Assembly: GCA_038065915.1 (NCBI GenBank)
Contig: JBBTPZ010000002.1
Span: 18,714 to 69,625 of the forward strand
Source: Patescibacteria group bacterium
Lineage (GTDB): Bacteria > Patescibacteriota > Minisyncoccia > Phycocordibacterales > 21-14-all-36-13
Length of the DNA stretch: 50,912 nucleotides
Direction: 5' to 3'
Shown: in pieces, positions 1-50,912 of the stretch
How positions within the stretch are numbered: position 1 is the stretch's first letter
How the letters are laid out: each line of letters begins with the position of its first letter
The notes under the pieces: model-generated
What the model was told of the DNA's origin: nothing
Seen by the model: only the letters and a program-made list of their open reading frames with translations
Databases searched by the model: none
Made by a program: the position numbers and the translations under genes

Positions 1-100
1 TTAACGACAATTTTAAAAAACAAATGGATGAAAATTGTCGCTTAACGACAATTTTAAAAAACAAATGGATGAAAATTGTCGCTTAACGACAATTTTCATT
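1..100. repeat. tandem repeat, 41-bp unit x2 plus 18-bp partial copy; each junction forms the family C hairpin GAAAATTGTCGCTTAACGACAATTTTC
   Basis: Units 1-41 and 42-82 are identical and 83-100 is a partial copy. The array touches the window edge and may continue upstream. Confidence 0.9.
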
Positions 101-106
101 TACCCA

Positions 107-424
107 CTACTTACTGTTAAGTCCAACCGACGCATTCAATTCTAGGTCCGTGGGTTCTCCAGATTTAATTTTCTCCATATTACCAGTAAATGATTCCCAA
201 ATGAGTTTAATAAATATTTCGTTCCATAAATACAAAATCGGTCCTTTTAAATAGTTTTGCCATACATCAATCGCAAAACCCCAAACATATTTAAGATTCC
301 CCTGCGTTTGGTCCGATTCTATAGATGTTTTTAAATCAAAACCGAGATAACTTAAAACAAGAATCGCTATCACTATTAAAATAACTAATTTTACCAATCC
401 CCCACTTGTTTGTTTTTTTGTCAT
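107..424 (-). CDS. hypothetical small membrane protein (one TM span)
   Basis: ORF 107..478 opens at a TTG; the first ATG is at 424 (MTKKQTSGG). One hydrophobic span LVKLVILIVIAILVLSYLGF. No recognisable family. Confidence 0.5.
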   Translation of the reverse strand: MTKKQTSGGLVKLVILIVIAILVLSYLGFDLKTSIESDQTQGNLKYVWGFAIDVWQNYLKGPILYLWNEIFIKLIWESFTGNMEKIKSGEPTDLELNASVGLNSK

Positions 425-490
425 AAGTTTTTTTACCCTATTAAATAATTTTCTTTGAAAATTATTTTTGCTTCGCAAAAATAGTTAACA

Positions 491-538
491 CGAATATTAT
501 GGTTCAAAACTCTCTTAATGAGAGTTTTGAATTATTCG
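491..538. repeat. family B hairpin (ATTATGG(A/T)TTCAAA..TTTGAAT outer arms, variable inner stem)
   Basis: CGAATATTATGGTTCAAAACTCTC-TTAAT-GAGAGTTTTGAATTATTCG palindrome between two minus-strand genes. Confidence 0.85.
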
Positions 539-572
539 TATATTATATAATATATTTTAGTTTAAATATAAG

Positions 573-1868
573 TTATTGCAAATAATCCAGTGGATTAAGA
601 TATGCATTTAATGGAGCAACAGGCATTTTAACATTACTGCAGTTTGTTATCTTTTTTATATCTCCCAATCTAACAATTTTGACACCTTGTGTTGCATAAA
701 CCGTCAAATGAAGATGAGGACCTGTTGAGTACCCAGTGTTGCCGGAATATCCTATTATGTCTCCAGTATTGACCGTTTCGCCGGCATTAACTTTTATTAA
801 TGAAAGGTGCGCATATAAAGTTGATAGACCATTTTCATGTTTTATTAAAATCCACTTCCCATACGAATAACATCCACGAGACTCATCCGTATTTCCTGTT
901 CCAACAATCACTCCGCCAAGAGAGGCCTTAATTTTTGTACCAACCGAAGCTCTAAAATCTATTCCATTATGTCCATTTCCATTATATGCAGTTGTTGTTT
1001 TTGAAAATTCGGTATCTCCAAAATATTGAGTTATAAAAATATTATCAAGAGGCCAATTTAAAACTCCTGCGCGTGCCCTAGGAATGCTGTTCGGGTCTAT
1101 AGTTATGCGTAATTCTGATTCAAGGTTTAAAAGTTCTTTTTCAAACTGTTCCTTTAACCTAAGTTTTTCCGCAACCATATTTCTATAGTTTGATTCTTTA
1201 TTTTTAGTTTCTTTTAATAAATTAAATTGTTCCGCTTTATTGTAATCAACAATTTTTTTCTGGTCAGCCAATTGTGATTTTAAATTTGCCAACTCTCTTC
1301 TTTTTTGTTCCTCACTCAATTTTTTGTTTGTATATTCTTCTTTAAGCACACGAAGTTCATTCAAATTGTCTTGTATACTGGATTGAAATTTTTCTAAATT
1401 TTCAATTATATTCCAAAAGTCAGACATTTTTTCATAACCAACAACAATTTCAATCAAAGAAGTTGAATCAAATTCATACATTCTTCTTATTGATTCCGAG
1501 AGGGCTTTGTTATTTTGTATTATTTGTTGTTTTTTGTCTGATATTTCCACACTTAACTTACCTATATTTGAATCAGTCAAACTTATTTTCTTTTCTGTAA
1601 TTTTCATATCTACTAACAGTTTTTTACCGGATATTTCAAGAATTTGAATAGCGTTTTGAAGTGTATCTTTTTCCTTTCCAATAGTTTCTATCATTTTTTG
1701 ATACCCGCTAATTTCTTTTTCCAATTCTTGAATTTTTGTACTTCTGTCATCAATTTCAGATTTTAATTCACTAATGGATGATGCATTAGCGAAATGTATT
1801 GCAAAAGGTGCATATAAAAAAAATAACAACAGAAAAATTATACACGCTGTTTTCTGATAAGTTTTCAT
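573..1868 (-). CDS. M23 (LytM) family metallopeptidase with N-terminal signal anchor and long coiled coil (EnvC-like)
   Basis: C-terminal motifs HNGIDFRA, LYAHLS and GPHLHLTVY. The N-terminal ~250 aa are heptad-rich. Confidence 0.9.
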   Translation of the reverse strand: MKTYQKTACIIFLLLFFLYAPFAIHFANASSISELKSEIDDRSTKIQELEKEISGYQKMIETIGKEKDTLQNAIQILEISGKKLLVDMKITEKKISLTDSNIGKLSVEISDKKQQIIQNNKALSESIRRMYEFDSTSLIEIVVGYEKMSDFWNIIENLEKFQSSIQDNLNELRVLKEEYTNKKLSEEQKRRELANLKSQLADQKKIVDYNKAEQFNLLKETKNKESNYRNMVAEKLRLKEQFEKELLNLESELRITIDPNSIPRARAGVLNWPLDNIFITQYFGDTEFSKTTTAYNGNGHNGIDFRASVGTKIKASLGGVIVGTGNTDESRGCYSYGKWILIKHENGLSTLYAHLSLIKVNAGETVNTGDIIGYSGNTGYSTGPHLHLTVYATQGVKIVRLGDIKKITNCSNVKMPVAPLNAYLNPLDYLQ

Positions 1869-1877
1869 TTGTAAAAA

Positions 1878-3239
1878 TTATTTAATAGAATTAATTTTTT
1901 TGACCGCTGTTTCTATTCTGCTGATGGTCTCTTTTTTACCAAGTAGTGATGCAAGAATAAACGGGTCTGGTGATTTATCAATTCCGGATAAAGCATATCT
2001 CATTGGCCAAAGAACATTTCCTCTTCCCTTTTCTGTCGCAAAATTCCAAACGGCGTCTTTTATTAATACAGAATTAAAATTATTGTCTTGTATTTTTTCT
2101 AACAAATTTAAAATTTCTTCCAAATATTTTTTTGTGTTTTGAATATTTTTTTCATCTTTCCACATTAATGATTTTGTTTCATATTCTGGTTGTTCAAAAA
2201 AGTATTTTAACTCTCCCCTTTTGTGCATGTCTTTTATATCTCCAAATTTTTCAATCCTTTCTTTAATAACAGGAATAATTTTTTCCACCTTTTTATCATA
2301 ATTTGGAAAATTTTTTATTTCTGATGGCATAAATTTATTAACAAGCTCCATAAATTTTTTATCCGATAACATTTGTATATATTTTTTGTTAAACCAATTT
2401 AATTTTTCTATATTAAAGACAGCTCCTCCTTTTTGAATTTTTTTCATATTGAATCCTTTTATAAATTCTTCTCTTGTTAGAATCTCTCTATCATCCCCAG
2501 GGTTCCATCCTAAAAATGCCAAAAAATTTATAATTGCTTCCGGTAAATATCCAAGATTTTTATATTCAACAACATTAACGGCACCATCTCTTTTTGAAAG
2601 TTTTGATTTATCTGGCGAAAGTATTAAAGGTATATGAGCGTAAACTGGTCTTTGAGCCCCAATCGCTTCTTGAATTAGAATTTGTCTTGGAGTGTTTGGT
2701 ATGTGGTCTTGTCCTCTTATTATATGAGTTATGCCCATTTCGTAATCATCAATAACATTTGTAAGATGAAATATAGGTGTTTCCATATCTTTCGCAATAA
2801 CAAAATCACCTAAGTCGGTTGTATTAACTTCCACATCTCCAACAATTAAATCGTTGAAAATTATTTTTTTGTTTGGATTTTTAAAACGAATGACCTCATC
2901 TCTATCCCCCCTTTTTTCAGGTTTTTCTTTTGAGACATAAGCACTGCCGTCACCTATCATTTTTTTTAGATATTTTTTATATATTTCAATTCTTTCAGAT
3001 TGTCTATAAATTTCATCATAATCAAGTTCTAACCATTTCATTGTTTCTAAAATACTTTTTTCGTATTCTTTTGTTGACCTTTCTCTGTCGGTATCTTCTA
3101 TTCTCAAAATAAATTTTCCACCATTTTGTCTTGCAAAAAGATAAGTAAAAAGAGCCGTTCTTGCTCCTCCAATATGCAAATAACCCGTCGGCGACGGAGC
3201 AAAACGAACAACGACATTATTTTTTAGATTTTTTGTCAT
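1878..3239 (-). CDS. gltX: glutamyl-tRNA synthetase
   Basis: VRFAPSPTGYLHIGGARTALF (HIGH region) and KLSKRDG (KMSKS). Length 453 aa. Confidence 0.95.
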   Translation of the reverse strand: MTKNLKNNVVVRFAPSPTGYLHIGGARTALFTYLFARQNGGKFILRIEDTDRERSTKEYEKSILETMKWLELDYDEIYRQSERIEIYKKYLKKMIGDGSAYVSKEKPEKRGDRDEVIRFKNPNKKIIFNDLIVGDVEVNTTDLGDFVIAKDMETPIFHLTNVIDDYEMGITHIIRGQDHIPNTPRQILIQEAIGAQRPVYAHIPLILSPDKSKLSKRDGAVNVVEYKNLGYLPEAIINFLAFLGWNPGDDREILTREEFIKGFNMKKIQKGGAVFNIEKLNWFNKKYIQMLSDKKFMELVNKFMPSEIKNFPNYDKKVEKIIPVIKERIEKFGDIKDMHKRGELKYFFEQPEYETKSLMWKDEKNIQNTKKYLEEILNLLEKIQDNNFNSVLIKDAVWNFATEKGRGNVLWPMRYALSGIDKSPDPFILASLLGKKETISRIETAVKKINSIK

Positions 3240-3823
3240 ACAGGCTCATTCTTTAAATTTAAAAATTTAATTATTTCTGAATTTCTAATAAGAATTGTTT
3301 TGTTACTGTTATATGAAATGCCCTTATTTTGATTTTCTTCAAAACCAAGATAAACGACTATAATATTTTTTTTCTTAACATTGTTTATTGCTGGTTGTAA
3401 ATCTGAATCGGAACTACCTAATATAATTTGATCAAATAATTTATCGCAAGAAAAACTTACCATATCTACCCCAATTCTAACATCTACACCTTTTTCTTTA
3501 AAAATTAAAGATTTTTTACCAAGGAATCCAATTTCTTGAAAACCCCTGACTCTACCAGAAAAGATGACTTCAAATTCCTGTTTTTCCAGATGAGTTTTTA
3601 GTAGTCTTTGTTTTTCTATAAGTTCTTTAGATTTTTCTTTTGTATCTTTGTGTTCTTTGAGTTTTGCAAAATAAAAAACAACCTTGCTTATGTTGTAGCC
3701 ATTTAGTACCAAATTAAACAAACCCTTAAAATCAAACTGATGCCATATTATATCTTTTTTATTTAAAGAATCTTTAGCTTTTTTTATAAAATTTTCTCCA
3801 TCTATTAACAATACTGTTTTCAT
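3236..3823 (-). CDS. NYN (LabA-like, PIN-related) domain protein
   Basis: LLIDGENF, GVDVRIGVDM and GSSDSDLQP motifs. 4-nt overlap with the gltX start. Confidence 0.8.
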   Translation of the reverse strand: MKTVLLIDGENFIKKAKDSLNKKDIIWHQFDFKGLFNLVLNGYNISKVVFYFAKLKEHKDTKEKSKELIEKQRLLKTHLEKQEFEVIFSGRVRGFQEIGFLGKKSLIFKEKGVDVRIGVDMVSFSCDKLFDQIILGSSDSDLQPAINNVKKKNIIVVYLGFEENQNKGISYNSNKTILIRNSEIIKFLNLKNEPV

Positions 3824-4008
3824 ACAAAAATTATATCATAAAAATAGAAACTCCCGCGGACCTTTCGGCTGGCGGGAGCGTTTATGTGATTAAATATACA
3901 CTAATATAATAAAAAAACAAGAAACTCATCAACCTTAATCTTCTGTGTCAGTTGTTTTAAGATTTTGTTTTTAAAAAGATTTATTTTTAGCCATAATTTG
4001 AGAAACAC

Positions 4009-4037
4009 TTGACAAAAAAATCTAATCATGCTATCAT
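4009..4037 (+). promoter_or_regulatory. sigma70-type promoter TTGACA-N17-(TGc)TATCAT
   Basis: -35 at 4009-4014 and extended -10 at 4029-4037, upstream of the + strand small ORF. Confidence 0.6.
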
Positions 4038-4114
4038 ATATGTAGAAAAATTAAAGATAGTTTTTTTCAGAAAAAAACACCGGAGTTGCAGGAACAATAA
4101 AAATTCCAAATCTT

Positions 4115-4354
4115 TTGACTCTAACAGGATATTATGAGTCAATTAAGACAACATCTGGTTTTGTTACAATTACCCTTGGCAATTTAGGTGACCCATATTC
4201 TTGGTTTGTATATGATAGAACCAAAAAAACTTGGTCAAGTGAAATTGGCTGGACAAAAAAATATTCAATTGATACTAAAACCCATATTCTTGTTGGTTTC
4301 GGATATTTTCCTGAAGCAAAAATGTTTAATACTTATTTTTGGATACATCTATAG
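4115..4354 (+). CDS. hypothetical small aromatic-rich protein (79 aa, TTG start)
   Basis: Lies between the promoter at 4009-4037 and the terminator at 4368-4398. No SD and no ATG start, so an RNA-only transcript is possible. Confidence 0.4.
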   Translation: MTLTGYYESIKTTSGFVTITLGNLGDPYSWFVYDRTKKTWSSEIGWTKKYSIDTKTHILVGFGYFPEAKMFNTYFWIHL

Positions 4355-4367
4355 TTTAGATGTACCA

Positions 4368-4398
4368 AAACCGGCGATTCACATCGTCGGTTTTTTTT
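4368..4398 (+). terminator. intrinsic terminator
   Basis: ACCGGCGA-TTCACA-TCGTCGGT stem followed by T8. Confidence 0.7.
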
Positions 4399-4418
4399 AT
4401 CTTTTTCATTCCAAAAAA

Positions 4419-4456
4419 TCTACACCTATCTCTGCTATCGCAAAGATAAGTGTAGA
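4419..4456. repeat. family A hairpin (core CTGCTATCGCA, stem class TCTACA)
   Basis: TCTACACCTATCTCTGCTATCGCAAAGATAAGTGTAGA. Two C-A mismatches become G-U pairs on the minus-strand RNA. T6 follows on the minus strand. Confidence 0.9.
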
Positions 4457-4460
4457 GACT

Positions 4461-5009
4461 TTATAATTCAAATTCATCCTTTAATAAATCTTCATTACTG
4501 ATTTTTTCTGTTTCAAGAAAGATTATGTGTTTTGAAACACCAAAATATTCTCCAATAAATTTGATTTCCTTTTTGCATTCATATGGGGTAATAAAAACCG
4601 ATTTCTGTATTGGAGCACATCCAATTCTTATCAATTTTAGGGTTAATCCATCTCTGGCTGTTTTATGTTTTTCTGGAATATCAAACATTATTATTCTCCA
4701 AATCCCATCCCACCCCTTTTGCTCTTTTATCTTTATTTCATCTATTTTGTATTTCAAAATCTCTTTTCTTCCATTTTCTGTTATTTCAATTACATCAATT
4801 CCTTCTTTTTTATATTTTTTAACATATTTTTTGTTTTCTAATCTATCTATTGCTCGTCTAATTTTCTCCTTTTCTTTCCATGCTTCCGCATCAAACATTT
4901 TATAGACAAGAGGTAATTGTGGAAGTGCCATAGAACCAATTACAAAAGTTGCCCCCACTATTGCTTTTAATATATCTTTAGCTAATTCTCCTCTACTGTG
5001 TTTTTTCAT
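4461..5009 (-). CDS. PaaX-family / Cas2-fold-like small protein, paralog 1 (182 aa)
   Basis: WDGIWRIIMFDIPEKHKTARDGLTLKLIRIGCAPIQKSVFITPYE matches the Cas2-like beta-alpha-beta core seen in PaaX-type proteins. Collinear paralog at 41512..42060. Confidence 0.8.
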   Translation of the reverse strand: MKKHSRGELAKDILKAIVGATFVIGSMALPQLPLVYKMFDAEAWKEKEKIRRAIDRLENKKYVKKYKKEGIDVIEITENGRKEILKYKIDEIKIKEQKGWDGIWRIIMFDIPEKHKTARDGLTLKLIRIGCAPIQKSVFITPYECKKEIKFIGEYFGVSKHIIFLETEKISNEDLLKDEFEL

Positions 5010-5050
5010 ACAAATTATTTTTTGAATGCCACCTTACCCCTCTACATCTA

Positions 5051-5088
5051 TCTCTGCTATAGCAGAGATAGATGTAGAAAGAATTTCT
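5051..5088. repeat. family A hairpin (stem class TCTACA)
   Basis: Perfect palindrome TCTACATCTATCTCTGCTA/TAGCAGAGATAGATGTAGA, ~40 nt upstream of the paralog 1 start. Confidence 0.9.
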
Positions 5089-5174
5089 TCTTTTAAAAAA
5101 CAATTTTCTCACTGCTTATTTATTCATAACCCCATATATCCATATAATTCTTCTAAAAAAATATCATACTTTTA

Positions 5175-5214
5175 TTCTACACTTATCTTTGCTATCGCAA
5201 AGATAAGTGTAGAA
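5175..5214. repeat. family A hairpin (stem class TCTACA)
   Basis: TTCTACACTTATCTTTGCTATCGCAAAGATAAGTGTAGAA, directly after the murG stop. Confidence 0.9.
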
Positions 5215-5219
5215 AATAT

Positions 5220-6347
5220 CTACTTTTCGTGTTCCAAAGCAATTCTTATTAATTCTTTTGCGATTATTTTTGCTGAATCGGTTTTAGCGAATGATTTTGT
5301 TGCATTTATCATATTATTTCTTTTTGTTTCATTACCCATAATTTCTTCCACCTGTGAAATAAGTATGTCATCTGAAAGATTATTTTCTTCAATAACAATA
5401 GCAGAACCGGATGAAGCATAATTAAAGGCGTTTTTTCTTTGGTGATCTCCGTTTGAATTTGTTATTGGAATTATTATACTTGGAACACCCCAAACAGCTA
5501 TTTGAAAAATTGTTGAACCGGCTCTTGAAATAATTAAATCAGCGACCCCTGCAGACATTTTCATCGCAATCGTGTTCAAATAAGAAAAAGGTTTATATCT
5601 GTTTTTATATTTACTATTTTTTAATTCTATATCTGCCAAATTTTTTACATCTGCAAAATTTTTTTCTCCTGTTTGATGAATTATTTGATATTTTTCTACA
5701 AGTTTTGGAAGCGAATCAATAATTACATTATTTATTGTTTGAGAACCCAAGGAACCGCCTATTATAAAAATTACAGGAACATCTTTTTCTAATTTTAAAA
5801 ATTCTTCTGCCCCAGTTTTTGAAGGTTTTAATAATTCTTTCCTTATTGGATTACCCGTTAGGGCCACTTTTTCTTTTGGAAAATAATTTGATGCCTCTGG
5901 ATAAGAAATAGCAATCTTTTTGGCAAATTTTCCAGCCCACATATTGACTTTTCCGGGGACACTATCTGACTCATGAATTATTAGTGGAATTTTAAAAATT
6001 TTTGATGCAAGAATTACAGGAAAACTTCCATAACCTCCTTTTGAAAAAATTACATCTGGGAAAATATTGAATACAACAAAAACACTTTTTACTATTCCCC
6101 ACCCTGTTTTAAATAAATCAAAAAAGTTCATCAAAGAAAAATATCTTCTTAATTTTCCCGCTGATATTTTTTTATATTCTATACCAAGTTCAAAAAGAGC
6201 CCTTTTATCATAAACATCCGGTGCTAAAAAAAACAAATCTGGTTCTAATAGATTTTCATCTTTAACTATTTCCCTTATTTCTTCTGCAACGGCAATAATC
6301 GGATAAAAATGTCCGCCCGTGCCTCCGCCTGTAAATACAATTTTCAT
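5220..6347 (-). CDS. murG: UDP-GlcNAc:undecaprenyl-PP-MurNAc-pentapeptide GlcNAc transferase
   Basis: MKIVFTGGGTGGHFYP N-terminus and typical MurG length (375 aa). Confidence 0.95.
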   Translation of the reverse strand: MKIVFTGGGTGGHFYPIIAVAEEIREIVKDENLLEPDLFFLAPDVYDKRALFELGIEYKKISAGKLRRYFSLMNFFDLFKTGWGIVKSVFVVFNIFPDVIFSKGGYGSFPVILASKIFKIPLIIHESDSVPGKVNMWAGKFAKKIAISYPEASNYFPKEKVALTGNPIRKELLKPSKTGAEEFLKLEKDVPVIFIIGGSLGSQTINNVIIDSLPKLVEKYQIIHQTGEKNFADVKNLADIELKNSKYKNRYKPFSYLNTIAMKMSAGVADLIISRAGSTIFQIAVWGVPSIIIPITNSNGDHQRKNAFNYASSGSAIVIEENNLSDDILISQVEEIMGNETKRNNMINATKSFAKTDSAKIIAKELIRIALEHEK

Positions 6348-6480
6348 CCTGTAGTGAAAAATGGCATCGCTCTAAAAGAGCGCGGTCATTTTTGTTGTTA
6401 ATGTTAATAAATCTTGTCTCATAAATTTTTCATTATTTTAATATCCATTCCCGAATGCCATTTTCTACTACGGGATTCAT
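6345..6480. repeat. family E long inverted repeat (CATCCTGTAGTGAAAAATGGCAT / ATGCCATTTTCTACTACGGGATTCAT) enclosing an inner hairpin
   Basis: Arms at 6345-6367 and 6455-6480 give 22 pairing positions (2 wobbles, 1 mismatch on the + strand). The left arm contains the murG start codon. Confidence 0.85.
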
Positions 6481-6547
6481 CTTATTTATTATATAACAAA
6501 ATTATCTCAAAACAAACGAAGTAAATTTGTGATATTTAATTTAAAAT

Positions 6548-6716
6548 TAAAAAATCAAAATGAAAAATAATTATCCCTTCGGGAGATCTCCCGTAGGGAG
6601 ACAATGTAAAATATTAAAGTTACTGAACAAATTTTCTGAAAGAAAATTTGCAACTAATCTTTTGTTCGCCTTCGGCGAACTCCATAACTTTACACTTTGA
6701 GATTTACACTTTGCAT
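6548..6716. repeat. family D composite repeat (~150-170 bp; modules CCCTTCGGGAGATCTCCCGTAGGG, AAATTTTCTGAAAGAAAATTT, TTCGCCTTCGGCGAA, TTTACACTTTG)
   Basis: Abuts the ftsW stop. An inverted homologous copy lies at 7826-7990 and a direct copy at 33443-33592. Confidence 0.85.
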
Positions 6717-7823
6717 TCATACCGCTTTGCGGTATTTAGATATGTTTAATATAATTCCAACGGACGCAAGAGCAAAAAACAGAGCGGTTCCACCCTTGCT
6801 TACGAATATCAAAGGCATTCCTGTTAGAGGACCAACACCAAGCATTGATGCAATATTTATACTTGATTGAGTTATTATCAATAAAATAATCCCAACAACA
6901 AGCAATCTTGCAAAATTTGTCGGGGCCCTCGAAGCAATTTTAAAACCACGAAATGTAAAAACGAGAAACAAAATAAGTAATGCGATACTTCCAACAAATC
7001 CCCATTCTTCTGCAAAAACAGCAAATATGGAATCCCCTATTGGTTCAGGTAGAGAGCTAAATTTTTGTATACTTTGTCCAAAGCCCCTACCAAACATTCC
7101 GCCGGAACCAATTGCAATAAGAGATTGTTGTATTTGATATCCCGACCCATCCGGGTCCCTTCCGGGGTCAAAATATGTTAAAAATCTATCTTTTATATAA
7201 AAATACTGTTCAAAAGAAGCAAGTATCATAACTCCTATTGATATAATTAAAATTAAACCAAGCGCGTGTTTCCAACTCCCTCCGCCAACCAAGAACATTC
7301 CTATTGCGGTTACTGCTATTACAATCAAAGTTCCCGTATCTGGTTGTGCAAGTAAGATTCCAGCAATAATTCCAACCATAATAAAAAGAGGAATAATTCC
7401 ATATTTAAGCGATAAAATTTTTGTTTTTACACCAGCAATCCATGCCGAAAAATAAATTACAAATCCTATCTTAAGTAATTCCGCGGGTTGAAATGAAAAC
7501 GGACCGAGTGATAACCATCTTGTTGCTCCGCCATGCTCAATGCCTATACTAGGAATAAAAACTAATGCTGTTAATATCAAAGAACCTAAAAATATATAAA
7601 AAGCGTATTTATTCCAAATTTTATAATTTATTTTTGAAAATAAAATGAGTGCCAATGAACCAAGGAAAACTCCCAAGAAAATTTGATTGAAGGCAACCGA
7701 AGAAAAACTTGCTCCATCTTTTGCTAATAAACCCAAAGATGCTGATGTAAAAATAAAAAGTCCACCCAAAACCATAATGGCTGTTATTAATAAAAATACT
7801 TTGTCTATTTTGTGTTCGTGCAT
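6717..7823 (-). CDS. ftsW: SEDS family peptidoglycan polymerase (FtsW/RodA)
   Basis: 10-TM profile, FtsW/RodA-like sequence, position between mraY and murG. Confidence 0.9.
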   Translation of the reverse strand: MHEHKIDKVFLLITAIMVLGGLFIFTSASLGLLAKDGASFSSVAFNQIFLGVFLGSLALILFSKINYKIWNKYAFYIFLGSLILTALVFIPSIGIEHGGATRWLSLGPFSFQPAELLKIGFVIYFSAWIAGVKTKILSLKYGIIPLFIMVGIIAGILLAQPDTGTLIVIAVTAIGMFLVGGGSWKHALGLILIISIGVMILASFEQYFYIKDRFLTYFDPGRDPDGSGYQIQQSLIAIGSGGMFGRGFGQSIQKFSSLPEPIGDSIFAVFAEEWGFVGSIALLILFLVFTFRGFKIASRAPTNFARLLVVGIILLIITQSSINIASMLGVGPLTGMPLIFVSKGGTALFFALASVGIILNISKYRKAV

Positions 7824-7825
7824 GA

Positions 7826-7990
7826 TAGAAAGTTAAAAATGCAAAAATCAAAATGCAAAGTTGTCGTATCCGCCGAAGGCGGACGAACAATTAGTTATAA
7901 ATTTTCTTTCAGAAAATTTACTCAATGATTCTAACATTTTAAATTGTCTCCCTACGGGAGATCTCCCGAAGGGATGGTCATTTTACACCT
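7826..7990. repeat. family D composite repeat, inverted relative to 6548-6716
   Basis: The reverse complement aligns module by module with 6575-6716. Abuts the ftsW start. Confidence 0.85.
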
Positions 7991-8056
7991 TGCCTGCCCC
8001 GTAGTTAAATTTGTAAAATTTATACTTCGGGGAGATTTGCATTTTAAATTTTTGTA

Positions 8057-9109
8057 CTACTTTAGTAGTGCAATAATAACTCCAACAAATGCAAATACAA
8101 CACTTATTACCCAATAACGCATTGTGACTTTATATCCCGGCCATCCTTTTGCTTCAAAATGATGATGTATTGGTGCTACAAGAAAAATTTTTTTCCCTCG
8201 CAATTTTTTAGACAAAATCTGAATAATATCGGAAAGTGTTGTTATGACTAAAGGAAAAGCAATGATTGGTAAAACAAGAACTTCTTTTGTTAAAAATGCA
8301 ACAACGGCCAAAGTCATTGTTAGTGCCATACTTCCTGTCTCTGACATATAAAATCTTGCTGGTGGAATATTAAACCACAGAAATGCAAGCAGACCACCAA
8401 CTATAACAAAACTAAAAGTCGCTAAATCAACTTGGTTTTGAACAAATGCTATTACTCCGTATGCTGAAAATGCGGAAGAAAAAACTCCACCGGCAAGTCC
8501 GTCAATTCCATCGATAACACCACCAGAATAAATACCAAGCATAACAATTATAAAAAATGGTATAAATAATAATCCTATATCAAGATCTCCAACCAAAGGT
8601 ATGGCGACAGATGTCATTTCAAGTTTTGAGTAAAACCACCAAGCACCTATCAGAGATACAACAAAAACAACAAGTAATCTCTTTTTTAAAGATAAACCGC
8701 CGGCGAGATGGTCTTTCTTTCCTTTCACTTCAAAATAGTCATCAATCAAACCTATGACCGCTCCTACCAAGAGAGTAAATAATGGCAACCATGTTTGATT
8801 TCTGCTGAAAAAATCTAATTTAGAAGTTATTTCAAAATTAAAAATATAAGGCAGTATTAAAAATAATAATGTAGTTAAAATTACACTCCCCCAAATTAAT
8901 ATTCCGCCCATTTTAGGTGTCCCGACTTCTTTTCCTTTGTGTAATTTATTAAAAATAGGAGTATCTTTTCCATCCATTCCTACCTTCCCTGATTTTTTTT
9001 TCCACATTTTATGCTTGTATAAATAACTTATCAAAACAGGAGCAAAGCCAATGCCTATCAAGAAAGCAATCGCCGATGGTGTAAATACTTTTATTATGTT
9101 TATTATCAT
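8057..9109 (-). CDS. mraY: phospho-N-acetylmuramoyl-pentapeptide transferase
   Basis: GTPKMGGILIW, DDYFEVKGK and APIHHHFE motifs. Confidence 0.95.
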   Translation of the reverse strand: MIINIIKVFTPSAIAFLIGIGFAPVLISYLYKHKMWKKKSGKVGMDGKDTPIFNKLHKGKEVGTPKMGGILIWGSVILTTLLFLILPYIFNFEITSKLDFFSRNQTWLPLFTLLVGAVIGLIDDYFEVKGKKDHLAGGLSLKKRLLVVFVVSLIGAWWFYSKLEMTSVAIPLVGDLDIGLLFIPFFIIVMLGIYSGGVIDGIDGLAGGVFSSAFSAYGVIAFVQNQVDLATFSFVIVGGLLAFLWFNIPPARFYMSETGSMALTMTLAVVAFLTKEVLVLPIIAFPLVITTLSDIIQILSKKLRGKKIFLVAPIHHHFEAKGWPGYKVTMRYWVISVVFAFVGVIIALLK

Positions 9110-9170
9110 AAAATCATTAAATCACAAAATCACTAAAACAAAAAACAATAGTTTTTACTTTATTTTTTAT

Positions 9171-9198
9171 TTGACATTATTTTTGTATCTGATATAAT
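9171..9198 (+). promoter_or_regulatory. strong promoter TTGACA-N16-(TGa)TATAAT
   Basis: -35 at 9171-9176, extended -10 at 9190-9198. Confidence 0.7.
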
Positions 9199-9204
9199 AT
9201 ATGT

Positions 9205-9343
9205 GGACTTGATTAAACGATGTTTTGTCGCTAGGATTTCTTATTTAATATTCTACAAAAATTTGAATAATAAGAGATCCTGGTTATGTTTATAGAAGCT
9301 ACCCCATTCTAGAAATAGATTGCTAACGGGTAGCTTTTTTTTT
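9205..9343 (+). ncRNA. candidate small RNA 1 (unknown family, ~140 nt)
   Basis: No ORF. Consensus promoter. 13-bp stem 9233-9245/9269-9281 has a U-G pair valid only on the + strand RNA. Terminator stem 9297-9304/9328-9335 plus T9. Confidence 0.55.
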
Positions 9344-9362
9344 ATTTATCCACATTTTCATT

Positions 9363-9389
9363 TTGACAGAACAATTACTACGTTATAAC
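9363..9389 (+). promoter_or_regulatory. promoter TTGACA-N15-TATAAC (alternative -10 TATAAT at 9403-9408)
   Basis: Read directly from the sequence. The spacer is suboptimal, so the TSS is uncertain. Confidence 0.45.
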
Positions 9390-9395
9390 ATAGTT

Positions 9396-9480
9396 AATGT
9401 CATATAATTAGATGTTCTTTATGTTTTCGGACACGCAGTTATTTGATTCTCTAAACTCCCACATGTGTGGGAGTTTTTTA
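9396..9480 (+). ncRNA. candidate small RNA 2 (unknown family, ~85 nt)
   Basis: Only a 25-codon ORF without SD. Terminator AACTCCCACA-TG-TGTGGGAGTT plus T6 at 9454-9479. Confidence 0.45.
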
Positions 9481-9502
9481 TTTAATTGAACATAAAAAAT
9501 AA

Positions 9503-9549
9503 TCATGGATTCAAATACTCCCTTGAAACATTTGAATTTGAATCCATGA
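9503..9549. repeat. family B hairpin lying inside the last 16 codons of the carboxypeptidase CDS
   Basis: Arms TCATGGATTCAAAT (9503-9516) and ATTTGAATCCATGA (9536-9549) encode ..MDSNSNVSREYLNP*. Confidence 0.85.
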
Positions 9550-10480
9550 CAATATCAACCAATTTTTTCATATCCTTAAACCTCCCTTCTTTGGTTGAAC
9601 CAAGAACGGAAATTATTATTGGTCGCATCATTCCATTATCAAAAGCCACTACAAGATTTCCTCCCGCCAAATCCGTATAACCGGTTTTTGAAGCTATCAC
9701 CCAAGGTATCTTATTTATAATTTCGTTAGTATTTTCTGTATTGTGAATTTTATTATCTTCAGATTTTAATTCCAATTTATTGTAGGAAGTAACCTCGAGT
9801 ATTTCTGGTTTATTTCGAACCATATAATCAAAAAGCATAGCAACATCTTGTGCTGAACCATAAGAGCCACTTAAAGATTTTTCATCAATATCTAATCCGG
9901 ACTCATTTAAAAAGTATGTCTGTTTCAGATTTAATTCTTTGGCTTTTTTATTCATTTTTTTAACAAACGACATTTCTTCCACACCGTTTTTATTTTTTGT
10001 GAACGATTGAACCGCAGAAGCAACTGCGCTTGCACCATCGTTTGACGAAGAAATAAGTGTAAAATCTATTAAATCTTTTAAATTCCATTTCTCGTTTTTT
10101 ATAAGTCCACCATTCCCATTTTTTTCATCAATATTTACTATTATATTTTTATTTTCATATTCACTAGCAATTAATGCTGTCATAATTTTTGAAAGAGATG
10201 CAAGTGGTAATTGTGCTTCTTTGTTTTGTGAAAAAATTTCTTTTTGGTTATAAACATCCCAAATAAACACGGCTTGCGCTTCAAGTCGTGCGTCTTTTAT
10301 TTTTTGAGCTATATTGTTAACAATATCTGTTTTTTGTATAGAAATTTCCGACTCGCTTTCTTTTTTTTCTGGGAAAGATATGTAAACAATTGAAAAAAAT
10401 AATAATACTATTGCAATAGAAAAAATAAATTTAATTAATCCTTCCTCTGGTTTTATTGTATTTTCTTCCATTTCGTCCAT
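9503..10480 (-). CDS. serine-type D-Ala-D-Ala carboxypeptidase (PBP5/S11-like)
   Basis: SLSK (SxxK), SSND (SxN) and KTGYT (KTG) motifs; N-terminal TM anchor. Confidence 0.9.
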   Translation of the reverse strand: MDEMEENTIKPEEGLIKFIFSIAIVLLFFSIVYISFPEKKESESEISIQKTDIVNNIAQKIKDARLEAQAVFIWDVYNQKEIFSQNKEAQLPLASLSKIMTALIASEYENKNIIVNIDEKNGNGGLIKNEKWNLKDLIDFTLISSSNDGASAVASAVQSFTKNKNGVEEMSFVKKMNKKAKELNLKQTYFLNESGLDIDEKSLSGSYGSAQDVAMLFDYMVRNKPEILEVTSYNKLELKSEDNKIHNTENTNEIINKIPWVIASKTGYTDLAGGNLVVAFDNGMMRPIIISVLGSTKEGRFKDMKKLVDIVMDSNSNVSREYLNP

Positions 10481-10486
10481 GATTAG

Positions 10487-10534
10487 TTTACCCCGTGGAA
10501 TAAAATTCTAAAGAATTTTATTCCACGGGGTAAA
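10487..10534. repeat. perfect 22-bp-stem hairpin with a 4-nt loop
   Basis: TTTACCCCGTGGAATAAAATTC-TAAA-GAATTTTATTCCACGGGGTAAA, 6 nt upstream of the carboxypeptidase start. Confidence 0.9.
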
Positions 10535-10575
10535 TATTAACATCTTTACTCTATATTTTCAAAATCTACCTTATT

Positions 10576-10677
10576 TGCCCCGTTAGAAATTCGGATGCTT
10601 TTAACGAACATTCTAATCCATAATTTTTTTTGTTTGATTTTTAAAGTTATTCGCCCTTAACGAACTTCTAATGGGGT
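10576..10677. repeat. long-range inverted repeat plus direct repeat TTAACGAAC(A)TTCTAAT x2
   Basis: CCCCGTTAGAAATTCG pairs with CGAACTTCTAATGGGG. The right arm abuts the scpB stop. Confidence 0.7.
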
Positions 10678-11234
10678 CATTCATCTATCTCTTCATCTCC
10701 CGTGGTTTTAAATGTCTTTTCAAACTCGTTGATACTTTCTTTTATTTTTCCGTATTCAGGCAACTCTTTTACATTTTCAATTCCAAGATATGCGATTAAA
10801 TCAATCGTTGGACTATATAAATAAGTTCTTTTGTTTTCTTGGCTTTCGGTTCTTTTTACAAGACCACGAACGAGCAAGCTTCTTAATATTGTTACTGAAT
10901 TTACTCCTCTTATATAATCAATGTCTGGTTTTGAAATTGGTCCTTTATATAAAACTATTGTTAGTGTTTCCAAACTTGCCTTACCTAAATTTTTTGATAG
11001 TTCTTCCTTTCTTAATTCTTCTATTAAAGAAGATGTCTCTGGCGTTGTCCCTAACATTACATCATTATCTGTTGAAATAAGTTTTAATCCCCTATCCTTG
11101 AGTTTTTCTTCAAGAATTTTTAATGATTTATTTATTTCCCAAACACTCACATCAAAAATATTCGCCAGTTCTTTTATTGAAACCGGTTCACCTTTGTAAA
11201 AAAGTATTGATTCTATTTTTGCATCTAAGTTCAT
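10677..11234 (-). CDS. scpB: segregation and condensation protein B
   Basis: IESILFYKGEPVSIKEL N-terminus; follows scpA. Confidence 0.9.
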   Translation of the reverse strand: MNLDAKIESILFYKGEPVSIKELANIFDVSVWEINKSLKILEEKLKDRGLKLISTDNDVMLGTTPETSSLIEELRKEELSKNLGKASLETLTIVLYKGPISKPDIDYIRGVNSVTILRSLLVRGLVKRTESQENKRTYLYSPTIDLIAYLGIENVKELPEYGKIKESINEFEKTFKTTGDEEIDE

Positions 11235-11271
11235 AAAACAAATTTATATTAGCACATTATTTTTTTTAATT

Positions 11272-12027
11272 TTAATACTTCGGTAATGTTGGTTTGTTGC
11301 TCTCTATTTCTATATCTTCAAAATGATTATCTTGTTTTGCTAAAACGATTCCTTGTTTAACAAGTTCAAGTAAGGCGAGAAAACTTACGATAACATTAAC
11401 TTTTTCTGCCTTACTTTTATTTGAAAATTCATTAAAACTTAATCTAAAACTACTTTGTATTCTCTCACTTAAATTATTTATAATTTCTTCCAACTTAATT
11501 ACCTTCTTTATTTTTGTTGATTCTACTTTTTCTTTTTTAGGCAATCTCTCAACAAGTTTTTTTATTGATGATACTAAATTATCAATAGTTATGTCTTCAC
11601 TTGGAGAAAAAACCGGTTCTATTTGTTTTATATATTCCCTTTCATATATTTTATTTCCAATTGCAAGTTTAGAAATATGCTGACTTAGGTTTTTAATTTC
11701 TTGGTAGAGTTTCAATCTCGTTTCCAGATATTCAATATTTAATTCCTCTTCATCTGTTAGGTCTAAGTTTGGCAGTAATGATTTTGATTTTATTAAAAGC
11801 AAGGTTGAAGCTATAAGCAAAAAATCTGCTACATTTGGAACATCAAAATTTTCTAATTTATTTACGAAAGAAATATAGTCGTCTGTTACTTGTGCAAGAG
11901 AAATGTCGTTTACGAACAATTTTCGTTTTTCTATAAGCTCTAAAAGTAAGTCTAAGGGTCCTTCAAAAACATTCGTTTTGGCTACGAATGTTTTTGATAA
12001 AATCTGGTTATTTATTTCTTCCGTCAT
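11272..12027 (-). CDS. scpA: segregation and condensation protein A (kleisin)
   Basis: FEGPLDLLLELIEKRKL motif; 251 aa. Confidence 0.9.
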   Translation of the reverse strand: MTEEINNQILSKTFVAKTNVFEGPLDLLLELIEKRKLFVNDISLAQVTDDYISFVNKLENFDVPNVADFLLIASTLLLIKSKSLLPNLDLTDEEELNIEYLETRLKLYQEIKNLSQHISKLAIGNKIYEREYIKQIEPVFSPSEDITIDNLVSSIKKLVERLPKKEKVESTKIKKVIKLEEIINNLSERIQSSFRLSFNEFSNKSKAEKVNVIVSFLALLELVKQGIVLAKQDNHFEDIEIESNKPTLPKY

Positions 12028-12111
12028 TGACTTTTAATTGAGGTTATTATATACTTCTGGACAGAATAATCTTTTCAATTAAATATATTTTAACATAATT
12101 TTGGAGGATTT

Positions 12112-12279
12112 ATGTCTTCAGCGGATGTAGAAAAACTATTTCGAAGAAAACAAGAATTAACGAAAGAAAATGAGGAACTGAAAGAACAAATTTCTAAATT
12201 AAAACAAGAAAATCAAGAGTTAAAAAACGAAAATGAAAATCTCAAAATAACTCTTATGGGATTAGGCCCTGCTGTCTAA
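12112..12279 (+). CDS. 55-aa coiled-coil protein (below the ORF-track cutoff)
   Basis: GGAGGA SD 3 nt before the ATG. MSSADVEKLFRRKQELTKENEELKEQISKLKQENQELKNENENLKITLMGLGPAV. Terminator follows. Confidence 0.55.
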   Translation: MSSADVEKLFRRKQELTKENEELKEQISKLKQENQELKNENENLKITLMGLGPAV

Positions 12280-12283
12280 CACA

Positions 12284-12326
12284 AACCACAACATTTTAAT
12301 TAAAAAATGTTGTGGTTATTTTTTTT
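12284..12326. terminator. intrinsic terminator between convergent genes
   Basis: AACCACAACATTTT-AAT-TAAAAAATGTTGTGGTT plus T8. Confidence 0.75.
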
Positions 12327-12334
12327 CTGCGTAA

Positions 12335-12381
12335 GTCCGCATTTAGTCCGCGTTTAGCCCGCGTTTTTAGTTCGCGTTTTC
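12335..12381. repeat. four tandem 11-13 nt units AG(T/C)(C/T)CGC(A/G)TTT
   Basis: Units start at 12335, 12346, 12357 and 12370. The last two encode the aspS tail ..TRTKNAG* and its stop codon. Confidence 0.8.
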
Positions 12382-13778
12382 TTGATTTCTATCCCGAGCT
12401 CTTTTAATTGTTCATTTGAAACTTCTGAAGGAGCATTCATAAGTAAATCCCTACCGTCCCCTGTTTTTGGAAATGCTATAACTTCACGAATACTTGGTTC
12501 ATTTTGAAGCAACATAACAATTCGGTCTATTCCCCACGCGATTCCTCCGTGTGGAGGAGTACCAGAAAAAAATGCCTTCATCATATGCCCAAAATTTTTT
12601 TCAATGTCTTCCTCTTTATATCCCATAATTTCAAAAACCCTTTTTAATGCTTCCGGTCTGTGATTTCTTATACTTCCCCCACCTATTTCATATCCGTTCA
12701 AAACAATGTCATACTGGTCTGTTAAAATTTTTCCAATATTCTTTTTGCTAAGTAAATCGTCATAAAATTCTTTTTTAGGTGCTGAAAAGGGATTGTGTGT
12801 GAATGTCCAACCAGTTTGGGTATTTTCTCCGCCTGTGGCGGAAAAAAAAGGAAAGTCAACAATCCAACAAAACGCCAAAAGATCTGAATCGTTCCGGTCT
12901 TTTCTTAAATCAGGATTATCTCTTTTATATTTTTCCATCGCTTCTTTGTATGTAAGTCGTGGAAATGGAATTTCTTGTATTTTCTTTTCTGGGTAATTTT
13001 TTTGAATAATTTCAACGAGAGCTTTTTCATTCAATTGCATAACATCTTCTCTTTCAACAAAGCTCATTTCCAAATCCATTTGTGTAAATTCTGGTTGTCT
13101 GTCTCCTCTGCTATCTTCGTCTCTCATACATCTCGCAATTTGAAAATATTTTTCCATTCCTGAAGCCATCAAAAGTTGTTTGTATTGTTGTGGCGCTTGT
13201 GGTAAAGCATAAAATTTTCCATTTTGAACTCTTGAAGGCACAATAAAGTCGCGCGCTCCTTCCGGCGTTGATTTTGTTAAAATAGGTGTCTCAATTTCTA
13301 TAAATCCTTCTTTATCAAAAAAATCTCTTATTGATTTAACTAAATTGTGTCTATTTCTTATGTTTTTTTGCATTCTGTTTCGTCTCAAATCTAAATATCT
13401 ATATTTCATTCTTGTTTCTTCATTAACATCTTTTCCATCAGAACTTGTTTCAAAAGCAGGAGTTTCGGCTTCGTTTAAAACTTTAATTTCTTTGATTTCA
13501 ATTTCCACATCTCCGTTTTCTTGGTCTTTATTTATCATTTTTTCTGGTCTTTTGTTTACTATACCAAAAATTTCAACAACCCATTCGGTTCTTAGTGTCT
13601 CGGCTATTTTGTATGCTTCTTCGTGATTTGATAACGCGACCATTTGAACAATACCTGTCATGTCTCTCAAATCAATAAAAATAAGTTTTCCATGGTCGCG
13701 ACGAATATTAATCCAACCAGAAATTTTAACTTCCGAGCCAATATGTTTTTTTAGTTCTTTTATGTATATTCTGTTCAT
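12354..13778 (-). CDS. aspS: aspartyl-tRNA synthetase, bacterial type lacking the GAD insertion domain
   Basis: FYALPQAPQQYKQLLM and FQIARCMRDEDSRGDRQPEFTQMDLEMSF. NPDLRK runs almost directly into WIVDFPFF. Confidence 0.95.
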   Translation of the reverse strand: MNRIYIKELKKHIGSEVKISGWINIRRDHGKLIFIDLRDMTGIVQMVALSNHEEAYKIAETLRTEWVVEIFGIVNKRPEKMINKDQENGDVEIEIKEIKVLNEAETPAFETSSDGKDVNEETRMKYRYLDLRRNRMQKNIRNRHNLVKSIRDFFDKEGFIEIETPILTKSTPEGARDFIVPSRVQNGKFYALPQAPQQYKQLLMASGMEKYFQIARCMRDEDSRGDRQPEFTQMDLEMSFVEREDVMQLNEKALVEIIQKNYPEKKIQEIPFPRLTYKEAMEKYKRDNPDLRKDRNDSDLLAFCWIVDFPFFSATGGENTQTGWTFTHNPFSAPKKEFYDDLLSKKNIGKILTDQYDIVLNGYEIGGGSIRNHRPEALKRVFEIMGYKEEDIEKNFGHMMKAFFSGTPPHGGIAWGIDRIVMLLQNEPSIREVIAFPKTGDGRDLLMNAPSEVSNEQLKELGIEIKKTRTKNAG

Positions 13779-13805
13779 AAATTTTTTGGAAAAATTTATT
13801 AAATT

Positions 13806-13905
13806 TCTAATTACTAATTTCTAATATCTAATGAAATGTTTGAATTCTTAATTTAACATTAAAAATTTCATTAGAAATTGATAATTTGACATTAGTAATT
13901 TCAAA
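13806..13905. repeat. imperfect long AT-rich palindrome (CTAATGAAAT..ATTTCATTAG core)
   Basis: Fills the aspS-trpS spacer. Confidence 0.6.
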
Positions 13906-13917
13906 ATTGGTTTGTAA

Positions 13918-14910
13918 TTATTTTAAATTCAAACCAATTTTGGTTCTAACTTCCTCCATTTTTTTTGCAATTCTTTTTTCTGCTTTTTTCCCGCCTTTTT
14001 CAAGCACATCCAAAACATATTCCTTATCTTTTTGTATCATTTCTCTTCTTTCTCTCATTGGTTTTATAAAATCGGTTACATTTTTTAATAAAATTTCTTT
14101 TGATTCTTTATATCCAATTTTCCCATTCGCATATCTTTTACTTAATTCTCTTAATTCTTCGTCAGAACTGAAAAGTTTATGTAAATTAAATATATTACAT
14201 TTATCAGGGTCTTTTTTATCTTTCACATCTTTTGAATCCGTTATTATTCCTATTATTGCCTTCTTTAGTTCTTCGTCGGAAGCAAACAATTCTATTGTAT
14301 TTTTATAACTCTTGCTCATTTTTTGACCATCCGTTCCAATAATTGTTCCAACATTTTTAAATATCATCGGTTCAGGTAATTTAAATGTTTCTCCAAAAAT
14401 ATTATTAAATTTTTGAGCAATATCACGAGCAATTTCAACATGTTGTTTTTGGTCATCTCCAACGGGAACAACATCTGCTGATGGAAGTAAAATATCTGCA
14501 GCCATAAGAACTGGATAATCAAATAGACCAACATTTATTTCTTTATTTTTTGCCTCAGCATCTTTAAATGCGTGTGCTCTCATTAAAAAAGGCATTGTAG
14601 TTATACAATTAAATATCCATGCCATTTCGGAAACCTGTGGCACATCTGATTGTTTATATAAAGTTACATTTTCTGGGTTGAGTCCAATGGCTAAATAATC
14701 AACAGCGATATCATATATATAATTGCTCATTTGTTTTTTATTTTGAACGGTTGTGAGTGCATGTAAATCAGCAATAAAAATATATGAGTCATATTCATTT
14801 TGAAGTGCCACAAACTGCTTCATCGCACCAAAATAATTACCAAGATGTGGACGTCCAGATGGTTTAACCCCGGAGAGTAGTATCTTTTTTTGATATTTTT
14901 CTATATTCAT
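13918..14910 (-). CDS. trpS: tryptophanyl-tRNA synthetase
   Basis: SGVKPSGRPHLGNYFGA (HIGH-like) and KMSKS; 330 aa. Confidence 0.95.
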   Translation of the reverse strand: MNIEKYQKKILLSGVKPSGRPHLGNYFGAMKQFVALQNEYDSYIFIADLHALTTVQNKKQMSNYIYDIAVDYLAIGLNPENVTLYKQSDVPQVSEMAWIFNCITTMPFLMRAHAFKDAEAKNKEINVGLFDYPVLMAADILLPSADVVPVGDDQKQHVEIARDIAQKFNNIFGETFKLPEPMIFKNVGTIIGTDGQKMSKSYKNTIELFASDEELKKAIIGIITDSKDVKDKKDPDKCNIFNLHKLFSSDEELRELSKRYANGKIGYKESKEILLKNVTDFIKPMRERREMIQKDKEYVLDVLEKGGKKAEKRIAKKMEEVRTKIGLNLK

Positions 14911-14937
14911 GTTTGTCTTTATTCTTTTAACTTAATT

Positions 14938-15028
14938 AAAAATGTAAATCTCAAAGTTGAAAATGACAATTCAAAATGTCAAAATCATTTTATAATTTTA
15001 CATTGTCATTTTTCATTTTGATTTTTTA
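14938..15028. repeat. family D-related palindromic repeat (AAATCTCAAAG..TTTACA words)
   Basis: Shares the word set with 33443-33592 and 47645-47700. Confidence 0.6.
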
Positions 15029-15050
15029 ACTTTACACTATTTATAACAAA

Positions 15051-16358
15051 CTATTTTGAAAACTTATCATTAAAATAATCTATCAGCTTGGTCATTTCTA
15101 TTCTATCCTGCTCCATACTATCTCTTTCTCTAATTGTTACCATTTTGTCATTCAATGATTCAAAATCTACGGTAACACAATATGGAGTTCCTGTTTCGTC
15201 TTGTCTTCTATATCTTTTTCCTATTGACTGTGTCTCATCATAAATACATACCCATTTTGTTTTTAATTCATTTAATATTTTTTTTGAAATTTTTTGTAAG
15301 TCACTTTTTTTTGATAAAGGTAGAATTGCTATTTTAAACGGAGCGAGAGATGGTTTTATTTTTAACAACACCCTGGTCTCACCATTAACTTCTTCTTCTG
15401 TGTATGAATCACAAAGAATTGCGAGAACCGTTCTATCAATTCCCAAACTTGGTTCTATAACATGCGGTGTGTACCTTTCATTATTTTCTTGGTCGTAATA
15501 TTCAAGCGGAACATTACTTCCTGTTGTGTGACTTTTTAAATCAAAATCTGTTCTGTAAGCCAAACCATACAATTCATTTTTCCCAAAAGGATAATCATAT
15601 TCAAAGTCAACAGTTCTTTTTGAATAATGAGCTAATTTTTCTTTTGGAGTTTCATACTCGTGAATATTTTTTTTATTTAAACCTATTTCGTTTATCCATT
15701 CACGCATTTCTTTGACCCATTCTTCAAAATATTTTTTCCATTCTTTTGGCTTAACAAAATATTCTATTTCCATTTGTTCAAACTCACGAACTCTGAATAT
15801 AAAATCGCGTGGTGCAATTTCATTTCTGAATGCTTTTCCTATTTGTGCTATACCAAAAGGTATTTGTGGATGAAAAGAATCAATTATATTTTTGAAATTA
15901 ACAAAAATACCTTGTGCTGTTTCTGGTCTTAAATATGATATTGAAGATGAATCCTCATTTGCACCGATGTTTGTTTTAAACATCATATTAAATTGTCTCT
16001 CTTCACCAACTTCTCCACCACAATCAGAACATTTATTTTTTTCTAATTGGTCTGCTCTAAATCTTTTTTTGCATTTTTTACATTCAACCAACGGATCGGA
16101 AAAACCATTAACATGCCCACTTGCTTTCCACACCTTCTGATTCATTAAAATAGCTGTATCTAAGCCATAAATATCCCCCCTATTTCGCACAAAACGGCTC
16201 CACCAGAGACCTTTTATGTTGTTTTTGAGTTCTACTCCCAGTGGTCCATAATCCCATGTTCCAGCAAGTCCGCCGTATATTTCTGAGCCCTGATATATAA
16301 AACCCCTTCTCTTTGAAAGAGATATTATTTTGTCCATGTTAGAATCATTTTTCTCCAT
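15051..16358 (-). CDS. glyQS: glycyl-tRNA synthetase (alpha2 type)
   Basis: RGFIYQGSEIYGGLAGTWDYGPLG. The start may instead be the Met at codon 8. Confidence 0.95.
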   Translation of the reverse strand: MEKNDSNMDKIISLSKRRGFIYQGSEIYGGLAGTWDYGPLGVELKNNIKGLWWSRFVRNRGDIYGLDTAILMNQKVWKASGHVNGFSDPLVECKKCKKRFRADQLEKNKCSDCGGEVGEERQFNMMFKTNIGANEDSSSISYLRPETAQGIFVNFKNIIDSFHPQIPFGIAQIGKAFRNEIAPRDFIFRVREFEQMEIEYFVKPKEWKKYFEEWVKEMREWINEIGLNKKNIHEYETPKEKLAHYSKRTVDFEYDYPFGKNELYGLAYRTDFDLKSHTTGSNVPLEYYDQENNERYTPHVIEPSLGIDRTVLAILCDSYTEEEVNGETRVLLKIKPSLAPFKIAILPLSKKSDLQKISKKILNELKTKWVCIYDETQSIGKRYRRQDETGTPYCVTVDFESLNDKMVTIRERDSMEQDRIEMTKLIDYFNDKFSK

Positions 16359-16453
16359 ATAATATTTATATTTTAATTAAAAAACTCATGGTTAATCATA
16401 CTATATTCTTTCTCTTTTTAAAATATGTATAGTTAATAATAAATTTTGTGCCA

Positions 16454-16481
16454 TTGACATTTTTTTAAAAAGGTCTATTAT
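16454..16481 (+). promoter_or_regulatory. promoter TTGACA-N16-TATTAT
   Basis: -35 at 16454-16459, -10 at 16476-16481. Confidence 0.6.
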
Positions 16482-16529
16482 TCATTTCGGACAAGCACAT
16501 GTTTCAAACTAAATTTAATGGAGGAAAAA

Positions 16530-16796
16530 ATGATAACAAAAAATTTAACATTCTCTGACATAAAAATTTTCGGAGAAAAACTTCGAAAAATTCTTTTGGA
16601 ACAATATAATAAAGTTCCAGAAAGAATTTCTAAAATTGGACATGTCTCGCGCGTGAGTTGTATCCGAAGTTTAAAAGCGATGTTGCCAGATTGGGCGGTG
16701 GAAATTGCCGAATTAAGTTTCAAAGACCCAAACAAAAAAATTGATTGGGACCCCGAATTTTTATTAAGTTTGGAATTCTCAAAACCTATTCTCTAG
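16530..16796 (+). CDS. hypothetical 88-aa protein
   Basis: ORF opens at 16518, but GGAGGA sits 4 nt before the ATG at 16530. Own promoter and terminator. Confidence 0.55.
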   Translation: MITKNLTFSDIKIFGEKLRKILLEQYNKVPERISKIGHVSRVSCIRSLKAMLPDWAVEIAELSFKDPNKKIDWDPEFLLSLEFSKPIL

Positions 16797-16819
16797 GAAA
16801 TTTTTCTTTAGGTGCTTTT

Positions 16820-16856
16820 AATCCCTCTCTGCTAGCAGAGAGGGATTTTTTATTTT
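16820..16856 (+). terminator. intrinsic terminator; variant of the family A core (CTCTGCTAGCAGAG)
   Basis: AATCCCTCTCTGCTAGCAGAGAGGGATT plus a T-run. Confidence 0.75.
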
Positions 16857-16915
16857 TTGAAAAAAGTTGAATTAACTATTTGACAAACGCTATATGTCTT
16901 AGCATATACATACTA

Positions 16916-17012
16916 CAGCCAATTTAAATTTAATTTATTGTCAAATTAATAATACTCCATAGGGTCGCCATATCTCTGCGATAGCAGAAATATGGCGACC
17001 AGTTTTTGTTTT
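16916..17012 (+). ncRNA. candidate small RNA 3 (weak)
   Basis: TTGACA at 16880-16885 with an imperfect -10 (CATATA/TATACA). No ORF. Ends in the family A hairpin 16963-17000 plus TTTTTGTTTT. Confidence 0.3.
16963..17000. repeat. family A hairpin (stem class GTCGCC)
   Basis: GGTCGCCATATCTCTGCGATAGCAGAAATATGGCGACC. Confidence 0.9.
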
Positions 17013-17038
17013 CTTGCCCCAGTACCACAACAAGTTGG

Positions 17039-18661
17039 CTACAGGGTAAATTTTTTTGAATTCAATTCAACATAAAACTCTGCGCCCTTACCTTCCCCAT
17101 CTGATTCAGCCCAGACCTTGCCGTTGTGCGCTTCTATAATTTTTTTAACTATATATAAACCAAGCCCTGTTCCTTTAACATTAACTTTATTTGCATTATT
17201 TGCTCTTCTGAATAATGTGAATAATCCGGATAATTCTTTTTCTGGAATCCCGACACCACTATCTGAAATAGAGAATAATATTTTTTTATTACTATCAATT
17301 TTTTTAAGTTCAGTTTTTACCCAACCATATTTTGCGTACTTCAGCGCATTATCTATCAAATTTGTTATTACTTGTTTAAATTTGCCTATATCAATTTTCG
17401 CATTGTACTCTGCAGATTTATCATAATTAAAAGAAAACTCCAAACCTGATTCATCTATTGATGGTTTCATTTCATTTATTACACTTTCTATAATTTCATT
17501 TATTTTTGCCGTTTCAAATTTATACTCCATTCTTCCCTGCTCTATCCGCGAAACATTTAAAAAGTCCTCAACTATCATTGCGAGATTGTTTGTAGAATCA
17601 AACATATTTTTAACAGGTTGCTTTATTTTGTCATCAATTTTTCCGTATGACCCTTCCATAATTAATGAAGCATATCCTTTTATTGCGGAAAGTGGACTTC
17701 TAAATTGATGCGACGCAATAGATAAAAATTCTGATTTTTGTCTATCTAACTCTTTTAATTTTACATTTGCATCTTCCAATTTTGCGTTTGTTACTTCTAA
17801 ATCTTTTGCAAGTTTTTCAATTTTTTCTCTCGTGCTGATTTCTTTTAGAACACTCTTAATAAGCAAAATGCCTAATATTACCATAACAGACAATAAGACA
17901 ACTTCTATTATTTTATCTTGAATATTGCTAGCGAGTAAGATTCTTCCGAACAAGAAAAACCAAATAGAGAATACCAACAATTGTGTGGCGAGGACTTTAA
18001 TATTTAATAATTGATATTTAAAAATAGAATATACTACAACCAGAGCAGAAATAAGAATAGTTATATTATAAACTGGGTAAACATAAATTCCGTAAACAGG
18101 GAAAAAAGAAGTTGCTCCACCTGCAAAACCAACAATAAAGGCAAGAATGAGATATTGTATTTGGTGTTTAACGACAGGATTTTTACTTTTATTTAATTCC
18201 TTATAAAGAATGAAGATGTTATAAATTGCCAACAATAAAAATAGTGTGACCATCGTGGTATAAATTGGCGTTGGTGTGATGTAATAGAATTGATTAAAAA
18301 TAAAACGAACAGGCCCAAAAAAATAATCGGTAAATATATCAAAAAATAAAAAAATAAAAGATATAAAATACAGTACAAATATTAATTTTTTTTTGGAATA
18401 GTTTAAAAATTCATAAACAAAATGTGTTAAAAATACTGGAATAAAGATAACCCCAATTTCTGCAATACGCCACCAAAAAACAGAATTTTCCAATTCAACA
18501 GATGACGCAAATTTAAATATTCCAAAACCCCACAATGCAACAGATGTAGAAAAAAGCCCCCAAATAAAATGGATTTTTTGTTTTGTGTTTACGAAAGAAT
18601 AAACAGCCAATACGACTGAAGCAATAGCAATGATTAAACCTACTATCGAAAGAATATTCAT
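17039..18661 (-). CDS. sensor histidine kinase with multi-TM (7TM-type) N-terminal domain
   Basis: H-box SIASHQFRSPLSAI, N-box DNALKY, and G-boxes DSGVGI and GTGLGLYIV. About 8 hydrophobic spans in the first 270 aa. Confidence 0.9.
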   Translation of the reverse strand: MNILSIVGLIIAIASVVLAVYSFVNTKQKIHFIWGLFSTSVALWGFGIFKFASSVELENSVFWWRIAEIGVIFIPVFLTHFVYEFLNYSKKKLIFVLYFISFIFLFFDIFTDYFFGPVRFIFNQFYYITPTPIYTTMVTLFLLLAIYNIFILYKELNKSKNPVVKHQIQYLILAFIVGFAGGATSFFPVYGIYVYPVYNITILISALVVVYSIFKYQLLNIKVLATQLLVFSIWFFLFGRILLASNIQDKIIEVVLLSVMVILGILLIKSVLKEISTREKIEKLAKDLEVTNAKLEDANVKLKELDRQKSEFLSIASHQFRSPLSAIKGYASLIMEGSYGKIDDKIKQPVKNMFDSTNNLAMIVEDFLNVSRIEQGRMEYKFETAKINEIIESVINEMKPSIDESGLEFSFNYDKSAEYNAKIDIGKFKQVITNLIDNALKYAKYGWVKTELKKIDSNKKILFSISDSGVGIPEKELSGLFTLFRRANNANKVNVKGTGLGLYIVKKIIEAHNGKVWAESDGEGKGAEFYVELNSKKFTL

Positions 18662-19839
18662 TATATTATTCTAAAACCATTAATTTGTTTTTTATCAGAA
18701 ATACCAGTGATAACCTTTTCTTCACCGAGTGATATGTGCGTATCGTTAGGAATCATTCTACCTGGGGCAACAACACACCCAGAACCCAAATATACATTGT
18801 TGCCAAGACAACAACCCAATAATGTACTTCCTGTATCAACCTTAAGCCCATCTTTAATCACATTAATTGATTTGTTGTCTAATCTAAAATCGGTTAAAAC
18901 TGCTCCTAGTCCGACAAAAGAATCTTTGCCAACTATACTAGTTGATATCGCGTGGGTTATAGAAAAAAATCCAGAATAAAGAACACAAAACAAAATATGA
19001 CCACTTAATATTGTAGATTTTTCTCCAATAACTGACATTTCAATAACCACTCCATTGCCTATAAAACAATTATCACCAATTATGGACTCTCTGATAACCG
19101 TTCCCGCACCAATGGTAACATTATTACCTATAGTACTTCCCTCTATATAAGCCGTGTGATGAATTTTGTTATTTTTTCCGACCTCATTCAAAAAACTTGC
19201 AATTTTCCATTTATCAGATGATCTTGCTTTTAAAAATAATTTTATTAATTTAAATTTTGATAATTTTTTAAAACTAGCCAACCTAGACAAAATTGACATT
19301 AAGTTTGCCGTCCACAAATTAGCCCAGTGATCTATTTGGATTATAACTTTTTCCGTAACAGGCATTGGATAATTGGAATTTTTATACATATGTTCTGGTA
19401 AAATCAAATTTTCATAATCTTGGTCATTTTCCAATACGATAGGTTTTATTTCTTGGTTTCTTAAATATTTTTGTGGATAATAAAAAATATTATATTCTAT
19501 TCTGTCTTCATATTTTTTAACATTTTGAGTATTAACAATGGTTTGGTTGGTAAAAACCCCCAGTTTTAATGAACACACGGTTGGTGAGTTTATTTTTTTT
19601 GATTTGTCAATAAATTCCCTCAAAAGAGGGGCAGTAAAATAAATTGCACTGTCTAAAATTAAATATTCATCATCATCATCTATTTTTAAATTACTATCAA
19701 AAAATACAGCTATGATTCCGAGAGATTCCAAGGATTCTTTTTGTAGGCCTTTTAAACATTTGTTTCCAATTAAAAGTGTCTCACTATCTTCAAAAAAGGG
19801 TTCAATTTGGATTTGATTTTTTATTATATAAGCTTTCAT
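18661..19839 (-). CDS. left-handed beta-helix (hexapeptide repeat) protein with an unknown N-terminal domain
   Basis: Hexapeptide run IEGSTIGNNVTIGAGTVIRESIIGDNCFIGNGVVIEMSVIG. TAATG overlap with the kinase start. Confidence 0.75.
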   Translation of the reverse strand: MKAYIIKNQIQIEPFFEDSETLLIGNKCLKGLQKESLESLGIIAVFFDSNLKIDDDDEYLILDSAIYFTAPLLREFIDKSKKINSPTVCSLKLGVFTNQTIVNTQNVKKYEDRIEYNIFYYPQKYLRNQEIKPIVLENDQDYENLILPEHMYKNSNYPMPVTEKVIIQIDHWANLWTANLMSILSRLASFKKLSKFKLIKLFLKARSSDKWKIASFLNEVGKNNKIHHTAYIEGSTIGNNVTIGAGTVIRESIIGDNCFIGNGVVIEMSVIGEKSTILSGHILFCVLYSGFFSITHAISTSIVGKDSFVGLGAVLTDFRLDNKSINVIKDGLKVDTGSTLLGCCLGNNVYLGSGCVVAPGRMIPNDTHISLGEEKVITGISDKKQINGFRII

Positions 19840-21020
19840 TTTTTATTTTTAAATTCCTCTAATTTTATAATAAAATCTTTTGCCAATTCATAGACAAAAT
19901 TTTCTTTTTTGTGTACAGATATTATTTTATTCATTTTATTACCCATAACCATTTTTAAATTACTTAGATCATATTCATTACTTTTTGTCATATAATATCT
20001 ATAAGTATTTAAAATTTTTGACAACGATTTTGTAAAACTAAAAAAAGAAAGAAACTGCGATATTAATATCATAAATATATTAACAAAAAAAGAGTTTATT
20101 TCCAAAATTGGCATGTTCATATTCATTGCACTTAATGATTCTTTCATCACGGTTTTCATTGATGGTGGAACCGGATTTGTTATATGAAATATTTTTCCAT
20201 TGTTTTTTTTCTTTTTTAAAACTTCATCAATTACATTAATTACCGAATCTAAATATACAAGATTCAGTGTTGATTTTCTTGATACTAACCATGGTATTGG
20301 AATGCGTAATTTACCATTTTTAGAACGAAAGATGCTATTTAGAAGAAAAATATTTCTATTGTTTATTTCTTCCAAAACTTTCTTTAACTTAAAAAATGAA
20401 TGCAAAACAGAGTAATAGCCAAAAAATTTTGTTGATATAAAATCTCCACCAACTAAAATACTTGGTCTAAAAATGACAAATTTTTTACCATTTTTTTTAC
20501 TCCATTTATATATTTCTTTTTCAGATATAAATTTACTTTCCTCATAATAGTTATTGAACTTTCGCCCATCATCTTTTAATTTTTCTTCATAACAAATTCC
20601 GGGTTTCTTTCCATGAATATATGCGGTGCTAACATAATAAAAATTACAGCCCAAAAATTTGCTCAACTTAAGCATATTTTTTGTCCCCTCTATGTTTGTT
20701 TTGAAGATGTTTTCTTTGTCCTTTTTTTTAAAACTCAAATTTGCGGCTAGATGTAATAAACCATCTACCTTATTTTTATATTCGGAAAACTCTTTTCTTT
20801 CTATTATGTTTGAATCGGTAATATCTACTTCTACCGCAACCACAAGTTTTAAAAATTGATTTTTTTCATTGTTTTCAATCTCTTTGTAAATTCTTTCTTC
20901 AAACGAAATATTTTCTTTCCCACGACCAACAAAAATAATTCTGTTGCCTTGCTCTAACAATCTTTTGGCTAAAGCAGACCCTAAATACCCCGTTCCACCA
21001 GTTAGTATATAAGTTTTCAC
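19836..21020 (-). CDS. extended SDR / thioester-reductase-like NAD(P)-binding protein with hydrophobic C-terminal region
   Basis: TGGTGYLG Rossmann motif, HLAA and YYEESK (YxxxK). GTG start. ATGA overlap with the next gene. Confidence 0.85.
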   Translation of the reverse strand: MKTYILTGGTGYLGSALAKRLLEQGNRIIFVGRGKENISFEERIYKEIENNEKNQFLKLVVAVEVDITDSNIIERKEFSEYKNKVDGLLHLAANLSFKKKDKENIFKTNIEGTKNMLKLSKFLGCNFYYVSTAYIHGKKPGICYEEKLKDDGRKFNNYYEESKFISEKEIYKWSKKNGKKFVIFRPSILVGGDFISTKFFGYYSVLHSFFKLKKVLEEINNRNIFLLNSIFRSKNGKLRIPIPWLVSRKSTLNLVYLDSVINVIDEVLKKKKNNGKIFHITNPVPPSMKTVMKESLSAMNMNMPILEINSFFVNIFMILISQFLSFFSFTKSLSKILNTYRYYMTKSNEYDLSNLKMVMGNKMNKIISVHKKENFVYELAKDFIIKLEEFKNKK

Positions 21021-21027
21021 AAATATA

Positions 21028-21036
21028 ATTATATCA
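21028..21036 (-). promoter_or_regulatory. extended -10 TGaTATAAT, 7 nt before the GTG start (leaderless-type)
   Basis: ATTATATCA on the + strand at 21028-21036. Confidence 0.5.
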
Positions 21037-21076
21037 AAATAATCTCAATAAGAAAAATCAGAATATATATTAAATA

Positions 21077-21105
21077 TTGATTATTTTACTTATAAATTAT
21101 ATAGT
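21077..21105 (+). promoter_or_regulatory. promoter TTGATT-N17-TATAGT, 7 nt before the ATG (leaderless-type)
   Basis: -35 at 21077-21082, -10 at 21100-21105, ATG at 21113. Confidence 0.55.
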
Positions 21106-21112
21106 TTGAGCA

Positions 21113-21694
21113 ATGATTCAAAAAGAAAAAAGAAAAATATATATAATTCCGGGGTTAGGAGAATCAACACGAAAAAGATGTTATATGAAAATAATGGAGT
21201 TTGCCAAAAAATCCGGTTTTTCTGTTGTCCCAATAAACATAAAATGGAAATTGGATATGTATATGGATGATTTTATTAGGCAAGCAAACAAAGAAATTCC
21301 TAATAATATCAAAAATGATTATATATTGGGCTTTTCTTTTGGCGCATATATTACGGCTGTTTTATCAAAAAAGAAAAAGGCAAAAGGATTTATTTTTTGT
21401 TCCCTGTCACCATATTTTAAAGATGATTTAAATAGTATTCCAGATAAAAGTAAAAAATATTTTGGTAAAAAAATGATGAATGATTTTAAAAAATATTTAT
21501 TTCCAAATAAAAATAGCGGTTTGGCATATTTTTTAATCGGAGAAAAAGATTGGGATATTGCTATAAACAGAACGGAAAAATCATACAAAATTTGGAAAGG
21601 TAAAAAAGAAAAATATATTATTAAAAATACAGAACATGACTTATCTACTAAAAATTATGTCAAAACTTTAAAAGAAATAATAAAAAAGCTTTAA
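21113..21694 (+). CDS. alpha/beta hydrolase fold protein
   Basis: IYIIPGLGES and nucleophile elbow GFSFGA; C-terminal TEHD. Confidence 0.75.
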   Translation: MIQKEKRKIYIIPGLGESTRKRCYMKIMEFAKKSGFSVVPINIKWKLDMYMDDFIRQANKEIPNNIKNDYILGFSFGAYITAVLSKKKKAKGFIFCSLSPYFKDDLNSIPDKSKKYFGKKMMNDFKKYLFPNKNSGLAYFLIGEKDWDIAINRTEKSYKIWKGKKEKYIIKNTEHDLSTKNYVKTLKEIIKKL

Positions 21695-21702
21695 GTTGTT
21701 TT

Positions 21703-21731
21703 AAATTCCAGCGGTTCAACCGCTGGAATTT
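21703..21731. terminator. hairpin terminator between convergent genes
   Basis: AAATTCCAGCGG-TTCAA-CCGCTGGAATTT. Confidence 0.7.
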
Positions 21732-21945
21732 ACATCTTTCCATGGCCGTATAATACTTCTAGGGCGTTATAACTGGTTGCTGTTTCTATTATTTGTCCTG
21801 CTGCTTTATGTGTTTTTTTGATACCATGCTGAAAAGATTTAGGAAGACTGTTTAATATTGGTATAAGTATAAAATCAAAAGCCTTTTTAGAAGGATTATT
21901 TGTCTCAAATTTTATATTTTTGTCTTTATATATTTCAGTAATCAT
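21730..21945 (-). CDS. hypothetical 71-aa protein
   Basis: TATAAT (21953-21958) lies 7 nt before the ATG. No family recognised. Confidence 0.4.
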   Translation of the reverse strand: MITEIYKDKNIKFETNNPSKKAFDFILIPILNSLPKSFQHGIKKTHKAAGQIIETATSYNALEVLYGHGKM

Positions 21946-21994
21946 TACTATAATTATATAATTATATCAAAAAATATTATAATTAACAAAATAA

Positions 21995-22021
21995 AATGCC
22001 GTATCATATGATTACGGCATT
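21995..22021 (-). terminator. intrinsic terminator overlapping the stop codon of 22004..22282
   Basis: AATGCCGTAATCATATGATACGGCATT followed by a T-rich tract on the minus strand. Confidence 0.65.
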
Positions 22022-22282
22022 CTTGTTTTTCTTGTGAATTGGAAATATGCAAGAAAAAAATATTATAGAAGAAATAAAAAAACATAAAAACAACACAAAG
22101 GAAATTATAGAAATCCATAACGAAAAATCATTCTGAATAAAATCGGTAACAACTAACCTGCCAAGAACCAATTCTCCGCCTGAATTCCCTATCTCTTCGA
22201 ATGATTTAACACTTACATTTCCAAACATAAATGCCAAACCAAGTAAAACAAAAGAAAAAAGAGCCATAAATATCCTTTTCAT
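22004..22282 (-). CDS. small membrane protein (signal/TM plus C-terminal TM)
   Basis: Hydrophobic N- and C-terminal spans. GAGAGG SD. Driven by copy 1 of the triplicated promoter. Confidence 0.55.
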   Translation of the reverse strand: MKRIFMALFSFVLLGLAFMFGNVSVKSFEEIGNSGGELVLGRLVVTDFIQNDFSLWISIISFVLFLCFFISSIIFFSCIFPIHKKNKNAVII

Positions 22283-22322
22283 TTAAAACCTCTCTGATTT
22301 ATTAAACAACTTTTCGATTGAA

Positions 22323-22351
22323 ACAATACCACAAAACTTATTTAAAGTAAA
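22323..22351 (-). promoter_or_regulatory. triplicated promoter, copy 1: TTTACT-N17-(TGg)TATTGT
   Basis: AGTAAA at 22346-22351 and ACAATA at 22323-22328 on the + strand. Same 29-mer class as 23109-23137 and 23964-23992. Confidence 0.6.
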
Positions 22352-22371
22352 TATAAAACCACACAACAAAA

Positions 22372-22399
22372 TTGACAGAGTTTCAAATGGGTATATTAT
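22372..22399 (+). promoter_or_regulatory. promoter TTGACA-N16-TATTAT
   Basis: -35 at 22372-22377, -10 at 22394-22399. Confidence 0.55.
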
Positions 22400-22445
22400 A
22401 GAATTAAGTGGGTTGATTTAAAATTATATTATTAAAAATAAAAAC

Positions 22446-22817
22446 ATGACTAAATTAAATAATAAAATAGGTGTAATTAATAAAATTTTAAAATCTGGTT
22501 CTGAACAAAGTTTTCTAAATATCATAAATAAAAAAAGATTGGGGAAATATGAAAATTTTTTAATATCAAAACTTAGTGTTAATCCTGTCCCCATTGAAGA
22601 AATTTTCAAATTTGGGATTGAAAATTTACCTACAGATGAACTTCGTCCGAATCTTTCCTTGAGCTCTTATTTTTTTGTAATAACAGAAATTAAAGAATTG
22701 CCAGAAGAGTTGTATAATTTAGCAATGGAAGCCATGATTTATTGCAAAAATGATTCTGATGTTCCAACAAAATCTTTATTTGATTTAAATAAAATATATA
22801 AAAAAGCTCTCTGTTAA
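22446..22817 (+). CDS. hypothetical 123-aa protein
   Basis: Own promoter and terminator. No family recognised. Confidence 0.5.
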   Translation: MTKLNNKIGVINKILKSGSEQSFLNIINKKRLGKYENFLISKLSVNPVPIEEIFKFGIENLPTDELRPNLSLSSYFFVITEIKELPEELYNLAMEAMIYCKNDSDVPTKSLFDLNKIYKKALC

Positions 22818-22830
22818 AATACAGAGAGCT
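22805..22830. terminator. hairpin terminator between convergent genes
   Basis: AGCTCTCTGT-TAAAA-TACAGAGAGCT. Confidence 0.65.
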
Positions 22831-22847
22831 ATATTTGGTCCAAAAAA

Positions 22848-23060
22848 TTATTTTTTGGAAATACCATGAAACCCATGAGCTGTTTTTGAGCCATCACTAT
22901 TTTCCCGTATCATTATGTGAGAATGATTGTCTCTATCTCCTTCCCTTGTGTTATCCTTTGTACGGATATGGTGAGTATCTTTACTTCCATTAGAATTTTT
23001 TTCTGTTTTGGAGTTTGTTTCTCCACCAGAAGAATCGTTGAACCAATCTAACCAACCCAC
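22848..23060 (-). CDS. His/Asp/Asn/Ser/Lys-rich 70-aa hydrophilic protein, paralog 1 (GTG start)
   Basis: AGGAGG SD 5 nt before the GTG. MGW N-terminus and ..AHGFHGIS motif shared with 23676..23915. Confidence 0.6.
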   Translation of the reverse strand: MGWLDWFNDSSGGETNSKTEKNSNGSKDTHHIRTKDNTREGDRDNHSHIMIRENSDGSKTAHGFHGISKK

Positions 23061-23108
23061 TTCAACCTCCTATATTTTATTTTTTTAAAAAAGAGCTATT
23101 TGTTTTTC

Positions 23109-23137
23109 AGAATACCACAAAACTTGTTTAAAGTAAA
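23109..23137 (-). promoter_or_regulatory. triplicated promoter, copy 2: TTTACT-N17-(TGg)TATTCT
   Basis: Part of the 87-bp block 23051-23137, which is near-identical to 23906-23992. Confidence 0.6.
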
Positions 23138-23155
23138 TAGAAAATATTACTTTAT

Positions 23156-23623
23156 TTATTTGCAAGAGTATATTTCTTCAAATAAATTAAAAATTAAATC
23201 ATATTTATTTATTTCTATATTTATTTCATTTTTTTTCAACATTTCAACATAATCTTTATTTTTACCAAAAGCAATACATAATTTAATTAGTGTGCTCTCG
23301 TCTAGTTTGATCAACGAAAGAAATATTTTTTTACCTTCACTGTAATTTATTAAATTTGAATATTTTTTTTCAATAATTTTTTTTGTTTTTTCTAATAACA
23401 ATTTTTGGTCCTTTGCATCTGAATATTCAAAAGTTAAAACTAATCCTATTTCTTTTATTGAAGTTTGGTTTCTCCAATTTTTGTCTGTAAATTTAATCTT
23501 AAATTTATCAAGTAAATACAAAATGTCCTTTCTTTCTAAAACTCCCCTACTCAAAATAATTTCAAGCCATAAGTTATCAAAATTACTAACTTTTATTTCT
23601 CTTTTTTTATTTATTATTTTCAT
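23156..23623 (-). CDS. hypothetical 155-aa protein
   Basis: TTGTCC-N17-TATAAT (23631-23659) ends 7 nt before the ATG. No family recognised. Confidence 0.55.
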   Translation of the reverse strand: MKIINKKREIKVSNFDNLWLEIILSRGVLERKDILYLLDKFKIKFTDKNWRNQTSIKEIGLVLTFEYSDAKDQKLLLEKTKKIIEKKYSNLINYSEGKKIFLSLIKLDESTLIKLCIAFGKNKDYVEMLKKNEINIEINKYDLIFNLFEEIYSCK

Positions 23624-23630
23624 TGCTTAA

Positions 23631-23659
23631 ATTATAGAATAATAAAGAGAAACGGACAA
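23631..23659 (-). promoter_or_regulatory. leaderless-type promoter TTGTCC-N17-TATAAT-N7-ATG
   Basis: ATTATA at 23631-23636 and GGACAA at 23654-23659 on the + strand. Confidence 0.5.
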
Positions 23660-23678
23660 TTGTCCGTTTCTGTCTTTA
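23645..23678 (-). terminator. hairpin after the His-rich gene 23676..23915
   Basis: AGAAACGGACA-AT-TGTCCGTTTCT palindrome. Confidence 0.6.
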
Positions 23679-23915
23679 TTTAACATGATCCTTTTGGTCC
23701 CCATTTTCATTTACAGAAATATGACCAAAATTAGCGTTTTTTTCACTAATCTTTTCATTGTTTTTGTAAGTTACTTTTGCAGCATATATATCATGTCCGC
23801 TTGAACCATCTTTGTGTTTGTGATTTTCACTTTTGCGACCTTCTATTTTGACTTTATATTCAGTTTCATCGTTAGAGTTATTATCACTTCCAAAGAGATC
23901 ACTAAACCAACCCAC
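23676..23915 (-). CDS. His/Asp/Asn/Ser/Lys-rich 79-aa hydrophilic protein, paralog 2 (GTG start)
   Basis: Same SD, GTG and MGW start as paralog 1. NFGHIS motif. Confidence 0.6.
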   Translation of the reverse strand: MGWFSDLFGSDNNSNDETEYKVKIEGRKSENHKHKDGSSGHDIYAAKVTYKNNEKISEKNANFGHISVNENGDQKDHVK

Positions 23916-23963
23916 TTCAACCTCCTATATTTTATTTTTTTAAAAAAGAGCTATTTGTTTTTC

Positions 23964-23992
23964 AGAATACCACAAAATTTATTTAAAGTAAA
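23964..23992 (-). promoter_or_regulatory. triplicated promoter, copy 3: TTTACT-N17-(TGg)TATTCT
   Basis: AGAATA at 23964-23969 and AGTAAA at 23987-23992 on the + strand. Confidence 0.6.
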
Positions 23993-24083
23993 CAAAAGAT
24001 TAAACCACTTTCTAATTCGCGCGAATTAGAAAGTGGTTTCTGCCTAGTAATTTAGTGATTTTATGTTTTTAAAAATACAAAAT

Positions 24084-24120
24084 ATTATGGATTCAAATGC
24101 TTTGAATGAGCATTTGAATT
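24084..24120. repeat. family B hairpin
   Basis: ATTATGGATTCAAATGC-TTTGAATGA-GCATTTGAATT, followed by the GTGATTTG x3 microrepeat at 24121-24146. Confidence 0.85.
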
Positions 24121-24147
24121 TAGTGATTTGGTGATTTGGTGATTTTA

Positions 24148-24181
24148 CTTGTCCCGTAGCGAGCTTTGCTCTACTACTGGG
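24148..24181. repeat. family H element CTTGTCCCGTAGCGAGCTTTGCTCTACTACTGGG
   Basis: Near-identical copy at 39996-40030. This copy overlaps the plsC stop codon and the last codons (..ETSQ*). Confidence 0.85.
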
Positions 24182-24866
24182 ATGTCTCTTTATAAAGTTC
24201 TTTTATTTCATCCATTATCTTATTCGCGCCGAGTTTATAATCATTTATTGTGATTTCTTTTTTATCATCAAAAATATCTTTTAAATACATCGGCTTTCCT
24301 ATATTCAAAACAATTTTTCTTTTTCTCAAAAAGAAATTTTCCCAAGATATTTTATATGTGCTATTAATCCCAACTGGTACAACTGGAAAATTAGTTTTAT
24401 GTGCGAGAAAAGCCACTCCACCTTTTGCTTCTTTAAAATTTCTATCCTTGGTCGTCCCTCCCTCGGGGAAAATAAATAAACTATGCTTATCATTCAAAAT
24501 TTTTATATGATCTCTGAGAGATTCTTCATAATTATGAACCCCTATCGCAACTGCGTAGGAACCCCACGCCTTAAAAAATAAGCCTGATGAAAAAAATATT
24601 CTCATCCAAAGTCTTTTATAAAAAGTGTTTTCACGAGAAGTATAAAACATCGGCATAAATTTTGATAAAAAAGGCAAACTTGCGGGTAAAAGTATCGGGT
24701 CAAGAGCATTTGCGTGGTTTGATGCAAAAATAATCCCTTTTTCAAGGCCTTTCAAATTTTCAATTCCACGAACTTTTAAGCCAACAAAAAAAATTAAAAC
24801 CAGTCGAGCCGGTATCCATATTAATGTTTGTAAAAATAGTGGCGGTATATAATAAAGTTTTTTCAT
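24174..24866 (-). CDS. plsC: 1-acyl-sn-glycerol-3-phosphate acyltransferase
   Basis: NHANALD (HX4D) and FPEGGTT motifs. ORF opens at a TTG (24878); the ATG at 24866 lies 11 nt after TGaTATAAT. Confidence 0.9.
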   Translation of the reverse strand: MKKLYYIPPLFLQTLIWIPARLVLIFFVGLKVRGIENLKGLEKGIIFASNHANALDPILLPASLPFLSKFMPMFYTSRENTFYKRLWMRIFFSSGLFFKAWGSYAVAIGVHNYEESLRDHIKILNDKHSLFIFPEGGTTKDRNFKEAKGGVAFLAHKTNFPVVPVGINSTYKISWENFFLRKRKIVLNIGKPMYLKDIFDDKKEITINDYKLGANKIMDEIKELYKETSQ

Positions 24867-24877
24867 TTGACTCGTCA

Positions 24878-24886
24878 ATTATATCA
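24878..24886 (-). promoter_or_regulatory. extended -10 TGaTATAAT upstream of plsC
   Basis: ATTATATCA on the + strand. Confidence 0.45.
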
Positions 24887-24955
24887 TATTTAATTTTAGA
24901 TTTCTTTGATTTCAAAAATATCTAGTTGTTTGACTATACAACAATTCAATTTTAT

Positions 24956-25330
24956 TTAAATTTTTACTTTTAAGTATTCTTTTATTCTTTCTTTATCTTC
25001 TATTTCTTTTTCACCTTTGAAATAAATTCCAATAAAATCTACTATTTCAGTTTCTATATGAAAAGCATATATAATCCTTATGCCACTTTTTATACCGCGT
25101 CCTTTTAGTGACTTACAGGCAAATTTTTTGAGTTTGCAGATTATTATTTTTTCAGAACAAAAATTAGGAATTGGAAATATCGCTTGCTTATTTATTTTTT
25201 GTAAATGAAATAATTCAATAGCAAAAGTTTTTGCTGTTTCAATATCTTCATTAAGGGAGGAAAATTTTTTTAGAAGTTCTTTAAGATCCTTTTGAAATTC
25301 TTTTGTATTTTTATAATTAATCTTCGCCAT
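24956..25330 (-). CDS. RelE/HigB (Gp49-like) superfamily toxin candidate
   Basis: GIKSGIRIIYAFHIETEIVDFIGIYFKGEKEIEDKERI resembles the RelE/HigB C-terminal core. 14-nt overlap with the upstream antitoxin gene. Confidence 0.65.
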   Translation of the reverse strand: MAKINYKNTKEFQKDLKELLKKFSSLNEDIETAKTFAIELFHLQKINKQAIFPIPNFCSEKIIICKLKKFACKSLKGRGIKSGIRIIYAFHIETEIVDFIGIYFKGEKEIEDKERIKEYLKVKI

Positions 25331-26096
25331 AGATTCTCACCGATGTTTCTGGAGTCCTATAAAATACTGACTCATAGCTTATAATTTTACCATCTTCCGT
25401 CCCTACCCATGGCACATCTTTGTGAGAATAGTCACTTAATTCCATTGCAGATTTATCAGAAAGTCTAAAAAGAACATCATCAATATGTTTTATTTCTTGA
25501 GCATTTAAAATAGAAATATTAGATTGTCTACGAGGTAAATATTTCGTTTGTTCATGTAAAAAGTATTTACTTTTTACTGTTTCTAATTCCCCTTTTGATT
25601 CTAAACTTTCAACGATTTTTTTAAATTCCACGGGGGTTGGGCCAAAATGATTTTTTATATATGTTGCCCCAAGTAATTGTTCTTCAAATTTTTCGTAATA
25701 ATCAAAATCAATAAAATAAAGGAGTTTATATAAAACCGTCATTCCAACATTTGGTTTACTGCCAACTTTTTCTAATATATACAATAATACTTCTTTAAAT
25801 TTTTTAAGATTTTTTTGTGGTATATCAATACGAATTTCTTGCACTTCCTTTCTTTTTTTTTCTTTCTTAAAAAAAATTTTTATTTCAGAATTTTTTTTAC
25901 CAGCAATTAGTGCTTCAAGAGAAAGATTAAAAATTTCAGCAATTTTTTGAGCCTGTGAAAGAGTTAGTTCTTTTGTTCCCTTCTCAATTTCAATATAACT
26001 AGCTCGAGAAACACATATCTTTTGAGCCATAAAGGCCTGAGAAAGATTATTGATTTTTCTCAATTCTAATAGAAATGTATGTTTAATCATATTCAT
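25317..26096 (-). CDS. XRE-family HTH fused to a DUF4065 (Panacea/SocA-like) antitoxin domain
   Basis: HTH: LSQAFMAQKICVSRASYIEIEKGTKELTLSQAQKIAEIF. DUF4065-like: VLYKLLYFIDFDYYEKFEEQLLGATYIKNHFGPTPVEF. The start is ATG 26096 or 26090; the ORF-track start at 26162 is a TTG. Confidence 0.8.
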   Translation of the reverse strand: MNMIKHTFLLELRKINNLSQAFMAQKICVSRASYIEIEKGTKELTLSQAQKIAEIFNLSLEALIAGKKNSEIKIFFKKEKKRKEVQEIRIDIPQKNLKKFKEVLLYILEKVGSKPNVGMTVLYKLLYFIDFDYYEKFEEQLLGATYIKNHFGPTPVEFKKIVESLESKGELETVKSKYFLHEQTKYLPRRQSNISILNAQEIKHIDDVLFRLSDKSAMELSDYSHKDVPWVGTEDGKIISYESVFYRTPETSVRIYGED

Positions 26097-26098
26097 AT

Positions 26099-26126
26099 AG
26101 TATAGTCGTAAAAAATCATATGTCAA
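26099..26126 (-). promoter_or_regulatory. leaderless-type promoter TTGACA-N16-TATACT
   Basis: TGTCAA at 26121-26126 and AGTATA at 26099-26104 on the + strand. ATGs lie 2 and 8 nt downstream. Confidence 0.55.
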
Positions 26127-26206
26127 TATTTTAGACAAACCAAATGTGGATAAACTTGACAAGCAAAAATTGAAAATAAAACAATCGTCATTTTTCTTGT
26201 TTTTTT

Positions 26207-26238
26207 GTCCCCCTGTGGGAGATCTCCCGTAGGGGGAC
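26207..26238. repeat. GGGAGATCTCCC-module hairpin (family D module)
   Basis: GTCCCCCTGTGGGAGATCTCCCGTAGGGGGAC, between the dnaJ stop and the TA promoter. Confidence 0.8.
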
Positions 26239-26258
26239 TTTATTATTGTTTTCTTGAT

Positions 26259-27356
26259 TTAGATTCCCTCTTTCTTTAATTCATCTAGTAGTTCCTTGGC
26301 TTTTTTAGAAAGTTTTTTAGGCATTATGATTTTTACTTTCACAAGTAAATCACCTCTCTTATTTTTATTAATAACAACTCCCTTCTCTTTTACGCGCAAA
26401 AAATCTCCGTGGTTCACACCGGTTGGAATTTCAATTGTTATTATTCCATCCAAGGTTTTTAATTTATATTCGGCACCCGTGATTGCGTCTGTAAGTTTTA
26501 CATCTAAGTCGGTGAATATATTATTTCCTTCTTTTCTGAAATTAGAATCTTTTTTAACATGAATTTTAATATATAAATCCCCCGCAATTCCATCTTTTAT
26601 AACTTCGCCAGTGCCTGTTTGTCTTATCATTTCTCCATCTTCAATTCCTAGTGGAATTTTTATGTTTATTTCTTCTTGTTTTTCTATAACCCCAAATCCA
26701 GAACATTTACCGCATTTTTCTTTTGGTATTTTGCCTTTTCCAGCACATTCATTGCATACAACAGTGTGAGTTATTGTTCCAAAAATTGACCTTTTTGATT
26801 CATGTATCTTACCAGAGCCATTACATACAGAACATATTTTCATTTCTGTTCCCTTTTTCGCTCCATCACCCCTACATTCTTCACATAAGATTTTCTTTTT
26901 CACTAAAATTTTTCTGTCTACACCAAAAATAGATTCTGAAAATGAAATTTCAATATCAATAGAAATATCCCTACCTCTTCTTTTTTGAGAAGTTCTAATT
27001 CCGCCTCCAAAAAATTCACTAAATATGTCTCCCAAATCAAAATCCTGAAAACCAGAAGCTTCATTATTAAAATTAGAAAAACCGGAAAAATCGAACCCGC
27101 CAAATCCGCTTTGGGAAGAAAATCCACTCGTGTCATATCCACCAGAAGCGCCACTAAATGTTCTTCCGTATGTGTCATATTCCGCTTTTTTCTTATCGTC
27201 TGATAAGGTAGAATATGCCTCGTTTATTTCTTTGAATTTTTTTTCATCCCCACCTTTTTTGTCTGGATGATATTTATGCGCCAACTTTCTATAGGCCTTT
27301 TTTATTTCATCTTTTGAAGCCCTTTTATCAACTTCTAATATTTTGTAGTAATCCAT
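26259..27356 (-). CDS. dnaJ: chaperone DnaJ
   Basis: [14 protein letters not shown] domain, G/F region and four CxxCxGxG zinc motifs. The ORF-track N-terminal 10 aa are discarded. Confidence 0.95.
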
Positions 27357-27442
27357 AACATTTTTTATTAAAAAATGAAATAACAAATCACAAATTACAA
27401 ATCACAAACAATATCCAAATTCCAATTACCAAAATCCGAAAC

Positions 27443-27482
27443 ATTATGGATTCAAACGCTCATTAAGAGCGTTTGAATTATG
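27443..27482. repeat. family B hairpin
   Basis: ATTATGGATTCAAACGCTC-ATTAA-GAGCGTTTGAATTATG. Confidence 0.85.
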
Positions 27483-27483
27483 A

Positions 27484-27514
27484 ATGAAAATTGTCGCTAA
27501 ACGACAATTTTCAT
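27484..27514. repeat. family C hairpin
   Basis: ATGAAAATTGTCGCTAAACGACAATTTTCAT. The right arm contains the dnaK TGA stop. Confidence 0.85.
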
Positions 27515-29385
27515 TTAGTTTCCGCGTCGTGTATCGTTCCATCATCTTCTTTTTTTCCTTCTTCTGGCTTTGTTTGTGTTTGCGCATTTTTTTGAATTTC
27601 TTCTCCTATTTTAGACATCTCGGAAGATAGTTCTTCTGTTGCCTTTTTAATCTCATCCACTTCATTCCTATCTTTTATTTTTTTAGCATTATCAATTTTT
27701 TCCTGTAAGTTTTTCTTTAAATCATCTGAAATTTTATCAGAATTTTCAGACAATGACCTTTCTGCGGTATAAACAACTTGGTCTAAAAAATTTCTTGCAT
27801 CCATTAATTCTTTTTTCTTTTTGTCTTCTTCTTCGTGTAATTCAGCATCTTTTTGCATCTTTTTTATATCATCTTCAGACAATCCGGATGTTGCTTCTAT
27901 TTTTATTGATTGTTCTTTTCCTGTTGATTTATCTTTTGCTTTCACATTGAGAATTCCGTTTGCATCTATATCAAAAGTAACCTCAATCTGCGGCATTCCT
28001 CTTCTTGAAGGAGGTATTCCATCCAAAACAAATCTGCCCAAACTTTTGTTGTCATTTGCCATAGGTCTTTCTCCTTGGACAACATGAATTTCAACGGATG
28101 TTTGATTGTCAGCAGCGGTAGAAAAAACTTGTGATTTTGATGTAGGTATTGTTGTATTTCTTTCAATTAATTTAGTTGCAACACTACCAAGAGTTTCTAT
28201 ACCAAAAGATAGTGGAATTACATCAAGAAGTAAAACATCTTTTACATCGCCTCTTAAAATTCCAGCTTGAACAGCAGCACCCAAAGCAACCACTTCATCC
28301 GGGTTAATTGACTTGTTTGGTTCTTTCCCGAATAAGTTCTTTACGGCTTTTTGAATCGCAGGCATCCTTGTCTGTCCGCCAACAAGAACTACTTCATCTA
28401 TATCAGAAATTTTAAATGGGGATGCTTCCATGGCTCTTTTTGTTATTTCAATTGATTTATCAATATATTCTTTAACTAAATCTTCAAGCTTTGCTCTTGA
28501 AAATTTCATTAATAAATGTTTGGGACCATCGGCATCTGATGTTATAAAAGGTATATTTATTTCTGTTTCGGTAGAACTGGACAATTCGTGTTTTGCTTTT
28601 TCAGCCGCTTCGTCCAATCTTTGTAGCGCCAAAGAATCTTTTGTAATATCTATGCCACTTTCTTTTTTAAATTCACTAGCAATCCATTTTATTATTTTTT
28701 GGTCTATATCTTTTCCGCCCATATGACTATCGCCGTCTGTTGATTTAACTTCAACCACATCATCTCCCACTTCAAGAACGGAAATGTCAAATGTTCCGCC
28801 ACCAAAATCAAAAACTACTATTTGTTCATTTTTCTTTTTATTAAAACCATAAGCCAGAGCGGCTGCGGTCGGTTCATTTATAATTCTTTTTACATCCAGC
28901 CCGGCTATTTTACCGGCATCTTTTGTCGCCTTTCTTTGTGAATCATTAAAATACGCGGGAACAGTAATAACGGCCTCTGTTATTTTTTCTCCTGTTTTTG
29001 CCTCCGCGTCGGTCTTTATTTTTTGAAGTATTATTGCAGAAATTTCTTCCGGTCTATATTTTTTATCCCCGAGTGTAATTAAAACTCCACTGTCATTTCC
29101 TTTGGTTATTTCGTAGGGGACAATTTCTTTATCTTTTTGGACTTCCTTATCGTCAAAACGATGTCCCATAAATCTTTTTATTCCAAAAACCGTATTTTTA
29201 GGGTTAGTAACCGCCTGTCTTTTGGCAGAAATTCCAACAATTCTTTCGCCAACTTTCGATAAAGCAACAATAGACGGTGTGGTTCTAGCCCCGTCAGAAT
29301 TTTCTAAAATTTTTGGTTCTCCGCCCTCAATAACGGCAAAAGCTGAATTTGTCGTTCCTAAATCAATTCCTAAAATTTTGCTCAT
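27511..29385 (-). CDS. dnaK: chaperone DnaK (Hsp70)
   Basis: [17 protein letters not shown] and [10 protein letters not shown] motifs; 624 aa. Confidence 0.98.
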
Positions 29386-29398
29386 ATTTTTTTATTTA

Positions 29399-29521
29399 CC
29401 CGCACACTAACTTTTGTTTTAAATAATTTGGTATGCGATTTTTTAATTATTATCTAATAAAAATTTATCTTTAATTTGACCAATCCTTTTATGCAACACA
29501 AAACAAAAGTTAGTGTGCGGG
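29399..29521. repeat. perfect 22-bp inverted repeat separated by 79 nt
   Basis: CCCGCACACTAACTTTTGTTTT (29399-29420) and its exact complement (29500-29521). The right arm encodes the grpE tail ..DTPAH*. Confidence 0.9.
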
Positions 29522-30109
29522 TGTATCTTTATAAATACCAATTTTAACCTTTGCCGGCCTTATGTTTTTACCATTCAAACTGTATCCCTTTTGTAAAACT
29601 TCTAAAATTATATGATCATTTTTTTCGTCGTCAACATCTATTGAGCCAGTCGAGATATGAAATACTGGATTGAATTTTTCTTTTATTGGGTTAATTACTT
29701 TTACACCAAAATTTTTTAATGTATTTAATAACTGATTATATATATATTCTACTCCTCTTCTCCAATTTTCATCAACTTTTTCCCACTGATTTTTATTTGA
29801 AAAAGCCATATCAAAACTATCCAAGACATTTATTATCTCTAATATTAAATTCTCGTTAGCAAATAATATGATATCTTTTTTTGAAAGCTCTACACCTCTT
29901 TTAAAATTTATTAACTCTGCTTTTGACCTTTGCCATCCGTCTAAATATTCTTTCTTGATTTTTTCACAATCTTTTAATTTTTCTTTTATTTTTCTTATTT
30001 TATTGTCTATAGATTCTTCCATTTCTTCAATTTCAACATTTTCATTTTCTTCTTTTGGATTATTTTCATTATCTTCAGGCATACGAATTATTTTATCTTT
30101 TTTAAACAT
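29510..30109 (-). CDS. grpE: nucleotide exchange factor GrpE
   Basis: Acidic N-terminus, coiled coil, and C-terminal GYSLNGKNIRPAKV. Operon order grpE-dnaK-dnaJ. Confidence 0.93.
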   Translation of the reverse strand: MFKKDKIIRMPEDNENNPKEENENVEIEEMEESIDNKIRKIKEKLKDCEKIKKEYLDGWQRSKAELINFKRGVELSKKDIILFANENLILEIINVLDSFDMAFSNKNQWEKVDENWRRGVEYIYNQLLNTLKNFGVKVINPIKEKFNPVFHISTGSIDVDDEKNDHIILEVLQKGYSLNGKNIRPAKVKIGIYKDTPAH

Positions 30110-30158
30110 ATTTTTAGTTTGTTTTTTGAAAATATATTATTGACTCAAAAACTCTACT

Positions 30159-30310
30159 GGAGCATAACACAAAAAAAATAATTATGGATTCAAATGCTCC
30201 CATGGAGCATAACACAAAAAAAATAATTATGGATTCAAATGCTCCCATGGAGCATAACACAAAAAAAATAATTATGGATTCAAATGCTCCCATGGAGCAT
30301 TTGAATTATG
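30159..30310. repeat. tandem repeat, 45-bp unit x3 plus a terminal complete family B hairpin
   Basis: Units GGAGCATAACACAAAAAAAATAATTATGGATTCAAATGCTCCCAT at 30159, 30204 and 30249. No spacers. Confidence 0.9.
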
Positions 30311-30311
30311 G

Positions 30312-30342
30312 ATGAAAATTGTCGCTTGACGACATTTTTCAT
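30312..30342. repeat. family C hairpin
   Basis: ATGAAAATTGTCGCTTGACGACATTTTTCAT, directly after the rpsI stop. Confidence 0.85.
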
Positions 30343-30807
30343 TTATCTCTTACTCCATTGAGCAGCTTTTCTAGCTTTTTTCAAACCGAATTTTCTTCTT
30401 TCTTTTGCTCTTGAATCGCGTTTCAAAAATCCCGCTTTTTTTAATTTTTTCTTATATTCCTCATTTAAAGTAGACAAAATTCTTGATAAACCGTGTCTCA
30501 CAGCTTCTGCCTGTGATGAAGTTCCACCACCTTTTACTTTTACAGAGAAAGAAAATTTTTCTTTCGGTTTTACTTTCAAAAGTGGATCTCTAACTGTATT
30601 TTGTAATTTACCTGTCTTAAAATAATCTTCCAATTTTAAATCATTAACAACAAATTCATTTTTTGCTTTCGCGTTTTCCGTTGCTCTAACAATAGCGACT
30701 GAAGTTTTTCTTCTCCCTATTTCTTGAAAAAATTTCTTTTTTATTTGTCCCAAAGTTGATTTAGGAATTTTTGTTGTTTCTTTTACCTTTTTTGTTTCTT
30801 TTATCAT
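30343..30807 (-). CDS. rpsI: 30S ribosomal protein S9 (N-terminally extended)
   Basis: GGGTSSQAEAVRHG..KKARKAAQWSKR. Confidence 0.95.
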   Translation of the reverse strand: MIKETKKVKETTKIPKSTLGQIKKKFFQEIGRRKTSVAIVRATENAKAKNEFVVNDLKLEDYFKTGKLQNTVRDPLLKVKPKEKFSFSVKVKGGGTSSQAEAVRHGLSRILSTLNEEYKKKLKKAGFLKRDSRAKERRKFGLKKARKAAQWSKR

Positions 30808-30814
30808 AATTTTA

Positions 30815-31162
30815 TTATTCGGATATTTTTAATTTTTTCATCATATCAGGCCTAAGTCTATTGTTTGGTAACATACTACGAACAGCTTTTTTAATTAATT
30901 CTGCGTTACCTTTTTCTTTTATCACTTTTTCTGCGCTTTCTTTTCTAAGCCCCCCGGGATAACCGGAAAAATGAGGATATCTTTTATTACTAATTTTTTT
31001 AGGGTCTAATTTCATTTTTGATGCATTTATGACGGCTACAGCAACATCAGAAACAATATTTTTTTTATAATTTCTTAAATTTTTTCCCATTAATAAAACA
31101 GCCAGTTTGCTAGCCAACCTTCCTAATTTTTTATCTTTTGCATCAATTGTATAAACTTCCAT
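30815..31162 (-). CDS. rplM: 50S ribosomal protein L13 (short form)
   Basis: KLGRLASKLAVLLMGK and SGYPGGL. Confidence 0.93.
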   Translation of the reverse strand: MEVYTIDAKDKKLGRLASKLAVLLMGKNLRNYKKNIVSDVAVAVINASKMKLDPKKISNKRYPHFSGYPGGLRKESAEKVIKEKGNAELIKKAVRSMLPNNRLRPDMMKKLKISE

Positions 31163-31176
31163 AATTTTTAAATAAA

Positions 31177-31527
31177 TTAAACAAATTCTATTATAGCCAT
31201 TGAGCTGGAATCAGCGGCTCTTTTTGATAATTTTGTAATTCTTGTATAACCACCTTTTCTATCTTTATATTTTGGCGCTATCTCTTCAATAAGTTTTTTT
31301 GATAAATCTTCTCTTCCCAATCTAGAAATTATTAATTTTTTTGAAGTTAAAGTTTTACTTTTTCCTCTCGTAACCAATTTTTCTATAAAAGGTCTCAATT
31401 CTTTTGCTTTCGTTTCTGTTGTTTTAATTTTTCCATTTTTTATTAAAGACAAAGATAAAGATTTTATCAAAGCTTTTCTTTGATTTGTTGTTCGGCCAAA
31501 TTTTCTATTTTTATTATGATGTCTCAT
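31177..31527 (-). CDS. rplQ: 50S ribosomal protein L17
   Basis: MRHHNKNRKFGRTTNQRKAL. Confidence 0.95.
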   Translation of the reverse strand: MRHHNKNRKFGRTTNQRKALIKSLSLSLIKNGKIKTTETKAKELRPFIEKLVTRGKSKTLTSKKLIISRLGREDLSKKLIEEIAPKYKDRKGGYTRITKLSKRAADSSSMAIIEFV

Positions 31528-31549
31528 CGTTTTGTTTTTTTAAAAAAAC

Positions 31550-31645
31550 ATTATGGATTTAAATGCTCAGAATAGGATTAAAATCTGACACGGTTCTTTA
31601 AAATCTCATTTAGAGATTTTAAAGTTAGAGCATTTAAATTTAATG
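31550..31645. repeat. family B variant with a nested inner hairpin
   Basis: ATTATGGATTTAAATGCTC..GAGCATTTAAATTTAATG enclosing TTAAAATCTC-ATTTA-GAGATTTTAA. Confidence 0.75.
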
Positions 31646-31663
31646 ATTATTTTTTTGTCTGTT

Positions 31664-31688
31664 GCCATTTTCTACTACGGAATCTCAT
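31664..31688. repeat. solo family E right arm (GCCATTTTCTACTACGGAATCTCAT)
   Basis: Adjacent to the rpoA stop. No partner arm nearby. Confidence 0.6.
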
Positions 31689-31689
31689 C

Positions 31690-32673
31690 TTAGTTCGTTT
31701 TCAAAGAAATGTTATTGTTTTTCAAAAGTTTTTTTATTTCATCAAGTCCTTTTTTACCAAGTCCTTCAATTTCTAATATGTCCTCTTCCTTTTTTCTTGT
31801 TAAACCACCAACGGTTCTTATACTTGCATTTTTAAGTGCATTTTCTGTTCTAACAGAAAGACCGAGTGATTCTATTCTTGTTTTGAAAAATTCTTTATCT
31901 GTTGAACCATCGTTCGAAGATTCTTTTTCATCACCAGTTTCTTTTTCTGTAGAACTCTTATTCTCTATGGACTCTTCCTCTTCTTCTTGAAAACCAACAA
32001 TTGCCTTTAATTGTTTTATCATTATTCCTATTGATTTTTCAAAAACTTCCCTCGGAGTCATAGTGCCGTCTGTTTCTATGAACATTCTCAATCTGTTGAA
32101 GTTCGTTCTTTCTCCAACACGCATATCATCAACTTCATAATTTACTCTTCTTATTGGACTAAATATTGCATCAAGAGATATTGCTCCTATGTCTACTCTG
32201 TCTTTTTCTATTGTTTCCTTTGGAATATAGCCGAGACCTCTTTGAACTCTCATCTCTATATTTAATGATGCGTTTTTATTTGTTGTATGTGCGATTATAA
32301 GGTCTGGATTTAATATTTCTATTTGACCAGGAACTTCTATGTCTCCGGCTTTTACTTCTTTGTCTCCCCTTGCTTTTAGATACATTGTTTGTGGTTCTTC
32401 CGTGTCCATTTTTATTCTTATCTTTTTTAGATTAAGAAGTATATTTATAACATCCTCTCTAACTCCATCTATTGCGGTAAATTCATGGTCGGCACCGTCT
32501 ATTTTGACAGATACAATTGCAGCACCCGGCAAAGAAGATAAAATGATACGTCTAAGAGAGTTCCCGAGGGTATGACCATAACCGGGATACAAACCTTCTA
32601 TCTCATATATGCCTTCAAAGCTTTCTTCCTTTATAACTTTTGGCTGTGATGGTAAGACAATATCGTAATCCAT
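31690..32673 (-). CDS. rpoA: RNA polymerase alpha subunit
   Basis: GYGHTLGNSLRRIILSS. Acidic, serine-rich linker before the C-terminal domain. Confidence 0.95.
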   Translation of the reverse strand: MDYDIVLPSQPKVIKEESFEGIYEIEGLYPGYGHTLGNSLRRIILSSLPGAAIVSVKIDGADHEFTAIDGVREDVINILLNLKKIRIKMDTEEPQTMYLKARGDKEVKAGDIEVPGQIEILNPDLIIAHTTNKNASLNIEMRVQRGLGYIPKETIEKDRVDIGAISLDAIFSPIRRVNYEVDDMRVGERTNFNRLRMFIETDGTMTPREVFEKSIGIMIKQLKAIVGFQEEEEESIENKSSTEKETGDEKESSNDGSTDKEFFKTRIESLGLSVRTENALKNASIRTVGGLTRKKEEDILEIEGLGKKGLDEIKKLLKNNNISLKTN

Positions 32674-32715
32674 AATTTTTATTAATTATTAATAATTATA
32701 TACTACTACTAAACT

Positions 32716-33342
32716 TTAACGATTATAAAATTCTACGACTGACTGCAAATCAAATAATAAATCTGTAGGATTATAAACCGGGGCATTCTTTAAAATTCCT
32801 TCCTTGTTTTTTAAATTGAAAGAAATCCAAGATGGTATATTTGGCATATTCATCACCTCTTTATCAAGATTAACAAATAAACCATTATTTTTCTTTTCAT
32901 TTTTTATTGAAATTTTATCACCAACCCCAACATTATAAGATGGAATTGATAATCTTTTGCCATTTACAGTTATGTGTCCGTGAGAAACTATTTGTCTTGC
33001 CATTCTTCTTGTTTTAGCGAATCCAAGACGATAAACAACATTATCTAATCTGCTTTCTAAAAATTTAAAAAGTTCTTCACTTGGGGTAGATTCTTTTTTT
33101 TCTATAGATTTTTTAACGTAATTTCCAAATTGATTTTCTGAAATACCATATGTAAACCTTGCTTTTTGTTTTTCTATAAGCTGACGACCATAGTTAGTCA
33201 TCGCTCTTGGTCTTTTTTTTGATGAGGATCTTTTTGCTTTGCTTGTTTTTGATTGTGCTAAAGCAAACTTCTCTGTTTGACATTTTTCAAACACACCTGA
33301 ACCCAATCTCTTACATATTTTATATTTTGGACCTGTTATCAT
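32716..33342 (-). CDS. rpsD: 30S ribosomal protein S4
   Basis: GPKYKICKRLG and the S4 domain SHGHITVNGKR. Confidence 0.95.
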   Translation of the reverse strand: MITGPKYKICKRLGSGVFEKCQTEKFALAQSKTSKAKRSSSKKRPRAMTNYGRQLIEKQKARFTYGISENQFGNYVKKSIEKKESTPSEELFKFLESRLDNVVYRLGFAKTRRMARQIVSHGHITVNGKRLSIPSYNVGVGDKISIKNEKKNNGLFVNLDKEVMNMPNIPSWISFNLKNKEGILKNAPVYNPTDLLFDLQSVVEFYNR

Positions 33343-33429
33343 CCTGTAGTGAAAAATGACATTGCTCTAAAAGAGCATTGTTATTTTTGTTATTAATTTT
33401 GATAAATTATTTTTCATCCTGTAGTGAAA
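33340..33429. repeat. two direct copies of the family E left arm CATCCTGTAGTGAAA (33340, 33415)
   Basis: The first copy carries the rpsD start codon. The second opens a 16-codon upstream ORF on the minus strand. Confidence 0.8.
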
Positions 33430-33442
33430 TTTTGTTAATAAA

Positions 33443-33592
33443 TTAAAAATGCAAATCTCAAAATGAAAAATGGCAATGCAAAATGTTAAAGTTATTAAGC
33501 AAATTTTTTTTCAGAAAATTTACAATAAATTGATTATTCGCCAAAGGCGAATTCCACAATTTTACACTTTGATTTTTTAATTTTGCATTTTT
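33443..33592. repeat. family D composite repeat (lacks the GGGAGATCTCCC module)
   Basis: Aligns with 6560-6716. Its ends are mutually inverted. Abuts the rpsK stop. Confidence 0.8.
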
Positions 33593-33594
33593 TA

Positions 33595-34029
33595 TCATAC
33601 TCTTCTAGTTTTAGGTGGTTTCGGACCATTATGTGGAATAGAAGTTACATCTCTAACAGAATTTAATTTTATTCCTTTTGATATAAAAGCTCTTATTGCC
33701 GACTCGCGTCCTGCACCAACACCATTTACAACCGCGTCTATTTTTTTTATTCCCATAATTTTTGCTTTTTCACCAATTAATTCTCCAACTTTTGCGGCAG
33801 CAAACGGAGTTCCTTTTTTTGCACCTTTGAAACCAAGTGCTCCAGAAGAAGACCACAAAATTACATTTCCACCTAAATCAGTCAAAGTAACAAGTGTGTT
33901 GTTATAAGTTGATTTTATAGAAAGTATTGCGGACTCTATTCTTTTCTTTGGTGTTTTAGAAATAGCCCGTGATTTTGCTTCACGATCCATTGTTGAGCCA
34001 GTTTTTTTAACTATTCGTTTTTTACCCAT
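33595..34029 (-). CDS. rpsK: 30S ribosomal protein S11
   Basis: GFKGAKKGTPFAA..PHNGPKPPKTRRV. Confidence 0.95.
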   Translation of the reverse strand: MGKKRIVKKTGSTMDREAKSRAISKTPKKRIESAILSIKSTYNNTLVTLTDLGGNVILWSSSGALGFKGAKKGTPFAAAKVGELIGEKAKIMGIKKIDAVVNGVGAGRESAIRAFISKGIKLNSVRDVTSIPHNGPKPPKTRRV

Positions 34030-34070
34030 GTGATTGATTTTTAATGAGCGGAGCGAATATAAAAATCATC

Positions 34071-34166
34071 ATCCCGCCCTTTTTATGTTTTTTCTTTGTC
34101 ATTAAAATTCTATTTTTTTTGTATCTTTTCTTACCAGTCCTTAATAAATTTATAAAAGGGCGGGAT
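34071..34166. repeat. inverted repeat ATCCCGCCCTTTT / AAAAGGGCGGGAT
   Basis: Arms at 34071-34083 and 34154-34166 in the rpsM-rpsK spacer. Confidence 0.65.
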
Positions 34167-34201
34167 AAAGAAAATATATTCACTTCGTTCATTATTTTCT
34201 A

Positions 34202-34582
34202 CTACTTCTTATCTACTTTTTTTCTGCCAGAACCCATTGTTTTTCTAACATTTCCTCTAACCGTTCTAGAATTTGTTTTCGTCCTCTGACCTCGAGATGG
34301 CAATCTCTTCATGTGTCTTATTCCTCTGTATGCCTTTATATCTTTTAGGCGTTTTATATTTGAAGAAACTTTTCTTTTTAGATCGCCCTCTACTGAATAT
34401 TTCTCAATTAACTCTCTTATTTTATTTTCCTGTTCAGGAATTAAATCTTTTGCCTTGCTGTCCTTATCAACTTTTGCATTTTTTAAAATTTCAATTGCTC
34501 TAGGTCTACCAATACCATATATGACGGTTAATCCTATTTCTAATTTTTTATTATCTGGTATTGTAATTCCTAAAATTCTCAT
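34202..34582 (-). CDS. rpsM: 30S ribosomal protein S13
   Basis: MRILGITIPDNKKLEIGLTVIYGIG. Confidence 0.95.
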   Translation of the reverse strand: MRILGITIPDNKKLEIGLTVIYGIGRPRAIEILKNAKVDKDSKAKDLIPEQENKIRELIEKYSVEGDLKRKVSSNIKRLKDIKAYRGIRHMKRLPSRGQRTKTNSRTVRGNVRKTMGSGRKKVDKK

Positions 34583-34602
34583 AATTAAAATAAAAAAACA
34601 AA

Positions 34603-34716
34603 TTATCCTTGTCTTTGTTTATGTCTTGGATTATCGCAAATTACACACAAACGATTTTTCCTTTTGACTATTTTGCACCTTGGGCATCTTTTTTTTATTG
34701 ATGATTTTACTTTCAT
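34603..34716 (-). CDS. rpmJ: 50S ribosomal protein L36 (37 aa, below the ORF-track cutoff)
   Basis: Hand translation: [37 protein letters not shown]. Confidence 0.92.
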
Positions 34717-34726
34717 TATAAATACA

Positions 34727-34945
34727 TTAACTTCTTTGTATTATTCTTCCTTTACCGCCGTATTTGTCTAATTCAACAGTAACCCTATCTCCTAGAACAA
34801 TCTTAATACGATTTTTTCTCATTTTACCAGACAAATAAGCTAGTTTTTCTTTATTATTTTCAAATTTAACCATAAAAGTCGTATTAGGCATGGCCTCAAC
34901 AACTATACCGTATGCTTTTTCGACTTGTTCTTTTTTTATATTCAT
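34727..34945 (-). CDS. infA: translation initiation factor IF-1
   Basis: [37 protein letters not shown]. Start moved to the Met at ORF-track codon 13. Confidence 0.93.
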
Positions 34946-35026
34946 CACAATAACAGTGCTGTATATTAGCAAAATAACCACACATAAGTCAACCTTTTCG
35001 TCAACAAAGTTCTTAAAAATTATCGT

Positions 35027-36298
35027 TTATTCCAAAATTCTTTCGATTTTTATATTTTTGGGTTTACTTGGGAAAGCACTTTTCCAGAAAGGTGTTACAA
35101 CAACTTCTGCTTTTTTAATACCAGGATATTTAGATAAAACTGAATTAATATCTTTTTTGTTTTTATCAACAAGGTCTAATTTCAGCTGTTCTTCATTGTA
35201 TAACCAAACGAGTGTTGCGTTCCCTTTTATATTAAGCCCTATTTCTTCTCCTTTGGATATATTTTTGTTTTTATCAATAATAGAGATTTTTAAATCATTT
35301 ATATTTAGTATTTCTATATCTTCATCTTTAAATCCATCAATCTTATTTTTTGCTATGAATTTTGCCAATTCTTTTTTGTTTATAATTGCACCATTTAAAG
35401 TTGCTTTCTCACTAATTAATACAGTGTCCCCATTCACATTTGAATTTGGTAATGATTCAAATGTAATTTTAATTAAATCATCAAAAAGGATAAAATCACT
35501 TGGAATTTGAAGACGTGCTTCATTTAATATTTCTTTTTCAATTTCTGAATGTATTTGTTTTATAGTGGCTTGCTTGTCTTCTTCTGGAACAATTTTTATA
35601 TTACCGATTAGACCACCAGTGATAGGTGTTTTTGATCTTGCATAAAACTTATCAAATCTTGGGTCTCCTTTAAAACCGGGAATAGTAAAGTCACTTAAAC
35701 CTATATTATATTTTTCACCCGGCTCGTTGGCGTAAACTTTAACATCTACACTACCTGGAATATTTTTACCATCCACTTTTTTAATGCCAGGAACAACAAC
35801 CGAATTTTTTATTCTGTATGTAAGGCCCCCTGCCGATTCAAATCTTGTATTTTTTATTAACCTTTGGTCTTTAGAATCAAAATTATTAAAAATTGTTATG
35901 GTCCCAGACGCACTTTCTTCAACATATTCTTCACCAGTTGCTTTGATAGATTTGGACGCATTTTTGTCTATTACCATGACCTCATATTGCATAGCGTCTT
36001 TATTATTAAGATTTTTAACAGCAGAGATTATTTCATCCAAAGATAGTGTTGCTTTTTGTGGATAAACCAAAACTTTTGCACCAGAAAATAAAATTGAAAA
36101 CAAAAAAAATAAAAATACAATTACAATTATTCCAATAAACCAAAGACCAATAGATGAAGCTCTTTTTTCTCTTCTTATTTTTATTGGCGATATTGGCCCG
36201 TTGTCTTGTTTTTCTTTTTTTATGTCATATTCAATTGGAATTTGTCTTATTGAATTTTCATTTAAAGAAACGAGGCCGTCTAAAATTTTTTTTGTCAT
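35027..36298 (-). CDS. membrane-anchored extracytoplasmic protein, unknown family (423 aa)
   Basis: Single TM span LWFIGIIVIVFLFFLFSILF near residue 50, followed by a large beta-rich domain. Confidence 0.7.
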   Translation of the reverse strand: MTKKILDGLVSLNENSIRQIPIEYDIKKEKQDNGPISPIKIRREKRASSIGLWFIGIIVIVFLFFLFSILFSGAKVLVYPQKATLSLDEIISAVKNLNNKDAMQYEVMVIDKNASKSIKATGEEYVEESASGTITIFNNFDSKDQRLIKNTRFESAGGLTYRIKNSVVVPGIKKVDGKNIPGSVDVKVYANEPGEKYNIGLSDFTIPGFKGDPRFDKFYARSKTPITGGLIGNIKIVPEEDKQATIKQIHSEIEKEILNEARLQIPSDFILFDDLIKITFESLPNSNVNGDTVLISEKATLNGAIINKKELAKFIAKNKIDGFKDEDIEILNINDLKISIIDKNKNISKGEEIGLNIKGNATLVWLYNEEQLKLDLVDKNKKDINSVLSKYPGIKKAEVVVTPFWKSAFPSKPKNIKIERILE

Positions 36299-36413
36299 AA
36301 TATTTTTTTATTCTGTAAAATATTTTAATTTATTAAAATAAAATTCTGAAAATTTTTATTCTACCGAGGTAAATTTAATTATCTTGTATAGTATAATCTA
36401 AAATTAACAACTA

Positions 36414-37601
36414 TTAAAGCTTTTTCATTTTTTTCAAAAAAATCGTTTCCAAAGATAAAAACTGGTCTTTTTCTCCTTGGTTGTTATATTTTACATATTC
36501 TTCAAAAATTTCATTATCAATAAATTTTACATTTACAAGTTTTTCAAAGGTATCTATATTATCAAATTTATATAATTTTATAAAATCTCCAACTAATTGA
36601 CTAACATCGTCATCAGACATAAAAAATATTCCTTGTGGTAATGCAATATTTGATAATAATTGTTTTATTGAAATGTCGAACAGTTTATGCCATTCTTTCA
36701 TTAAATTTTCTATAATTTTTGAAATTTTACTATTTGCAATTTTTATTGAATCGTTAGATTTATAAAGTGATGCTCTAGAAATTGCTTCTTCCTTATTTGT
36801 ACCTAAATCTTCAGAAAGTTTTCTAACTATGGAATTTTTACCAAATGGAAAAGATATCGAATCAAACAAAACTCCATTTTTAATAATTGCAATTTCCGTT
36901 ATTTCACCGCTTATATCAAGAAAGAGATAATCATTGATTGTAGGATTTATGTCTCGTAAGGTCACAAACGCCGTGTTTATAAATGTGTGATATTGAATAA
37001 TTTTATTATTAAAAAATCTAAAAAATGATTCTTCTAATATTTTTATTACTTTTTTTGATACGGCACTTATAAAAAAGTTTATCTCCAATGTTTTTGCCAT
37101 CTTTGAATATGGCTCGGAAGTTTCATAACCGTTCAATTTTATTTGCATTATTTTCTTTTCAATTATTTGTATATCTTCAGCAGAAATATTTATGTCTCCT
37201 TTTAATGTAGATGTTTCAAAAATTTTTGATTCTTTTTCAACTATTCTATTTATCAAAGATTTTATAATTTTTGTATCTTTTCCATTTTCATTAGTCAAAA
37301 CTCTTGTTTGAGAAATATGCCAAAGCGAAGAAAAGAAACAATGAGTTTCTTTTATATTTATTATATTTTTAGATATAGAAATAAAATTTTTTTGTAAGTC
37401 AGTCAACGCTTCTTCAAATGCATTTATCATTGAAAATAAAAATCTTCTCGAGTTTAGTCCCCCGTAATATTTTATTTCTTTTCTGTTTGTATAAAGAATT
37501 TCAGGTACAATATTTGGATCAGAACAAACAGACACCACGGCAACTCCAATACTTCCACTTCCAATATCTATAATAAGATTTATTTCCTTTTTGGATTTCA
37601 T
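36414..37601 (-). CDS. actin-fold ATPase, FtsA/PilM-like
   Basis: LIIDIGSGSIGVAVV (phosphate 1), FLDISGEITEIAII (phosphate 2) and a C-terminal amphipathic FLKKMKKL. Confidence 0.7.
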   Translation of the reverse strand: MKSKKEINLIIDIGSGSIGVAVVSVCSDPNIVPEILYTNRKEIKYYGGLNSRRFLFSMINAFEEALTDLQKNFISISKNIINIKETHCFFSSLWHISQTRVLTNENGKDTKIIKSLINRIVEKESKIFETSTLKGDINISAEDIQIIEKKIMQIKLNGYETSEPYSKMAKTLEINFFISAVSKKVIKILEESFFRFFNNKIIQYHTFINTAFVTLRDINPTINDYLFLDISGEITEIAIIKNGVLFDSISFPFGKNSIVRKLSEDLGTNKEEAISRASLYKSNDSIKIANSKISKIIENLMKEWHKLFDISIKQLLSNIALPQGIFFMSDDDVSQLVGDFIKLYKFDNIDTFEKLVNVKFIDNEIFEEYVKYNNQGEKDQFLSLETIFLKKMKKL

Positions 37602-37784
37602 ACTATTTACTATTTAATTATAGCACATAAAAAAATTAAATCTCAAAAATTAAATCTAAAATCTGCCAATTTAAAAAATATTCGGGTTTTAATTGCATAT
37701 TTTTATAAACTGTGTAATAATAATTTGCAGAGAGTTCATTCATTAGAACTCAGATTGATCAAACATTTAAAAAAGGAGAAATTT

Positions 37785-37985
37785 GTGAAAAACAGCCGAA
37801 TCCCAAACAAAAAAAACAACTCTTCTACTTTAATCAAAACAGAGTTGCCTATACAAATTCAAAATTTATCTTCATCTTCATGCTCATCTTCTTTCAATAA
37901 GCTGGAACAGTATAGAGATGAGTCCAGTGTTAGTAGAAATAATTCCCCAACCGTTCTCAGACCACGGTTGGTTCACATTTTTTGA
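37785..37985 (+). CDS. possible 66-aa Ser-rich peptide (GTG start) or non-coding transcript
   Basis: AAGGAG lies 6 nt before the GTG. The ORF runs into a terminator hairpin at 37947-37971. Low complexity. Confidence 0.3.
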   Translation: MKNSRIPNKKNNSSTLIKTELPIQIQNLSSSSCSSSFNKLEQYRDESSVSRNNSPTVLRPRLVHIF

Positions 37986-38032
37986 TCAATCTATTTAAAA
38001 AAAATCCTGTCATTGACAGGATTTTTATTTTT
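37947..38032 (+). terminator. two consecutive intrinsic terminators
   Basis: CCAACCG..CGGTTGG plus a T-run, then AAAAATCCTGTCA-T-TGACAGGATTTTT plus a T-run. Confidence 0.65.
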
Positions 38033-38058
38033 TATAAAATTAGAAAATAAGATAATAA

Positions 38059-38098
38059 AGGTCGCCATATCTCTGCTATCGCAGAGATATGGCGACCT
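38059..38098. repeat. family A hairpin (stem class GTCGCC)
   Basis: AGGTCGCCATATCTCTGCTATCGCAGAGATATGGCGACCT, perfect, just after the alaS stop. Confidence 0.9.
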
Positions 38099-38118
38099 AG
38101 TTTTATTTCATGTTTCTT

Positions 38119-39969
38119 CTATTCAAGAACCGCTTTTATTCTACGAACTCCGGCAGAAACTGCCTCTTCTTTTATAATTTTAAAATGTCCAAGTTCAGAA
38201 GTATTTTTAATATGTGGCCCACCACAAATTTCCTTACTAAAATTATCTTCGTCTTTTCCTATAAAATAAACCTTAACTCTATCTCCATATTTATCTTCAA
38301 AAACACCGGTTGCACCTATTTCTTTTGCTTTATCTAATGTCATCTCTTCAAACCAAACCGAAAGATTTTTTTGTATTTGTTCATTAACAATTTTTTCTAT
38401 TTTTTCTTTTTCTTCATCTGTTAATTTTTGTGGATGAGAAAAATCAAATCTTAATCTTTCAGCAGTAATATTACTTCCCTTTTGTTCAATATGATTTCCC
38501 AAAACAATTCTCATTGCTTGCAACATTAAATGAGCAGTTGTGTGCAATTTTTTTGTTTCCTCACTTGCATCCGCAAGCCCTCCTTTAAACATCCCAACGG
38601 ATGCGGTTCTTGATAAATCTTGATGTTTTCTCATTTCGGTATCAAACCCATCACTGGTTCTTTGCCAATCAAGAATAATACAGCGTTTAAAAACTTTTTC
38701 TAGATTTTTTAATTCTTCAAAGATCATCTCTTTTGGAAATCCGTAGGTCTGAAACAGATCAAAACACCATTTTCCACTTATTGGATGTTCTACAATTTCT
38801 TTAAGGGTTCCGGATATTTCAAATTTTTTTCTTAATTCTTTCAAACCATTTTCAAGCGTCTTTCTAAATTTATTTTCTTCAGCTTCCAGTTCTCTTTTTA
38901 TGAAGTCCTTGTTTTTTTCAATTTCTGGATAAACTTTTTTATATATTTTAATTACTGAATCAGAAAGTTTTGATGTAAAATTTTCATTTATATCAATCAT
39001 TTTTGCATATCTAACTGCTCTACGGATAAGCCGTCTCAAAACATATCCATGGCCAGTATTTGAAGGAATAATTCCTTTTTCATCTCCCAAAATCATCACG
39101 GATGCCTTTATGTGGTCTGCAATAATTCTCATTTCTTTTTTAAAATCATCATATTTTTTATTAGACAATTTTTTTATTTCTTCTATTATTGGCAACCACA
39201 ATTCTGTTTTATAATTATCACTAAATCTATTTATAACAGCCAAAGTTCTTTCGAGCCCCATACCTGTATCAACATTTTTTTGTTTGAGTGGCTCAAAGTT
39301 TCCTTCTTTTGTTTTATTGTATTGCATAAAAACATCATTCCAGATTTCTATCCATCTTTTATCATTAAAATCAAACTCACTTGGTGGCTCCACCACCAAG
39401 TCGGACCAATAAAACATTTCTGTATCTGGACCACATGGACCAGTTTCTCCTACCGGACCCCACCAATTATTTTTTTTATCTAACTCCACAATTCTTTTTT
39501 CGGAAATTCCTAAACTAACCCAATTTTTTTTTGATTCTAAATCCTTTGGTGCATTTTTGTCCCCAACAAAAATACTTATTGCTAATTTTTCAATCGGTAT
39601 TTTTAACTCCTTTATCAAAAATTCCAAACTCATTTCAATTGTTTCTTTTTTGAAATATCCTATCCCGACCCCATTTGGGTCTTTGGGGTCACCCAAAGAC
39701 CAATTTCCAAGCATTTCAAAAAAAGTGTGGTGTGTTTCATTTCCAACTTCTTCTATATCGCCTGTTCTTATACATTTTTGAACACTTGTTAATTTATTAC
39801 CCAGAGGATGTCTTTCTCCCATTAAAAATGGGACGAGCGGATGCATTCCGGCAGTTGTAAACAAAACAGATGGATCATTTTCAGGAATTAAAGATGCAGA
39901 AGAAATAATCGCATGACCGCGTTTTTTAAAAAAGTTTAAATATTTATCTCGTAATTCATCAGCTTTCAT
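38119..39969 (-). CDS. alaS: alanyl-tRNA synthetase lacking the C-Ala domain (616 aa)
   Basis: MKADELRDKYLNFFKKRGH start, editing-domain HTAHLML, and an end at ..AGVRRIKAVLE. The 27-codon ORF-track extension reads through repeats. Confidence 0.95.
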   Translation of the reverse strand: MKADELRDKYLNFFKKRGHAIISSASLIPENDPSVLFTTAGMHPLVPFLMGERHPLGNKLTSVQKCIRTGDIEEVGNETHHTFFEMLGNWSLGDPKDPNGVGIGYFKKETIEMSLEFLIKELKIPIEKLAISIFVGDKNAPKDLESKKNWVSLGISEKRIVELDKKNNWWGPVGETGPCGPDTEMFYWSDLVVEPPSEFDFNDKRWIEIWNDVFMQYNKTKEGNFEPLKQKNVDTGMGLERTLAVINRFSDNYKTELWLPIIEEIKKLSNKKYDDFKKEMRIIADHIKASVMILGDEKGIIPSNTGHGYVLRRLIRRAVRYAKMIDINENFTSKLSDSVIKIYKKVYPEIEKNKDFIKRELEAEENKFRKTLENGLKELRKKFEISGTLKEIVEHPISGKWCFDLFQTYGFPKEMIFEELKNLEKVFKRCIILDWQRTSDGFDTEMRKHQDLSRTASVGMFKGGLADASEETKKLHTTAHLMLQAMRIVLGNHIEQKGSNITAERLRFDFSHPQKLTDEEKEKIEKIVNEQIQKNLSVWFEEMTLDKAKEIGATGVFEDKYGDRVKVYFIGKDEDNFSKEICGGPHIKNTSELGHFKIIKEEAVSAGVRRIKAVLE

Positions 39970-40145
39970 CCTGTAGTGAAATTTCAAATTGTTTTCTTGT
40001 CCCGTAGCGAGCTTCGCTCTGCTACTGGGGTTATTAATTTTTAAAAACAATTCAAAACTCTGTCGTTAAATTAACTATATATTATTCTAGAACCTAATCC
40101 CGAGAAAAACAAATTAATGATTTGAAATTCTACTACGGGATTCAT
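39967..40145. repeat. family E long inverted repeat enclosing a family H element
   Basis: Arms CATCCTGTAGTGAAATTTCAAA (39967-39988) and TTTGAAATTCTACTACGGGATTCAT (40121-40145). The left arm carries the alaS start codon. Confidence 0.85.
39996..40030. repeat. family H element CTTGTCCCGTAGCGAGCTTCGCTCTGCTACTGGGG
   Basis: Near-identical to 24148-24181. Confidence 0.85.
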
Positions 40146-40152
40146 ATTATTT

Positions 40153-41421
40153 TTATATTTTCATATATTTTAACAGATTTTTGTTATCTTTTATTGGTCC
40201 GATTACTGCTAAATTCATTTTGTTGTTTTGAAATATCTTATTAGCTATACTTTTTATATCTTTGGCAGTAATTTTTTTTATTTTATTTGCCTCCATTTCT
40301 GGTGTTCTTAGTTTGAGATGCATTATTTCCTGTTCCCCATACCATTCTGCAATAGAGTCGGACGACTCCAAATCCATATGCATATTACCTATTAAATATT
40401 CTCTCGCTTTTTTAATTTCCTTTTCTGACACAGTTTCTGTTTTTAATCTTTTTAATTCTTTAATGATAGCTGTTAATACTTCACTAATTCTTTTTGTATC
40501 AATGCCAGCAAATATACGAAAGTTTCCGATATCACTTTGAGAACTATTCGCAGAAGCAACATAATAAGCAACACCTAATTCTTCTCTCAACTTTTCAAAT
40601 AAACGAGAGCTCATACCACCACCTAATATTGTTGCCAATAATTTAACAGTTGGTATTTTTTTATTTTTATCATCAAATGTTCTGAAACCAAGAACAAAAT
40701 GTGTTTGTTCGGTATTTTTTTCTTTTATTAAAAGTTGGGGGTTAGTTTGTTTTTCAATTGTTTTTTTCTTTCCTTCTCCTTTTTTTGTGCTTATTTGAGA
40801 AAATTTTTCTTTAATTTCTTTCAAAACATCTTTCAAACTAATATTTCCAGCTACAACAACAACTGTCTTTTTTGCAACATAATGTTTTTTTCTATATTCA
40901 ATAAAATCTTCTTTTTTTATTTTTTTTATATTTTCTTTTGTTCCTAAAATATTCCAACCGGCTGGCTGATTGCCGTACATTAATTTCCCCAATAGTATTT
41001 GCACATTTTTCTGTGGCGAATCTTTATACATATCTATTTCTGCATTTATTACACCTTTTTCTTTTTCTATTTCTTTTTCTGGTAATTCAGAATTTAAATA
41101 AATGTCAGACATCACATTCGTAATTTTACTAAAATTTTTACTCCTTGCCTTTGCATAATAACCAGTGTATTCATACCAAGTGAATGCATTATTCATCGAG
41201 CCGAGCGCATCTAATTCTCTTGAAATATCAAGTGATTTTCTTTTCTTTGTTCCTTTAAATGCCATGTGTTCTAGAAAGTGTGAAATCCCATTTATTTTCT
41301 TTGTTTCATATTTAGAACCGGCTTCAACAAGAATAAGCGTAGTTACGGTGGGACTTTCTTTCATTGGAATAACAATAATTCTCATTCCATTTTTCAAAAC
41401 TTTTTTTATTGGTTTGTTCAT
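40153..41421 (-). CDS. M16 (pitrilysin/insulinase) family zinc peptidase
   Basis: HFLEHMAFKGT (HxxEH) motif; 422 aa. Confidence 0.9.
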   Translation of the reverse strand: MNKPIKKVLKNGMRIIVIPMKESPTVTTLILVEAGSKYETKKINGISHFLEHMAFKGTKKRKSLDISRELDALGSMNNAFTWYEYTGYYAKARSKNFSKITNVMSDIYLNSELPEKEIEKEKGVINAEIDMYKDSPQKNVQILLGKLMYGNQPAGWNILGTKENIKKIKKEDFIEYRKKHYVAKKTVVVVAGNISLKDVLKEIKEKFSQISTKKGEGKKKTIEKQTNPQLLIKEKNTEQTHFVLGFRTFDDKNKKIPTVKLLATILGGGMSSRLFEKLREELGVAYYVASANSSQSDIGNFRIFAGIDTKRISEVLTAIIKELKRLKTETVSEKEIKKAREYLIGNMHMDLESSDSIAEWYGEQEIMHLKLRTPEMEANKIKKITAKDIKSIANKIFQNNKMNLAVIGPIKDNKNLLKYMKI

Positions 41422-41463
41422 AATTTTATTTTAACATATTTTCCATAAACTTTTGTAAAAACA

Positions 41464-41503
41464 AGGTCGCTCTATTTTTGCGATAGCAGAAATAGAGCGA
41501 CCT
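41464..41503. repeat. family A hairpin (stem GGTCGCTCTAT, core inverted: GCGATAGC)
   Basis: AGGTCGCTCTATTTTTGCGATAGCAGAAATAGAGCGACCT, just after the paralog 2 stop. Confidence 0.9.
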
Positions 41504-41511
41504 TAAATAAT

Positions 41512-42060
41512 TTACAACTCAAACTCATCTTTTAAAGAATCTTCATTACTAATTTTATTTGTTTCAAGGAAAATTATATGTTTTGCAATATCGAAGTATT
41601 CTCCAATAAATTTAATCTCCTTTTCGCATTCGTATGGACTAACAAAAACCGATTTTTGTATTGGAGCACAACCCATTTTTATCAATTTTAAGGTTAATCC
41701 ATCACGAGCCGTTTTCTTTTTTTCAGGAATATCAAACATTATTATTCTCCAGATGCCATCCCATCTTTTTTGTTCTTTTATTTTTATTTCGTCTAATTTA
41801 TATTTTAAAACTTCTTTTCTTCCATTTTCAGTTATTTCAACGACATCAATCCCTCCTTTTTTATATTTCTTTACATATTTTTTATTTTGTAATCTATCCA
41901 TTGCTTTTCTTACTCTTTCCTTTTCTCTTTTGTCTTCCGCATCAAACATTTTATAAATCATGGGTAGTTGTGGTAATGCAAGAGAAGAAACAAGAAATGC
42001 TGTTCCAACAAGTCCTTTTAAAATATTTTTCATTATTTCTCCATTTCTATATTTCTTCAT
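41512..42060 (-). CDS. PaaX-family / Cas2-fold-like small protein, paralog 2 (182 aa)
   Basis: Gap-free alignment with 4461..5009. By eye about 40 differences in 182 positions. Confidence 0.8.
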   Translation of the reverse strand: MKKYRNGEIMKNILKGLVGTAFLVSSLALPQLPMIYKMFDAEDKREKERVRKAMDRLQNKKYVKKYKKGGIDVVEITENGRKEVLKYKLDEIKIKEQKRWDGIWRIIMFDIPEKKKTARDGLTLKLIKMGCAPIQKSVFVSPYECEKEIKFIGEYFDIAKHIIFLETNKISNEDSLKDEFEL

Positions 42061-42076
42061 ATATTTTATTAAATGA

Positions 42077-42085
42077 ATTATATCA
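42077..42085 (-). promoter_or_regulatory. extended -10 TGaTATAAT, 16 nt before the paralog 2 ATG
   Basis: ATTATATCA on the + strand. Confidence 0.45.
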
Positions 42086-42098
42086 TTTTAAAATATGA

Positions 42099-42138
42099 GA
42101 GCCCACCCTACTCTGCTATCGTAGAATAGGGTGGGCTC
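42099..42138. repeat. family A hairpin (stem class GAGCCCACCC)
   Basis: GAGCCCACCCTACTCTGCTATCGTAGAATAGGGTGGGCTC. Confidence 0.85.
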
Positions 42139-42215
42139 AAGAATAAAAACAAAATAAAAAACAAAATAAGAATAAAAACAAAACAAGAATAAAACAAAAT
42201 GTTTACACCCTCTTT
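42139..42215. repeat. A-rich low-complexity tract (AAGAATAAAAACAAAA-like units)
   Basis: Read directly from the sequence. Confidence 0.7.
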
Positions 42216-42260
42216 ATCACCATTTATTATTTTTCGTGTTATTATTTTCCATTTATTCTA

Positions 42261-42300
42261 TAGTCGCCACATCTCTGCTATCGCAGAGATGTGGCGACTA
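42261..42300. repeat. family A hairpin (stem class GTCGCC)
   Basis: TAGTCGCCACATCTCTGCTATCGCAGAGATGTGGCGACTA, perfect. Confidence 0.9.
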
Positions 42301-42312
42301 TTATAAAATATA

Positions 42313-42942
42313 TTATATAAAATTTTTCAAAATCAAAAAATCCTCTTTAAGTGTATCTTTGGTTTTATTGTTATAAATTGCGACTGCTGGATGATACAAA
42401 ACAGCTATTTTTACATCTCCATATTTTGCCTTCGCATCAAATACCTTGCCATGCATTTGACCTATTGGTAAAAGTTCTGATTCAAGACCAAACTTTCTCA
42501 TTATATAATCCATTGAATACCTCCCAAGTGTCGCAATAACTTTGGGCTGAATTATATTTATCTGTCTATCTAAAAATGGCCCATAAATTTTAACTTCATC
42601 TGGCAAAGGGTCTCTGTTTTGTTGTGGTCTGTCTTTTAAAATATTTCCGATATAAATATCCTCTCTTTTTATTCCTGCATTTTCAAGAAGTTCATCTAGA
42701 ATTTTCCCGGCGGAACCACAAAATGGTCTGCCCGTTTTTGCTTCATTCAATCCAGGCGCCTCTCCTATAAACATAATTTTTGCATTATGACTTCCCTCTC
42801 CTATAACAGGAAAATAATGGTTTTCTTTTCTATATTCGTACAAAGGAGATGTTGTTAAATTTAAAACCTCATCGCGAATTTGTTTCATTAATTCTTTTTT
42901 ATTTTCATCACCCATATTTTTTATTTTAAACAAACGGGACAA
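42313..42942 (-). CDS. uracil-DNA glycosylase, family 4
   Basis: FIGEAPGLNEAKTGRPFCGSAGKIL. The start may instead be the Met at codon 10 (42915). Confidence 0.9.
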   Translation of the reverse strand: MSRLFKIKNMGDENKKELMKQIRDEVLNLTTSPLYEYRKENHYFPVIGEGSHNAKIMFIGEAPGLNEAKTGRPFCGSAGKILDELLENAGIKREDIYIGNILKDRPQQNRDPLPDEVKIYGPFLDRQINIIQPKVIATLGRYSMDYIMRKFGLESELLPIGQMHGKVFDAKAKYGDVKIAVLYHPAVAIYNNKTKDTLKEDFLILKNFI

Positions 42943-43543
42943 AAGAAAACCCCGGGTATTCTTTTCTTTCTAATTTTCCATTTGATAATTTTTTAACTTT
43001 GAAAACTGAATTCAAAACAGGAGCCACTATTATTCCTCCTGCGTCCAATTGTTCCAAAAGCTCTTTAGGAATATTTTCCTCAAAACTCGCCGAAACAAGA
43101 ATCCTGTTGTATGGAGCATATTTTTTCAATCCAATTTCTTCCCCAACATTTATTATCTGATAATTGTTAAAATTATATTTAGATAAATTCGTTTTCCCAA
43201 AATTAATGAGTTCGGAGACAATGTCCGTTCCAAAAACTCTTCCTCCGGAACCAACCATTTGAGACAGTAAGGCCGTGGTCCATCCTGAACCAGAGCCGAC
43301 ATCCAGAACTTTATCGCCTTTTTGGGGGTTTAAAAGTTCTAACATAAATGCAACTGTCGTCGGTTGTGAAATTGTCTGTCCATATCCTATTGGCAAAGGA
43401 TAATTCTCATACGCTTCCATCTTATACTCCTCCCTCACAAAATCAGCCCTATTAATTTTTTCAAAGGCCTTTTTTATTTCAGAATTTTTTAAAACTCTCG
43501 TACCGTTTTTAAGATAATTTATTAAATCCTTTCGCGAGTTCAT
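42926..43543 (-). CDS. pcm: protein-L-isoaspartate O-methyltransferase
   Basis: GQTISQPTTVAFMLELL and VLDVGSGSGW. Confidence 0.9.
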   Translation of the reverse strand: MNSRKDLINYLKNGTRVLKNSEIKKAFEKINRADFVREEYKMEAYENYPLPIGYGQTISQPTTVAFMLELLNPQKGDKVLDVGSGSGWTTALLSQMVGSGGRVFGTDIVSELINFGKTNLSKYNFNNYQIINVGEEIGLKKYAPYNRILVSASFEENIPKELLEQLDAGGIIVAPVLNSVFKVKKLSNGKLERKEYPGFSFVPFV

Positions 43544-43548
43544 AAAGG

Positions 43549-44364
43549 TTAAAATAAAGAATTTTTTTCTGAATTCTCATTTTTGTCTCTTACATTAAAT
43601 TTTTTATGTCTTTCAACTACTTCCACCGCGGAATCTCTGTAAGGACAATAATCACATCTCTTTCCTTCTTTCGGAATTCTATTATCTATTAAACATTTTT
43701 TCATATCAACCAAAACTTTCTCAATCCAATTTAAATTTTCAGATTTGTAAGGAATAATTTTTACATCAAATTCTAATCTTGCATCAAAAGCAGCTCTATC
43801 TTTTTTACCGTTTGCATAAACAAAATAACCTGTGTCAGAGACCTTAAATCCATTATTTATAAAAAGCCATCTATATATTTCCATTTGTCTTTTGTACCCG
43901 TCTTGCCATTCAGCATCCAAGTTTACTTCATCGTCTTTACTTGTCGCTTTGTAATCAACAATGTGAAGTTCCTTTTTGAAATTTATCCAAACATCGTCAA
44001 TTGCTCCAAAAATTAAAAAATTTGTTTTTTTGTGCAAAAATTGGATTCCTTTAAAGTTATTTCTCCACTCATTTATTTTTTCATTTTGAAAAGGAACTGC
44101 ATCTATTTTGTATGCTTTCATCATTGGATGAGTTGTTTCATTTGCTCTATGGATATCAAATTCTTTTTTTAGAAGTGCATCCACGGCGCTATTTAATGCA
44201 AACGGAAATCCGGGCGGTCTTCCAACTCCAAGTCGTCTGTCTAAATAGAAACACCTCGGACACTCAACAAACAAATCTATTTTTGACCTGCTCAATTTAA
44301 AAGATTCTTTTGAGTCAGGGTCAAATAAATTTCTAGTTCTTAATGAATTATAGTATTCGGACAT
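43549..44364 (-). CDS. PD-(D/E)XK nuclease, Cas4/RecB-like, with Cys pairs
   Basis: CPRC near the N-terminus, GAIDD..IVDYK core and CDYC near the C-terminus. Start set at the ATG lying 6 nt after TGtTATAAT. Confidence 0.7.
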   Translation of the reverse strand: MSEYYNSLRTRNLFDPDSKESFKLSRSKIDLFVECPRCFYLDRRLGVGRPPGFPFALNSAVDALLKKEFDIHRANETTHPMMKAYKIDAVPFQNEKINEWRNNFKGIQFLHKKTNFLIFGAIDDVWINFKKELHIVDYKATSKDDEVNLDAEWQDGYKRQMEIYRWLFINNGFKVSDTGYFVYANGKKDRAAFDARLEFDVKIIPYKSENLNWIEKVLVDMKKCLIDNRIPKEGKRCDYCPYRDSAVEVVERHKKFNVRDKNENSEKNSLF

Positions 44365-44370
44365 TAGTTT

Positions 44371-44379
44371 ATTATAACA
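44371..44379 (-). promoter_or_regulatory. extended -10 TGtTATAAT, 6 nt before the ATG (leaderless-type)
   Basis: ATTATAACA on the + strand. Confidence 0.45.
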
Positions 44380-44470
44380 TAATAAATTCATCATAAAATC
44401 ACTAAATCCATGAAACCATAAAAGCAATCTACTCTCTTATTCAATTGAATGGTTGTATAGGTAAAAATCC

Positions 44471-44499
44471 TTGACAGACAAATCGTTTAGATATATAAT
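44471..44499 (+). promoter_or_regulatory. consensus promoter TTGACA-N17-TATAAT
   Basis: -35 at 44471-44476, -10 at 44494-44499. Confidence 0.7.
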
Positions 44500-44573
44500 A
44501 TATTGTAGAAAATAAAGGCAGTTTTTTGAGTCAAAAATAAATATTTTTCAATTAAATTTCCCAGGAGGAAAAA

Positions 44574-44996
44574 ATGAGCAGAAAAACTTCTATATTCGTG
44601 ATGACCATTATTGTTGTTCTCTTTATTGCAATAATAGTAAATGATAATTATACAAAAAAAAGGTCAAACAAAGAAAATATTCCAGGGTCTACAAAAAAAT
44701 CTGAAATGGTTGCACATTACGGAAAATCAGCAGAAGTAGAACTTCTGAAAATTGATGATAACAACTGGCAATTAGTTAACTACAATGGTTACTTTGTAAC
44801 CATTCGTCGTGTGACAATCTCATTGGCGTATGGTGCAGGAGAAACAACGGTGTCAGTTCAAAGAATTGGAGCAAAAGGAAGTATCAACTTTAAAAACCTT
44901 AATCATTCAGACGGTTTTTATATTTACGATAGTTATGGAGCTCTTTCTGGTTGGTTGAGAGCCGACGAGATTCATTATCTTACGGAACCTCTCTAG
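44574..44996 (+). CDS. hypothetical membrane-anchored/secreted 140-aa protein
   Basis: AGGAGG SD, N-terminal TM span, own promoter and terminator. Confidence 0.6.
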   Translation: MSRKTSIFVMTIIVVLFIAIIVNDNYTKKRSNKENIPGSTKKSEMVAHYGKSAEVELLKIDDNNWQLVNYNGYFVTIRRVTISLAYGAGETTVSVQRIGAKGSINFKNLNHSDGFYIYDSYGALSGWLRADEIHYLTEPL

Positions 44997-45002
44997 ATTA
45001 AG

Positions 45003-45032
45003 CCGGTACATTTTGTTATGTACCGGTTTTTT
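45003..45032 (+). terminator. intrinsic terminator
   Basis: CCGGTACAT-TTTGTT-ATGTACCGG plus T6. Confidence 0.8.
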
Positions 45033-45042
45033 ATTTTGTTCT

Positions 45043-45086
45043 AAAAGTCGCCGTATCTCTGCTATCGCAAAGATACGGCGACTTTT
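45043..45086. repeat. family A hairpin (stem class GTCGCC)
   Basis: AAAAGTCGCCGTATCTCTGCTATCGCAAAGATACGGCGACTTTT. Confidence 0.9.
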
Positions 45087-45123
45087 GTTATTAAATTTTG
45101 AATTGTAGATTTGAGATTTTTTA

Positions 45124-45162
45124 ATCTGCGTTCATCTGCGCTTGTTATCTGCGTTTATCTGC
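45124..45162. repeat. ATCTGCG short direct repeats x4 (10-12 nt period)
   Basis: Contains the 17-mer ATCTGCGTTCATCTGCG, also found inside mnmA at 48386-48402. Confidence 0.85.
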
Positions 45163-45180
45163 AAATTTGCTGGAAGCAAA

Positions 45181-45810
45181 TTAACGGGGCATCCCAGAAG
45201 TAGTTTTAAATGTAGTAATTAAATCTTTCTTGATCACGGAATCTTTTATAGGCAAATCTTTTGTGTGGTCAAAAATTCTATCACCATCGTCTTTCAAAAG
45301 CTTCACATAATATGTTGAATCCCCAGAAGTACTTCGGAGCAAACTAATTTCTTGTTTTTCAAACGAACCCGCATCAAAAACTCCTGCACCAAGAATATTT
45401 CCCGGCTCACCGTTCACATCTTCGTAAATAGTAACCCAAACAGTTTCTTCTAAACTAAGTTTTGAAATAATTACACTATCACCGAATGGCTGGTTTTCAA
45501 CAACAATTGTATCTTTGCCAAAAGAAGTTTCTTCGTTAATATTTTTATTATTTAAAACATTTGTGTTTTCTGTAGTTTTTATTTCTTCAATTTTATTTTT
45601 TGATATAAAATTTTTTATTCCATCTCCAAAAATATAAGATGCTACAAATCCTATTACAAAAAATATTATTCCAACTGTGATTATTTTTCTCATTTCGTTA
45701 TTTCGGTTTTTATTTAAACCTTCAATACCACCATTTTGTATGTATTCTTTATTTGCTTCGTTTACACTAAAACTATCTTTTGTGTTGGACTTGTTCCTGC
45801 TGATATTCAT
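45181..45810 (-). CDS. hypothetical membrane-anchored protein (209 aa)
   Basis: One TM span IITVGIIFFVIGFVASYIF followed by a beta-rich C-terminal domain. Confidence 0.6.
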   Translation of the reverse strand: MNISRNKSNTKDSFSVNEANKEYIQNGGIEGLNKNRNNEMRKIITVGIIFFVIGFVASYIFGDGIKNFISKNKIEEIKTTENTNVLNNKNINEETSFGKDTIVVENQPFGDSVIISKLSLEETVWVTIYEDVNGEPGNILGAGVFDAGSFEKQEISLLRSTSGDSTYYVKLLKDDGDRIFDHTKDLPIKDSVIKKDLITTFKTTSGMPR

Positions 45811-45867
45811 AGATAGAATTTAATTATACAAACAAAATAAAAAATGTCTAATTAATAAAATATTGGG

Positions 45868-46779
45868 CTAAGGTCGTCTTTTTGTTTTCAATACGCCCTC
45901 TACCTCTCTCAAAATACGTTCAATTCTTATGTCTTTTATTCCTATTTTTCTTAACAATTCATTATTTTCTAACAAAGATTTACAAAGAATAATCCCCTGT
46001 TCAAAAAGAATCCTTTTTTCTTGATTTGTTAGGTTTGTCAAAATTGTTAATGGAAGAAGGTTCAAATCTTCAAGTAAGTCCTGCAAATTTCCTTCATTCG
46101 GATATCCCCATCCTATCATTGTAATTCCATTACATCTCCCATAAATTATCGCATTTTTTGTAAACTTTGTGTTTGTAACCAGCCAATATTTAGGAGAAAG
46201 ATTTTCGGGTTTTTTACCATCAAAATTGCCTTTCGCTAAATCCTTACATCTTGCATCAACATAGAGGGCAACTTTTAAGTCGGATTTGACACCGCTGGTA
46301 TTATGAAATTTTGCTTCACATATTATAAAATCTTTTTCATTTTTTGCTAAAACGTCTATTTCGTGCTCAACACAACGTCCGTTCATTATTAAATCGGTTT
46401 CAGTTTTATAACCTTTTTCTTTCAATATTTCGGATATGAGTAATTCAAAAGGAAAACCGCTTGGGCCCATTTCTGAAAGAGCTCTTTTTAAAGAATATCT
46501 TGACGCAACTGGTTCTGATTTTTCTCCGAGTATTCGAAAGGCTCTGTGATAAATATAAGAAGTTTTCATCCCATCTTGAATTTCTTTTTCAATTTGTTTC
46601 ATTACTTCATCACAAAGTTCTTTCGTGGCACCAGATTTTTGAAGCGAGCTAATTAATTTTGATGGGTCAAAAAATTCTAAAGTTCCATCTGCTTTTTTAA
46701 TTGTTATATTTTCCACGTTTTTTAAAAACTTATTCAATAATAGTTTCTTTACTAATTTCAAGTTTAATTGGTTTATCAT
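45868..46779 (-). CDS. ATP-cone domain fused to a restriction-endonuclease-like (Mrr/PD-(D/E)XK) domain
   Basis: ITIKKADGTLEFFDPSKLISSLQKSG (ATP-cone) and HEIDVLAKNEKDFIICEAKFH (D..E.K). Start uncertain: ATG 46779 or GTG 46716. Confidence 0.7.
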   Translation of the reverse strand: MINQLNLKLVKKLLLNKFLKNVENITIKKADGTLEFFDPSKLISSLQKSGATKELCDEVMKQIEKEIQDGMKTSYIYHRAFRILGEKSEPVASRYSLKRALSEMGPSGFPFELLISEILKEKGYKTETDLIMNGRCVEHEIDVLAKNEKDFIICEAKFHNTSGVKSDLKVALYVDARCKDLAKGNFDGKKPENLSPKYWLVTNTKFTKNAIIYGRCNGITMIGWGYPNEGNLQDLLEDLNLLPLTILTNLTNQEKRILFEQGIILCKSLLENNELLRKIGIKDIRIERILREVEGVLKTKRRP

Positions 46780-47173
46780 TTATAGTAGAACTAACAAGCG
46801 CCTCTTTACTTGCTTGAAAAATAATTCTGAATTTTTTTTCTGTGATAACTTGCGCACAAATTTCTGTGGTTTTATCTTCTTCTATTGTAAATCTAATTGT
46901 AACATCTTCCGGAAAGGATTCTTTTACAACTGCATCCACACTCATTCTATAACACGGCGTTGGAAATATAATTGTGCCTGTGTAATCATGTAAACCACTT
47001 TTAAAATTATGTTCCGCCGTTATTAAATTAATAAAAGAAAAATCTTTTTGTGGGTCTTCTGTTTTTTTATCGGATTGAAAAACATTACTAAAAACGGCGA
47101 CAAAAATAATTATAACTATTATTAATGTAAAAATTAAAATTTGTTTTTTGTTTTCTTTATTATAAAAATCCAT
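46730..47173 (-). CDS. hypothetical membrane-anchored protein (147 aa)
   Basis: N-terminal TM span ILIFTLIIVIIIFVAVF. Confidence 0.6.
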   Translation of the reverse strand: MDFYNKENKKQILIFTLIIVIIIFVAVFSNVFQSDKKTEDPQKDFSFINLITAEHNFKSGLHDYTGTIIFPTPCYRMSVDAVVKESFPEDVTIRFTIEEDKTTEICAQVITEKKFRIIFQASKEALVSSTINDKPIKLEISKETIIE

Positions 47174-47217
47174 TATTTTATTGTTTATATTTTAACATGC
47201 ATAAAGAAAATAAAAAT

Positions 47218-47242
47218 AGTGCGTTAGTTTACTAACGCACTA
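47218..47242 (-). terminator. intrinsic terminator
   Basis: TAGTGCGTTAG-TAAAC-TAACGCACTA followed by a T-rich tract on the minus strand. Confidence 0.7.
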
Positions 47243-47251
47243 TCTAGAAAA

Positions 47252-47530
47252 TTAGAATCTATTTCTGAAAACTAATTTTTCTTTCTTCGTCCAGCTCATA
47301 ACTACAACTGTAGAAATTGTTGAGCCGAAAAAAATCATCAGGCCAGAAATAAAGAGCCAAAAAATTGGGATTGAAATAACAATTAAACCTACAAAAGAAA
47401 GTATGATTATGACCAGTAAACAAAAACTAGAAAAAAATTCCTTTTCTCTCATGTGTGGTTCAAAGCCGAGAGAAATACCAAAGAAAACACAAATTATTAT
47501 AAAAGTAATTGGTGATATTAAATCGTTCAT
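47252..47530 (-). CDS. small 3-TM membrane protein (92 aa)
   Basis: AGGAGA SD 7 nt before the ATG; own terminator. Confidence 0.6.
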   Translation of the reverse strand: MNDLISPITFIIICVFFGISLGFEPHMREKEFFSSFCLLVIIILSFVGLIVISIPIFWLFISGLMIFFGSTISTVVVMSWTKKEKLVFRNRF

Positions 47531-47644
47531 TTAGATTTCTCCTAAATTTATTTCAAAATAACTATTTAATTTATGAAGAATTATACACCTATAAAATAAA
47601 TATGTCAATCCCATTAGAAGTTCCGTGAAAATAAATACTTTCTT

Positions 47645-47700
47645 TAGAATGTTTTACTTTGTAATTTTATATTGTCATTTTTCACTTTGAATTTTTCATT
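47645..47700. repeat. family D-related fragment (TTGTCATTTTTCACTTTGAATTTTTCATTTT)
   Basis: Contains the mnmA TGA stop. Confidence 0.6.
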
Positions 47701-48880
47701 TTAAATTTTTTATAACTCCTCCTCCTAAACATTCTTCTCCATCATACAAAACAACTGACTGACCGAGAGCAACTGCTTTCTGTTTTTCATCAAAAATTAT
47801 AAAAGTTTTTTCTTTTTTATACTGAACAAAACAACTTTGAAGTGGTTGACGATATCTTATTCTCCCTAAATATTTTTTACTTTCATTTGGTTTTTCCCCA
47901 GAAACCCAGTTTATATTTTGTATTTCTATTTTATTTGAATTATAAAGTGAAGATTCTTTTTCATCTCCTTCTCTTACAACAAGAGTATTATCATCTATAT
48001 TTTTTGAAATTATGTAATAAGGTTTTTGGTCCGGTTTCTTTTTAATAATTGTAAATCCGTGTCTTTGTCCTATTGTATAAAAGAACGCTCCTTCGTGATT
48101 CCCTATTATTTCTCCTTTTTCATTTAAAACATTCCCCTCTTTTTCTTTAACAAAATTTTTCAAAAATTCTTTCATTTGAATTTTCCCAATAAAACAAACA
48201 CCCTGGCTATCTTTCTTTTTAGCTGTCGCCAGATTATTTTCTTTAGCTATTTTTCTAACTTCACTTTTTTCTAAATCTCCAACCGGAAAAAGTGTATATT
48301 TCAATTGTTCTTGATTCAGTGTCCACAAAAAATATGATTGGTCTTTTTCTTTATCAACTCCCGCATACATTTTGTAAAACATATCATCTGCGTTCATCTG
48401 CGGTTTTTTATCTGCGTTAATCTGCGTCGTCTCTAGACGAGCGTAGTGTCCTGTCGCAATCGTGTCTGCTCCCATTTCTTTTGCTTTATCTAAAAACGCT
48501 CCAAATTTTATATTTTTATTACACATCACATCCGGATTTGGAGTTCTGCCTTTTTTATATTCTTCAATCATGCAATCGGCAACTTCTTTTTTATATTCTT
48601 TTTCAAAATCAAAAGTCAAAAAAGGTATGTTTAGTTGTGCGCAAATTTTCATTGCGTCATTTCTTTCTTTTTTCCAATCACACTCTAAAAAATCTGGATG
48701 CCAAACTTTTATAAAAACACCTGTTATGTCATATCCTTTTTCTTTCAACAGAAAAGCGGAAACGGATGAATCAACGCCACCCGATATTGCTACAAATATT
48801 TTTCTTGTCTCGAGCTTGCTTGCGGTGAGCTCGTCGAATCCGTCGAGAGATTTGTCTTTATTTAAAATCATGTTTGACAA
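47696..48880 (-). CDS. mnmA: tRNA 2-thiouridine(34) synthase
   Basis: AISGGVDSSV PP-loop, TGHYAR and KDQSYFL. Carries a repeat-derived insertion (see 48386-48427). Confidence 0.93.
   Translation of the reverse strand: MSNMILNKDKSLDGFDELTASKLETRKIFVAISGGVDSSVSAFLLKEKGYDITGVFIKVWHPDFLECDWKKERNDAMKICAQLNIPFLTFDFEKEYKKEVADCMIEEYKKGRTPNPDVMCNKNIKFGAFLDKAKEMGADTIATGHYARLETTQINADKKPQMNADDMFYKMYAGVDKEKDQSYFLWTLNQEQLKYTLFPVGDLEKSEVRKIAKENNLATAKKKDSQGVCFIGKIQMKEFLKNFVKEKEGNVLNEKGEIIGNHEGAFFYTIGQRHGFTIIKKKPDQKPYYIISKNIDDNTLVVREGDEKESSLYNSNKIEIQNINWVSGEKPNESKKYLGRIRYRQPLQSCFVQYKKEKTFIIFDEKQKAVALGQSVVLYDGEECLGGGVIKNLK
48386..48427. repeat. ATCTGCG short direct repeats x4, in frame inside mnmA
   Basis: Copies at 48386, 48396, 48410 and 48420 encode ..TQINADKKPQMNAD.. 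Confidence 0.85.
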
Positions 48881-48931
48881 AAATGATAAAATTATATATT
48901 ATACAAACTAGAAAAATTCTTTGGAGGTATT

Positions 48932-49141
48932 ATGACTTTTTGGAATTACTTCGCTGAAATATCAAATATTCCTGTACTAATCGTCTTGTTTTGCTTTTCG
49001 GTGGGAATATTTTATTCTTGTGAAAAATGGATAAAAATGATTTTGCGTTTTTTGTTCAAAGTTTCACTTCTTCCTATCTATATTGCCTTTATTATTTTAT
49101 TTGCTTTCGGAATTAAAAAAATAAGAAGTAAAAATTTGTGA
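48932..49141 (+). CDS. small 2-TM membrane protein (69 aa)
   Basis: GGAGG SD 4 nt before the ATG; own terminator. Confidence 0.55.
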   Translation: MTFWNYFAEISNIPVLIVLFCFSVGIFYSCEKWIKMILRFLFKVSLLPIYIAFIILFAFGIKKIRSKNL

Positions 49142-49144
49142 TTT

Positions 49145-49166
49145 AATGCCCTTCGGGGCATTTTTT
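49145..49166 (+). terminator. intrinsic terminator with UUCG loop
   Basis: AATGCCC-TTCG-GGGCATT plus a T-run. Confidence 0.8.
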
Positions 49167-49203
49167 ATTATTTTAGCGAGTAAACATAATTTTATAAATA
49201 AAA

Positions 49204-49240
49204 ATTATGGATTCAAAAGCTCATTCATCGCTTTTGAATT
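49204..49240. repeat. family B hairpin overlapping the trmD 3' end
   Basis: ATTATGGATTCAAAAGC-TCATTCATC-GCTTTTGAATT encodes ..SKAMNELLNP*. Confidence 0.85.
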
Positions 49241-49873
49241 TCTCCACTTTTCTATGTTTTTATGATTTCCAGAAAGCAAAATTTTTGGGACACTCCATTT
49301 TTTACCATTGAATTTAAAAATCTCCGGCCTTGTATACATTTCACTACTTGATGTTCTGTTTTCTTCTATTGATTCCAAATTACCCAAAACTCCGTGGACT
49401 TGTCTTGATACTGAGTCAATCACAACCATTGCGGGAATCTCCCCACCAGTAAGGATATAATCTCCGATTGAAATTTCTTCAGCTCTAAATATTTTTCTTA
49501 CTCTTGCGTCTATCCCCTCGTAGCGACCACAAATCAAAATTAAATTTTTATATTTTGAAAATTTTTTTGCTTTCAAATTAGTGAATTTTATACCGCTCGG
49601 AGAAAAAATTATTATTTTTGTGTTTTTATTATTTTTTGTCTTTCCTATAATTTTTTTAATTGCTTTCGTTAGTGGTTCAACTTGCATTATCATTCCCGGA
49701 CCACCTCCATATGGTTTTGCATCAACTTTTTTATGTTTATCTGTAGAAAAATCTCTCGGGTTATACACACTCACTTTTATTTTTTTCTCTTTTTGGGCAT
49801 GTTTAAGAATGGACTCCTCTAAATATGAATCCAATGCGTTCGGAAATATGCTTAAAACATGAAAATGAATCAT
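49205..49873 (-). CDS. trmD: tRNA (guanine37-N1)-methyltransferase
   Basis: FHVLSIFPN, YGGGPGMIM and GRYEGIDARV. Confidence 0.95.
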   Translation of the reverse strand: MIHFHVLSIFPNALDSYLEESILKHAQKEKKIKVSVYNPRDFSTDKHKKVDAKPYGGGPGMIMQVEPLTKAIKKIIGKTKNNKNTKIIIFSPSGIKFTNLKAKKFSKYKNLILICGRYEGIDARVRKIFRAEEISIGDYILTGGEIPAMVVIDSVSRQVHGVLGNLESIEENRTSSSEMYTRPEIFKFNGKKWSVPKILLSGNHKNIEKWRNSKAMNELLNP

Positions 49874-49948
49874 TTTATAAGTCTAAAGGCCGTGACATTA
49901 GAATATCACGGCCCCTAGTTTATGTCTCTTTAAAAAATTGAGATTAAA

Positions 49949-50269
49949 TTATGCTTTCAAATCTTCCATTGCCCTGTCAACCTCTTCAGACGCTGAACTT
50001 ACTCTTGGTGTTCTTTTTACACCGTCTTTTGGTTCATTAATCTTTAGATTTACTCTTGCGTGGTTTTTCATACCAACAACTCTTAACAATGTTCTGATTG
50101 ATTTAGCCGTATTACCATTGCGACCAATAACTTTACCCATATCTTCAGGATTTACATCCAGAGTAATAAGCACACCCATTTCGTCAACTACCCTATCAAT
50201 TTTTACATCTTTAGGATAATCAACCAATGCCTTAATAACATACTCTAGAAATTCTTTATCTTGTTCCAT
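49949..50269 (-). CDS. KH-domain RNA-binding protein (UPF0109/YlqC-like) with C-terminal extension
   Basis: MGKVIGRNGNTAKSIRTLLRVVG (GxxG KH motif). Position between rpsP and trmD. Confidence 0.85.
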   Translation of the reverse strand: MEQDKEFLEYVIKALVDYPKDVKIDRVVDEMGVLITLDVNPEDMGKVIGRNGNTAKSIRTLLRVVGMKNHARVNLKINEPKDGVKRTPRVSSASEEVDRAMEDLKA

Positions 50270-50320
50270 TTTATCTTTATCAAATAACTATTAATCTAAT
50301 ATAGTCCACCAATGTGAGAT

Positions 50321-50349
50321 GGAAAACAGCGCGACCTATCATGCTGTTC
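50321..50349 (-). terminator. hairpin after rpsP
   Basis: GAACAGC-ATGATAGGTCGC-GCTGTTTTCC on the minus strand. Confidence 0.55.
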
Positions 50350-50431
50350 TAAAAATAATTATGCCTGATTTAGAAAAAAAAAGCAACCACAAGAGTTGTT
50401 TATAGTTGACGAATATTATTTGAACAAAACT

Positions 50432-50815
50432 TTATTCTTTTGGGGCCCCTTCTACTGCCTCAGTATTTATTGACGACTCAGAAATAGTGGGTGTTTCTAT
50501 TTTAATTTCTTTTTTTTGTTTCGTTTTTTCTGTTGCCTTTTTACCAACTTTTTTAGAAGAGACATCTTTCTTTTTTCCTTCAATAATTTTTTCTGCAATA
50601 AAAATATTGTGAACGGTATCAGAAACTTGCGCTCCTTTTGAAATCCAATATTTAACACGCTCAGTATTAACTATTTTAGTATCCTTTCTTGGGTTGTATG
50701 AACCGATATTTTCTAGATATTTTCCACTTTTAGGACCACGGAAATCCTCCGTCACAACAATTCTGTATGACGGGTCATGTTTTCTACCAACTCTTTTTAA
50801 TCTAATTTTTAACAT
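50432..50815 (-). CDS. rpsP: 30S ribosomal protein S16 with Lys-rich C-terminal extension
   Basis: MLKIRLKRVGRKHDPSYRIVV. Confidence 0.95.
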   Translation of the reverse strand: MLKIRLKRVGRKHDPSYRIVVTEDFRGPKSGKYLENIGSYNPRKDTKIVNTERVKYWISKGAQVSDTVHNIFIAEKIIEGKKKDVSSKKVGKKATEKTKQKKEIKIETPTISESSINTEAVEGAPKE

Positions 50816-50825
50816 TTAGAAAAAT

Positions 50826-50854
50826 ATCTTAGCAAAATAGCTGCCCGCAGTCAA
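50826..50854 (-). promoter_or_regulatory. promoter TTGACT-N17-TAAGAT, 10 nt before the rpsP ATG
   Basis: AGTCAA at 50849-50854 and ATCTTA at 50826-50831 on the + strand. No SD. Confidence 0.55.
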
Positions 50855-50912
50855 ATTTGACTTATTTATAAATCAGTGTATGAAAAAATCTGGAAGATAA
50901 TTACCAAAAAAG

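What the first reader, a model, noticed from the sequence alone, without database searches (positions are those of the whole stretch)
22004..23992. Triplicated promoter driving a small membrane protein and two diverged His-rich hydrophilic paralogs
The 29-bp promoter TTTACT-N17-TGgTATT(G/C)T occurs three times. Blocks 23051-23137 and 23906-23992 (87 bp) span the promoter, 5' UTR, AGGAGG, GTG and the MGW codons, and differ at only 2 positions. The coding regions behind them have diverged strongly (70 vs 79 aa). Both are rich in His, Asp, Asn, Ser and Lys, lack a hydrophobic core, and share an (F/H)GHIS-like motif. Conserved control regions with divergent products suggest gene conversion or strong regulatory constraint on a co-regulated stress, metal or effector module.
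Basis: partly seen in the sequence, partly recalled or inferred. Interest (0 to 1): 0.65.

Follow-up and report, generated by a model that had tools for sequence, protein, structure and literature searches.

The report
Shared promoter-leader cassette on small genes
In an uncultured groundwater bacterium (Patescibacteria), several tiny genes carry copies of one promoter-and-leader cassette that gene conversion keeps alike; two of them encode conserved, histidine-rich small proteins of unknown function that are not demonstrably related to each other.

Summary
The 29-bp TTTACT-N14-TGGTATT(C/G)T occurs three times on the minus strand (0 expected by chance). The two 87-bp blocks differ at exactly 2 positions, and identity collapses on both sides. 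Each copy heads its own unit of promoter, leader, short gene and terminator.

Both small ORFs are genuine genes (dN/dS 0.05-0.28). They are not demonstrable paralogs: profile comparison aligns only the first 10 residues. Each belongs to its own rare, unannotated family with distant members and its own conserved neighbour gene (79 aa with 155 aa; 70 aa with 123 aa). His residues are 4-6 times enriched and among the invariant positions.

Comparison of strains shows mosaic leaders, which is direct evidence of short-tract gene conversion between the loci. A sister strain has a fourth cassette copy in front of a 39-aa acidic peptide. The nearest species lacks the 79/155/70/123 block but keeps the promoter on the membrane gene.

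The cassette carries a perfect AGGAGG in a window where only 4 of 53 genes have a Shine-Dalgarno site.

No RNA structure, operator, known fold or known family was found. Biochemical function is still inferred only. Interest is moderate. The closest architectural analogue is the Borrelia erp "upstream homology box" genes.

The parts
24002..24039 (-). Intrinsic terminator of the upstream acyltransferase gene; it marks the upstream edge of the small-gene region
   Evidence: 17-pair hairpin followed by a T-run. Conserved in L019, where the small genes are absent.
23964..23992 (-). Promoter copy P3: TTTACT-N14-TGG-TATTCT (-35-like hexamer, 17-nt spacing, extended -10)
23916..23963 (-). 48-nt A/U-rich leader of the 79-aa gene, with the box AAACAAATAGCTCTTTTTTAAAAAAATAAAAT and a perfect AGGAGGT Shine-Dalgarno site
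   Evidence: Identical to the 70-aa leader. The box is conserved in other genomes and other genes. There is no significant RNA fold.
23676..23915 (-). 79-aa gene (GTG start; begins MGWFSDLFG). Member of a rare family with the core V.IEGR....H.H.DG(T/S).G.D.YAAKV....EKNA..GH
   Evidence: dN/dS 0.08-0.28. Family members P0001-3 and P0007-12. AlphaFold2 predicts three long beta strands.
23648..23671 (-). Intrinsic terminator after the 79-aa gene, overlapping a TTGTCC-17-TATAAT promoter-like site for the next gene
   Evidence: Conserved in L001, L003 and L006.
23156..23623 (-). 155-aa gene, the conserved neighbour of the 79-aa family. TATAAT lies 8 nt before its ATG and there is no Shine-Dalgarno site, so the mRNA is leaderless-like
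   Evidence: It follows the 79-aa gene in L001, L003, L006-8, L015 and L017, and a 34%-identical homolog follows the distant member P0012 in L113. No family match.
23109..23137 (-). Promoter copy P2: TTTACT-N14-TGG-TATTCT
23061..23108 (-). Leader of the 70-aa gene. It was recently converted from the 79-aa leader
   Evidence: In alignment A6, the window's 70-aa locus matches its ortholog L015_70 up to the -10, then is identical to the 79-aa leader where L015_70 differs at 5 substitutions and 2 indels.
22848..23060 (-). 70-aa gene (GTG start; begins MGWLDWFNDSSGG). Five His are invariant across the family
   Evidence: dN/dS 0.05-0.14. A 74%-identical ortholog lies in a genome of different GC content with synonymous sites saturated. 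AlphaFold2 predicts a short N-terminal helix plus four strands, pLDDT 68.
22805..22830 (.). Bidirectional terminator shared by the convergent 70-aa and 123-aa genes
22446..22817 (+). 123-aa gene, the conserved convergent neighbour of the 70-aa family, with its own TTGACA-16-TATTAT promoter-like site at 22372-22399
   Evidence: It has the same convergent position in L001, L014 and L015, and a 37%-identical homolog sits in that position in the distant L010-12.
22323..22351 (-). Promoter copy P1: TTTACT-N14-TGG-TATTGT
   Evidence: The orthologous promoter in L019, L001 and L015 keeps the -35 and TGGTATT, but in L019 and L001 has a different spacer.
22283..22322 (-). Leader of the membrane-protein gene (GAAAAGTTGTTTAATAAAT box, weak GAGAGG Shine-Dalgarno site). 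It is a more diverged relative of the same leader
   Evidence: Alignment.
22004..22282 (-). Small membrane protein of 92 aa (87 aa from the second Met), with hydrophobic N- and C-terminal segments
   Evidence: GRAVY +1.13. Orthologs occur in L015 and L019. Only 50/87 and 55/91 residues are identical to these.
21995..22021 (-). Hairpin AATGCCGTA-N9-TACGGCATT followed by TTATTTTGTT. Probable terminator of the membrane gene, overlapping its stop codon
   Evidence: Read directly from the sequence. The scan did not list it because the loop exceeds 8 nt.

Best explanation
This region is a small set of independently transcribed, probably co-expressed small-protein genes in a Paceibacteria-type Patescibacteria genome.

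Each gene has the same start module. The module consists of a sigma-70-type promoter with an extended -10 (TTTACT, 17-nt spacing, TGn-TATTNT), a leader of about 48 nt rich in A and U with a conserved AAACAG(C/T)TCTTTTTT..AAAATAAAAT box, and a perfect AGGAGGT ribosome-binding site. That site is exceptional in this nearly Shine-Dalgarno-free genome. Each gene ends in its own terminator.

Short-tract gene conversion between the loci keeps the copies of the module alike within a genome. As a result, unrelated products share one expression programme. The products are a two-segment membrane protein, the 79-aa beta-protein, the 70-aa protein and, in a sister strain, a 39-aa acidic peptide.

The 70-aa and 79-aa proteins are two separate, old, slowly evolving families, not recent paralogs. 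Each travels with its own partner gene (123 aa and 155 aa) in a variable, island-like spot downstream of the dnaK-dnaJ and acyltransferase genes.

Inferred, not shown: (1) the module gives high, coordinated expression; (2) the invariant His/Asp/Glu residues bind a metal ion; (3) the shared N-terminal W-x-x-D-x-(F/L)-(G/N)-D mini-motif is a common docking or membrane-contact peptide.
For: The three promoter copies are far beyond chance.

Each unit has its own terminator (and direct reading).

In 1.49 Mb of related loci, TTTACT-N14-TGGTA occurs essentially only in front of these genes: the 79-aa, 70-aa, membrane and 39-aa acidic peptide genes.

Gene conversion is shown by the mosaic alignment A6. 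The window's 70-aa leader equals the window's 79-aa leader where the ortholog L015_70 differs, and L017's 79-aa gene carries the flank and leader of the 70-locus type.

Spacers are alike within a genome and differ between genomes. The window and L015 have TTAAATAAGTTTTG; L001, L003 and L019 have TTTT(A/G)(C/T)(A/G)TACT(C/T)TG.

The leader diverges by about 10% between the window and L003, while 56% of synonymous sites differ.

The genes are coding: dN/dS is 0.05-0.28.

The families are separate (hhalign), with distant members and conserved partner genes.

Only 4 of 53 genes in the window have GGAGG or AGGAG upstream, and two of those are these genes.

L019, the nearest species in the genome collection, lacks the 79/155/70/123 block but keeps the promoter and the membrane gene.

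His is enriched 4-6 fold, and His positions are invariant in both families.
Against: No expression data exist, so promoter activity, the transcription start and co-expression are all inferred from consensus matches.

The -35 and -10 hexamers each match the sigma-70 consensus at only 4 of 6 positions.

Within-genome uniformity of the spacer could also reflect a regulator that co-evolves with its sites.

The conserved leader box may be a binding site that I could not identify.

Metal binding and a role for the N-terminal motif are untested. Three distant members of the 79-aa family lack the motif.

The AlphaFold2 models are of moderate confidence (pLDDT 75 and 68) and match no known fold.
Confidence: 0.6

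Rival explanations
1. The 70-aa and 79-aa genes are tandem duplicates of one ancestral gene, whose coding regions diverged fast while the control region stayed constrained.
For: They share the leader, the start context and MGW. Both have an N-terminal hydrophobic mini-motif followed by a polar linker and a His-containing predicted beta region. They have similar FHGIS/FGHIS strings near the C-terminus.
Against: hhalign aligns only residues 1-10, with probability 5.8%. Both bodies evolve slowly (dN/dS 0.05-0.28). Each has distant orthologs that keep its own motifs. The partner genes differ and are not homologous. The identity of the leaders is recent and secondary, because the ortholog L015_70 has a different leader.
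Confidence: 0.2
2. The conserved sequences are binding sites. A transcription factor or RNA-binding protein recognises the spacer and/or the +8 to +35 leader box (GYTCTTTTTT-AAAAA, a T-run/A-run palindrome) and switches the set of genes on or off. On this view selection, rather than conversion, keeps the copies alike. This does not exclude the best explanation.
For: The leader box is conserved across genomes and across four different genes, and is far less diverged than synonymous sites. A T5-6A5-6 palindrome is present in all variants. The cassette is restricted to a handful of genes.
Against: The spacer is not conserved between genomes. No regulator gene lies next to the genes, and no sigma factor or obvious regulator of these genes is in the window. 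The mosaic patterns require conversion in any case. A/U-rich leaders can also act simply as translation enhancers (established knowledge about ribosomal protein S1, not tested here).
Confidence: 0.3
3. The real units are two accessory or mobile two-gene modules: a small His-rich protein plus a partner of 120-175 aa, for example a toxin-antitoxin-like, effector-immunity or defence pair. The shared promoter is incidental.
For: Both pairings are conserved in distant genomes. The block is absent from the nearest species, L019. In L010 the 70-aa-type pair sits in a 52-54% GC island beside tRNA-Cys and tRNA-Leu in a 38-40% GC genome, next to ImmA/IrrE-like and HTH genes.
Against: The partners are not co-transcribed with the small genes: one pair is separated by a terminator and the other is convergent. 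There are no hits in PADLOC, Pfam, NCBIfam or PHROGs. No relatives were found in phage, plasmid or viral-contig collections. Low dN/dS is not typical of arms-race genes.
Confidence: 0.2
4. The promoter is read by an alternative, general-stress-type sigma factor (sigma-B-like GTTTAA-N12-15-GGGTAT), which would make this a stress regulon of small hydrophilic proteins.
For: (G/A)TTTAC-N15-TGGTAT resembles the Bacillus sigma-B consensus as I recall it. This is a lead from memory, not a test. Small, hydrophilic, monocistronic genes are typical of such regulons. The promoter differs from the TGnTAnAAT sites that lie close to the start codons of other genes in the window.
Against: The G before TTTAC is not conserved. 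The element fits an extended -10 sigma-70 promoter equally well. No sigma or anti-sigma gene is in the window. Reduced Patescibacteria genomes usually encode few sigma factors (general knowledge, not tested here).
Confidence: 0.08
5. The soluble products are exported peptides whose MGW..GG N-terminus is a short double-glycine-type leader.
For: GG occurs at residues 12-13 of the 70-aa family, and in an MGWISDVLGG peptide in L095. Three product families share the N-terminal motif.
Against: The 79-aa family has no GG. The putative leader is 9-13 residues, shorter than known double-glycine leaders. No C39-peptidase ABC transporter or modification enzyme is found among the window's genes. The products are hydrophilic and predicted to fold.
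Confidence: 0.05
6. The leader is an RNA switch, for example a fourU-like thermometer, in which CUCUU pairs with AGGAG to mask the ribosome-binding site.
For: RNAalifold finds this pairing in all 7 leader variants. The genes lie near the dnaK operon.
Against: The consensus energy is only -1.39 kcal/mol and there is no covariation. Single-sequence folds are not better than shuffles, with z from -1.2 to +0.9. There is no Rfam match. The membrane-gene leader lacks the CUCUU box.
Confidence: 0.05

Closest known systems
Borrelia burgdorferi erp (OspE/F-related, 'upstream homology box') genes
   Same: One promoter, operator, leader and N-terminal coding module sits in front of diverse coding bodies. 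The module spreads and is homogenised by recombination, and the genes are co-expressed. [quoted passage not shown]
   Different: The erp products are surface lipoproteins with a Sec/lipobox leader, and the genes sit on cp32 prophage plasmids. Their operator proteins (BpaB, BpuR, EbfC) are known. Here the genes are chromosomal and there is no signal peptide on the soluble products, no prophage and no known regulator. Only 3-4 copies are seen in the DNA examined (one 51-kb window and short contigs of sister strains).
Extended -10 (TGn) sigma-70 promoters
   Same: A TG lies one base upstream of the -10 hexamer, the spacing to a -35-like hexamer is 17 nt, and the context is AT-rich.
   Different: Both hexamers match the consensus at only 4 of 6 positions, and activity is untested. 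Other genes in the window have TGnTAnAAT close to the start codon and no leader.
Small hydrophilic general-stress proteins ('hydrophilins', e.g. sigma-B or sigma-S dependent CsbD, GsiB and YciG-type proteins)
   Same: Small, very hydrophilic products (GRAVY about -1.5) from monocistronic genes with their own promoter and terminator, probably abundant.
   Different: There is no sequence relationship. These proteins are predicted to be beta-structured rather than disordered or helical. Stress induction is unknown.
G5 domains (single-layer three-stranded beta sheets; Aap/SasG, RpfB)
   Same: They are the best, though non-significant, Foldseek matches to the 79-aa model. Both are elongated three-stranded beta-meanders.
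   Different: E-values are 0.7-2 and TM-scores at most 0.47, with no sequence similarity, so this is not evidence of homology.
Concerted evolution of duplicated bacterial sequences by gene conversion (e.g. tufA/tufB, rRNA operons)
   Same: Copies are more alike within a genome than between genomes, with mosaic tracts.
   Different: In those examples the converted tract is a coding or RNA gene. Here it is a regulatory module of 30-90 bp attached to unrelated coding bodies.

Membership tests
Sigma-70 promoter with extended -10 | A -35-like hexamer, 16-18 nt spacing, a -10 hexamer with A at position 2 and T at position 6, and TG one base upstream | tested here: met
   TTTACT (4/6), 17 nt spacing, TG-G-TATT(C/G)T (4/6) at all three sites and in their orthologs.
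Sigma-70 promoter with extended -10 | Transcription actually starts downstream of the -10 | not testable with these tools
   No transcriptome or 5'-end data are available.
Paralogous protein family (70 aa versus 79 aa) | Significant sequence or profile similarity over the protein body | tested here: not met
   BLASTP aligns only 17 N-terminal residues, E 0.009. hhalign aligns 10 columns with probability 5.8%.
Any curated protein family (Pfam, NCBIfam, PHROGs, PADLOC, PDB sequences) | A match at or near the family threshold | tested here: not met
   No hits for the 70-aa, 79-aa, 155-aa or 123-aa proteins.
Protein-coding gene under selection (both small ORFs) | dN/dS well below 1 among orthologs, and conservation in distant genomes | tested here: met
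   dN/dS is 0.05-0.28. The 70-aa family keeps 74% identity with synonymous sites saturated. Profile hits are 39-57% identical.
Borrelia erp/UHB-type architecture | One promoter, leader and N-terminal module on otherwise unrelated coding bodies, exchanged by recombination | tested here: met
Borrelia erp/UHB-type architecture | Lipoprotein signal peptide, prophage or plasmid location, and BpaB/EbfC operators | tested here: not met
   There is no signal peptide on the soluble products. The context is a chromosomal core region. No relatives in phage, plasmid or viral collections.
Type II toxin-antitoxin pair | Two adjacent co-transcribed genes, and a recognisable toxin or antitoxin domain | tested here: not met
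   A terminator lies between the 79-aa and 155-aa genes, and the 70-aa and 123-aa genes are convergent. No domain hits.
Double-glycine leader peptides (bacteriocin or RiPP precursors) | A leader of about 15-30 residues ending in GG, and a C39-peptidase ABC exporter nearby | tested here: not met
   GG occurs only in the 70-aa family, at residues 12-13. No C39 or ABC exporter is found among the window's genes.
Known cis-regulatory RNA (riboswitch, thermometer, leader) | An Rfam match, or a stable, covarying structure | tested here: not met
   No Rfam match. Fold z-scores range from -1.2 to +0.9. The alifold energy is -1.39 kcal/mol with no covariation.
Sigma-B-type general stress promoter | GTTTAA-N12-15-GGGTAT, and a sigma-B gene in the genome | tested here: inconclusive
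   (G/A)TTTAC-N15-TGGTAT is a partial match to the consensus recalled from memory. The leading G is not conserved. Whether the genome has a sigma-B gene cannot be tested from one window.
Histidine-rich metal-binding small proteins | Conserved His/Asp/Glu ligand set, and demonstrated metal binding | tested here: inconclusive
   H32, H34 and H65 are invariant in the 79-aa family, together with E25, D42 and E58, and D36 is nearly invariant. Five His are invariant in the 70-aa family. Metal binding itself cannot be tested with these tools.

The most novel reading that the evidence does not exclude
A self-homogenising 'start cassette' (promoter, leader box, the genome's rare perfect Shine-Dalgarno site, and a W-x-x-D-x-Phi-(G/N)-D N-terminal tag) is copied by gene conversion onto unrelated small ORFs in a Shine-Dalgarno-poor Patescibacteria genome. 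This creates a private, specially translated mini-regulon. The N-terminal tag would be a new targeting or docking signal, and the cargo would include two new His-based metal-binding mini-folds, each with a dedicated partner protein.
Probability: 0.2. Interest if true: 0.65.

Novelty: new variant of a known kind. Interest (0 to 1): 0.4.

Why it matters
Patescibacteria genomes are full of small unannotated genes, and almost nothing is known about how they control expression.

This locus gives a clean, testable case with three features. A defined promoter-leader module marks a handful of small genes. That module carries a canonical ribosome-binding site in a genome that otherwise hardly uses one. 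And strain comparisons show the module moving between loci by gene conversion.

The locus also defines two rare small-protein families with invariant histidines, each with a conserved partner gene. Both pairs are small enough for direct biochemical and structural work.

If the module proves to be a regulated switch, or its N-terminal tag a targeting signal, it would be a useful handle on gene regulation and small-protein biology in uncultured, reduced-genome bacteria. If not, it remains a tidy example of concerted evolution of regulatory DNA.

Tried and rejected
1. Rfam scan of the window: no match. tRNA scan: none.

2. Folding of six leaders, and an alifold of seven leader variants: no significant or covarying structure. 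The riboswitch or thermometer reading is therefore unlikely.

3. Pfam, NCBIfam, PHROGs, PADLOC and PDB-sequence searches of the 70-aa, 79-aa, 155-aa, 123-aa and 92-aa proteins: only sub-threshold noise. This includes His-tag artefacts in the PDB search.

4. Foldseek of the 79-aa model against PDB and BFVD: nothing with E below 0.1.

5. hhalign of the 70-aa family against the 79-aa family, and of the 155-aa family against the 123-aa family: no homology.

6. Genome-collection scan with the combined small-protein alignment: no relatives among the species representatives.

7. Viral-contig scans with the promoter pattern, the leader pattern and both protein alignments, plus tblastn against plasmids and phages: nothing. 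A phage or plasmid origin is therefore not supported.

8. Search for a palindromic operator in the spacer: only a weak 4-bp ACTT/AAGT symmetry, read by eye, which is not conserved in other genomes.

9. The L099 context of the distant homolog P0007 is a palindromic assembly artefact and tells nothing about gene partners.

10. The leader-pattern hits L016 (an HNH-like 71-aa ORF) and L018 are chance or unrelated.


Full report
**Observation**

On the minus strand, the 29-bp element TTTACT-N14-TGGTATT(C/G)T occurs at 22323-22351, 23109-23137 and 23964-23992. No match appeared in 100 dinucleotide-preserving shuffles. A looser pattern, TTTACT-N13-15-TGNTAT, finds only these three sites in 50.9 kb.

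The blocks 23051-23137 and 23906-23992 differ at exactly 2 of 87 positions, both in the spacer. Identity falls to background right before the -35 and after the tenth coding base.

The three ORFs are as described. The composition claims also hold. His makes up 8.6% and 6.3% of the two small proteins, against 1.4% in 26 other genes of the window, and GRAVY is about -1.5.

**Anatomy**

Each copy heads a separate monocistronic unit (and direct reading):
- The acyltransferase terminator (24002-24039) is followed by P3, a 48-nt leader, the 79-aa gene and a terminator (23648-23671).
- Next comes a 155-aa gene whose TATAAT lies 8 nt before its ATG.
- Then come P2, an identical leader, the 70-aa gene and a bidirectional terminator (22805-22830). 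That terminator is shared with a convergent 123-aa gene.
- Last come P1, a related but more diverged leader, and a 92-aa membrane protein. A hairpin with a T-run overlaps its stop codon.

**Organism and setting**

The window is a core chromosomal region. It holds ribosomal proteins, rpoA, aminoacyl-tRNA synthetases, ftsW/murG, scpAB and grpE-dnaK-dnaJ. GC content is 25-33%.

DnaK is 88-89% identical to MAGs labelled Candidatus Paceibacterota or Patescibacteria group. Nearly all close relatives of the small genes come from groundwater metagenomes, many from the Hainich site.

**Are the ORFs genes?**

Yes. Among orthologs, dN/dS is 0.08-0.28 for the 79-aa gene and 0.05-0.14 for the 70-aa gene. 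A 74%-identical ortholog of the 70-aa gene exists in a genome of different GC content, where synonymous sites are saturated.

A profile search of 1.84 billion representative proteins found six more members of the 79-aa family (67-83 aa, 39-57% identical). They share the invariant core V.IEGR....H.H.DG(T/S).G.D.YAAKV....EKNA..GH. One of them has an in-frame TGA, so it comes from a recoded lineage.

**Are they paralogs?**

This is not demonstrable. BLASTP and hhalign align only the first 10-17 residues.

Each family also has its own conserved neighbour:
- The 155-aa gene follows the 79-aa gene in all close relatives. A 34%-identical homolog follows the distant member P0012.
- The 123-aa gene lies convergent to the 70-aa gene in close relatives. 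A 37%-identical homolog occupies the same position in L010-12.

The two partner proteins are not homologous to each other.

AlphaFold2 predicts three long beta strands after a disordered N-terminus for the 79-aa protein (pLDDT 74.7, core 82-91). For the 70-aa protein it predicts a short N-terminal helix plus four strands (pLDDT 68.3). Neither model nor either sequence matches anything known.

**The cassette and its evolution**

In 1.49 Mb of related loci, TTTACT-N14-TGGTA occurs almost only in front of four kinds of gene: the 79-aa gene, the 70-aa gene, the membrane gene and, in the sister strain L015, a 39-aa acidic peptide gene. The acidic peptide's gene in L015 also has a similar leader.

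The -35, the TGGTATT and the leader box AAACAG(C/T)TCTTTTTT..AAAATAAAAT..AGGAGGT are conserved between genomes. Leader divergence between the window and L003 is about 10%, while 56% of synonymous sites differ.

The 14-nt spacer behaves differently. It is alike among copies within a genome but differs between genomes. The window, L015 and L017 have TTAAATAAGTTTTG. L001, L003 and L019 have TTTT(A/G)(C/T)(A/G)TACT(C/T)TG.

Alignment A6 shows the mechanism directly. The window's 70-aa locus matches its ortholog in L015 up to the -10. It is then identical to the 79-aa leader, where L015_70 differs by 5 substitutions and 2 indels. In strain L017, the 79-aa gene carries the flank and leader otherwise found at the 70-aa locus.

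**A variable spot**

L019, the nearest species in the genome collection, goes from the acyltransferase terminator almost directly to the promoter and the membrane gene. It lacks the 79/155/70/123 block. L001 has the same genes in a different order. The window has lost most of a 312-aa gene, leaving a remnant at 21730-21945.

In L010, the 70-aa-type pair lies in a 52-54% GC island next to tRNA-Cys and tRNA-Leu, in a 38-40% GC genome. The window's membrane protein is only 50/87 and 55/91 identical to its orthologs in L015 and L019.

**Translation signal**

Only 4 of 53 genes in the window have GGAGG or AGGAG upstream of the start codon. Two of the four are the 70-aa and 79-aa genes. The other two are also unannotated small membrane-type proteins.

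Many other genes have TGnTAnAAT 8-15 nt before the start codon, which looks leaderless. A long leader with a perfect Shine-Dalgarno site is therefore a special feature in this genome.

**Leader RNA and operators**

There is no Rfam match, and no fold better than shuffled sequence. The only consensus pairing, CUCUU with AGGAG, is worth -1.39 kcal/mol and shows no covariation. I found no convincing palindromic operator, and no regulator gene next to the units.

**N-terminal motif**

The soluble products begin with related short hydrophobic and acidic motifs:
- MGWFSDLFGSD in the 79-aa protein.
- MGWLDWFNDS in the 70-aa protein.
- ..NWPLDCLNDE in the acidic peptide.
- MGLFDILFGS and MGILSFLFGD in distant members of the 79-aa family.
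- MGWISDVLGG in an unrelated small peptide of a Vogelbacteria MAG.

In L010, MGW is encoded by different codons, so it is selected at the protein level. Three distant members of the 79-aa family lack the motif.

The motif recalls short amphipathic membrane-contact or docking peptides, such as the N-terminus of PspA/Vipp1. That comparison is from memory and is only a lead.

**Best explanation**

This is a small, probably co-expressed set of small-protein genes. They share one start module: an extended -10 promoter, a conserved leader box and a rare perfect Shine-Dalgarno site. Gene conversion keeps the module uniform.

The module is attached to unrelated, old, slowly evolving small proteins. 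Two of those proteins come with dedicated partner genes and sit in a variable chromosomal spot.

Shown by the analyses: the repeats, the unit structure, the coding status, the separate families, the partner conservation, the conversion mosaics and the rarity of Shine-Dalgarno sites. Inferred only: promoter activity and co-expression, metal binding by the invariant His/Asp/Glu residues, and a docking role for the N-terminal motif.

**Comparison with known systems**

The closest analogue in architecture is the Borrelia erp 'upstream homology box' family. There, one promoter, operator and leader module is joined to diverse coding bodies and is exchanged by recombination (PMC10016077). This locus differs in that the genes are chromosomal, the soluble products have no lipoprotein signal, and no regulator is known.

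The proteins belong to no described family.

I rate the finding as a new variant of a known kind, of moderate interest (0.4). It is real and tidy, and the Shine-Dalgarno exception and the conversion mosaics are nice features. It has no established function and is not a new principle.

Noticed in passing
whole window; e.g. 3824-3840, 21021-21040, 23624-23640, 41422-41440: The window is almost free of Shine-Dalgarno sites: 4 of 53 genes have GGAGG or AGGAG upstream. Even the ribosomal-protein genes and dnaK lack one. Many genes have TGnTAnAAT only 8-15 nt before the start codon, which suggests leaderless mRNAs.
   Followed up: partly
window 24084-24100, 27443-27459, 30181-30197, 30226-30242, 30271-30287, 31550-31566, 49204-49220, 9502-9550, 10608-10624: The intergenic element GCATTTGAATCCATAAT is repeated: 10 copies with up to 3 mismatches, against 0.67 expected. 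Three are tandem copies 45 nt apart upstream of grpE, and one lies just upstream of the small-gene region. The copies are often part of hairpins.
   Followed up: partly
window 24956-26162 (minus strand): An HTH_3 + SocA/Panacea-domain protein (281 aa) overlaps by 14 nt a 124-aa ORF with no family match. This is a probable Panacea-type toxin-antitoxin pair between dnaJ and the acyltransferase gene. In L003 an ABC-ATPase gene occupies this position instead.
   Followed up: no
window 21730-21945 (minus strand): This 71-aa ORF is the 5' remnant of a 312-aa gene that is intact in L019 (14491-15429) and is called as a 312-aa gene in L001 (3997-4935). The region has undergone deletion and rearrangement.
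   Followed up: partly
L015 4442-4642; L001 3815-3934; L095 3762-3872: There is a family of 36-42-aa acidic peptides (..NWPLDCLNDEP.DYDDDTATEQENSEGGDGDANEK). In L015 its gene carries a fourth copy of the promoter and a similar leader, and it is absent from the window. A Vogelbacteria MAG encodes MGWISDVLGG...ADEQGNEPGGD with a related C-terminus.
   Followed up: partly
L010 7393-11542: A 52-54% GC island lies next to tRNA-Cys and tRNA-Leu in a 38-40% GC genome. It carries an ImmA/IrrE-like M78 peptidase, an HTH protein, the 70-aa-family gene and the homolog of the 123-aa partner.
   Followed up: partly
L113 1-1612: There is a sharp GC step from 51% to 24-34% exactly at the terminator between the 79-aa-family gene (P0012) and its 174-aa partner gene. 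The same arrangement appears in independent assemblies, two of which include the full partner gene.
   Followed up: no
L100 164-415: The 79-aa-family member P0010 has an in-frame TGA at the position before IEGR. That points to an organism that reads TGA as a sense codon (genetic code 4 or 25).
   Followed up: no
window 4461-5009 and 41512-42060 (minus strand): Two 182-aa paralogs with a PaaX central (Cas2-like) domain lie 37 kb apart.
   Followed up: no
window 47252-47530 (minus strand) and 44574-44996 (plus strand): These are the only other genes with a strong Shine-Dalgarno site: a 92-aa multi-pass membrane protein, behind a perfect TTGACA-17-TATAAT promoter-like site and a long leader, and a 140-aa membrane-anchored protein. 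Neither has a family match.
   Followed up: partly
window 22004-22282 compared with L015 4070-4333 and L019 14212-14487: The window's allele of the membrane protein is unusually diverged: 50/87 identical to L015, although the surrounding DNA is 94% identical. L015 and L019 are closer to each other (69/87). This suggests allele replacement or fast evolution at this gene.
   Followed up: partly

Follow-up and report, generated by a model that had tools for sequence, protein, structure and literature searches.

Small PaaX-like proteins of Patescibacteria with genes bracketed by gene-specific palindromes

PaaX binds palindromic operators at promoters, and in both PaaX and Cas2 the Cas2-fold domain makes a dimer. 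RAYT genes, in turn, are flanked by REPs. In Patescibacteria (Candidate Phyla Radiation), very few regulators can be recognised, and no function is known for the majority of the small conserved proteins. The two genes described here are paralogues in a single stretch of 50,912 nt from an uncultured patescibacterium, the whole of which is referred to as the window (G+C content, 29.8%). Their products resemble PaaX and Cas2 in fold, and both genes stand between palindromes of about 40 nt. No description of this protein family or of its bracketed architecture was found in the searchable literature.

Two paralogues and the family-A palindromes

The products of the two genes (Table 1) align without gaps, with 142 of 182 residues identical (78%; BLASTP E value, 3e-103), in agreement with the roughly 40 differences estimated in a preliminary description of this DNA. 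The assignment as Cas2-fold/PaaX-like made in that description was likewise borne out. Pfam PF20803 (PaaX_M, 'central Cas2-like domain') matched residues 98-174 with scores of 75.6 (paralogue 2) and 73.1 bits (cut-off, 24), and the top PDB match in Foldseek was E. coli PaaX (8a39), followed by Rv0674, 3l09, Cas2 structures (probability, 0.97-0.99) and MarR/PadR proteins. The AF2 model of paralogue 2 (pLDDT, 78.8) has an N-terminal winged helix (helices at residues 6-21, 31-38 and 44-59; beta-hairpin at 63-76) followed by a linker helix; the Cas2-fold (PaaX_M) domain, with secondary structure across residues 104-179, is C-terminal. Weak profile matches to wHTH proteins and sub-threshold Pfam matches to Cas2 and winged-helix models were also obtained. 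The PaaX_C domain was not detected by Pfam, the protein stopping after the Cas2-like domain, and the score against the PaaX equivalog TIGR02277 (NCBIfam) was 39.5 bits, the cut-off being 264.55. Scores against Cas2 models were below threshold (PF09827, 20.7 versus 23.8; TIGR01573, 23.6 versus 24.5), PADLOC returned only Cas2 matches, apparently sub-threshold, and a PDB sequence search with the Cas2-like domain yielded no usable match. Based on the Pfam and NCBIfam scores and on PaaX 8a39 being the top structural match, the 182-aa protein is termed mini-PaaX, a predicted truncated relative of PaaX lacking PaaX_C; some homologues carry the label 'Cas2' in public records. Three residues were invariant (100% conserved) among 204 diverse family members, namely S137, G80 and D110, the last of which lies where beta-1 ends and corresponds to the catalytic Asp of Cas2; W100, R119 and P142 were ∼98% conserved, and no His was conserved. 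Nuclease activity is not excluded, because D110, S137 and R119 are 98-100% conserved in these 204 members.

Both genes share a three-hairpin arrangement, with one palindrome downstream and two upstream, drawn from a family (family A) with 10 copies in the 51-kb window. The bracketing of paralogue 2, as claimed in the preliminary description, was found on reanalysis, and the outer stems of its three hairpins do differ from one another. The core GCTATCGC occurs seven times in the window with both strands counted together, compared with 0.12 expected. The claim that the cores are the same needs a small correction, in that the proximal upstream copy of paralogue 2 departs from GCTATCGC by a single mismatch. 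Outside the coding sequence, the two loci could be aligned at the hairpin cores only. The downstream palindrome of paralogue 2 begins 8 nt past the stop codon and lies 42 nt before the start codon of the peptidase M16 gene; TGTTTTTAC follows it on the gene strand, and hence it resembles a terminator. The proximal upstream palindrome ends 38 nt ahead of the ATG. The distal one stands 12 nt past the stop of the uracil-DNA-glycosylase (UDG) gene (42313..42942) and 200 nt ahead of the paralogue 2 start, with no T-run behind it on the gene strand. In RNA folding, the downstream palindrome had an energy of −28 kcal/mol (z-score relative to shuffles, −9.5), the proximal one −32 kcal/mol (−7.5) and the distal one −37.4 kcal/mol (−11.9). 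Terminator features (a stem-loop plus a T tract) were seen at the downstream palindromes of both paralogues but not at either distal upstream palindrome or at the copy between convergent genes.

The motif TGATATAAT in the spacer ahead of paralogue 2 was identified by direct reading of the sequence. A promoter scan of this spacer did not flag it and returned only weak TTTAAA/TTAAAA...TAAAAT candidates, ending at 42063; a promoter at TGATATAAT is an inference only. Hairpins were present in all three callable intergenic regions adjoining the paralogues versus 3 of 44 others (Fisher p = 0.0012), and 5 of the 10 hairpins fell within the 6.7% of intergenic sequence lying by the paralogues (intergenic-length test, p = 2.5e-4). 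Rfam produced zero matches at gathering thresholds throughout the window. A 185-aa gene beside a 48-bp palindrome (10487-10534) was considered as a third family member and was rejected, as it encodes ScpB.

Table 1. Genes, palindromes and associated features in the window
Feature	Position	Strand	Details
Paralogue 2 gene	41512..42060	-	ORF; 182 aa; locus tag AAB334_00375
Paralogue 2 downstream family-A palindrome	41463..41504	.	19-bp arms, 95% complementarity, 4-nt loop
Spacer, proximal palindrome to ATG	42063..42098	-	TGATATAAT at 42085..42077, extended -10-like motif
Paralogue 2 upstream-proximal palindrome	42099..42138	.	16-bp arms, 8 nt between; stem GAGCCCACCCTA, core GCTATCGT
A-rich tandem repeat	42139..42200	.	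Period ∼11 or 17; fills gap between the two upstream palindromes
Paralogue 2 upstream-distal palindrome	42260..42301	.	19 perfect bp, 4-nt loop
Paralogue 1 gene	4461..5009	-	ORF; PF20803 match; locus tag AAB334_00175
Paralogue 1 downstream palindrome	4419..4456	.	TCTACAC stem; TTTTTT behind on gene strand
Paralogue 1 upstream-proximal palindrome	5041..5078	.	Perfect; symmetric centre GCTATAGC; ends 31 nt before ATG
Paralogue 1 upstream-distal palindrome	5175..5214	.	5 nt past murG stop codon
Short family-A variant	16820..16847	.	Near the 16962-17001 copy
Dispersed family-A copy	16962..17001	.	37 nt past histidine-kinase gene stop
Dispersed family-A copy	38059..38098	.	20 nt past alaS stop codon
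Dispersed family-A copy	45043..45086	.	Between convergent genes

Bracketing in relatives and across the family

According to the preliminary description, a functional link between hairpins and genes would be refuted if relatives carried the paralogues without adjacent hairpins, or if hairpin density beside the genes equalled the background; a comparison of synteny in relatives was also proposed. Synteny was conserved at both loci. The order PD-(D/E)XK, PCMT, UDG, paralogue 2, peptidase M16 and AlaRS was kept in relatives L002 and L005, and the order MraY, FtsW, MurG and paralogue 1 was kept in L007 and L093, the proteins of these four relatives being 76-84% identical. Each of the four was bracketed, giving family-A palindromes on both sides of all six clade genes (the two in the window and one each in L002, L005, L007 and L093). 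The two flanking palindromes were the sole copies within 20.5 kb in L002 and L007; the copies of L002, L005 and L007 are imperfect and were missed when no more than one mismatch was allowed. A T-run followed the downstream element in four of the six clade genes.

Outer stems vary between genomes, and the apex CTGC-(T/G)AT(C/A)-GCAG is kept (conserved clade apex, ATCTCTGC-(T/G)AT(C/A)-GCAGAGAT), with a loop orientation (GATA or TATC) that is variable relative to the gene. The suggestion that each paralogue has its own stem classes did not hold, as in L005 the proximal upstream copy at the paralogue-2 orthologue is of the TCTACAC type, resembling paralogue 1 in this respect. Stem class does not track the paralogue, and the apex is common to both. 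An identity matrix of homologues with 76-89% identity was star-like, without separation of paralogue-1 and paralogue-2 orthologues. The two genes are old syntenic residents and not recent duplicates or mobile cassettes. The spacer after alaS contains a palindrome in the window but none in L002 or L005; these alaS-downstream spacers were too diverged for alignment to give exact insertion boundaries.

A family-wide set of 82 loci (1.29 Mb) was scanned for palindromes meeting strict criteria (a stem ≥ 14 bp and a loop ≤ 4 nt). Within 120 nt of the ends of PaaX_M genes, 79 of these were observed and 3.4 expected, a density 39 times that found elsewhere, so that neither refuting outcome was obtained. 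Strict palindromes occurred on both sides of 23 of 84 family genes versus 5 of 1147 other ORF-genes (odds ratio, 86; p = 5e-24), and an exact common string of at least 12 nt was present in the upstream and downstream flanks of 42 of 84 family genes versus 3 of 80 controls. For 66 of 85 distant homologues from Patescibacteria, the local-alignment score between the two flanks exceeded the 99th percentile of cross-locus controls. Together with the bracketing of all six clade genes, this upheld the earlier preference for a functional link over chance.

The elements of the family are 32-74 bp long, mostly 36-52, and often perfect. Recurring centres were TGCTATAGCA, GCGATCGC, ACGATCGT, GTCATGAC, GCCATGGC and GCGACCGC, and a conserved AT dinucleotide inside TATA, GATC or CATG lies at the centre of nearly all sites. 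The arms are equal on the two sides of one gene and unlike between genomes. Paralogues within one genome also had different sites (L011/L012, L014/L024, L019/L020, L047/L052/L072, L038/L070, L063/L085 and L065/L080), indicating that the binder is gene specific, the partner of each element being the product of the adjacent gene rather than a common host factor. Several imperfect sites (L026, L027, L038, L059, L061 and L069) consist of 6-8-nt outer inverted repeats and a central motif at fixed spacing, without full complementarity; being symmetric only at the outer repeats and the centre, they favour recognition of duplex DNA by a symmetric dimer. The distance from the end of an upstream site to the predicted start is typically 1-40 nt, and in many cases 1-20 nt; a -10-like hexamer begins within about 5 nt of the 3' end of the site in 15 of 44 cases. 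A T-run was present behind only 5 of 51 downstream sites family-wide, indicating that the downstream elements are not generic terminators. Within 10 kb on either side, most lineages had no copies besides the two at the gene flanks; only 10 of 109 other palindromes had a 10-mer in common with these flanking copies. As bracketing recurs across a large family in which each gene has its own palindrome sequence, the protein and its flanking palindromes very probably function together.

When 1.84 billion cluster representatives were searched with a family profile, 6081 clusters reached E ≤ 1e-3, and of these 1068 reached E ≤ 1e-30. Among species-representative genomes, at least 567 loci were confirmed, the best 80 being nearly all labelled as Patescibacteria lineages or unclassified bacteria, and a scan of viral contigs produced a single weak match (L107) in an uninformative context. 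The family comprises at least 1000 clusters at 50% identity and is essentially restricted to Patescibacteria. The neighbours of 156 family genes were diverse housekeeping genes with a DNA-metabolism flavour, examples being DnaE (four times), UDG (three times), RecR, DprA, RNase H and HII, HolB, UvrB and UvrC. A single palindrome is present six times at L087, where its copies mark off four genes beside uvrA, namely a 280-aa gene and two family genes with uvrC between them.

In a reciprocal test, metagenome contigs were scanned for the apex pattern. Nineteen loci were obtained and 17 were kept, L096 and L100 being excluded as an unrelated 40-nt satellite array. A PaaX_M gene was present in 2 of the 17 genuine hairpin-seeded loci and absent from the other 15, indicating additional, dispersed copies of the palindrome in the window's lineage. 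The palindromes were located between convergent (12), tandem (14) or divergent (4) genes, and dispersed copies lay mostly at gene 3' ends. The hairpins and the gene had been described as a unit; while both paralogues are indeed bracketed, this dispersal away from the genes means that not every family-A hairpin is part of such a unit. A 192-kb contig that also carries L002 contains, at L088, murG, a single TCTACAC...GCTATAGC...GTGTAGA palindrome, the conserved terminator and the downstream gene. The paralogue-1 gene is absent, leaving an 'empty site' with a solo palindrome. Two sets of identical proteins, P0012 and P0030, each had one genomic context, in 22 and 24 contigs, respectively. Family genes occupy different intergenic spots of the mraY-ftsW-murG cluster in different lineages. 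No recombinase gene was seen among the scanned neighbours of the units, although not all ORFs of the window were scanned.

Possible roles of the protein and its sites

Covariation was assessed in 35 distinct clade copies, chosen for having at least 13 of 20 possible pairs. Pairing was observed in 90.9% of cells versus 68.7% in shuffles, double-change cells numbered 146 versus 44 in shuffles, and 16 of 20 pairs had compensatory changes. The non-conserved outer stem positions differ across sites and are complementary inside each site. A dimer of fixed specificity would not select for such covariation, which suggests instead that the palindromes have a role as hairpins or cruciforms or that the two arms are homogenised with each other. 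G-T mismatches on the sense strand outnumbered A-C mismatches overall (40 versus 26) and downstream (26 versus 14), with little difference upstream (14 versus 12); this bias is too weak to decide between RNA and DNA. The possibility that the outer stems were pre-existing terminator stems hit by a mobile core was rejected, as the stems form a few related classes and not independent sequences.

The reading preferred here, tentatively and with somewhat less than even confidence, is that dimeric mini-PaaX binds its own ∼40-bp dyad sites for autoregulation or insulation. The winged-helix DNA-binding domain would be joined via a helix to the Cas2-fold domain, most likely the part that makes the dimer, and the dimer would recognise a dyad-symmetric site of ∼40 bp whose specific part, in the clade, would be the conserved apex. 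Each family gene would have one cognate site just before the start, by or over the promoter, and another just past the stop. Because cognate sites stand at both gene ends, the protein would most likely repress and/or insulate the transcription unit that encodes it, and the neighbouring gene might be affected as well. The downstream site of the clade may double as a hairpin terminator. The site found in the window's lineage is a hairpin-forming, near-perfect palindrome, and copies of it have also reached other intergenic positions, mainly at the 3' ends of genes; there, the same protein could serve as a roadblock, a terminator factor or a regulator. While the fold, the anatomy of the sites, the bracketing, the co-variation of protein and site across the family and the dispersal are observed, binding, dimerisation, repression or insulation and promoter overlap are inferred in the absence of binding data. 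Many copies, moreover, are located between convergent genes (12) or directly past stops, where an operator makes little sense. Neither the outer-stem covariation nor the strictly conserved Asp at the Cas2 active site is explained by this operator model, and hence rivals that are REP/RAYT-like or that invoke RNA hairpins or a recombination cassette stay alive.

It is possible, but unlikely, that proteins of this Cas2-fold family are enzymes (nucleases or recombinases) whose substrates are their own flanking palindromes in the extruded hairpin or cruciform state, and that these palindromes are thereby generated, homogenised or moved. A REP/RAYT-like version, regarded as equally unlikely, involves a structure-specific Cas2-fold nuclease that reads the palindrome as a single-stranded DNA hairpin or cruciform and creates, spreads or maintains copies; the gene would be flanked by its own substrates and the dispersed solo palindromes would be non-autonomous progeny, a part of the proposal that is equally doubtful. 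Dispersal of one extragenic palindrome family in the clade, with the gene absent from 15 of 17 hairpin-seeded loci, is consistent with such activity, as are the strong compensatory covariation of the outer stems, the cognate copies on both gene sides with different palindromes for paralogues, the (near) invariance of D110, R119 and S137 in the Cas2 core, the central AT conserved at nearly all sites and the after-alaS copy that L002 and L005 lack. The HUH/Y1 domain and a conserved His are both absent, however, most lineages hold just the two flanking copies in ±10 kb (with the common 10-mer in only 10 of 109 others), and the imperfect sites of several subfamilies are poor hairpin formers. To our knowledge, no Cas2-fold protein transposes DNA. 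Control at the RNA level appears less likely still: the palindromes on both sides of the gene would be transcribed and would form 5'- and 3'-UTR hairpins in its mRNA, and copies elsewhere would give 3' hairpins in other transcripts. An equally weak supposition is that the winged helix would read the RNA hairpin and the Cas2 fold would act as an RNase, setting mRNA stability or translation. The RNA hairpins of family A are very stable (−26 to −37 kcal/mol), their stems covary strongly, dispersed copies prefer gene 3' ends, and many upstream copies end 1-20 nt from the start codon, leaving little room for a promoter. RNase activity is reported for some Cas2 and VapD proteins (PMC3351183, PMC10491678). 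The excess of G-T mismatches downstream also fits, but it is weak and missing upstream, the GATA/TATC loop orientation is not fixed relative to the gene, no Rfam family was matched, and perfect zero-loop palindromes and sites with outer inverted repeats only are better suited to double-stranded DNA.

A recombination cassette was judged improbable. The palindrome would then be a symmetric core site used in site-specific recombination, similar to attC or pdif, with the gene and one palindrome excising as a circle; that excision leaves a solo palindrome and that re-entry can occur at other solo palindromes is just as improbable. The murG locus of L088, with its solo GCTATAGC-centred palindrome and no paralogue-1 gene, is what excision would leave, although ordinary homologous recombination between 40-bp direct repeats accounts for it equally well. 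The varied positions of family genes in the mraY-ftsW-murG cluster between lineages, the six palindrome copies delimiting four consecutive genes at L087 and the dispersal of solo palindromes could also be attributed to cassettes; however, identical proteins are confined to one context, both loci are syntenic at ∼80% identity and no recombinase gene was seen in the scanned neighbours. It is very improbable that there is no specific link at all, family A being a common terminator or REP of the lineage that lies near the genes by chance or, the genes being short, because two intergenic regions are close by. Such an explanation accommodates the hairpins after alaS, the histidine-kinase gene, UDG and murG and the T-runs behind the copies that follow both paralogues. 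It is at odds with the in-window statistics (p ∼1e-3 to 3e-4), with the finding that the only copies in 20 kb of L002 and L007 are the gene-flanking two, with family-wide bracketing by lineage- and paralogue-specific sequences, and with a T-run behind just 5 of 51 downstream sites.

Comparison with known systems

A very large uncharacterised family is tied by these data to a concrete, synthesisable partner, the cognate ∼40-bp dyad flanking each gene, and provides dozens of natural protein-site specificity pairs. If mini-PaaX is only a repressor or insulator, this would be an unusual 'bracketed' autoregulatory design. If the palindromes are processed, they would form part of a new repeat-handling system on the Cas2 fold, bearing on how Cas2 acquired its tie to palindromic repeats. 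Were the enzymatic reading true, the family would represent a novel 'repeat plus Cas2-like protein' system that is comparable to REP/RAYT or to cassette recombination, with another fold as its basis, and would show action of a Cas2-type protein on palindromic repeats beyond CRISPR.

Like intrinsic (Rho-independent) terminators, the downstream elements are stable stem-loops directly past stops, with T-runs after the copies of both paralogues; unlike terminators, family A has a conserved apex that is common to copies upstream of start codons, most copies lack a T tract and the sequences are paralogue specific. Integron attC and pdif modules differ in that identical mini-PaaX proteins were found in one context only, with no recombinase among the listed neighbours. 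Points of similarity to Cas2 and VapD include weak sequence matches to Cas2 models and to 3exc and the conserved Asp at the end of beta-1. In contrast to Cas2, mini-PaaX is below the Cas2 gathering thresholds and is fused to a winged helix, and neither cas1 nor a CRISPR array was found among its neighbours; instead of a spaced array, two or three irregularly placed palindromes bracket the gene. Extragenic palindromes of ∼40 nt flank the gene as in REP/RAYT (TnpA-REP) systems, and paralogues have their own versions. The dispersal of solo palindromes is matched in the window's clade only, the elements being located elsewhere mostly at gene flanks, and palindrome copy numbers are apparently low compared with those of REPs. 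In contrast to RAYTs, mini-PaaX is not an HUH/Y1 enzyme, having no such Pfam match and no conserved His in 204 members. PaaX (E. coli 8a39; TIGR02277; Pfam PaaX, PaaX_M and PaaX_C) is the best structural match and likewise has an N-terminal winged helix followed by a Cas2-like domain. Compared with PaaX, mini-PaaX is ∼120 residues shorter, lacks PaaX_C and scores far under the TIGR02277 cut-off, and its neighbours are not paa genes but UDG, PCMT, the PD-(D/E)XK protein, peptidase M16, AlaRS, MurG and FtsW. It differs further from PaaX in retaining a Cas2-type FDIPE...R...QKSVF motif with the invariant Asp and in having dyad sites of 36-60 bp that stand on both sides of the gene.

Surroundings of the paralogues and of the murG-downstream site

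Locus L088, obtained from metagenomes in a scan for the family-A apex pattern, lies on the same contig (Ga0265292_1000087) as L002, a relative with paralogue-2 synteny. A lone TCTACAC-type palindrome was present at the syntenic murG-downstream site of L088 (10505-10544). Paralogue 1 was absent from this site in the genome, which has the L002 orthologue; the site is either empty or the scar left by a deletion.

Downstream of paralogue 1 in the window, similarity of 4061-4351 (+) to a 261-aa gene was confined to the C-terminal 96 residues of the latter (60% identity). This gene is intact in L088 and in L007 (10649-11434), a relative with murG-side synteny; on sequence comparison, the window copy is probably a truncated remnant, and a canonical terminator hairpin follows it (Table). 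Paralogue 1 lacks a counterpart of the A-rich tandem repeat found upstream of paralogue 2. Elsewhere in the window, a toxin-antitoxin or defence-related role is possible for the HTH_3 and SocA/Panacea gene, which has dnaJ on one side and a small ORF on the other.

Features of the window and of two relatives with paralogue-2 synteny (L002, L005)
Feature	Location	Strand	Remarks
Canonical terminator hairpin	window ~4367-4394		after putative remnant
A-rich tandem repeat, period ~11 or 17, consensus AAGAATAAAAACAAAAT	window 42139-42200		occupies spacer between the two palindromes upstream of paralogue 2
281-aa protein	window 25317-26162	-	HTH_3 domain and SocA/Panacea antitoxin-like domain
Short perfect palindrome AATCCCTCTCTGCTAGCAGAGAGGGATT	window 16820-16847		family-A inner arm, zero-length loop
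Long perfect palindrome, 23-bp arms	window 10487-10534		unrelated to family A
Long perfect palindrome, 19-bp arms	window 24002-24039		unrelated to family A
Other recurrent hairpin families	window 28-99; 27450-27515; 30278-30306		
Other recurrent hairpin families	L002 18259-18287, 18840-18868; L005 18886-19132		

Variant, unrelated and spurious palindromes

The short perfect palindrome is located 115 nt from a full family-A copy (16962-17001). The long palindrome with 23-bp arms separates a D-Ala-D-Ala carboxypeptidase gene from scpB; the adjoining 185-aa gene was considered as a family member and rejected, being ScpB. Further recurrent hairpin families were of the forms ATGAAAATTGTCGC..GCGACAATTTTCAT, ATTCAAAYGCTC...GAGCRTTTGAAT and CTTTGAAAGCTC...GAGCTTTCAAAG. 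In L002 and L005, several of these hairpins adjoin ribosomal-protein genes (S13, S11, S4), and these families may be lineage-specific terminators or attenuators.

The apex scan also returned L096 and L100, which were rejected as family-A loci. The L096 match (4613-5823) is a satellite array of ~29 copies of a 40-nt unit, GCTATCTCTGCGTGCATTTAGCTATCTCTGCGCAGAGATA, from an unrelated organism; the L100 match is also such an array, and these units contain the apex pattern by chance.

Palindromes beside other family members

Downstream of the family gene in L068 (~8380-8460), the dyad site is interrupted exactly at its centre, between GCGACC and GGTCGC, by a 37-nt, G+C-rich, hairpin-forming insert. 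In L087, a single palindrome sequence (AACCAGTTAT.T.GTCATGAC...) occurs six times within 3111-7261, next to uvrA, and its copies separate four successive genes. The first encodes 280 aa and has no known function; two family genes follow, with uvrC between them. This arrangement of genes and palindromes looks like a cassette array.

Follow-up and report, generated by a model that had tools for sequence, protein, structure and literature searches.

How does an array of four short direct repeats come to lie, in frame, inside the gene for an essential tRNA-modification enzyme, and why does it persist there? The question is raised by mnmA in the genome of a Patescibacteria group bacterium (assembly GCA_038065915.1), within the 50,912-nt stretch of contig JBBTPZ010000002.1 that constitutes the window analyzed here. 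We conclude, with a probability of roughly 78%, that the block in mnmA represents a solo arm, devoid of genes, from a family of selfish cassettes and is tolerated in frame in a surface loop.

Results

The array lies in frame in an intact mnmA gene

The mnmA locus has the following features.

47696-48880, minus strand: mnmA (tRNA 2-thiouridylase) coding sequence, the host gene; intact ORF of 394 amino acids
48386-48426, plus strand: solo heptamer-array arm of the 41-nt class, ATCTGCG TTC ATCTGCG GTTTTTT ATCTGCG TTA ATCTGCG
48427 down to 48386, minus strand: 14 insert codons, read as TQINADKKPQMNAD
48427-48440, plus strand: outer-junction hairpin, TCGTCT-CT-AGACGA; dG -9.6 (32 nt following the array)

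A first-pass annotation had placed four ATCTGCG heptamers in frame within MnmA, and their positions (48386-48392, 48396-48402, 48410-48416, and 48420-48426, with spacings of 10, 14, and 10) and the codons that they contribute were confirmed. On the mnmA sense strand the array appears as four copies of CGCAGAT, and in the protein it occupies the loop that links the motifs GHYAR and KDQSYFL. The ORF matches the Pfam tRNA_Me_trans family (E 4.7e-77) plus the M and C domains (PF03054/PF20259/PF20258) and MnmA proteins in the PDB (2hma, E 5e-95; 2der, E 6e-90). It thus has the three-domain architecture of MnmA, and its SGGxDS PP-loop (S33-S38), catalytic Asp (D117), and two Cys (C120 and C229) are invariant among 30 orthologs.

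In an AlphaFold2 model of MnmA built from a 30-sequence alignment (mean pLDDT 87, pTM 0.85), strands 147-153 and 167-173 form a beta-hairpin and residues 154-166 are coil at its tip, as anticipated by the first-pass annotation, which had expected a surface loop. The pLDDT was 67-74 in the insert and 95-98 in its flanks. Foldseek aligned the model with 2hma, 2det, 2der, and 2deu (S. pneumoniae and E. coli MnmA, tRNA complexes included) at TM scores of 0.88-0.91. Based upon the fold match, the invariant catalytic residues, and the position at the loop tip, the gene looks functional and the insert looks, in this model, like a surface excursion. Most likely, the extra loop is transcribed and translated along with the rest of mnmA, and the tryptic peptides predicted across it are LETTQINADK and KPQMNADDMFYK.

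Filled and empty alleles occur among close relatives

We aligned MnmA from 30 genomes of the order, including the genome under study (G000) and those of three other sampled species of the same genus (G001, G002, and G003). MnmA of G001 (84% identical protein) lacks the block and has a loop that is 36 nt shorter, and alignment with solved MnmA structures leaves a 12-residue gap that coincides exactly with the block; the earlier estimate that this segment is about 13 residues longer than in E. coli MnmA was therefore close. In all, 12-14 residues have been added, for a net gain of 12 relative to the empty allele. The loop varies widely in length among the 30 orthologs: most other genera in the order have a short loop, and a few have unrelated low-complexity inserts at this place. 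Relatives without the repeat have loops at least 12 residues shorter or unrelated inserts, and the alignment contained no homologous segment of equal length.

The filled alleles differ in an informative way. The mnmA gene of G002, an independent assembly from another sample, contains the same 42-nt block with 41/42 nucleotides identical to G000. In G003, the same four CGCAGAT heptamers are present with a GC-rich hairpin nested in each spacer, and the resulting insert of 45 residues is still in frame. In a maximum-likelihood MnmA tree calculated with the loop masked, G001 is basal and the remaining species group as (G000,(G002,G003)) with support of 99/94. One gain of the insert after the G001 split explains this pattern.

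Between G000 and G002, the insert is better conserved (41/42 nt) than the rest of mnmA (85.5%), and synonymous codons are unchanged at 13/13 positions in the insert versus 74% elsewhere in the gene, a weak signal (P about 0.02). This difference hints at DNA-level constraint or gene conversion, and the mnmA insert may not be a purely passive relic.

The mnmA block belongs to a dispersed, gene-associated repeat family

The genome under study (545 kb, 31 contigs, 32% G+C) has Patescibacteria/Parcubacteria metagenome-assembled genomes as its nearest public relatives. In it, half-sites of the form ATCTGCG-NNN-ATCTGCG (at most two mismatches) number 102, at about 57 loci, versus 0-2 in shuffled genomes. 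The window contains eight ATCTGCG heptamers versus 1.77 expected and four matches (at most three mismatches) to the 17-mer ATCTGCGTTCATCTGCG versus 0.08 expected. Two length classes predominate among the arrays, one of 41 nt (consensus ATCTGCGTTTATCTGCGGTTTTTTATCTGCGTTAATCTGCG, n=16) and one of 38 nt that has a TCTA linker (n=10), with heptamers phased by about 10 bp. The mnmA block likewise consists of four direct heptamers with a phasing of about 10 bp and differs from the 41-nt-class consensus at a single nucleotide (40/41 identical).

A further arm of this family lies elsewhere in the window.

45124-45163, plus strand: second arm copy in the window, with heptamers at 45124, 45134, 45147, and 45157 (the last ATCTGCA); between convergent genes
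45164-45182, plus strand: outer hairpin of the second copy, AATTTGC-TGGAA-GCAAATT; dG -8.5, perfect 8-bp stem

The hairpin of this copy overlaps the stop codon of an ORF at 45181-45810 on the minus strand. The exact 17-mer shared with mnmA does recur in this array, as the first-pass annotation had noted, at 45124-45140. There are, however, seven exact copies of ATCTGCGTTCATCTGCG in the genome, and the closest 41-mer match to the copy in mnmA lies on a different contig (C4, position 12011, one mismatch). The neighboring array is therefore no special donor and has no private link to mnmA, and we dropped it as a candidate source.

The notion that the repeat is basically intergenic did not survive a genome-wide view, in which a large share of copies is coding or lies in rRNA genes. 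For full arms outside of rRNA genes and the interiors of coding sequences, the hairpin side fell within -31 to +20 bp of a gene 3' end in 14/19 cases, and these gene-3'-end arms (14/19) have the same sense orientation as the in-frame copies. The second copy in the window, at 45124-45163, conforms to this placement. The 16S and 23S rRNA genes contain composite copies of the array, some of which flank a group I intron. Because most of the nominally intergenic arms adjoin gene 3' ends and other copies reside within rRNA genes, the family is gene-associated rather than intergenic. Among 301 genomes of the order, ATCTGCG-type half-sites are abundant only in this genus and a few scattered genomes, with controls at about zero; the four genomes of the genus contain 97, 87, 40, and 14.

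These results also bear on whether the block might be a native, lineage-specific loop or an assembly artifact whose likeness to a repeat is coincidental, an explanation to which we give next to no credence. The loop is naturally variable and unrelated inserts occupy it in other orthologs, but the near-identity of the block to the consensus of 16 copies, the presence of the same insert in G002, assembled independently from another sample, and half-site counts far above those of the shuffle controls refute this explanation.

Coding copies use the non-disruptive frame

The mnmA copy is one of several that are in frame, a possibility that the first-pass annotation had raised: about 16 arms lie wholly within the long ORFs of 11 genes, mnmA included. 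By Pfam assignment, the other hosts are TsaD, ValRS, Tgt, PheS, LeuRS (three arms), IleRS (a degenerate copy), GatB, MiaA, and a RecG-type helicase; one further array host protein has no family. Inverted pairs of arms in TsaD and PheS flank short cargo or none. Of the ten host proteins identified in this genome, nine act on tRNA, an apparent preference seen in raw counts. Hosts in three other genomes, identified by eye, are again mostly tRNA or translation enzymes.

The consensus of the array on the reverse strand is free of stop codons in the QINADKKPQINAD frame only, and all reverse-oriented coding copies use the QINADKKPQINAD frame. Arms in which the CGCAGAT strand is the sense strand each read [TS]Q[IM][ND]ADKK[PT]Q[IM][ND]AD. 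Arms of the 38-nt class in the opposite orientation read NLR[KE]SASNLR[SP]SA, and their alternative open frames would be hydrophobic and Cys-rich. This pattern is as expected if selection filters insertions for non-disruptive read-through.

Removal of an insert from RNA imposes no frame constraint, and the use of stop-free host frames by the coding copies thus argues against it. More generally, we regard as very improbable any scheme in which the 42 nt are eliminated before mature MnmA is made, whether as a tiny intron, by translational bypass, or by protein splicing. A hairpin directly before the array on the sense strand could be read as favoring such a scheme, as could the same arrays in rRNA genes, which are plausibly excised like intervening sequences. 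Nevertheless, all coding copies preserve the reading frame of the host, the 14 residues TQINADKKPQMNAD contain no intein blocks and are too few for intein motifs, 42 nt is too small for a self-splicing intron, and no group I or group II intron signature was reported in Rfam results, whose scope was the rRNA loci.

If the extra loop is retained in MnmA, does it serve the enzyme? A co-opted, charged loop that improves binding of tRNA or a partner and is maintained by selection on the protein would be compatible with the abundance of tRNA-handling proteins among the identified hosts (9/10), with the mostly tRNA or translation enzymes that host arrays in other genomes, and with retention of the insert in three species. 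We consider such a role improbable. The same peptide recurs in RecG, GAPDH (of another genome), and one protein of unknown function; the G003 allele swaps most of it for 45 unrelated residues while keeping the frame; G001 and most orthologs do without it; and confidence in the model is low at the loop.

The same heptamers flank a GxxExxY nuclease domain in RecG

In the RecG-type helicase encoded on contig C13, a full-length PD-(D/E)XK domain (PF13366, PDDEXK_3, E 3e-34; TIGR04256, GxxExxY, E 1e-34), the sole copy in the genome, lies between a CGCAGAT arm and an ATCTGCG arm. The heptamer in mnmA is identical to the heptamer of these arms, and we therefore assign the mnmA copy as a solo arm of the cassette. 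At mnmA itself there is only one arm, with no inverted partner arm and no PF13366 remnant, which makes it a solo or degenerate member of the cassette family. The first-pass proposal that a non-coding repeat had invaded an essential coding sequence must be revised accordingly: a dispersed repeat does lie in frame in an intact mnmA, but it is an arm of a nuclease cassette that is itself in frame in RecG.

Multiple observations bear on the relationship between cassette, arms, and nuclease. First, the RecG cassette is common to G000 and G002 and missing from G001 and G003, whose flanking sequences are 93-95% identical and retain one heptamer on each side of the site (e.g., CGCAAAAAATCTGCG in G001). 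Given the tree topology, the empty RecG of G003 represents a secondary loss. Second, GatB of G002 contains a left arm, a truncated nuclease N-terminus, and a right arm, GatB of G000 contains the left arm only, and GatB of G001 and G003 contains nothing; solo arms can therefore arise by cassette decay. Third, inverted arrays phased by about 10 bp flank 13 of 14 PF13366 genes in six genomes, and the flanking motif varies by lineage (CGCAGAT, CGCGGAC, CACGGAT, TACGAAT, GCGAAT, or TACCAAT). Fourth, insertion sites recur. Two genomes of other families have a cassette at this position of RecG, delimited by DEQHRFGV and MTATPIPRT, which brings the number of families with the site occupied to three; the Tgt array site is occupied in two families; and ValRS of G003 has a heptamer of a different type at the same site. 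Finally, across the four related genomes of the genus (and only these four), the nuclease is present in those with 97 and 87 half-sites and missing from those with 40 and 14.

These correlations support, but do not prove, a model in which nuclease and arrays form a cognate pair, with the arms being mobilized or maintained by the nuclease. The function of the PF13366 family was listed as unknown in a 2012 survey of the superfamily (PMC3424549), and the literature that we searched for GxxExxY, PDDEXK_3, PF13366, and TIGR04256 yielded only passing mentions and 'function unknown' entries. The same literature contained no description of a heptamer-array cassette family. Comparison of filled and empty alleles of MnmA, GatB, MiaA, TsaD, ValRS, and RecG revealed no target-site duplication, a test weakened by divergence of the loop flanks.

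Site-specific hairpins incorporate host codons

In about half of the full arms, a hairpin (at least 5 bp) starts 0-1 nt past the last ATCTGCG, compared with 7-10% on the other side of the array and in random genome segments. The sequences of these outer hairpins are specific to each site. In coding copies, the stem distal to the array consists of conserved native host codons, and the stem adjacent to the array is extra sequence that is missing in empty alleles. In mnmA, for example, nucleotides 48435-48440 of the distal stem are the native Ala-Arg(-Leu) codons of GHYAR, and the array-adjacent stem (48427-48432, Thr-Thr codons) is extra sequence that the empty G001 allele lacks; the filled alleles of G000, G002, and G003 have the outer hairpin, and the G001 allele does not. 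Host codons for Pro-His-Leu-Leu in RecG and Val-Asn-Val in LeuRS form the corresponding distal stems. In RecG of another family, the host codons differ and the extra stem differs to match. In TsaD, the host residues themselves are altered, from EISKLAEE to YISALAEM, giving a 10-bp palindrome. Judging from these alleles, either insertion copies a few flanking bases in inverted orientation or the hairpin is selected afterwards.

Such features raise the possibility that the array is kept for a role at the level of DNA, as phased binding sites for the nuclease itself or for a nucleoid, partition, or regulatory protein, with its coding capacity being incidental. Strict 10-bp phasing places the heptamers on one face of the helix, the heptamers are more conserved than surrounding synonymous sites, the motif co-varies with nuclease lineage, and the outer hairpin has been kept or rebuilt even at the expense of host amino acids, as in TsaD. 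We judge this explanation unlikely. Arrays are patchy and species-specific, being gained, lost, and decaying at orthologous sites within the genus; genomes of the same order are mostly without them; arrays in rRNA and in coding loops share no regulatory logic; and the synonymous-site signal is weak (P about 0.02).

Discussion

The reading that we favor, a solo arm of a selfish cassette family, suggests the following course of events. The full cassette consists of [hairpin][CGCAGAT x4], an ORF for a GxxExxY PD-(D/E)XK nuclease, and [ATCTGCG x4][hairpin]. The nuclease may bind or cut the arrays and thereby mobilize arms, and the insertion process may build the outer hairpin from host sequence. 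One such arm, either inserted on its own or left behind by the decay of a complete cassette, would have been fixed in mnmA before three of the four sampled species of the genus diverged from one another. Its survival there can be rationalized by its use of the only stop-free frame of that strand, by a length that is a multiple of three, and by a predicted location at the end of a surface beta-hairpin, the length of which differs widely among orthologs. Translated with mnmA, the arm would add a hydrophilic extra loop, a net gain of 12 residues, that is probably tolerated rather than useful.

A broader proposal is that the block was left by one class of small, selfish GxxExxY nuclease cassettes with heptamer-array ends, a class for which the literature searched had no description. 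Members of this class would reside in frame in translation-apparatus genes and in rRNA genes, be read through as extra loops or domains in the manner of an 'intein that never splices', and spawn gene-less arms; their insertion would rebuild adjacent host codons into a hairpin; and the PF13366/TIGR04256 protein would recognize or cleave its own phased arrays. For this fuller proposal we put the odds at about even.

If the solo-arm reading is right, then the gene of an essential tRNA-modification enzyme, in an ultra-small genome, harbors selfish DNA that is probably translated, a second and mechanistically different example beside the Rickettsia palindromic elements (RPE) discussed below. The four species of the genus provide an allelic series at one mnmA site (empty, compact, and hairpin-expanded) that makes the gain, tolerance, and further colonization of inserts directly comparable. 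The identity of the mnmA arm with the ends of the RecG cassette supplies a concrete candidate substrate for the widespread GxxExxY nuclease family, and the broader proposal, if true, would give the large PF13366/TIGR04256 family its first function. Annotators should note that an apparent 'insertion' specific to one lineage of Patescibacteria, in a protein or an rRNA, can be a mobile repeat and not an adaptation.

How does this element compare with known systems? REP/REPIN-RAYT and Ssn-NTS systems pair a dispersed repeat with a single-copy cognate nuclease or transposase. By analogy, the present family appears similar in having many short repeats together with one or a few small genes for DNA enzymes flanked by those repeats and in the apparent co-variation of repeat sequence with enzyme lineage. 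It would differ in the fold of the enzyme, predicted to be PD-(D/E)XK here and HUH or GIY-YIG in those systems, and it differs in having direct heptamer arrays, often in coding sequence, with no conserved palindrome.

The family resembles MITEs in that gene-less derivatives outnumber the autonomous copy and in that inverted pairs enclose short or no cargo, as in TsaD and PheS. Unlike a MITE, the mnmA copy is a single arm that has no terminal inverted repeats and no target-site duplication that we could find, and at its outer junction host sequence is repeated in inverted orientation.

Homing-endonuclease elements and inteins offer another parallel, as a small nuclease ORF resides at conserved positions within essential genes and rRNA, the same sites (in RecG and Tgt) are occupied in distant lineages, and relatives have empty and filled alleles. 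By contrast, the element here has no splicing machinery, and the cassette appears to stay in the protein. Its repeat-array ends and abundant gene-less arms are MITE-like and atypical of homing-endonuclease genes, and homing is a candidate process suggested by sequence comparisons.

The closest described analog of the mnmA element is the RPE, a short repeat that is inserted into many housekeeping genes in frame and that protein folds can accommodate (PMC10969869). Like RPEs, the arms described here are dispersed and occur many times in frame, in housekeeping genes that are unrelated to one another and belong to a reduced genome; they would give rise to read-through peptides compatible with the protein fold and survive in non-disruptive frames only; multicopy arms are in frame in housekeeping genes, and the insert in mnmA lies at a loop tip in the model. 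The architectures, however, are distinct. An RPE is a palindrome of about 100-150 bp with no known cognate enzyme, whereas the present element comprises four direct heptamers in 10-bp phase, spanning 38-41 bp, together with a site-specific hairpin, occurs singly or in inverted pairs, and in its full form carries a PD-(D/E)XK (GxxExxY) nuclease domain; it has no apparent relatedness to RPEs in sequence. This architecture sets the mnmA block apart from RPEs, as its only palindromic part is the 14-nt site-specific hairpin.

Host genes of in-frame arrays

In-frame arms, arrays of direct heptamer units (in the window ATCTGCG, CGCAGAT on the other strand) that lie within a coding sequence and keep its reading frame, were tallied in the window's source genome (G000), a congeneric species (G001) and two further genomes (G106 and G300). 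By raw tally, tRNA and translation enzymes made up the overwhelming share of their hosts, which included MnmA, TsaD, Tgt, MiaA, ValRS, LeuRS, IleRS, PheS, PheT, GatB, and EF-G. MnmA counted two times, since it is occupied in two genera at sites that differ between them, and RecG likewise hosted an in-frame arm. GAPDH and an MBL-fold (beta-CASP-like) protein were the exceptions to this pattern. A lone ATCTGCG heptamer in the window (27986-27992), outside any array, is consistent with chance.

The array at one ValRS site was of the CGCGGAC type in G003 (locus L040) but of the CGCAGAT type in G000 and G002, all three being species of one genus; the difference reflects either parallel change in each of the four heptamers or a refilling of the site by a different subfamily. 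In G000, an ORF of unknown function (contig C25, 12418-13074) contains an arm that is adjoined by the LeuRS codons DERDYAF (compare leuS, C14 29360-29400); because it carries these codons, this copy seems to have been duplicated from leuS together with its host flank.

Hairpins and other repeats in host genes

Heptamer arrays are colonised in turn by hairpins in G003 mnmA and G002 valS. Between successive CGCAGAT units of these arrays (L015:1003-2226 and L041, respectively) lie GC-rich hairpins (CACCCCGCC..GGCGGGG) and a 57-nt hairpin read as IHPVKSSEA..FNRASAD, with the frame kept.

A second dispersed repeat of G000, the 23-bp perfect palindrome ACTTGGAAGCTSAGCTTCCAAGT, occurs at ~16 loci and also includes in-frame insertions. 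It is read as LEAELPSK in both TsaD and ValRS, and a variant adjoins the heptamer arm of Tgt.

Example loci of the palindrome (G000, outside the window)
C3 35964, in tsaD
C3 40582, in valS

In three loci from other genera (L016, L019, and L026), the MnmA loop that holds the array in G000 is occupied by low-complexity inserts that are unrelated to it and follow the pattern IPNxNxQ..PN.K, and LeuRS of G000 and G001 holds a similar motif, LQIPNHKQVPNSKSKIQNQ. Such inserts may constitute another in-frame repeat family.

Arrays in rRNA genes

Composite inverted arrays are located within the 23S rRNA gene of G000 at four or more places and are also present in its 16S rRNA gene; those on contig C30 lie on either side of a group I intron in the 3' part of 23S.

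Composite inverted arrays within rRNA genes (G000, outside the window)
C20 12851-15279
C4 8846-10658
C30 1684-2733

Over the parts matched to Rfam models, these rRNA genes are ~280-640 nt longer than the models. Their arrays are split by a hairpin, ATCCCGCCTTGGCGGGAT, which resembles those nested in G003 mnmA and G002 valS.
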